From an archaeon (GTDB taxonomy: Archaea > Iainarchaeota > Iainarchaeia > Iainarchaeales > CSSED10-239), in contig DAOOUC010000015.1 in assembly GCA_035390665.1 (NCBI GenBank), forward strand, positions 1 through 7,342: DNA of 7,342 nt, given 5' to 3'. How positions within the stretch are numbered: the first letter of the stretch is position 1; the number at the start of each line of letters is the position of its first letter. Below, one piece after another: positions 1 through 7,342 of this stretch. Below the pieces are notes generated by a model. The model was given only the letters and a program-made list of their open reading frames with translations, searched no databases and had not been told where the DNA came from. Position numbers and translations under genes: made by a program.

Positions 1-705
1 CAGACATCAACTTATGTTTATGACACAGGTGCAGCTCCAGAAAATTTAATTGTTGGTTTTATATTTCAAGGAATAGATAGTAATGCAACAATAGATAATG
101 ATCAAAATCTAGTAAGTATAAGAATACCATTTGGAATAAATAGAGCAAATTTAATTCCAATAATTGAAGTAGAAGAAGGTTGTAGTATATATCCAGAAAG
201 TGGTATTTCTCAAAATTTTAATGTGCCTGTAACTTATACAGTAAGTTCAATAACAGGGCAAAGACTTTATACAGTTATAGTAACAAACAATCCACGCGTA
301 TTTGCTCCAATTGCAAGTGTTTCTGGAGGCAATTATAATTTACCAATAACTGTTGAGTTATCAACTCAAACACCTGGAGCAATAATTAAGTACACAACAA
401 ATGGTTCTTTTCCAACATTATCTAGTAATACTTATAATAATCCAATAACAATCAATTCTACAACGATTCTAAAAGCAAAAACTTACCTTTATGTTGGTCC
501 ACTATTGAGTTCAAGTAATTCTTCAAGAGGAAACTCTAGTCCAAAGAACATACAAAATATAGTCCCTGCCCCTTTGGTGTGGTTAAGCAGTAGTGTGTTA
601 ACAGAAGAATATATTTTTCCAAGAAAAACACCAAGTAAAAACAAACACGAAGTAATAACAAAAGAAAAAGAAAAAAAGGAGTTCACACAGAACAGTGAAA
701 AGTAA
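1..705 (+). CDS. Secreted/cell-surface multi-domain protein, C-terminal 234 aa (5' end lies upstream of the window)
   Basis: Frame 1 has no stop from nt 1 to the TAA at 703-705, so the GTG at 223 used by the ORF track is not a required start. Translation of 1-222 reads QTSTYVYDTGAAPENLIVGFIFQGIDSNATIDNDQNLVSIRIPFGINRANLIPIIEVEEGCSIYPESGISQNFN and continues VPVTYTVSSITGQRLYTVIVT. This follows the 'IxF..ID...IxVxVPxG....LxP.I.V..G..I.P.SG...F..PVxYTV....G....YTVxV' pattern typical of beta-sandwich modules in cell-surface proteins. Nt 325-618 (GGNYNLPITVELSTQTPGAIIKYTTNGSFPTLSSNTYNNPITINSTTILKAKTY...SSSVLTEEYIF) matches my recollection of the chitobiase/beta-hexosaminidase C-terminal (Fn3-associated) domain consensus. 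The protein ends in a Lys/Glu-rich tail with no TM segment. Confidence 0.8.
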   Translation, partial: QTSTYVYDTGAAPENLIVGFIFQGIDSNATIDNDQNLVSIRIPFGINRANLIPIIEVEEGCSIYPESGISQNFNVPVTYTVSSITGQRLYTVIVTNNPRVFAPIASVSGGNYNLPITVELSTQTPGAIIKYTTNGSFPTLSSNTYNNPITINSTTILKAKTYLYVGPLLSSSNSSRGNSSPKNIQNIVPAPLVWLSSSVLTEEYIFPRKTPSKNKHEVITKEKEKKEFTQNSEK

Positions 706-713
706 CTGTTGTA

Positions 714-721
714 TTTATAAA
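714..721 (+). promoter_or_regulatory. Candidate archaeal TATA box (TTTATAAA) for the 773-4899 gene cluster
   Basis: TTTATAAA lies in the 67-bp spacer, about 52 nt upstream of ATG 773. A start about 25 nt downstream would leave a short leader containing the AGGTG Shine-Dalgarno at 761-765. AT-rich background makes chance matches likely. Confidence 0.3.
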
Positions 722-772
722 GATTATGATGTATAATTTTCAATAAATAGTATTTTTAAAAGGTGCAAATAG

Positions 773-874
773 ATGTTAACTTCAAAAAAAAAAGGACAGA
801 TTTCTGTTGAAGCTTTAATAATTGTTGGAGTTTTAGTTATTGGAGGAATAATATTTGCGTCTGTTTTTTTAGGA
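773..874 (+). other. Class III (prepilin-type) signal peptide plus hydrophobic pilin N-terminal helix; predicted prepilin-peptidase cleavage between Gly8 and Gln9 (nt 796/797)
   Basis: KKKG|QISVEALII followed by an uninterrupted hydrophobic stretch to Gly34. Compare the SKKGQI(S/A)xE N-termini of EppA-processed Methanococcus pilins (from memory). Confidence 0.75.
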
Positions 875-2458
875 AATATTAATAATCAAACAAAGAAAGC
901 AAACGAATTATCAGGAATTACTGATGATTTTATGAATGATTTAGAGGGATGGAATACTCCAGGTCCAGGTCCTGGTCCAGGAGGAAGTAATTGTGGCAAT
1001 CACGTTTGTGAAAACCCCCCAGAGAATCAAAGTAATTGTTCTGATTGTGAAATACCATCTGATGGTTGTAATGATAATGGCTATTGTGAACCGGAATTAG
1101 GAGAAACTGCTGCAAATTGTGATGATTGTCAAAGTCCAACATTTAGTAATTTTGTTATAAGTAAATATGCACCAACAGGAGATTCCCCAGTTAATTCTAA
1201 ATTTAGTTTAAAAGCAGAAATAACGTCTAGTTATCCTTCTGTAGAAATTTATGATATTAAATTAACTAAATTTGATCCAATTTCATATTCTTGGAGTAAT
1301 TCAAATAAATGTGCAATAAAAGGAACGGCTCCAGATGCAGGAACAGGAATATATCCAGGGACATTATTAATGACAATAGAAGATGTTTCTTTAAAAAATC
1401 ACGGAAAAATTATTGATGAAATCAGTTGTAGTGAAGAAGGAGAATACAGATTTTCAGCATTGGCTAGACCAAAAGGAGTTACAGGAGTGCCTTCTTTATC
1501 AGATGATGAAGCAAAAATTATAACATCAGCACCAGTGGGATGCGGAAATCCAGCAATTTGTGAATCTGGAGAAACCTGTGCAACATGTACAGAATGTTGT
1601 ACCATACCAGGAACATCTTTTGGAGTTTTAATTTCTTCTCCAACAGATCAAAAATATTATAATAATACAGATAATATTAATTTTATTGCAATAACAGCAC
1701 CAGAATTAAAACCTGGAGAAACCGATAGTTGTGTATGGTATGTTAATGAAAAAATAGAGATTCCTTTAACCGGGCAACAAAATAGTTGTTCATTATCACA
1801 AGTTTCTTTATCAGATACTTCTGTCTTTTCAGAAGGATTAAATAAAATTACAGTATATGCTCAAAGAAGTACAACTGCAGGAAAAAAATTAGAAGCTAAC
1901 GCAAGTGTAGGAATATATATCTTAAAACCAATAAATCCAGGAACATTATATTTATTAACACCAAGAAATTTGCTTGTTGGAGAAAATTTTAATTTAATGG
2001 TTTATGGAACAAATCAAGGATCAGTTAATGCCCCAAGAAATATAAATAATTTTACATTTACAGGAAATAAATGTGTAGTAACTTCTTCAACACCAACTTG
2101 TGGAACAACAACAGTAAATGGAACTGATGTTTACTATTGTGATTATCCCGCAATTTGCTCACAGCCAGCATATTCACAAACAGGAGTACATAATCCTACA
2201 GAAATTACAGCCAGTATGACAGGCACAACAGAAACAGCTAAATTTTATTCAGAATATGATTTGTGGTTTGATTTTGGAAATTGTAGTGTGACTGCTACAA
2301 GTTATGGAAAAATGCATGCATGTTTATCATCCTCTAGTGGAATGGGATATAATAGCGATTATTGGAATAATTCTAGTGGATTATTAAAAGCAAATGTGGA
2401 TGTTTCATTTAATATGACAAAAAATATTAATGGTACTTTAAAAGTATATGTGGAATAA
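773..2458 (+). CDS. Large Cys-rich type IV pilin-like (class III signal peptide) surface protein, putative pilus-associated adhesin
   Basis: The ORF is 561 aa. ATG 773 is preceded by AGGTG (761-765) with a 7-nt spacer. The N-terminus MLTSKKKG|QISVEALIIVGVLVIGGIIFASVFLG has a basic n-region, Gly at -1, Gln +1, Ser +3, Glu +5 and about 25 hydrophobic residues. This fits the QxSxExxx(L/I) archaeal class III signal peptide motif (DUF361-type pilins; Szabo et al. 2007). A (PG)4 linker follows, then three short Cys modules, then beta-rich S/T/N-rich sequence with many N-x-S/T sequons. There are 24 Cys in total and no enzymatic motif. Confidence 0.88.
   Translation: MLTSKKKGQISVEALIIVGVLVIGGIIFASVFLGNINNQTKKANELSGITDDFMNDLEGWNTPGPGPGPGGSNCGNHVCENPPENQSNCSDCEIPSDGCNDNGYCEPELGETAANCDDCQSPTFSNFVISKYAPTGDSPVNSKFSLKAEITSSYPSVEIYDIKLTKFDPISYSWSNSNKCAIKGTAPDAGTGIYPGTLLMTIEDVSLKNHGKIIDEISCSEEGEYRFSALARPKGVTGVPSLSDDEAKIITSAPVGCGNPAICESGETCATCTECCTIPGTSFGVLISSPTDQKYYNNTDNINFIAITAPELKPGETDSCVWYVNEKIEIPLTGQQNSCSLSQVSLSDTSVFSEGLNKITVYAQRSTTAGKKLEANASVGIYILKPINPGTLYLLTPRNLLVGENFNLMVYGTNQGSVNAPRNINNFTFTGNKCVVTSSTPTCGTTTVNGTDVYYCDYPAICSQPAYSQTGVHNPTEITASMTGTTETAKFYSEYDLWFDFGNCSVTATSYGKMHACLSSSSGMGYNSDYWNNSSGLLKANVDVSFNMTKNINGTLKVYVE
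959..985 (+). repeat. Hexanucleotide microsatellite CCAGGT CCAGGT CCTGGT CCAGGA GGA encoding the PGPGPGPGG linker
   Basis: Direct reading of 959-985. It is a locally G+C-rich patch containing four CCWGG sites, placed immediately after the pilin-like N-terminal segment. Confidence 0.9.
992..1129 (+). other. Two tandem 4-Cys mini-modules (C-x4/5-C-E-x8/9-C-x2-C)
   Basis: The two modules read CGNHVCENPPENQSNCSDC (C74,C79,C89,C92) and CNDNGYCEPELGETAANCDDC (C99,C105,C116,C119). Both are acidic, with the same Cys spacing pattern. Confidence 0.8.
1541..1600 (+). other. Third, related Cys module (6 Cys)
   Basis: CGNPAICESGETCATCTECC (C257,C263,C269,C272,C275,C276) shares the CGN-x2/3-C-E start and the C-x2-C end with modules I and II. 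It separates two beta-rich regions. Confidence 0.7.
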
Positions 2459-2483
2459 ATAAAAATGGGAGAAAGGAAAAAAT

Positions 2484-2558
2484 ATGAATAAAATAAATTT
2501 GTCAAAGATTTTTTTAATATTAGCGATAGCTATTATTTCATTAAATTTAGTATTTGCA
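2484..2558 (+). other. Sec-type signal peptide (predicted cleavage after VFA, residue 25)
   Basis: MNKINLSKIFLILAIAIISLNLVFA|GS has a basic n-region (K3, K8), a 15-aa hydrophobic core and small residues at -1/-3. There is no Cys lipobox and no G|Q prepilin motif. Confidence 0.7.
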
Positions 2559-4559
2559 GGAAGTATGGCTAAACGTTATAGAATAAGTGGTGATTTAATA
2601 ATTAGTAACAACCTAGATTATGCTTGTCAAAATGGAGGAGATTGGACTTCTGGATCAACTATAGAAGAGAATGAATATGAGAGCGGCACAGGGATAGAAT
2701 TATCTAATGTTAAATTAAATGAGTTTTTTGACAAATTATTTTTTGTCGCGACTCCTGCATCCACATGTAGTTTAGAAATTTGGTCTCCATCTGGAGTAAA
2801 GGTTTATGAAAGATCAGGATTAAATGCAAATGCTATAAAAACAGGTTTAAATGAAGGAATTGTTTTACAAAATGTTGTTGTGGACACAAATTCAACTAAT
2901 ATAACCTTAAATTTTGCTGTAAAAATTAAACATGCAACAGCAGGATATTTATTAGAAACAACAGTAAAAGTACCAAATATTAATAATCAATTATTCATTA
3001 ATGCAGATAATGTAATTGCTACAATAAGTGAAACAGAAAGTGGATTTGATGCAGGCGCAAAACCTGTTTTAATGTTAGAAAAAAGAGAGAATGATGGGCA
3101 GTTTTATTATTTGCCTGTTTGGAGAAGAATAAATACCTATAATATTGCATCTGGGGGAGTAATTCCACAAAATGATTTATCAATTGTTGATAGAAATATG
3201 ACCGGGAAAGATAGTTGGGTTTTATCATGGGATGCCGGTGCAGGTAAAATGAAATGGACAAATGAGATTACAACAAGCATTATTAAAGATGGCACACTAT
3301 TACCTCAAGATTTTAATCCAAATGCAGTTTTTTCAAAAATTGGGGGTACAGTAGTTACTGAGACCGTAGGATCATTTATAACAGGTAGTAATAAATATTT
3401 AAAATTTACACACGACGGAATAGATTATTATTTAAAATTAGAACAAAAGCCAGCTACAGCTAGTTCAATGGAAGTAGGAAGTAATGGTTCTGTAATTGCG
3501 GGTAATACTTATACTAGGACTGCACAAATTAATGCAGTTACTGGTTTAACTTGGGGATTTCCATCAGGAATTACAATCCAATCAGGGCAAGGAACAGCGA
3601 CAGCTACATTTTTAGCCACAGGAATAGGCGCAAAAACAATTACTTTAAATGGGACAACAAATACAGGTTCGCCAATATCTGATTCTTTTACTTTAAATGT
3701 TTCAGACTCAACAAATTTAGAGGTTGGTGGCGACATGACTGTTTCCTTTTCAAGTGGTAGTAGTAATAGTTTTGAAAGAGAAATTGTAGCAACTGGAGTA
3801 AATCAAAGTACAATTAATTGGGAAGTTCTTCCTTCAGGAACAGGAGTTACAATTAATGATGTGTCTCCTGCATCTAATTTAAAAAAGAGAATTACAGTAT
3901 CAACTTACGGAACACGCACAATAAAAATTACTGGAATTTCAGTCTATAGCGGACAAGTTGTAACAGATTCATTTATTTTAACTGCGGCTCAATCTGGAGG
4001 AAGTAATCCACCACCAGGCCCACCAGGAGGAGGAATAAATTGTTTCAAGTCAGGAACACCAGTTTTAACATCTACAGGATATAAACCAATAGAATCAATA
4101 AAACAAGGAGATTTAGTTTATTCTTTAGATGAAAAAACAAATAAAATTGTTTTAACAAAAGTAAATAAATTATTAGTGCATGATACAATATCTTTTGCTC
4201 CAACAATTAAGTTAAAATTAAATAATAATGTAGAATTAATTGTTACAACAAACCATGCATTTTATGATCCTATAGCCAAAGGATATAAGCAATTAAGATT
4301 CTTTACAATAGGAGATAAACTGTTGTATTATAATGGAACAAAAAATACAGAAGTAGAAATCACAAGTATGGAAAAACAAGATGATTTATTAGTTTCATAT
4401 AATTTATCATTAGAATATCCAAATAATTATTTCGTAAATGGTATATTAGTTCATAATGATATAAAAGGTGGAGCTGATATTAATCCAACACCTGGCGGTT
4501 GTTATCAAGAAGGCCCTGGAGGGGTATTGTATTGGTACGATAGTTGTCAAGGAATATAA
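2484..4559 (+). CDS. Secreted surface protein with tandem Ig-like modules and a C-terminal Hint (intein-like) autoprocessing domain
   Basis: The ORF is 691 aa and starts 25 nt after the previous stop, with GGGAG/AAGGA purine-rich SD-like sequence upstream. It has an N-terminal Sec-type signal peptide, an unassigned region of about 300 aa, two homologous modules of about 85-95 aa, the linker GGSNPPPGPPGGG, a Hint domain (residues 520-658) and a 33-aa tail. No TM segment or known anchor motif follows the signal peptide. Confidence 0.92.
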   Translation: MNKINLSKIFLILAIAIISLNLVFAGSMAKRYRISGDLIISNNLDYACQNGGDWTSGSTIEENEYESGTGIELSNVKLNEFFDKLFFVATPASTCSLEIWSPSGVKVYERSGLNANAIKTGLNEGIVLQNVVVDTNSTNITLNFAVKIKHATAGYLLETTVKVPNINNQLFINADNVIATISETESGFDAGAKPVLMLEKRENDGQFYYLPVWRRINTYNIASGGVIPQNDLSIVDRNMTGKDSWVLSWDAGAGKMKWTNEITTSIIKDGTLLPQDFNPNAVFSKIGGTVVTETVGSFITGSNKYLKFTHDGIDYYLKLEQKPATASSMEVGSNGSVIAGNTYTRTAQINAVTGLTWGFPSGITIQSGQGTATATFLATGIGAKTITLNGTTNTGSPISDSFTLNVSDSTNLEVGGDMTVSFSSGSSNSFEREIVATGVNQSTINWEVLPSGTGVTINDVSPASNLKKRITVSTYGTRTIKITGISVYSGQVVTDSFILTAAQSGGSNPPPGPPGGGINCFKSGTPVLTSTGYKPIESIKQGDLVYSLDEKTNKIVLTKVNKLLVHDTISFAPTIKLKLNNNVELIVTTNHAFYDPIAKGYKQLRFFTIGDKLLYYNGTKNTEVEITSMEKQDDLLVSYNLSLEYPNNYFVNGILVHNDIKGGADINPTPGGCYQEGPGGVLYWYDSCQGI
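3462..3986 (+). repeat. Two tandem, divergent Ig-like (Big_2-like) modules at protein level (about residues 327-407 and 408-501)
   Basis: The two modules align by eye: MEVG/LEVG; LTWGFPSGITIQSG versus INWEVLPSGTGVTINDV; ATFLATGIGAKTITLNGTTNTGSPISDSFTLNV versus RITVSTYGTRTIKITGISVYSGQVVTDSFILTA. The nucleotide sequences are not repeated, so the duplication is ancient. Confidence 0.65.
4041..4457 (+). other. Hint domain (mini-intein-sized, BIL / pre-toxin-HINT-like), residues Cys520-Asn658
   Basis: Block A is CFKSGTPVLTSTGYKPIESIKQGDLV. Block B is LIVTTNHAF (T588-x-x-H591). Block F is DLLVSYNLSLEYPNNYFVNG. Block G is ILVHN (H657-N658). The +1 residue is Asp659, which is not Cys/Ser/Thr. At 139 aa there is no room for a homing-endonuclease insert. 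Confidence 0.85.
4458..4556 (+). other. 33-aa C-terminal tail downstream of the Hint domain (potentially released peptide)
   Basis: DIKGGADINPTPGGCYQEGPGGVLYWYDSCQGI is Gly/Pro-rich, has two Cys (C673, C688; C-x14-C) and an aromatic patch, VLYWY. Confidence 0.6.
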
Positions 4560-4566
4560 AATGAAA

Positions 4567-4583
4567 TTTCTTTTTTTCTTTTT
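4567..4583 (+). terminator. Oligo-T tract (TTTCTTTTTTTCTTTTT), possible partial archaeal terminator/attenuator between the Hint gene and the small gene
   Basis: There is a run of seven T (4571-4577) plus five T (4579-4583), starting 8 nt after the stop codon. Archaeal termination commonly occurs at oligo-T. However, the next gene starts only 23 nt later with a strong SD, so read-through is likely. Confidence 0.3.
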
Positions 4584-4605
4584 ATATATATAGGAGGGAG
4601 ATATT

Positions 4606-4899
4606 GTGAAAAATGATAATAAAACAAAAATTTTGTATCTGACATTAGGAATTATAATTGGTGTAGCTTTAACTATGCTTTTTCAAATTACAATATTAGG
4701 AAATGCGAATAAGTCAATAGTAAAAAAAGTAAATACAATTAATTATTATGGATTAGCGGAAGATTGTTTAAATGGTGGAGGAACCGCAATTACAAATCCA
4801 AATGCGCATTATGGAGATGACGGAGTAACATATTATCCAAATGGGTCATTTACATGCAGCGTAAATGGAACTTCCACTACTGTTCCATTACCAGTATAA
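4606..4899 (+). CDS. Small N-terminally membrane-anchored extracytoplasmic protein, two Cys, unknown function
   Basis: The ORF is 97 aa. GTG 4606 is preceded by a strong SD, AGGAGGGAG (4592-4600). MKNDNKTK is followed by the hydrophobic segment ILYLTLGIIIGVALTMLFQITILG (signal anchor; no G|Q/A prepilin site and no AxA site). A 65-aa Gly/Asn/Thr-rich ectodomain follows, with C54 and C84. Confidence 0.7.
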   Translation: MKNDNKTKILYLTLGIIIGVALTMLFQITILGNANKSIVKKVNTINYYGLAEDCLNGGGTAITNPNAHYGDDGVTYYPNGSFTCSVNGTSTTVPLPV

Positions 4900-4900
4900 A

Positions 4901-4936
4901 TCTTTTCCCTTTTGCTTTCTTTTTTCCTTTCTCTTT
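4901..4936 (+). terminator. 36-nt polypyrimidine/oligo-T tract, probable archaeal terminator of the surface-protein cluster
   Basis: TCTTTTCCCTTTTGCTTTCTTTTTTCCTTTCTCTTT is 35/36 pyrimidines, includes T4 and T6 runs, and starts 2 nt after the TAA at 4897-4899. Confidence 0.5.
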
Positions 4937-5193
4937 ATAAACCTTTTGCCTCTATAATTTATTCTATATACATATAATTTTTAATCGATTAGAGTTTTTT
5001 CTAATCTCTTTAGACCTTTATTAAAGTTAATCTTTTGATTGACTTTTCTGTAGACTGTTTGCTGGTACCTTAATCAGTGGAATGGCACTTTGCTGTTTTG
5101 CCACTAACCAACATTTAAATGCAGAAACATTAAATACTGGAGATTTTTCTCAAGTATCTGTTTCTACATTTTTTCTGTTCTACAATTTTAATA

Positions 5194-5201
5194 TTTAAAT
5201 A
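5194..5201 (+). promoter_or_regulatory. Candidate TATA box (TTTAAATA) of the ribosomal-protein operon, centred in a 14-bp perfect palindrome AATATTTAAATATT (5190-5203)
   Basis: It matches the archaeal TATA consensus TTTAWATA and lies 37-44 nt upstream of ATG 5238. The implied transcription start would be about 10-15 nt before the ATG, and no SD precedes rpl3, which is consistent with a very short leader. Confidence 0.4.
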
Positions 5202-5237
5202 TTGATTAAATAAAAATTTGACAAAAAAAGATCATTT

Positions 5238-6224
5238 ATGAGTAATCGAAATAAACCAAGAGCAGGTTCAATGGCATTTTACCCAAGAGTAAGAGCAGAT
5301 AGTATTGTGCCAAAGTTTAATACTTACGGGGATGTCCCAAAAACAATTAAAGGCTGTAAACCTCTTTGCTTTTATGCTATAAAAGCAGGAAGTACCTATG
5401 TTATGGCAAAGAATGCAAAAAAAGGTGCATCAACTTATGGTCAAGAGATTTCAGTACCAGTAACAATTGTTGAAACTCCTGATTTAAAAATCGTAGGTGC
5501 AAGATTCTATAAACACCATTCAGTAAATGCAGGAAAAAAAGCAATCTTTGAGTTTACAAACCAAGATGCTGATTTTAAAAAAAGAGTTACAGGAAACAAA
5601 CAGAAAAAAACTATTTCTTATGAAGATGCATTGAAAAGAAAAGATGAAGCTGATTCTATTGTCTTAATAGCGACAGTTAACTACAAGGCAACAGGAATAG
5701 GCCAAAAGAAACCAGTCATAGTTGAAGTACCATTAACAGGGACTTATGAAGAACAATTAAACTATTTAAAAGAAAAATTAAATAAGACAATTTCAGTTGA
5801 TGAAGTCTTTAAGGTTGATGATTATTTAGATGCTAAAGGAATAACAACAGGTTATGGAACAACAGGTGTTGTTGAGAGATTTAATATAAAAGTTCAAAGA
5901 AGAAAAGCAAATAAATCTCAAAGACATGTTGGTTCAATTAATCCATGGCACCCAGCAACAATTATGTTTAATGTTGCAAGAGCAGGACAATATGGATTCC
6001 ATAATAGAACAGAGTCTAATAAAAGACTATTAATGATTGATTCTGATATTAATAAAGTTAATAGAAAAGGTGGCTTTAAAAACTACGGTTTATTAAAAAA
6101 CAAATATATTTTAGTTGCAGGAACTTTGCCAGGAACAACTAAAAGAGTAATTGTTTTAAGACAAACAATAAGACCACAAAGAACAAAATTAGAAGTTACA
6201 GATATTAATTATATTGCTAAATAA
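5238..6224 (+). CDS. rpl3: 50S ribosomal protein uL3 (archaeal L3)
   Basis: The ORF is 328 aa. KPRAGSMAFYPRVRA, ISVPVTIVETP and GSINPWHPATIMFNVARAGQYGFHNRTESNKRLL correspond to conserved archaeal L3 blocks (compare RPRRGSLAFSPRKRA and PRAGQMGFHQRTE in methanogen L3, from memory). Length and position ahead of L4 fit. Confidence 0.97.
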   Translation: MSNRNKPRAGSMAFYPRVRADSIVPKFNTYGDVPKTIKGCKPLCFYAIKAGSTYVMAKNAKKGASTYGQEISVPVTIVETPDLKIVGARFYKHHSVNAGKKAIFEFTNQDADFKKRVTGNKQKKTISYEDALKRKDEADSIVLIATVNYKATGIGQKKPVIVEVPLTGTYEEQLNYLKEKLNKTISVDEVFKVDDYLDAKGITTGYGTTGVVERFNIKVQRRKANKSQRHVGSINPWHPATIMFNVARAGQYGFHNRTESNKRLLMIDSDINKVNRKGGFKNYGLLKNKYILVAGTLPGTTKRVIVLRQTIRPQRTKLEVTDINYIAK

Positions 6225-6245
6225 TTTAAAAGGTATTGATTATCT

Positions 6246-7058
6246 ATGAAAGCAAACATTTATGATTTAGAAGGAAAAGTAATAAAGGAAGTAGAATTAC
6301 CTGAATATTTTAAAGAAGACTATAGACCTGATCTAATTAAAAGAGCAGTAATCTCTAGCCAGTCTAAAGAATATCAAGCAATGGGTGTTTCTCCTTACTC
6401 AAATAGAGGATACACTGCAGAATATAGAGGTAGAAGAAAAGAAAACAAAGCAAATATTACTATTAATACAGGTAAAGCAAGACTTCCAAGAACAAAAAAC
6501 AAAAGAGTATTAATGGCAGGAAGAGTTATGGGTGTAAGTCAAGCAGTTGGCGGCCCAAAGGCACATCCTCCAGTAGTTGCTAAAAACTTAATTAAAAAGA
6601 TAAATAGTAAAGAAAGAACAAAAGCTATAATTTCAGCAGTAGCCGCAACTGCAAACCAAAGACTTGTTTTAGAAAGAGGCCACATATTACCTGAGAAAAT
6701 TACTTTACCAATTATTTTTGATAATAAATTTGAAGGCTTAACAAAGACTTCTCAAATCTTTAATGTTCTTGAGAAATTCGGATTAGACAAAGATGTAATT
6801 AAAGCAAAAGACAAGAAAACAATAAGAGCAGGAAAAGGAAAAATGAGAGGAAGAAAATACAAGAGAAGAAAAAGTATTCTTTTCGTTTTAGCAGACAGTA
6901 AGAATTACAAGGCTTTCGGTAACCTTGAAGGCGCCGATGTTATAACTGCAAAACAATTGTCAATCAAAGAATTAGCTCCAGGAACACATGCTGGAAGATT
7001 AACAATATATAGTCAAGCAGCAGTTGAAGAATTAAAGAAAAGATTTGGAAATCAATAA
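6246..7058 (+). CDS. rpl4: 50S ribosomal protein uL4 (archaeal L4/L1e type)
   Basis: The ORF is 270 aa. MKANIYDLEGK..., DYRPDLIKRAV, QAVGGPKAHPP, KERTKAIISAVAATAN and IRAGKGKMRGRKYKRRKSILFV are hallmark archaeal L4 blocks. It starts 21 nt after rpl3. Confidence 0.97.
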   Translation: MKANIYDLEGKVIKEVELPEYFKEDYRPDLIKRAVISSQSKEYQAMGVSPYSNRGYTAEYRGRRKENKANITINTGKARLPRTKNKRVLMAGRVMGVSQAVGGPKAHPPVVAKNLIKKINSKERTKAIISAVAATANQRLVLERGHILPEKITLPIIFDNKFEGLTKTSQIFNVLEKFGLDKDVIKAKDKKTIRAGKGKMRGRKYKRRKSILFVLADSKNYKAFGNLEGADVITAKQLSIKELAPGTHAGRLTIYSQAAVEELKKRFGNQ

Positions 7059-7073
7059 AGAATGTGATATTTT

Positions 7074-7342
7074 ATGAAAAAATTAGAATTTTACGAAATA
7101 ATTGAATATCCTGTTATTACAGAAAAAACAGTTAACATGATATCAACAACAAATAGAATTTCTTTTGTTGTAAATAAGCTTGCAACAAAAAGCGAAATAA
7201 AAGCAGCTGTTGAAAAATTATATAATGTTAAAGTAAAAACAGTAAATACATTATTTGATAGAAAAAATAAAAAGAAAGCATTTGTAACTTTACAAAAAGG
7301 ATTTAATGCTCAGGATTTAGCTAATAAACTTGGAATAATATA
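7074..7342 (+). CDS. rpl23: 50S ribosomal protein uL23, essentially complete (runs to the window edge; the last two nt 'ta' may be the start of a stop codon)
   Basis: This gene is not in the ORF track because no stop falls inside the window. ATG 7074 is preceded by GTGAT (7064-7068, SD-like). The translation is [89 protein letters not shown]. The YPxxTEK, ATKxEIKxAVEKLxxVKVxxVNT and KKAxVxL blocks and the L3-L4-L23 order are canonical. Confidence 0.93.

Follow-up and report, generated by a model that had tools for sequence, protein, structure and literature searches.

The locus and the architecture of its 561-residue protein

The window, by which we mean the whole 7,342-nucleotide stretch of DNA that was analysed, carries on its forward strand an open reading frame at 773–2458 (start ATG, stop TAA), the whole gene of a modular surface protein of 561 amino acids with a class III signal, here called P0001. 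Upstream lies the 3' end (1–705, +) of a gene for an M6-like metalloprotease, Sec-secreted and bearing CHB_HEX_C/Fn3_assoc repeats, which at full length in relatives has ~985–1012 amino acids; all assemblies break within this repeat gene. In the intervening DNA, a TATA-like box read from the sequence (TTTATAAA, 713–720, +, ~55 nt 5' of the ATG) is, judged by the general archaeal TATA consensus, a putative promoter element, and a GGTG Shine-Dalgarno-like motif is found at 761–764. Downstream, 25 nt from P0001, a gene syntenic in all orthologous loci (2484–4559, +) encodes a surface protein of 691 amino acids that has a Sec signal, a PKD-like domain and, at its C-terminus, a Hint domain, and the gene that closes the island ahead of rpl3 (4606–4899, +) encodes a 97-amino-acid single-pass membrane protein for which family searches returned no match. 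The P0001 gene lies outside any T4F locus, in an island of surface-protein genes next to the ribosomal operon. Ribosomal protein L3 of this uncultured organism is only 45% identical to its nearest named counterpart ('Candidatus Iainarchaeum'), and the organism is accordingly described here only as an archaeon of DPANN type. Thirteen orthologues, full-length or partial, were found, every one from metagenomes; among the 60 genomes of the order searched, full-length P0001 was found in its own genome only, and its N-terminal module was present in three of three same-family genomes searched.

The cysteine count of the sequence-only reading, 24 or 4.3% of residues, came out the same on recounting (residues 74, 79, 89, 92, 99, 105, 116, 119, 180, 219, 257, 263, 269, 272, 275, 276, 320, 339, 434, 443, 456, 462, 504 and 517). 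This places P0001 seventh among the 643 open reading frames of at least 150 amino acids in the same genome, for which the genome mean is 1.08%. The many N-x-S/T sequons noted in the same reading are at chance level (12, against 8.9 ± 2.6 in shuffled sequences, P = 0.16), and we rejected heavy glycosylation as a conclusion from sequon richness, the count not exceeding the shuffled expectation. The description of the protein as giant is apt against pilins but not within this genome, where class III proteins of 582, 991 and 1324 amino acids exist.

Behind the predicted leader peptide M1–G8 (773–796, +) and the conserved first part of the N-terminal helix (α1-N, Q9–G34, 797–874, +), both considered in the next section, an amphipathic extension of the helix (α1-C, residues 35–58, 875–946, +) completes a module that resembles in its entirety the short pilins of 57–88 amino acids, including a 57-amino-acid pilin of the C1 pilus locus described below. 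AF2 models a helix over residues 12–54 (pLDDT 35–64), followed by a low-confidence linker over residues 55–120 (~65 residues), with the first globular domain unpacked on the helix. A head packed on α1-C, as in canonical pilins, is thus absent from a model whose linker is of low confidence; Epd-type pilins of 57–88 amino acids are also headless, so that the requirement for a head may not apply in the system considered here. The Pro/Gly linker proper, residues 59–73 (TPGPGPGPGG; 947–991, +; pLDDT ~30), contains the (PG)4 repeat already noticed from the sequence, at residues 62–71, and marks the 5' limit of a cassette swapped between strains.

The ectodomain beyond the linker alternates cysteine modules with β-sandwiches. 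The three cysteine modules previously proposed could be located at residues 74–92, 99–119 and 257–276, and the AF2 model contains three β-sandwiches. Cysteine modules 1 and 2 (residues 74–120; 992–1132, +) have the spacings C-x4-C-x9-C-x2-C and C-x5-C-x10-C-x2-C, and Cys79, 89, 92, 99, 105, 116 and 119 are conserved in 9–11 of 11 orthologues. The first Ig-like β-sandwich, D1 (residues 121–252; 1133–1528, +; pLDDT ~85), contains the invariant pair Cys180–Cys219 and is also found in class III proteins with DUF285, GLUG or CHB_HEX_C tails. Cysteine module 3 (residues 253–281, with six cysteines; 1529–1615, +) is an optional insert, missing as a block in the orthologues P0004 and P0012, and forms the 3' limit of the D1 cassette. 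It is followed by a second Ig-like β-sandwich, D2 (residues 282–386; 1616–1930, +; invariant Cys320–Cys339; pLDDT 74–88), and by a third β-sandwich, D3 (residues 387–503; 1931–2281, +; invariant Cys434–Cys462; pLDDT 73–91), in which Cys443 and Cys456 are either both present, in an identical set of 6 of the 11 orthologues, or both absent, as expected of a disulfide pair. A C-terminal Cys-loop module (residues 504–561 and the stop codon; 2282–2458, +) contains Cys504–Cys517 and ends in ...GxLKxYxE; its pLDDT is 30–46, and it is conserved in 23 relatives.

Pfam and NCBIfam contain no family that matches the ectodomain, the signal being the sole match of the protein in these collections, and sequence searches of the PDB, by profile and with residues 1–62, gave insignificant matches only. 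Foldseek against the PDB returned generic tandem Ig-like arrays (TM 0.11–0.20), among them adhesins, cadherins, S-layer proteins and complement MG domains; at this level of generality, they indicate neither a ligand nor a function.

A prepilin-like N-terminus and the pilus machinery of the genome

The N-terminus of P0001 reads MLTSKKKG followed by QISVEALIIVGVLVIGGIIFASVFLG, that is, KKKG↓QISVEAL (the arrow marking the cut after Gly8 predicted for a prepilin peptidase) and then a 20-residue hydrophobic stretch; residues 14–33 are hydrophobic or small at 20 of 20 positions. A run of ten A at 784–793 lies inside the codons of the leader peptide. The proposed class III motif holds as regards the leader and Q+1, S+3 and E+5, but the residue at +9 is Ile rather than Leu, so that the fit to QxSxExxxL is only approximate. 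The experimentally defined EppA site of the Methanococcus maripaludis Epd pilins, KG↓Q(I/V/L) with Gln at +1 and Glu at +5 (PMC4371748), provides a further comparison: P0001 has the [KR]-[GA] leader end, Gln at +1, Glu at +5 and a hydrophobic segment of ~20 residues, and lacks a score above the Pfam gathering cut-off. Specifically, Class_IIIsignal (PF04021) aligns over 27 of its 27 profile positions to residues 6–32, without recourse to a generic anchor class, but with 14.7 bits (E = 0.031) against a gathering cut-off of 23.7 bits; a six-frame search of the genome gave 19.6 bits for P0001, still under the threshold, which eight paralogues in the same genome exceed.

Conservation speaks more clearly than the profile score. 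Among 11 aligned orthologues (33–91% identity), K5, Q9, S11, E13, A14 and L15 are invariant and position –1 is Gly or Ala in all 11. The same motif heads ~45 wider relatives of 54–1102 amino acids with unrelated C-termini, in which position –1 is Gly, Ala, Ser or Thr; over both sets, there is little or no variation at K–2, G/A–1, Q+1, S+3 and E+5. The α1-N segment is the best-conserved part of the protein (mean pairwise identity 0.78 versus 0.41–0.49 in the ectodomain). One might suppose that P0001 is an ordinary type II membrane protein with an uncleaved signal anchor and that its prepilin resemblance is coincidental, given the sub-threshold score and how generic it is for a hydrophobic helix to follow basic residues. 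Such a coincidence would have to extend to the invariance of Q+1, S+3 and E+5 across orthologues and ~45 distant relatives and to a site type identical to that of the genome's T4F-locus pilins and of EppA substrates, and a plain anchor would not be expected to have a charged Glu five residues deep in its transmembrane helix. We therefore rejected the plain signal anchor on motif invariance and regard it as very improbable indeed; the class III/prepilin assignment of this N-terminus, a prediction from sequence, is well supported.

The genome, 0.85 Mb in size, also encodes pilus machinery. It contains three Peptidase_A24 homologues, five T2SSE (PilB-like) ATPases and eight T2SSF platform halves, the latter amounting to four split PilC-like platforms. 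At 83.5–92 kb of contig C1, an ordered Epd-like locus comprises an ATPase, two platform genes, at least six KGQ-pilins, an Arc_PepC peptidase and two further pilins; the peptidase, a 355-amino-acid A24 enzyme with the Arc_PepC domain, is encoded among the KGQ-pilins at C1:90102–91169. The prepilin reading has thereby survived both computational findings that had been named in advance as counting against it, a genome without pilus machinery and an N-terminus falling into an ordinary signal-anchor class: the machinery is there, and the N-terminus is matched by Class_IIIsignal.

The implied rarity of a large class III protein was, on the other hand, overstated. This genome encodes at least three KGQ-type and about eight Pilin_N-type large class III proteins of 324–1329 amino acids, and such proteins have been catalogued in archaea and bacteria (PMC13705601, PMC8179133, PMC4858521). 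With class III signals on so many large proteins, a general, bindosome-like use in surface display fits as well as display on a pilus. P0001 might then be processed as a class III protein and remain outside extended filaments, with α1 holding it either in the membrane or in a pseudopilus that is no more than a short stub, and the distance of its gene from every T4F locus, the headless α1 of the AF2 model and the description of archaeal class III binding proteins functionalising T4F stubs as widespread (PMC13705601) are all in keeping with this. Set against it are a conservation of α1-N far in excess of what a membrane anchor needs, the presence of small pilins of the same α1 subclass in the same gene cassettes (see below), which suggests co-assembly, and the lack of a substrate-binding-protein domain and of an adjoining ABC transporter. 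Weighing these points, we consider such general display possible, if rather doubtful. The narrower identification as a bindosome substrate-binding protein was rejected, since Pfam and NCBIfam revealed no such family in P0001 and there is no transporter among the neighbours.

Paralogous cassettes and the apparent exchange of outer domains

The P0001 gene belongs to one of three paralogous cassettes, an observation new here. Each combines one or more small class III pilins, an M6-like protease and a large class III protein; the three are located at C5rev/C15, at C2:11.1–16.1 kb and from C7:39.8 kb to the contig end, and the trio is syntenic in relatives. The ectodomains of the three large proteins are unrelated (an Ig stack, DUF285 and GLUG, respectively). 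The cassettes also have a type of α1 helix in common: the subclass LIIxGxLxIGxIIF of P0001 is shared with five proteins only, all encoded in the three cassettes and three of them small pilins. Genes for small cassette pilins lie at C5:80–502, C5:505–957 and C2:11147–11464. One small cassette pilin models as a helix, a linker and a β-sandwich (pLDDT 77).

The constant company of the protease invites the thought that P0001 is its partner or scaffold, tethering it, presenting it or being matured by it, in a cassette made primarily for proteolytic attack or feeding rather than for adhesion. The threefold occurrence of the trio, its retention in relatives and the CHB_HEX_C domain common to the small cassette pilins and the protease could all be understood in this way. 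We nevertheless think a role of this kind improbable, as the unrelated ectodomains across the cassettes fit interchangeable binding heads better and the M6 match itself is weak (22.4 bits in L033, 16–24 bits in G000).

Further information comes from the comparison of strains. Blocks spanning residues 60–265 and ~280–505 appear to be exchanged between strains otherwise 97–100% identical, and this exchange is the second new observation of the present analysis; the mosaic alleles were both read and phased from contigs of short-read metagenomes. In the pairs P0006/P0010 and P0003/P0007, the DNA is 97–100% identical except for a ~600-nt block (codons ~60–265) of 20–55% identity, and conversely the same block is 87–96% identical between backgrounds that are otherwise ~45% identical. 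Identity within strain pairs drops from 97–100% to 23–60% at codons 60–70 and is back to 90–100% at codons ~252–276, with a further recombination breakpoint at about codon 505. Compared with its nearest strains, the window's own allele is most divergent around cysteine modules 1 and 2, at positions 930–1150 (53–78% DNA identity, 90–100% elsewhere). The D1 alleles fall into two deep types, A and B, only ~20–25% identical to each other, and for D2–D3 the types α and β are distinguished. Silent donor cassettes of a pilS-like kind in the same genome were considered and rejected, BLAST against all open reading frames having given only the N-terminal module in paralogues; in a profile search of the genome, D1 was found elsewhere only in the 582-amino-acid paralogue on C2. 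That the outer domains are exchanged as cassettes between strains suggests a role in recognition or attachment.

A model of display and its relation to known systems

We propose that P0001 is a modular, EppA-type class III-signal surface protein displayed by a pilus machine and bearing a binding ectodomain, a reading that we hold, with modest confidence, to be on balance the probable one. The precursor would enter the membrane via its N-terminal hydrophobic helix and be cut after Gly8 by an A24 prepilin peptidase, for which the 355-amino-acid EppA-like enzyme of the C1 pilus locus is the best candidate, leaving Gln9 as the new N-terminus. Residues 9–58 would then be the equivalent of a complete short helical Epd-type pilin, which a PilB/PilC-type machine may incorporate in the core helix of a type IV filament or of a stub; its partners would probably be the small pilins of 96–141 residues with the same α1 subclass from the same cassettes. 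The remainder of the protein, from the flexible PG linker through two disulfide knots and three Ig-like sandwiches to the Cys-loop tail, would project outwards as a stalk and perhaps serve in binding or recognition, as an adhesin. Because it is bulky and has no head packed on α1, P0001 would presumably be a low-abundance or tip subunit. Recombination exchanging the D1 block and the D2–D3 block between strains could diversify its specificity.

The steps of this scheme do not carry equal weight. Entry into a filament is something we infer from the features of the N-terminal module and its neighbours, and it is the Ig-like architecture and strain-level cassette swapping that point to a possible role as an adhesin or host-attachment factor. 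A tip or minor pilin and a display protein anchored in a pseudopilus or the membrane, the two possibilities raised by the sequence-only reading, would fit the present evidence equally well.

The closest relatives of the proposed carrier are the Epd pilins EpdA–E of M. maripaludis, which are substrates of EppA and members of PF04021 (formerly DUF361) in the archaeal T4F 'System 1', and with which P0001 shares the K-G↓Q-(I/V/L) site with Gln at +1 and Glu at +5 (PMC4371748). System 1 is defined by a locus that groups an ATPase and a platform of two genes with pilins and a large A24 peptidase (PMC13705601); the present genome has an ordered locus of this layout, and residues 1–58 of P0001 resemble the short helical pilins of its System 1-like locus. 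Unlike the Epd pilins, which are well under 150 amino acids, P0001 has 561 residues and carries a Cys-rich Ig-like ectodomain of ~500 residues via a PG linker; its gene lies outside the pilus locus, its Pfam score is sub-threshold, and it is known from sequence alone.

In its overall plan, P0001 is closer to the bacterial modular pilins, such as PilB (vWA module) and PilC (lectin module) of Streptococcus sanguinis, and ETEC CofB (Raynaud et al., 2021, PMC8179133), of which more than 1,200 proteins in 264 architectures have been catalogued, some in ultra-small CPR bacteria (PMC8179133). These join a class III pilin 'carrier' through a linker to a bulky non-pilin 'effector' and are predicted to act in binding at the tip (PMC8179133); the corresponding parts of P0001 are the module 1–58, the PG linker, and the Cys knots with three Ig-like domains. 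Its type of N-module likewise heads proteins with DUF285, GLUG and CHB_HEX_C domains. P0001 differs from the bacterial proteins in being archaeal, in having an EppA-type signal outside IPR012902, in effector domains of no described family, and in a linker of ~15 residues plus ~47 of Cys knots instead of a short loop. Furthermore, the bacterial pilin modules have a β-sheet head, whereas the carrier of P0001 is, in the model, apparently α-helix only.

Two further groups deserve mention. GlcS, AraS and TreS of the Sulfolobales bindosome, and with them a set of 4,397 SPIII 'binding proteins' of archaea, are large non-pilin proteins with a canonical class III signal whose genes lie apart from the T4F core locus and whose conserved N-terminus is combined with diverse C-termini (PMC13705601). 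P0001 resembles them in size, in its class III signal, in the place of its gene and in this pattern of conservation; they are processed by the prepilin peptidase, as is predicted for P0001. In contrast to the bindosome proteins, it has no solute-binding domain or ABC transporter, and an Ig-like stalk takes the place of a periplasmic-binding-protein fold; its signal is of the Gln+1/Glu+5 EppA type, theirs of the PibD type. The proteins of arCOG05616 and arCOG07037, predicted adhesins or minor pilins of archaeal T4P loci with multiple Ig folds and many cysteines (Makarova et al., 2016, PMC4858521; PMC13705601), are likewise large proteins, secreted or of class III, with several Ig folds and conserved cysteines, but they come from Thermoproteota, belong to other families and are encoded inside T4P loci, unlike P0001. 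Pfam, NCBIfam and PDB sequence searches gave no similarity of P0001 to adhesins of this type.

From genome size and DPANN affiliation, we assume that the organism is episymbiotic. It is conceivable, though we think it unlikely, that the three cassettes together make up an apparatus dedicated to recognising hosts or prey, in which large proteins ride on a filament made of the cassettes' own small pilins and binding specificity is re-assorted within populations by homologous recombination, with conserved joints in the pilin module/PG microsatellite, in Cys module 3 and in the C-terminal module. If true, this archaeon would have its own version of pilin antigenic variation or of phage tail-fibre cassette swapping, one that sets host range.

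As a design, P0001 is an archaeal modular pilin, of a kind already known, and no new kind of system; it adds an archaeal example with a helix-only carrier to the bacterial 'modular pilin' idea and indicates that such genes can occupy islands that vary from strain to strain, next to core ribosomal operons. The presumed lifestyle of DPANN archaea is one of attachment to other cells, and almost nothing is known of the molecules that make the contact. P0001 offers a concrete candidate for such a contact molecule, with a predicted processing site, a candidate peptidase, a few likely partner pilins and natural domain-swapped alleles.

Gene and probable class III signal

The gene under study, read from the window as an ORF at 773-2458 (+) with an ATG start and a TAA stop, encodes the 561-aa protein, and its region has a G+C content of 30%, matching the remainder of the window. 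Sequence inspection 5′ of the ATG finds a GGTG at 761-764 and a TATA-like TTTATAAA at 713-720, which might be a promoter element of this gene; an A10 run at 784-793 codes for the leader lysines. The sequence-only reading had described 24 cysteines, a (PG)4 linker and three Cys clusters; a recount again gives 24 Cys (4.3%), the linker is present at residues 62-71, and the clusters are located at residues 74-92, 99-119 and 257-276. This Cys content is unusual for the organism, ranking seventh among the 643 ORFs of at least 150 aa in the genome (ORF mean, 1.08%). The ‘many’ N-x-S/T sequons described in the same reading number 12, which is not an excess over shuffled sequences (8.9 ± 2.6, P = 0.16).

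The expected class III signal is matched by the Pfam profile Class_IIIsignal (PF04021) at residues 6-32, over all 27 positions, but with a score of 14.7 bits (E = 0.031), below the gathering score of 23.7 bits. By itself this sub-threshold match would be suggestive rather than proof; taken with its sequence context, the case for a class III signal appears strong. In the window's genome (21 contigs totalling 848 kb, completeness 86%; the window is C15:1-7342), 17 ORFs have paralogous N-termini in which a hydrophobic helix comes after [KR]-G-Q-x-[SAT]-x-E, and the genome has eight class III matches that clear the Pfam cut-off. Across 11 orthologues, whose overall identity is just 33-91%, K5, Q9, S11, E13, A14 and L15 are invariant, and the −1 position is always Gly or Ala. 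Searched exhaustively with phmmer, 1.8 billion representative sequences yielded 58 relatives, of which about 45, with lengths of 54-1102 aa, match just residues 1 to about 60-235, and nearly all of these carry the K-[GA]-Q-x-S-x-E site (−1 is S or T in two). Mean pairwise identity is highest in the N-terminal hydrophobic helix, Q9-G34 (0.78), versus 0.41-0.49 in each ectodomain segment. The predicted processing site is also of the same type as that of the Methanococcus maripaludis Epd pilins, determined experimentally as KG|QI, KG|QV or KG|QL with Glu at +5, and cut by EppA, a dedicated large peptidase that needs Gln at +1 (PMC4371748). Because of this context of paralogues, orthologues, wider relatives, conservation profile and site type, we consider it very improbable that the protein is instead an uncleaved generic signal anchor.

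Predicted anatomy and mosaic alleles

An AF2 model built from an 11-sequence alignment (mean pLDDT 67) predicts a helix at residues 12-54, a low-confidence or disordered stretch at 55-120 comprising the PG linker and Cys modules 1-2, and three Ig-like beta-sandwiches, D1 (124-251), D2 (284-384) and D3 (393-503), mostly at pLDDT 75-90, with Cys module 3 between D1 and D2; the tail (504-561) is left unmodelled. Each sandwich has one invariant Cys pair (180/219, 320/339 and 434/462) and the tail another pair (504/517), while Cys443 and Cys456 are both present in the same six of 11 sequences and both absent elsewhere, a disulfide-like pattern. Cys module 3 is missing as a whole block in two orthologues. 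The Foldseek hits have low TM-scores and are generic Ig-like arrays, including complement MG domains, cadherins, S-layer proteins and giant adhesins, and the ectodomain has no family match in Pfam, NCBIfam or PDB sequence searches. Residues 1-58 are 39.5% identical over 43 aa to a 57-aa pilin encoded directly after the platform genes of the pilus locus on contig C1, and also resemble complete proteins of 72-88 aa in the representative library; since they look like complete short pilins, the ectodomain seems to be carried by an Epd-type pilin module made up of the helix alone.

Segment by segment, the orthologues form a mosaic. P0003 and P0007 are 98% identical at residues 1-58, 40% at 59-120, 20% in D1, 100% in D2, 98% in D3 and 47% in the tail; P0006 and P0010 give 97%, 37% and 21% in the first three segments and 83-100% in the remaining ones; P0003 and P0006 share the block 59-252 at 89-92%, with D2-D3 at ~30%. 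There are two D1-block types and two D2-D3 types, and each D1-block type is found with each D2-D3 type. DNA identity drops sharply from 97-100% to 20-55% at codons about 60-70, at the PG microsatellite, and is regained at codons about 252-276, in Cys module 3, with a third breakpoint at ~codon 505. The microsatellite itself, (CCWGGW)4 at window 959-985, lies where the D1 cassette has its 5′ recombination breakpoint. Compared with its nearest strains, the window allele has 53-78% DNA identity at 930-1150 (linker and Cys modules 1-2) and 90-100% elsewhere. The downstream Hint-domain gene is mosaic too (window 3011-4900 versus L088 and 3550-4020 versus L089, two relatives' contigs), with 40-68% identity to L088 through most of the gene and 95-100% in the flanks; the whole island is probably a recombination hot-spot. 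Short-read assembly chimeras could produce such alleles, but two of them lie on 46- and 93-kb contigs and one was obtained in identical form from two runs, which makes real recombination the likelier reading. D1 and the C-terminal module also reappear in other class III proteins whose middles or ends differ.

Filament genes, locus and paralogous cassettes

The pilin interpretation had been tied to a prepilin peptidase and assembly genes elsewhere in the genome, and with both kinds found it is not refuted. Profile searches give three Peptidase_A24 matches above cut-off, five T2SSE ATPases and eight T2SSF matches representing four split platforms (C1:85.8/86.6 kb, C1:134.0/134.7 kb, C2:111.7/112.5 kb and C3:66.0/66.7 kb). 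The genes at C1:83.5-92 kb form an ordered locus. A 572-aa ATPase and two T2SSF platform proteins (379 and 298 aa) are encoded there with six pilins of the KGQ type (57-292 aa), two further class III proteins and an A24 peptidase, which is 355 aa long and has the archaeal Arc_PepC domain. Archaeal type IV filament (T4F) ‘System 1’ (Epd type), reported from DPANN, is described as having a two-gene platform as its hallmark, and ordered T4F loci are generally stated to be rare in DPANN (PMC13705601); the filament gene load seen here is at odds with that general statement. With four platforms, three A24 peptidases and five PilB-like ATPases, this genome of <1 Mb invests heavily in type IV filaments.

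Synteny around the 561-aa gene is kept down to 32% identity: a ~1000-aa Sec-secreted protease, the 561-aa-type gene, a Hint-domain surface protein (640-713 aa; no Hint match was recorded for its 665-aa version at two loci), a ~95-aa membrane protein where present, and rpl3-rpl4-rpl23. The window is identical to an ENA contig of 7,342 bp, and the C15 scaffold connects it to the remainder of the ribosomal operon across a masked or N run at about 7343-7440, right after the window end and within rpl23. The window's ribosomal proteins are archaeal, the closest named L3 being that of ‘Candidatus Iainarchaeum’ (45% identity), followed by other DPANN lineages; sampled genomes of the order span 0.5-1.5 Mb, and an episymbiotic lifestyle is plausible. 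Two orthologue contigs of 3.7 and 4.5 kb (CAZDEU010000218.1 and CAZDEU010000191.1) in a MAG labelled ‘uncultured Bacteroidales bacterium’ are probably mis-binned archaeal contigs.

The upstream protease matches Peptidase_M6, contains an HExxH motif and is built with CHB_HEX_C/Fn3_assoc repeats. Independent assemblies without the full gene all stop inside it (window 1-705; the starts of L029, L030, L031, L035, L085 and L087), and its repeats probably defeat short-read assembly. Farther upstream, the relative contig L033 carries a 150-aa class III pilin with CHB_HEX_C and an S-layer-like 974-aa protein; the reversed start of contig C5 has the same genes, and we infer that the unassembled protease gene probably bridges C5 and C15. 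A few genes 5′ of the island there is also a membrane protein weakly resembling Exosortase_EpsH (L033:1049-1603; C5:5400-5951 (−)), adjoining the ~975-aa S-layer-like protein, which has a C-terminal TM and a basic tail; the two may be an archaeosortase/substrate pair.

A trio made up of one or more small class III pilins, an M6-like metalloprotease (Sec-secreted, with CHB_HEX_C repeats) and a large protein of class III is present three times in the genome: at C5:80-957 (−) plus window 1-2458, two stretches that are probably linked, where the large protein is the 561-aa Ig stack; at C2:11147-16139 (+), where the pilin has 105 aa, the protease 945 aa and the large class III protein, which carries DUF285 (Pfam), 582 aa; and at C7:39838-44727 (+), running to the end of the contig, where a protease accompanies a class III protein of 991 aa (CHB_HEX_C and GLUG; Pfam). 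That the 561-aa protein acts as a partner of the M6-like protease seems improbable to us. The six cassette class III proteins have in common an N-terminal helix subclass, LIIxGxLxIGxIIF, found nowhere else in the genome, and are 37-70% identical to the 561-aa protein over +1 to +30; the remaining class III proteins of the genome reach 17-30%, with no C1-locus pilin above 30%. This separation suggests that the six co-assemble. One small cassette pilin is modelled with a helix at residues 15-49 that leads through a linker to a beta-sandwich predicted with confidence (pLDDT 77), and its predicted fold is a miniature of the 561-aa protein's plan. Further large proteins, 324-1329 aa long (for example C7:32000-35974 (−) and C1:120906-122465 (+)), form a second set with the other archaeal class III type, Pilin_N-like (KKA|ITPIISVILL...). 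Its 1324-aa member and the KGQ-type 991-aa GLUG protein both end in a TYPYLR.NTQ.PLP tail, so homologous ectodomains are headed by both signal types.

Proposed role and relation to known designs

We lean, if not strongly, towards a modular EppA-type prepilin. The precursor would be cut after Gly8, and its helical module would enter a T4F-type assembly, probably alongside the cassette's small pilins; the protein would be placed at the tip or as a low-abundance subunit, with the disulfide-braced Ig stalk acting as a binding module diversified through recombination. Processing followed by bindosome-like or membrane-anchored display outside any filament is a possible but less probable alternative, in favor of which are the many big class III proteins of this genome, the distance of the gene from the T4F loci and the lack of a packed pilin head in the AF2 model.

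Archaeal examples of large class III-signal proteins include the bindosome SBPs and FlaFind positives. Such proteins are established in archaea, with 4,397 SPIII binding proteins of ‘diverse C-terminal architectures’ (PMC13705601); large Cys-rich ‘adhesin or minor pilin’ proteins have been described there (PMC4858521), and modular pilins have been catalogued in bacteria, ultra-small CPR lineages included (PMC8179133). The design of the 561-aa protein is therefore already known, and the protein is a newcomer at the level of family. Its three less ordinary features are the helix-only carrier, the thrice-repeated M6-like protease cassette and the clean exchange of domain blocks between strains, the last two of which are new in this analysis.

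Follow-up and report, generated by a model that had tools for sequence, protein, structure and literature searches.

Several described systems come close to the locus considered here. A-type BIL domains (2lwy, 6y75) have the HINT fold with Cys1, a TxxH motif, a terminal His-Asn and no nucleophile at +1, and are embedded in secreted, variable proteins. They are expected to cleave N- and C-terminally, and those without a +1 nucleophile give chiefly cleavage products (PMC7664689); in BIL2 of T. thermophila the N-extein becomes joined to Lys side chains by an isopeptide bond (PMC8616854). In PT-HINT polymorphic toxins (Zhang et al., 2012, PMC3482391), such as Streptomyces UmbC1 (PDB 8w20; PMC11062931), a Sec-exported protein with a constant N-part and a polymorphic C-part is followed directly 3' by a small gene and alleles are exchanged by recombination; the HINT domain just before the toxin domain is described as the protease that releases the toxin (PMC3482391). 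Hedgehog/Hog proteins combine a signal peptide, a cargo, a Gly-rich junction, a HINT domain with a Cys-Phe start that performs the N-S acyl shift only, and a short C-terminal region, the post-HINT region of Hog being named the adduct recognition region (PMC2362128). VARTIG (arCOG07710) is a Thermococcales locus encoding a secreted Ig-domain protein with a distal part that is hypervariable through recombination, followed by small variable genes (Makarova et al., 2021, PMC8416519). Its organisation is polymorphic-toxin-like with no toxin, roles in self/non-self discrimination or conflict have been proposed, and its authors found no counterpart beyond Thermococcales (PMC8416519).

The window, i.e., the whole stretch of 7,342 nucleotides that was analysed, comes from an uncultured, small, low-GC archaeon of DPANN type and holds a cassette of three genes, g1, g2 and g3 (Table 1). 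It is fair to regard this cassette as akin to BIL/PT-HINT proteins and to VARTIG-like hypervariable Ig modules, in an exact arrangement that has not been described before. A first, sequence-only reading had taken it for no described archaeal system, which holds for the exact arrangement but not more broadly, archaeal polymorphic-toxin-like and hypervariable Ig modules being known (PMC3482391, PMC8416519). The likeness to VARTIG is organisational only and drawn from its description (PMC8416519); unlike VARTIG, the cassette has a pilin-like partner gene, a HINT domain and a fixed slot beside the r-protein operon.

Table 1. Features of the cassette, in window coordinates; residue ranges refer to the gene named.
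Feature	Coordinates	Strand	Description
TATA-like box TTTATAAA	714..721	+	5' of g1; probable promoter of the cassette
SD-like site, g1	761-765		AGGTG
g1	773..2458	+	561 aa, 24 Cys; type-IV-pilin-like surface protein, class III signal peptide
g1 1-57	773..943	+	class-III-type signal and long hydrophobic helix; mean pairwise identity 62%
g1 58-489	944..2239	+	variable; Gly/Pro- and Cys-rich linker, three beta-sandwich domains
g1 490-561	2240..2455	+	conserved C-terminal module; mean identity 50%, minimum 33%
SD-like site, g2	2467-2478		GGGAG..AAGGA
g2	2484..4559	+	691 aa; Sec-secreted, anchorless, multidomain, C-terminal HINT
g2 1-26	2484..2561	+	Sec-type signal peptide (…LVFA↓GS; F24, A25 invariant)
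g2 27-175	2562..3008	+	lineage-specific conserved N-domain; invariant Cys C48, C95
g2 176-505	3009..3998	+	variable region; 330-505, two confidently modelled Ig-like domains
g2 506-519	3999..4040	+	Gly/Pro linker; last residue Asn519 is -1 of the scissile bond
g2 520-658	4041..4457	+	HINT/BIL-type autoprocessing domain; Cys520, T588-x-x-H591, His657-Asn658
g2 659-691	4458..4556	+	post-HINT tail DIKGGADINPTPGG-C673…W…C688
T7 run and TTTATATA	4571..4588	+	g2-g3 spacer, window allele; 4571-4577 and 4581-4588
SD-like site, g3	4592-4600		AGGAGGGAG
g3	4606..4899	+	97 aa, GTG start; type-II membrane protein
T-richest tract	4897..4940	+	26/40 T in the richest 40-nt window of the entire 7.3 kb

The basic layout proposed in that first reading was borne out: three genes on one strand with spacers of 25 nt (g1-g2) and 46 nt (g2-g3), an SD-like sequence ahead of each, a TATA-like element 5' of g1 and the strongest terminator-like tract after g3. 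The TATA box is conserved in the spacer between g1 and the preceding gene, g0, in most related loci, and the form TTTATAAA(G/T) is found there in L006, L007, L011, L018, L019 and L020. Overlooked at first was the T7 run with TTTATATA, which is not conserved in other alleles; since it lies within the g2-g3 spacer, an internal terminator or promoter ahead of g3 is possible in the window allele. Orthologues at 30-90% identity and dN/dS values of 0.2-0.8 across all segments indicate that g1, g2 and g3 are real genes. Each product is predicted to have one N-terminal hydrophobic segment and no further TM segment, and HINT is indeed the sole enzymatic motif, no other enzymatic domain having been found in g1-g3 with Pfam, NCBIfam, PHROGs or PADLOC.

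About 17 related loci were compared. The slot is fixed between g0, a gene for a secreted M6 metalloprotease, and the rpl3 operon, and the synteny looked for at the outset is held throughout, with the order g0-g1-g2-(g3)-rpl3 in all related loci at L3 identities of 80 to 100%. In the 16 distinct related loci where both are visible g1 always adjoins g2, and g1 then g2 occupy the slot in one direction, downstream of the conserved TATA box. As a three-gene unit the cassette stands only in part, since the link to g3 is conditional on a Cys-loop tail in g2. Further surface proteins are encoded upstream, namely the M6 protease, additional class-III-signal proteins and a TM-anchored protein of 974 aa.

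Whole alleles are swapped by homologous recombination between near-identical strains. Relative to L006, the window allele has a dS of 0.11-0.16 in L3, g1 and the N-domain of g2 but of ~1.0 from g2 residue 181 to g3 inclusive; relative to L005, values are 0-0.02 for HINT, tail and g3 but 0.36-0.57 for the g1 linker and the Ig region. The two flanks of L020 match the window at 87.5% and 96.9%, and the 4 kb separating them are unrelated. The right-hand edge of the cassette is constant, with a breakpoint at ~4916 in seven alleles, but the left-hand edge is variable, either within g1 or at the end of the g2 N-domain, and in L008 a breakpoint lies just 5' of the module encoding g1 490-561. Constant parts in the conservation profile are g1 1-57, g1 490-561, g2 1-175 and g3 1-40; g1 and g2 each consist of a conserved part and a variable part built of Ig-like domains. 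The check proposed in the first reading was for hypervariability after the HN junction, as a polymorphic-toxin signature. Its outcome is positive but wider in scope: all of g2 beyond ~180 forms a recombining cassette with g3, while the region after HN is not specially variable, and divergence is greatest in the Ig domains rather than in the post-HINT tail.

The g1 product is probably a class-III-signal, type IV pilin-like surface protein. Its N-terminus (MLTSKKKG↓QISVEALIIVG…) combines a basic start, a cleavage motif, a hydrophobic helix and a Glu at mature position 5, and none of Q9, S11, E13, A14 and L15 varies among 12 homologues (motif G/A-Q-x-S-x-E-A-L). In the AF2 model a helix over residues 12-54 (43 residues) is followed by three beta-sandwich domains, with low confidence over 505-561. 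The same basic N-terminus, G↓Q motif, Glu and ~45-residue hydrophobic helix followed by Ig-like domains are found in archaeal type IV pilin-like proteins, from which g1 differs by its very large size, its Cys-rich linker, its three beta-sandwich domains and a sub-threshold Pfam score: Class_IIIsignal (PF04021), a model of 27 positions matched end to end, gives a weak match of 14.7 bits (cut-off 23.7, E=0.031). Nor are assembly genes present in the stretch covered, no prepilin peptidase, assembly ATPase or platform gene being encoded within ~7-22 kb around the locus. Residues 58-489 have a mean identity of 37-42%, and dS there reaches 0.57 relative to a strain of 92% overall DNA identity. The conserved C-terminal module adjoins the conserved g2 N-domain in the DNA and is putatively a constant interface, although this nearness could be plain linkage.

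The N-domain is the sole part common to all g2 alleles. It has no relatives found in PDB or Pfam, and AF2 confidence over it is low. A profile search retrieved 22 clusters among 1.84 billion representatives, with the N-domain N-terminal in every case, about 7-8 of them with HINT and at least 10 with other C-termini; HINT is optional in g2, about a third of the g2-family clusters carrying it. Topology prediction gives g2 no anchor of its own. A GGSN motif beside the linkers of both g1 and g2 had been noted as a common trait of the two proteins. It is present in the window, but orthologues of 87-90% identity have PGSGTGTGITITC and GGGGINPPNPPGGGVNC there, for which reason the common motif is best taken as a low-complexity coincidence.

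The HINT domain of g2 is BIL-like and, judged from its residues, should self-cleave rather than splice, because it lacks a +1 nucleophile: in 13 members, the residue after HINT is D, K, R or I and never a nucleophile. Its highest-scoring Pfam model is PT-HINT (PF07591; E=1.4e-11, 45.2 bits, cut-off 27.7, residues 527-659); in other HINT family members Hint or Intein_splicing models outscore PT-HINT, and for P0025 the top score belongs to the Hedgehog-type Hint model. The best PDB relative in hmmsearch is 2lwy, a BIL domain from C. thermocellum (E=3e-13), and Foldseek aligns the HINT model (AF2 pLDDT ~80-89 across 520-658) with TM 0.89 to 2lwy and 0.81 to 6y75. The latter, T. thermophila BIL2, is the second-best match in structure and sequence, and UmbC1 (8w20), an umbrella-toxin protein, also ranks near the top of the PDB sequence matches. 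Cys1 (CFKSGT in the window, CF[KLS]xGT in the family), block B (T588-T-N-H591; VTxNH) and the terminal G[IV]xVHN (…GILVHN658 in the window, then D659) are kept in all 13 HINT-bearing members. These residues make up a complete catalytic set for an N-S acyl shift and Asn cyclization, and dN/dS in HINT is about 0.5 or lower. Asn519, originally singled out as the thioester residue for coupling, does lie directly before the catalytic Cys520, but residue -1 varies among homologues (N, F, Y, S, T, P or G).

Two other assignments of the domain were rejected. An intein does not fit the +1 Asp or a HINT that is followed by just 33 residues in a variable secreted protein. A Hedgehog/Hog domain does not fit the retained terminal His-Asn, which would allow a second cleavage, or the score with PF01079 (22.6 bits, under the cut-off of 29.7), even though g2 shares the signal peptide, cargo, Gly-rich junction, Cys-Phe start and short C-terminal region of these proteins; its tail is unrelated to the Hog sterol recognition regions. 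Compared with described BIL domains, the g2 HINT differs in its archaeal (DPANN) host, in its position at the extreme C-terminus with 15-54 residues after it, in that it is optional within a recombining cassette, and in that one tail type comes with an apparently dedicated partner, a small membrane protein. The tail itself has two parts, a proximal segment in which a Lys (+3) is conserved and, added to it, a Cys-loop. Type-B alleles, which have an additional Cys at -2, also have one at tail +6/+7. Few independent lineages underlie the Lys and Cys covariation.

The presence of g3 follows the tail type. It is found in 6/6 loci with a Cys-loop tail (GGC[YW]...W...C) and in 0/9 distinct loci without one (Fisher exact 2e-4, the loci being treated without phylogenetic correction), and the g3/tail state switches repeatedly among strains of at least 95% L3 identity. 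L020, whose tail is longer, has two Cys and begins in a vaguely similar way (EGCLRWGY), lacks g3, so that the association may be 6/7 and short of perfect. In g3 the TM segment (~residues 9-31) is conserved (G15xxxG19, T23, F26, Q27, then GNANK), as is the invariant K40 beside the membrane, and the ectodomain, with its C54…C84 loop, varies. No homology was detectable between g3 and the post-HINT tail. From its co-occurrence with the Cys-loop tail we infer that g3 is the membrane partner of that tail.

On the whole, the cassette looks like a recognition or attachment module and not like a classical toxin. With middling confidence, we favor a module for surface recognition or adhesion that is polymorphic among strains and autoprocessed by HINT, g3 being the membrane partner of the Cys-loop tail. 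Prepilin peptidase would cut g1 after Gly8, and the hydrophobic helix would keep g1 in a pilus-like fibre or in the membrane, where it would display its three Ig-like domains. After export of g2 by Sec, its constant N-domain would serve for docking, with the constant C-terminal module of g1 as the most probable site, and the variable Ig domains of g2 would form the recognition or adhesion surface, directed at a host cell or kin or acting as a target of virus evasion. HINT would excise itself through a thioester at 519/Cys520 and a succinimide at Asn658 that frees the tail, with cleavage as the outcome, as in bacterial BIL domains; the N-fragment may be transferred to the conserved tail Lys at +1 to +3. 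Anchored in the membrane, g3 would bind the Cys-loop tail and hold or position the C-terminal end of g2 there, before or after cleavage.

A peptide-toxin/immunity pair, with g2 as the secreted carrier and g3 as a membrane immunity protein guarding the producer, would explain some of the same observations. Cyclization of Asn658 would set free a small archaeocin-like peptide, the disulfide-looped tail of 33 aa, in keeping with the PT-HINT match, the proximity to UmbC1, the role of HINT in polymorphic toxins (PMC3482391), the constant N-terminus and polymorphic C-terminus of g2, the swapping of the cassette among near-identical strains and the small membrane-protein gene directly 3' of Cys-loop alleles only. 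We nevertheless regard it as unlikely. No allele of the g2 family has a toxin domain in its C-terminus (Pfam, NCBIfam, PADLOC), the Cys-loop tails are of 33-35 aa and anionic, and the variable part lies in Ig-like domains that diverge more than the tail, with about half of the g2 family lacking HINT. Moreover, about half of the HINT alleles have Cys-free tails of 15-22 aa and no g3 yet retain every catalytic residue, which argues for a role of HINT independent of a toxin. The picture for a co-varying immunity allele is mixed: the presence of g3 follows the Cys-loop tail, but subtypes of g3 and tail reassort freely, all four combinations being seen, and L009 and L029 have near-identical tails with quite different g3 ectodomains. 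The g3 family comprises only 3 clusters in 5.8 billion proteins, every one checked adjoining g2, with no orphan copies in tail-less strains or elsewhere, and arrays of spare toxin/immunity cassettes are absent. The polymorphic-toxin scheme first put forward (repeats, HINT, short C-terminal effector, immunity-like protein) finds no support in that form, given tails of such length, the absence of a toxin domain, the intact g3-less alleles and the reassortment of subtypes.

Alternatively, as the first reading had also proposed, HINT could mediate covalent ligation in the manner of Hedgehog or BIL2: instead of being hydrolysed, the 519/Cys520 thioester would be attacked by an amine or hydroxyl, so that the variable Ig fragment becomes covalently anchored or attached. 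Candidate acceptors would be the conserved tail Lys, a Lys of g3 (K40), g1, a lipid or a host-surface group, and the Cys-loop tail would be an adduct recognition region recruiting g3. The Lys isopeptide conjugates of the closely matching BIL2 (PMC8616854), the Lys present between tail positions +1 and +3 in 13/13 HINT-bearing members, the type-B Cys pair, which would link both junction flanks, the anchorless g2, the company of g3 and tail without allele-specific pairing and the Hog-like layout (PMC2362128) are all consistent with it. Yet it seems quite improbable, as BIL domains without a +1 nucleophile mostly cleave (PMC7664689), the His-Asn lost from Hog domains is kept, so the tail can be cut off, alleles without g3 would need a different acceptor, and the covariation stems from so few lineages. 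We consider it very doubtful that the genes are independent neighbours in a variable island of surface-protein genes, with HINT as a BIL insertion, selfish or neutral, that plays no part in any module. The upstream genes for the M6 protease, class-III-signal proteins and 974-aa TM-anchored protein, the dispensability of HINT, which is absent from many alleles, and the generally unclear function of BILs would suit such an origin. Against it are the g1-g2 adjacency, invariant in 16 distinct loci despite variation inside, the strict dependence of g3 on tail type and the invariance of the HINT catalytic residues at low dN/dS. In L020, finally, HINT belongs to the pilin-like protein itself, a single 1400-aa product with a g1-like class-III N-terminus, ~420 g1-like residues and a C-terminal HINT.

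The three genes considered here, which encode a pilin-like protein (g1), a secreted Ig-domain protein with a C-terminal HINT domain (g2) and a small membrane protein (g3), form a cassette whose sequence features fit best with a polymorphic surface recognition or adhesion module. The co-oriented three-gene unit proposed in the sequence-only reading is borne out: its ORFs lie exactly where they had been placed, and the operon-like unit is real and conserved. Spacers of 25 nt (g1-g2) and 46 nt (g2-g3) separate the genes, each of which is preceded by an SD-like purine run. The window (GC of about 30%) is an ENA contig, with rpl3, rpl4 and the start of rpl23 downstream of g3; an identical sequence forms the beginning of a 138-kb contig, which runs on into the complete archaeal r-protein operon. 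Scans of the window for tRNA and Rfam families returned nothing relevant, and no family in the g1-g3 region. To judge from a database label, the organism would be a DPANN-type archaeon of anaerobic digester and landfill-type metagenomes, a relative with at least 90% identity in ribosomal protein L3 to the L011/L026 group of loci being labelled Candidatus Diapherotrites.

Coordinates of the features in the window and in related loci (g0, gene upstream of g1)
Locus	Feature	Position	Strand	Remarks
Window	g0, partial ORF	1-705		upstream of g1; CHB_HEX_C/Fn3_assoc domains
Window	TTTATAAA box	714-721		upstream of g1
Window	g1	773-2458	+	561 aa; six-frame ORF list
Window	g2	2484-4559	+	691 aa; six-frame ORF list
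Window	T7 run and TTTATATA	4571-4588		g2-g3 spacer of the window allele
Window	g3	4606-4899	+	97 aa, GTG start; six-frame ORF list
Window	T-richest 40 nt of the window	4897-4940		3' of g3
Window	conserved non-coding region	4916-5237		core 5047-5125; also in L006, L007, L009, L010, L011, L014, L018, L019, L020, L027, L030
Window	invariant T-tract and TTTATAAA box	4920-4945		start of the conserved non-coding region
Window	38-aa ORF	5082-5198		MALCCFATNQHLNAETLNTGDFSQVSVSTFFLFYNFNI
L009	g0, full length	6978-9932
L010	g0, full length	6911-9949
L010	second g0 copy	2629-5397
L009	three surface-related genes	1049-1603, 3021-5945, 6040-6492		about 4-9 kb upstream of the cassette
L016	split g2 N-domain	5133-5819		near contig end
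L020	fused ORF	624-4826		1400 aa
L021	extra large proteins	7983-15879		directly upstream of g0
L022	extra large proteins	1073-4045		directly upstream of g0
L025	extra large proteins	73-3120		directly upstream of g0

Word-indexed searches of 5.8 billion proteins returned only 5 g2, 13 g1 and 3 g3 clusters, and a genome-collection scan with a 7-sequence g2 alignment only two relevant loci; by context look-ups and pattern scans, about 17 distinct loci could be mapped. Their gene order is g0, g1, g2, an optional g3, a conserved non-coding region of about 320 nt and rpl3, and their L3 identity to the window ranges from 80 to 100%. The content of this slot differs sharply even among strains with L3 identity of at least 95%. 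A HINT domain occurs together with g3 as allele type A (the window, L005 and L014) or type B (L006, L007, L009 and L029), or with a short Cys-free tail and no g3 (L008, L011-13 and L017/18/26). Other alleles, lacking both HINT and g3, have a g2 with other C-terminal domains (L010/15, L019, L027, L030 and L031). In L020, separate g2 and g3 are both absent, and a single protein starts with a class III signal and first domains like those of g1, continues with unrelated middle domains, and has a C-terminal HINT (1209-1346) and a tail of 54 aa with two Cys; in the flanks of this locus, identity to the window is 87.5% and 96.9%, and the 4 kb of sequence that they enclose are unrelated.

The right edge of the variable block falls at about position 4916 of the window in seven alleles (blastn). 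For the window and L006, g1, the g2 N-domain and L3 have a dS of 0.11-0.16, and the stretch from g2 residue 181 through g3 one of about 1.0. For the window and L005, HINT, tail and g3 have a dS of 0-0.02, and the Ig region and g1 linker one of 0.36-0.57. Since dS jumps in this way along the cassette and dN/dS stays below 1 everywhere (0.2-0.8, vs 0.05 for L3), the substitution pattern points to mosaic recombination of divergent alleles under relaxed purifying selection rather than to pervasive positive selection.

Regarding g2, a Sec-type signal peptide (…LVFA|GS) is followed by an N-domain of about 150 residues with two invariant Cys, a variable stretch in which two Ig-like domains (330-505) are modelled with confidence, then a Gly/Pro linker, the HINT domain (520-658) and a 33-residue tail. 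Mean pairwise identity is 49-62% in the signal peptide and N-domain, 31-44% in residues 176-505, 53% in HINT and 37% in the tail. A profile of the N-domain run against all 1.84 billion representatives found only 22 clusters, with the domain always N-terminal; about 7-8 of them have HINT and the others end in other, unannotated domains, which makes HINT an optional part of a family that is narrow and lineage-specific. In Pfam, NCBIfam, PHROGs and PADLOC, none of g1, g2 and g3 matched a known toxin, defence or phage family, HINT being the sole match; a scan of viral contigs with the g2 alignment gave no match, and no PDB sequence relatives of the g2 N-domain or of g3 were found. Each of the three products has a single N-terminal hydrophobic segment and no further TM segment, and neither an archaeosortase/PGF-CTERM-type sorting signal nor a C-terminal hydrophobic segment is present in g1, g2 or g3. 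The GGSN/Pro-Gly linker common to g1 and g2 was rejected as a functional motif, since orthologues that are 87-90% identical already fail to conserve it. In L016, the N-domain is split into two ORFs of 92 and 131 aa, which may reflect a frameshifted pseudogene or a sequencing error.

The best Pfam model for the HINT domain is PT-HINT (45 bits). By sequence and fold, its closest solved structure is the BIL domain of C. thermocellum (2lwy, E=3e-13, TM 0.89), and the Tetrahymena BIL2 domain (6y75, E=2e-11, TM 0.81) and the HINT of the Streptomyces umbrella toxin UmbC1 (8w20) are also among the closest. The 13 HINT-bearing members of the family have in common Cys1 in CF[KLS]xGT, a block B VTxNH and a G[IV]xVHN ending; the +1 residue, which is D, K, R or I, is in no case Cys, Ser or Thr. 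Because Cys1, VTxNH and HN are kept and a +1 nucleophile is absent, the domain appears equipped for thioester formation and Asn cyclization but not for canonical splicing, as is the case for BIL domains. BIL domains of such make-up give mainly cleavage products (PMC7664689), and BIL2 moves its N-extein onto Lys side chains (PMC8616854). All 13 HINT-bearing members, which represent few independent lineages, have a Lys at one of the tail positions +1 to +3; the four type B alleles, likewise of few independent lineages, have an extra Cys at -2 (NPC[FY]|C) together with an extra Cys at tail +6/+7. A mobile intein was rejected, as the domain has neither a +1 nucleophile nor an endonuclease and the protein that it terminates is secreted and variable.

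The N-terminus of g1 (MLTSKKKG|QISVEALIIVGVLVIGG) matches the class III signal model over all of its 27 positions, but below threshold (14.7 vs 23.7 bits), and Q9, S11, E13, A14 and L15 are invariant in 12 homologues. No PDB sequence relatives of g1 were found, the match of its N-terminus to the archaeal 'flagellin' chain 8fk7 being weak and non-significant (E=0.94). In the AF2 model, a helix (12-54) is followed by a Cys-rich linker, which is disordered, and by three beta-sandwich domains. The structure models were built from shallow alignments, of 5 and 11 sequences, and cannot be relied on in four segments: the tail, the g1 C-terminus, the g2 N-domain and g2 175-325. A fold search with the g1 model retrieved S-layer proteins, adhesins and MG-domain stacks of complement C3/C5 (TM 0.13-0.24), and these matches are read as a generic tandem beta-sandwich (Ig/MG-like) resemblance rather than as kinship with thioester proteins. 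Mean pairwise identity is 62% at 1-57, 37-42% in the middle and 50% at 490-561. In the more distant relatives L021, L022 and L025, extra large proteins of 550-1015 aa have g1-like class III N-termini, some being similar to g0 (M6/CHB_HEX_C); several surface proteins of this lineage thus seem to reuse the pilin-like N-terminus as a leader.

With regard to g3, one N-terminal TM segment with invariant G15xxxG19, T23, F26 and Q27 is followed by GNANK and a variable ectodomain with one Cys pair (mean pairwise identity 64% in the TM region, 36% in the ectodomain). All g2 tails have a proximal segment, D-x-K-G/H-G… or, in type B, K-D-A-S/T, to which some add a Cys-loop, GGC[YW]x10-12Wx2-4C. g3 is present in 6/6 distinct loci with the Cys-loop and in 0/9 without it (Fisher exact 2e-4, with no phylogenetic correction and with few, related lineages, so that independence is overstated); in L008 and L015, which have neither, the g2 stop codon leads directly into the conserved non-coding region. 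A possible exception is L020, with its longer two-Cys tail and no g3. Two ectodomain subtypes, I (NPNxHYGxDG…YYPxGSxxC) and II (L009 and L014), combine freely with tail/HINT types A and B, and L009 and L029 have nearly identical tails and different g3 subtypes. Homology between tail and ectodomain, suggested by a Gly-rich Cys loop and aromatics in both, was rejected (hhalign probability 0.8%). Given this reassortment and the lack of homology, g3 is tied to the Cys-loop tail as such and not to one allele.

In the proposed module, g1 would be held in a membrane or fibre, and g2 would be its secreted partner, docked via the constant N-domain and displaying the variable Ig domains. Where present, the BIL-type HINT would remove itself from the g2 C-terminus, and g3 would handle the Cys-loop tail. 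That g1 and g2 probably act together, in contact through their constant parts, is suggested because g1 ends and g2 begins with a constant part, the two lying side by side in the DNA with variable Ig domains flanking, and because the L020 protein fuses a g1-like N-terminal part to HINT; the adjacency could be mere linkage. The sequence-only reading had offered, as one of two proposals, a polymorphic-toxin-like weapon with an immunity-like g3. This is partly supported, as the architecture and the downstream gene are accounted for in this way, but a classical polymorphic toxin, with the tail as toxin and g3 as immunity, fails on four counts: no toxin domain was found anywhere in the 22 N-domain clusters of the g2 family, HINTs with trivial tails are still catalytically intact by their residues, g3 subtypes do not co-vary with those of the tail, and orphan immunity genes are absent.

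Its other proposal, covalent surface attachment through the Asn519 thioester, is likewise only partly supported; such ligation is chemically plausible, considering the BIL2 precedent, the conserved tail Lys and a g2 without anchor. In the full version, which we regard as improbable, HINT would be a surface ligation device whose thioester covalently couples the variable Ig adhesin to a partner, the Cys-loop tail being an adduct-recognition element and g3 the acceptor. Candidate partners would be a membrane-proximal Lys of g3, the pilin-like protein or a host-cell molecule, and this would amount to Hedgehog/BIL2-type chemistry that serves to display the adhesin on the surface or to attach the cell irreversibly to its host.

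Life attached to other cells is typical of DPANN archaea, and to our knowledge the molecules behind this recognition and attachment are largely unknown. Read as a recognition or adhesion module, the locus is a compact candidate for DPANN cell-cell recognition, with a fixed slot and radically different alleles among otherwise near-identical strains; constant parts suggest docking interfaces, and variable Ig domains specificity determinants. The cassette falls, as a variant, among BIL/PT-HINT secreted proteins and hypervariable archaeal Ig modules, and adds an archaeal surface system to those in which secreted autoprocessing domains of the BIL/PT-HINT kind occur. Alleles with and without HINT, and with and without the Cys-loop tail and g3, provide a natural genetic contrast for secreted HINT function. 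In organisation, the nearest analogue is the VARTIG module of Thermococcales, to which no sequence relationship was found. For VARTIG, a role in conflict, immunity or self/non-self recognition has been proposed, and other archaea yielded no counterpart (PMC8416519); the cassette would be a second, apparently sequence-unrelated hypervariable Ig module of a type previously thought to be restricted to Thermococcales.

By gene content, the neighbourhood of the cassette is a surface-protein island. At full length, g0 encodes a secreted M6-family (InhA-like) zinc metalloprotease of about 1000 aa with a HEFAHxxGLPDLY motif (TIGR03296 at 127 bits), then four CHB_HEX_C/Fn3_assoc repeats. All short contigs with the cassette break within g0, probably because the gene is repetitive internally or has paralogues, of which the second copy in L010 is an example. 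Further upstream, L009 carries genes for a 184-aa exosortase/archaeosortase-family protein (TIGR04178, E=2e-11; about 9 kb from the cassette), a 974-aa protein with a C-terminal TM anchor and a 150-aa class-III-signal protein with a CHB_HEX_C domain.

On the other side of the cassette, the non-coding region before rpl3 is strongly conserved. Its T-tract and box are followed by a leader of about 275 nt with a near-invariant element of about 80 nt, in which a loop that varies in length separates UCUGUAGACUGUUUGCUGGUACC..AAUCAGUGG from CCACUAACCAACAU.UAAAUGCAGAAA. The pairings that RNAalifold predicts in this element are UCUGUA/UGCAGA, UG.UGGU/ACCA.CA and AGUGG/CCACU, with one covarying pair only, an apical loop of about 4 to 25 nt and an MFE z-score of -3.2. 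The element has no match in Rfam; it could represent a leader of the r-protein operon or a regulatory RNA in this lineage. A 38-aa ORF overlapping it recurs only in the closest strains (L006 and L020) and is most likely a by-product of RNA-level conservation, not a gene.

Follow-up and report, generated by a model that had tools for sequence, protein, structure and literature searches.

A C-terminal Hint domain in a strain-variable surface-protein island of an uncultured DPANN-like archaeon

Type A BIL domains were reportedly described by Amitai et al. 2003 and Dassa et al. 2004, and structure 2LWY, that of CthBIL4, is said to come from Aranko et al. 2013. The pretoxin-HINT domain (PT-HINT, PF07591) of polymorphic toxin systems is reportedly the work of Zhang et al. 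2012, and BIL2 of the Tetrahymena thermophila BUBL1 polyubiquitin-like locus (6Y75/6TMM) that of Chiarini et al. 2021. BILs are defined by a C-terminal His-Asn, as in inteins, together with a non-nucleophilic +1 residue; the thioester is an obligatory intermediate of Hint chemistry, and ligation results when the C-fragment attacks it with its free amino group (PMC4031507). BILs are located in the hypervariable regions of secreted proteins that are not conserved (PMC7765530), and BIL2 of Tetrahymena becomes joined to a Lys by an isopeptide bond (PMC8616854). Here we compare with these systems a domain encoded in the window, by which we mean the whole stretch of 7,342 nucleotides that was analysed.

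The Hint domain and its host protein

The analysis confirmed that a complete mini-Hint domain is encoded in the window. It lies at the C-terminal end of an archaeal surface protein that is secreted, and the parts of this protein are as follows.

2484..4559, + strand: ORF of the 691-aa secreted surface protein with Hint (direct translation; stop codon 4557-4559)
2484..2558, + strand: predicted Sec signal peptide, residues 1-25 (...NLVFA/GS, the slash marking the site; hydrophobic segment, site read by eye)
2559..3458, + strand: N-terminal domain, residues 26-325 (local N-domain HMM; common to most locus alleles)
3459..3998, + strand: two Ig-like beta-sandwich domains, residues 326-505 (AF2 and Foldseek)
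3999..4040, + strand: Gly/Pro linker GGSNPPPGPPGGGIN, residues 506-519, ending in Asn519, the -1 residue (translation)
4041..4457, + strand: Hint domain of the type A BIL / PT-HINT class, residues 520-658, 139 aa (Pfam, AF2, Foldseek, translation)
4041-4043, + strand: Cys520 (CFKS; direct translation)
4245-4256, + strand: block B, T588-T-N-H591 (direct translation)
4452-4457, + strand: H657-N658, then D659 (direct translation)
4458..4556, + strand: 33-aa tail, residues 659-691 (translation, alignment)

The preliminary description had proposed a complete Hint domain at residues 520-658, and both profile and structure comparisons bore this out. The best Pfam family was PT-HINT PF07591, whose gathering cutoff of 27.7 bits was exceeded (E=1.4e-11, 45.2 bits, the match covering positions 2-137 of a 137-position profile), with 48.1 bits when the isolated domain was used; Intein_splicing, Hint_2 and Hint gave weaker, partial matches, with Pfam Hint PF01079 at 22.6-24.3 bits under its cutoff of 29.7, and TIGR intein_Nterm and intein_Cterm scored close to their cutoffs. 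Among PDB sequences, 2LWY, a BIL from C. thermocellum, matched best (E=8e-8). The domain's AF2 model (pLDDT 87-96) superposed on 2LWY, 6Y75 and 6TMM. Foldseek placed Tetrahymena BUBL BIL2 (6Y75/6TMM) at the top (TMt 0.77-0.79, E about 3e-10, 24-25% identity), gave the highest TMt to CthBIL 2LWY (0.89, rmsd 1.8) with mini-inteins next, and ranked Hedgehog HhC 1AT0 21st (TMt 0.76, 14% identity). An endonuclease insert is absent from the 139-aa domain.

With type A BILs the domain shares the Hint fold, the N-terminal Cys (Cys1), TxxH, the C-terminal His-Asn, the lack of a +1 nucleophile and a variable, indeed hypervariable, secreted host; it differs in that the host here is a DPANN-like archaeon and not a bacterium, in lying at the extreme C-terminus with a 33-aa tail, and in being known here from sequence. 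Its resemblance to PT-HINT toxins lies in the best Pfam family (45-48 bits), the C-terminal position in a secreted multidomain protein, C-terminal exchange between strains and the small gene found directly downstream in some alleles, whereas it has no recognisable toxin domain, its tails are mostly 17-36 aa, most alleles are without a downstream gene, and orphan cassettes, whether for toxin or for immunity, are absent here. BUBL BIL2, the top Foldseek match, likewise has no canonical +1 nucleophile and has a conserved Lys near the C-junction, a feature that would fit Lys-directed ligation; BUBL BILs, however, are cytoplasmic and eukaryotic with ubiquitin-like flanks, while the present protein is extracellular and has no Ubl domains. 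Hedgehog HhC/Hog shares the Hint fold and a Cys1 thioester at the end of a secreted signalling/adhesion domain, but is the weaker structural match, with PF01079 under cutoff, and here there is a terminal His-Asn, no sterol-recognition region and only the 33-aa tail. Canonical mini-inteins have the same blocks A, B, F and G, the same 139-aa scale and no endonuclease, and differ in that the present domain has no +1 Cys/Ser/Thr and sits in an extracellular hypervariable host, not in a conserved housekeeping protein.

An exhaustive profile search returned 23,278 cluster representatives with Hint; it was used instead of a word-indexed homologue search, in which a Hint plus tail query gave no match. 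The class to which the domain belongs, type A BIL / pretoxin-HINT, is very large and already catalogued, and the domain is unremarkable within it; a secreted protein with a C-terminal Hint is a common architecture, bacteria included. The genomic context of two related proteins showed bacterial neighbours. In the literature on Hint/PT-HINT combined with DPANN or archaea nothing relevant was found. The identical archaeal protein is named "polymorphic toxin-type HINT domain-containing protein" by NCBI, and the doubt raised earlier over how well archaeal examples are catalogued is reduced, since this exact protein is already named as HINT-type.

In the 153 closest proteins, C1 was found in 330/330 domains and HN in 310/317. 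The +1 residue was C, S or T in 35/317 of these domains and a non-nucleophile in 282/317; among the locus alleles it is D, K, R, E or I. A non-nucleophilic +1 residue, first presented as remarkable, is thus the norm in the clade and is part of the BIL definition (PMC4031507). Clade N-flanks are typically Gly-rich (G at -1 in 149/330 domains), and a Lys lies within +1..+3 in 13/13 alleles and 237/315 clade domains, where composition alone would give about 16%. Very short tails, of 2-5 aa, after a C-terminal Hint are common among the same 153 proteins. In P0003, P0004 and P0006 two additional Cys residues, one at -2 and one in the tail at +6/+7, vary together, which suggests a putative junction-spanning disulfide in one clade only.

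At the locus itself, the conservation check on the catalytic residues was clear: 9 aligned orthologous alleles, 38-59% identical to the window copy, all have Cys1, TxNH and HN unchanged. A decayed relic is therefore ruled out by these invariant residues, and also by the Hint being the best-conserved segment. In distant alleles the Hint is 47-52% identical, the N-domain 25-36% and the Ig region 12-24%; between P0001 and P0002 the Hint is 100% identical and the Ig regions are 69% identical. The domain phylogeny is mosaic relative to that of the N-domain.

The remainder of the 691-aa protein contains one hydrophobic segment, residues 2-30, and no second TM segment was found in a Kyte-Doolittle scan of the whole 691 aa. 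Its sequence fits a predicted cleaved Sec signal (VFA/GS, site read by eye). A lipoprotein anchor was ruled out by the absence of a lipobox Cys, and PGF-CTERM-type sorting by a tail without a C-terminal TM segment. The N-terminal domain, possibly an assembly or attachment part, is 25-92% identical to P0001; the local HMM built for it matched proteins at L005-L007, L009, L010 and L044-L046, and the AF2 model was poor over residues 26-325. The Ig-like region was modelled with pLDDT 84-92, gave a weak PKD_6 match in Pfam, and matched Ig, adhesin and S-layer proteins in Foldseek. It is the most variable part of the protein, with identities of 69% to P0002 (87% identical over the whole protein), 12-36% to the remaining Hint-bearing alleles and 7% to the Hint-less L009 ORF. 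The same protein, 100% identical, is present on 6 contigs, and as these come from assemblies made independently (ENA, JGI, Logan and NCBI), an assembly artefact is excluded. Scans of 4041-4559 found no minus-strand ORF of at least 60 aa, no tRNA and no Rfam family, and Rfam and tRNA scans of the whole window gave no match.

An island beside the ribosomal L3 operon

The Hint gene belongs to an island that adjoins the ribosomal L3 operon of its host, an uncultured DPANN-like archaeon.

945..4916, no strand assigned: strain-variable island, maximal extent (comparisons with L005, L007 and L053)
773..2458, + strand: 561-aa type IV pilin-like protein, upstream neighbour (motif KKG/QISVE, class III signal, read directly)
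4567..4590, + strand: T-rich direct repeat, copy 1, right after the Hint-gene stop (repeat scan)
4606..4899, + strand: 97-aa single-pass membrane protein, TM residues 7-34, ectodomain of ~60 aa (hydrophobicity, allele comparison)
4916..4939, + strand: T-rich direct repeat, copy 2, after the small-gene stop, constant right island boundary (repeat scan)

Allele loci were gathered with the neighbouring L3 gene as anchor; a full-protein alignment used as locus query against genome and metagenome contigs gave no loci. The DNA flanking the island is 87-100% identical in near-identical strains, and in comparisons with L005, L007 and L053 the cassette shows 38-71% nucleotide identity against 93-100% in its flanks. 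Relative to L005, nucleotide identity is 93-100% over the N-terminal ~170 residues and the remainder is divergent; between P0001 and P0002 the C-terminal tip is identical and the middle varies. All examined alleles upstream of L3 except one end in Hint, the exception being the L009 orthologue, which has unrelated sequence at that place. Hint is kept through complete allele replacements, one of which, L053, carries it on an unrelated 1400-aa protein with an N-terminal pilin-type membrane anchor.

The upstream pilin-like gene belongs to the same variable island and is in conserved synteny with the Hint gene; its product has a weak Class_IIIsignal match (E=0.031) and a hydrophobic segment at residues 7-38. 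The T-rich repeats probably act as terminators, mark the joint of an indel that comprises the small gene, or both, and in L007 the Hint-gene end is joined to window position 4916. A repeat scan of the window found nothing beyond the T-rich repeats after the two stop codons. No orphan cassettes lie 3' of the Hint locus, the ribosomal operon coming directly after.

The 33-aa tail begins with the C-flank [DE]-x-K (D659, K661) and carries the motif GGC[YW]..G..W..C, an aromatic hairpin from Cys673 to Cys688, for which a beta-hairpin was predicted at low confidence (pLDDT 44-57); its net charge, read from sequence, is about -3. Tails at the locus range from Gly/Asp-rich stubs of 17-22 aa, present in 5/10 distinct Hint-bearing alleles, up to 113 aa, with 17-36 aa in most alleles and Cys-rich tails of 54-113 aa in others. 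Of the five alleles with 17-22 aa tails, the three with sequence available beyond the Hint gene (L007, L010 and L045) have no downstream gene, and neither does L049. Pfam at E<=10 gave no match for the 33-aa tail or for the 97-aa membrane protein, the latter having no Pfam or NCBIfam family; the 54-aa (L053) and 113-aa (L052) tails had no family match, and no toxin domain was detected after Hint in any tail at the locus.

In a sample of about 10 alleles from one lineage, the hairpin tail and the small membrane gene are both present in 4 alleles and both absent from 6 other Hint-bearing alleles and from L009. L007 has neither, and its flanks are 99-100% identical to the window. The TM part of the small gene retains 86% nucleotide identity against 59-64% in the ectodomain, which contains 2 invariant Cys and diverges along with the tail. 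The tail of the window's allele, in our reading a conserved disulfide hairpin, travels with the 97-aa membrane protein, and from these sequence comparisons the two therefore probably interact.

Probable autoprocessing and its alternatives

We consider it probable, on the combined profile, structure and allele analysis, that the domain is a type A BIL / pretoxin-HINT autoprocessing module, placed at the C-terminal tip of a surface protein that has Ig domains and is exported through Sec. Once this protein has left the cell and folded, Cys520 would attack the Asn519 carbonyl with the assistance of block B Thr588/His591, and the N-to-S acyl shift would yield a thioester; Asn658 would then cyclise with help from His657 and cut off the 33-aa tail. 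The thioester would mostly be hydrolysed, freeing the 494-aa N-fragment, and part of it may undergo aminolysis, with either the tail's newly released alpha-amine or the side chain of the conserved Lys661 as the attacking group, so that the tail would be religated to the N-fragment with the Hint left out. As a net result the surface protein would lose the Hint from its exposed tip by the Hint's own action; this protein is encoded in the strain-variable island and passes as a cassette from strain to strain. The 17-22 aa stub tails, together with the relatives that have 2-5 aa tails, imply that the tail is often dispensable, and ligation would then not be the general purpose. The terminal HN is conserved although the tail is often dispensable, and the BIL reading gives no reason for this. 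A further point against this reading is the orthologue L009, which does without any Hint.

It is unlikely, in our judgement, that the locus works like a polymorphic toxin, with PT-HINT freeing the tail as a secreted effector or signal peptide and the 97-aa protein acting as immunity protein or receptor. A toxin domain is undetected in every tail; 5/10 distinct Hint alleles have 17-22 aa Gly/Asp tails, and L007, L010, L045 and L049 are without a downstream gene. The top Pfam family is PT-HINT, with which the NCBI naming agrees, and C-terminal regions are swapped among near-identical strains, as such a system would have it, but the identical tail and variable Ig region of P0001 and P0002 are the reverse of the toxin-tip pattern, and the ribosomal operon lies directly downstream where orphan cassettes are missing. 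More favourable to a toxin-like function are the joint gain and loss of tail type and downstream small gene and the divergence of the small-protein ectodomain with the tail while the TM part is conserved; the anionic tail (about -3), for its part, is unlike most membrane-active peptides. The preliminary description had offered the tail as a possible effector, a proposal weakened by tails of 17-22 to 113 aa without family matches and sustained in so far as the hairpin tail co-occurs with the small membrane protein.

The alternative that the Asn519 thioester is transferred, as in Hedgehog or BUBL, to a lipid, envelope polymer, partner protein or host-surface amine, so that the N-fragment is anchored or the symbiont glued to its host, appears improbable. 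The thioester is obligatory in this chemistry (PMC4031507), conjugation by BILs has a precedent, with Lys side chains as acceptors (PMC8616854), structure comparison put BUBL BIL2 first, and the common 2-5 aa tails suggest that the N-side reaction matters. The mature N-fragment also has no TM segment or lipobox, from which the preliminary description had argued for Hedgehog-style transfer; that argument found no support here, HhC being a poorer match than the BILs, no SRR-like (sterol-recognition-like) segment following the Hint, and L053 already having an N-terminal pilin anchor. Moreover, the strict HN (310/317) is needless for pure N-side transfer, Hog domains being without it, and attachment is more obviously to be expected of the conserved N-domain than of the C-terminus. 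With a similarly low probability, the Hint might be a single-use 'chemical harpoon' or ligase whose thioester is captured by a specific amine, on the conserved Lys at +1..+3, on the co-varying 97-aa protein or on a host-surface component. If true, this would provide covalent anchoring or host attachment without sortase or ATP, and cassette exchange would tune partner specificity.

Least credible of all is the view that the Hint does nothing for the host protein, being an intein-like passenger, whether selfish or neutral, or else a relic in decay. The L009 orthologue without the domain and the mosaic phylogeny of the domain against the N-domain would suit such an element, but the domain has neither a homing endonuclease nor a +1 nucleophile, and its insertion site is not conserved. 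Its catalytic residues do not vary, no other part of this fast-evolving protein is as well conserved, and the Hint survives complete allele replacement, even on an unrelated 1400-aa protein. A canonical intein is ruled out by Asp659 at +1 and the hypervariable host. The earlier view that this is not a selfish intein stands, on the lack of a +1 nucleophile and an endonuclease, the hypervariable host and L009 without the domain.

The domain call itself adds little, the protein being already annotated as PT-HINT and a +1 non-nucleophile being standard for BILs; the more interesting point is that the Hint gene lies within an island that differs between strains. DPANN-like archaea are thought to be dependent on physical host attachment. 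Judged from its sequence, an uncultured archaeon of this kind appears to keep a catalytically intact-looking Hint on whatever surface protein fills the island. To our knowledge, the purpose of C-terminal BIL domains on secreted proteins has been a standing question from the first description of BILs in 2003 onwards, one that concerns thousands of bacterial and archaeal proteins. The island is a natural allele series, comprising a hairpin tail with its membrane partner, stub tails and long ones, a fusion to a pilin and one form with no Hint, and this series could help to ask what such domains are for.

The Hint domain and its class

Direct translation placed the Hint domain near the C-terminus of a 691-aa protein, ending in His657-Asn658 and followed by Asp659 at the head of a 33-aa tail. 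Six contigs from independent assemblies encode the identical protein, which NCBI names "polymorphic toxin-type HINT domain-containing protein".

2484-4559, + strand: open reading frame of the Hint protein, 691 aa (ORF scan)
4041-4052, + strand: Cys520-Phe-Lys-Ser, start of the Hint domain (direct translation)
4245-4256, + strand: Thr588-Thr-Asn-His591 (direct translation)

Residues 527-659 matched positions 2-137 of 137 of the Pfam pretoxin-HINT profile PF07591 (E=1.4e-11; 45.2 bits, gathering score 27.7), and the domain taken alone scored 48.1 bits. Pfam Intein_splicing, Hint_2 and Hint gave weaker, mostly N-terminal matches, and the TIGR intein N- and C-terminal models scored near threshold. 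The nearest solved sequence was 2LWY, a bacterial intein-like (BIL) domain of Clostridium thermocellum (E=8e-8), followed by BIL2 of the Tetrahymena BUBL1 locus (6Y75/6TMM). With nine alleles as input, AF2 modelled residues 508-691 with a pLDDT of 87-96 throughout the Hint domain. Foldseek ranked BUBL BIL2 first (TMt 0.77-0.79), 2LWY next (TMt 0.89, rmsd 1.8 Å) and mini-inteins after, with the Hedgehog C-terminal domain (HhC) 1AT0 at rank 21; a model of the whole protein returned these Hint matches too. Translation, family and predicted fold thus agree with the Hint assignment of the preliminary description, which had proposed the model search and the structure prediction as checks. It was also right that there is no endonuclease insert, since the domain is only 139 aa, and probably right that the protein is Sec-secreted: the sole hydrophobic segment in a hydropathy scan, residues 2-30, fits a cleaved signal that would leave the remaining protein without a membrane segment.

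When 1.84 billion cluster representatives were searched with a profile of the Hint domain plus tail, 23,278 proteins matched at E<=1e-3 (5,031 at <=1e-10 and 133 at <=1e-30), and the best 153 of the 23,278 were re-annotated with a local HMM. Among these 153, Cys occupied position 1 in 330/330 domains and His-Asn formed the final two residues in 310/317. The residue after His-Asn (+1) was Lys in 194 of 317 domains, then Ala (25), Ser (15), Asp (13), Gly and Cys (12 each), Arg (10) and Thr (8); Cys, Ser or Thr was present in only 35/317, and a nucleophile there is therefore the exception. BILs lack a +1 nucleophile by definition (PMC4031507), which these statistics match. In about 60 of the same 153 proteins a final Hint domain was followed by a tail of at most 60 residues, many with a tail of 2-20 residues, a Gly-rich linker and an N-terminal signal-like segment, and two short-tail examples lay in clearly bacterial neighbourhoods. 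Secreted proteins with a C-terminal Hint domain are hence common and occur in both domains of life. The non-nucleophilic +1 residue and the architecture, offered earlier as unusual, are defining, common traits of an already annotated class. Many close Hint relatives (P0007, P0008, P0012, P0013, P0027 and others) carry 2-8 tandem Hint domains separated by spacers of 2-4 residues (HN|KGG|CF, HN|KGC|CF), in arrays that often begin right behind a short N-terminal segment and lead into a Tim44-like domain.

A strain-variable island upstream of the L3 operon

Directly downstream of the Hint locus lies an operon in the archaeal ribosomal order (L3-L4-L23-L2-S19-L22-S3-L29-SUI1-RNase P p29-S17-L14-..., also L32e and L19e). 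The L3 protein was 80-90% identical to those of several MAGs and at most 45% identical to those of named lineages, of which Iainarchaeum, Aenigmatarchaeota, Woesearchaeota and Micrarchaeota came closest. G+C is ~30%. We infer a DPANN-like source, which NCBI lists as "archaeon".

1-705, + strand: 3' part of a gene whose product has repeated chitobiase/hexosaminidase C-terminal (CHB_HEX_C_1 / Fn3_assoc) domains (18-1601 in the related locus L010)
773-2458, + strand: 561-aa type IV pilin-like protein, class III signal motif KKG|QISVE, Glu at +5
~945-4916: strain-variable island at its maximal extent, between the CHB_HEX_C-domain gene and the L3 operon (comparisons with L005, L007 and L053)
5238-7342, + strand: start of the archaeal ribosomal protein operon (L3, L4, L23)

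The product of the first gene, with a Lys/Glu-rich C-terminal tail, is conserved on the upstream side of the island, and the ~340-nt intergenic region before the L3 operon is 99-100% conserved between strains.

Comparison with three alleles from other contigs (L005, L007 and L053) showed flanks of 87-100% nucleotide identity, a replaced interior and a constant right boundary at ~4916-4921. Identity to L005 was 93-100% over most of 401-3000, with a few 100-nt bins dipping to 76-88%, and again from 5001; over ~3001-4900 it was only 38-71%, except for the TM-coding start of a small downstream gene (86%). In the same comparison a Cys-rich stretch of the pilin-like gene had 76-86% DNA identity against 92-100% around it. 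L007, with flanks 99-100% identical, has the entire Hint gene swapped for a 35%-identical allele and lacks the small gene. L053, whose L3 is 98% identical, aligned only at 150-944 and 4921-5913; its interior holds a single 1400-aa gene whose product combines a class III (pilin-type) signal, a 46%-identical C-terminal Hint domain and a 54-aa tail with three Cys. The L052 allele (79-5358) codes for 1760 aa, with a Hint domain at the C-terminal end and a Cys-rich tail of 113 aa, the longest at the locus; this tail had no Pfam match and makes the strongest candidate for a genuine effector domain at the C-terminus. BILs have been reported in hypervariable regions of non-conserved secreted proteins (PMC7765530), and the present locus resembles them in both respects.

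A full-length search returned five proteins of 35-100% identity; further alleles at this chromosomal position came from the profile search described above and from scanning genomes and metagenomes with L3 as the anchor. Orthologue conservation, a further check proposed earlier, was complete at the catalytic motifs: Cys1, T-x-N-H and H-N were invariant in all Hint-bearing alleles found. Distant alleles shared 47-52% identity in the Hint domain, 25-36% in the N-terminal domain and 12-24% in the Ig-like region; between P0001, identical to the protein studied here, and P0002 (87% overall) the Hint domain and tail were identical and the Ig region 69% identical. L009 (1913-3784) encodes an N-terminal-domain orthologue that shares the signal peptide, has an unrelated C-terminal half without any Hint domain, and lacks the small downstream gene.

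The C-junction, the tail and the small membrane protein

Lys occurs within +1 to +3 in 13/13 alleles, commonly as [DE]-x-K-[HG]-[GD], and in 237/315 domains of the wider clade (~16% expected from composition); at +1 itself, Lys is found in 61% of the clade. BUBL BIL2, structurally the closest solved domain, joins the C-terminus of the N-extein to a Lys through an isopeptide bond (PMC8616854), a parallel to the conserved Lys near this junction. The pattern fits an amine-directed resolution of a thioester.

Tails fell into a hairpin group (P0001/2, P0003, P0004, P0006, P0010) of 33-36 residues with the motif GGC[YW]-x5-8-G-x2-3-W-x1-3-C, for which AF2 predicted a Cys673-Cys688 hairpin at low confidence, and a stub group (P0005, P0014, P0016/L010, P0018, L049) of 17-22 Gly/Asp-rich residues without Cys.

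4606-4899, + strand: 97-aa protein, N-terminal TM segment plus a variable ectodomain that carries two invariant Cys
L005 4186-4512, L006 3877-4188, L044 3787-4077: copies of this small gene (96-108 aa across alleles)
4567-4590 and 4916-4939: pair of T-rich direct repeats with 83% identity, one just past the Hint-gene stop codon and one just past that of the small gene
L005 2097-4154, L006 1757-3856: extra-Cys Hint proteins (P0003, P0004, P0006)

The small single-pass protein belongs to no known family; its TM part is conserved and its ectodomain divergent. Its gene was present in 4/4 hairpin alleles with known context (the window, L005, L006, L044/L048) and missing from 6/6 other Hint-bearing alleles (L007, L010/L050, L045, L049, L052, L053) and from L009. 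Because the L007 flanks are 99-100% identical to the window, this association does not solely reflect whole-genome shared ancestry. The T-rich repeats bracket the small gene at the exact place of its absence in L007, where the Hint-gene end is joined to window position 4916. These repeats are probably archaeal terminators and may also be the joint at which the small gene was gained or lost. P0003, P0004 and P0006 combine an extra Cys at -2, two residues before Cys1 (PC[FY]|CF), with one at tail +6/+7; this pair represents a single evolutionary event and points to a possible disulfide bridge across the Hint junctions or, in a ligated product, a small loop.

Probable autoprocessing at the tip of a surface protein

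We consider it probable that type A BIL autoprocessing is a maturation step at the tip of this strain-variable surface protein. This reading draws on family, fold, residue conservation, context and tail/small-gene co-occurrence, all observed here, and on chemistry and a tail/small-protein interaction that we infer. Type A BILs retain the C-terminal His-Asn and can splice, with cleavage dominant, and their ligation proceeds by attack of the free amine of the released C-fragment on the thioester (PMC4031507). A thioester would form at Asn519/Cys520, Asn658 cyclisation would release the tail, and most of the thioester would then hydrolyse, a smaller share being ligated to the tail amine. Released or joined back on, the hairpin tail of this allele is a probable interaction partner of the small membrane protein, by way of the latter's ectodomain.

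The exchange of cassettes and the joint presence of tail type and small gene would also suit a polymorphic toxin, with the tail as the released peptide and the membrane protein as its immunity protein or receptor. This is unlikely: no toxin domain was detected in the tails, stub tails with no gene downstream are frequent among the alleles, and P0001/P0002 variation runs opposite to the expected pattern. Hedgehog-style anchoring, favoured in the preliminary description, appears more doubtful still. The many relatives with 2-5-residue tails do suggest that the N-side reaction is what selection sees, but no adduct-recognition region follows the Hint domain, HN is strictly conserved and HhC is a weaker structural match; moreover, L053 is already provided with a pilin anchor at its N-terminus, and the conserved N-terminal domain is a more obvious attachment module. 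A selfish or relic element is very improbable, the catalytic residues being invariant and the Hint domain the best-conserved segment, identical in P0001 and P0002 despite an Ig region of 69% identity.

The class of domain was known and annotated before. What is added is the hypervariable island, the retention of the Hint domain through complete allele replacement within it, the Lys near the C-junction, and the coupling of the tail to a small membrane protein. Together, these four additions make the purpose of C-terminal BILs on secreted proteins, a long-standing question, somewhat more tractable.
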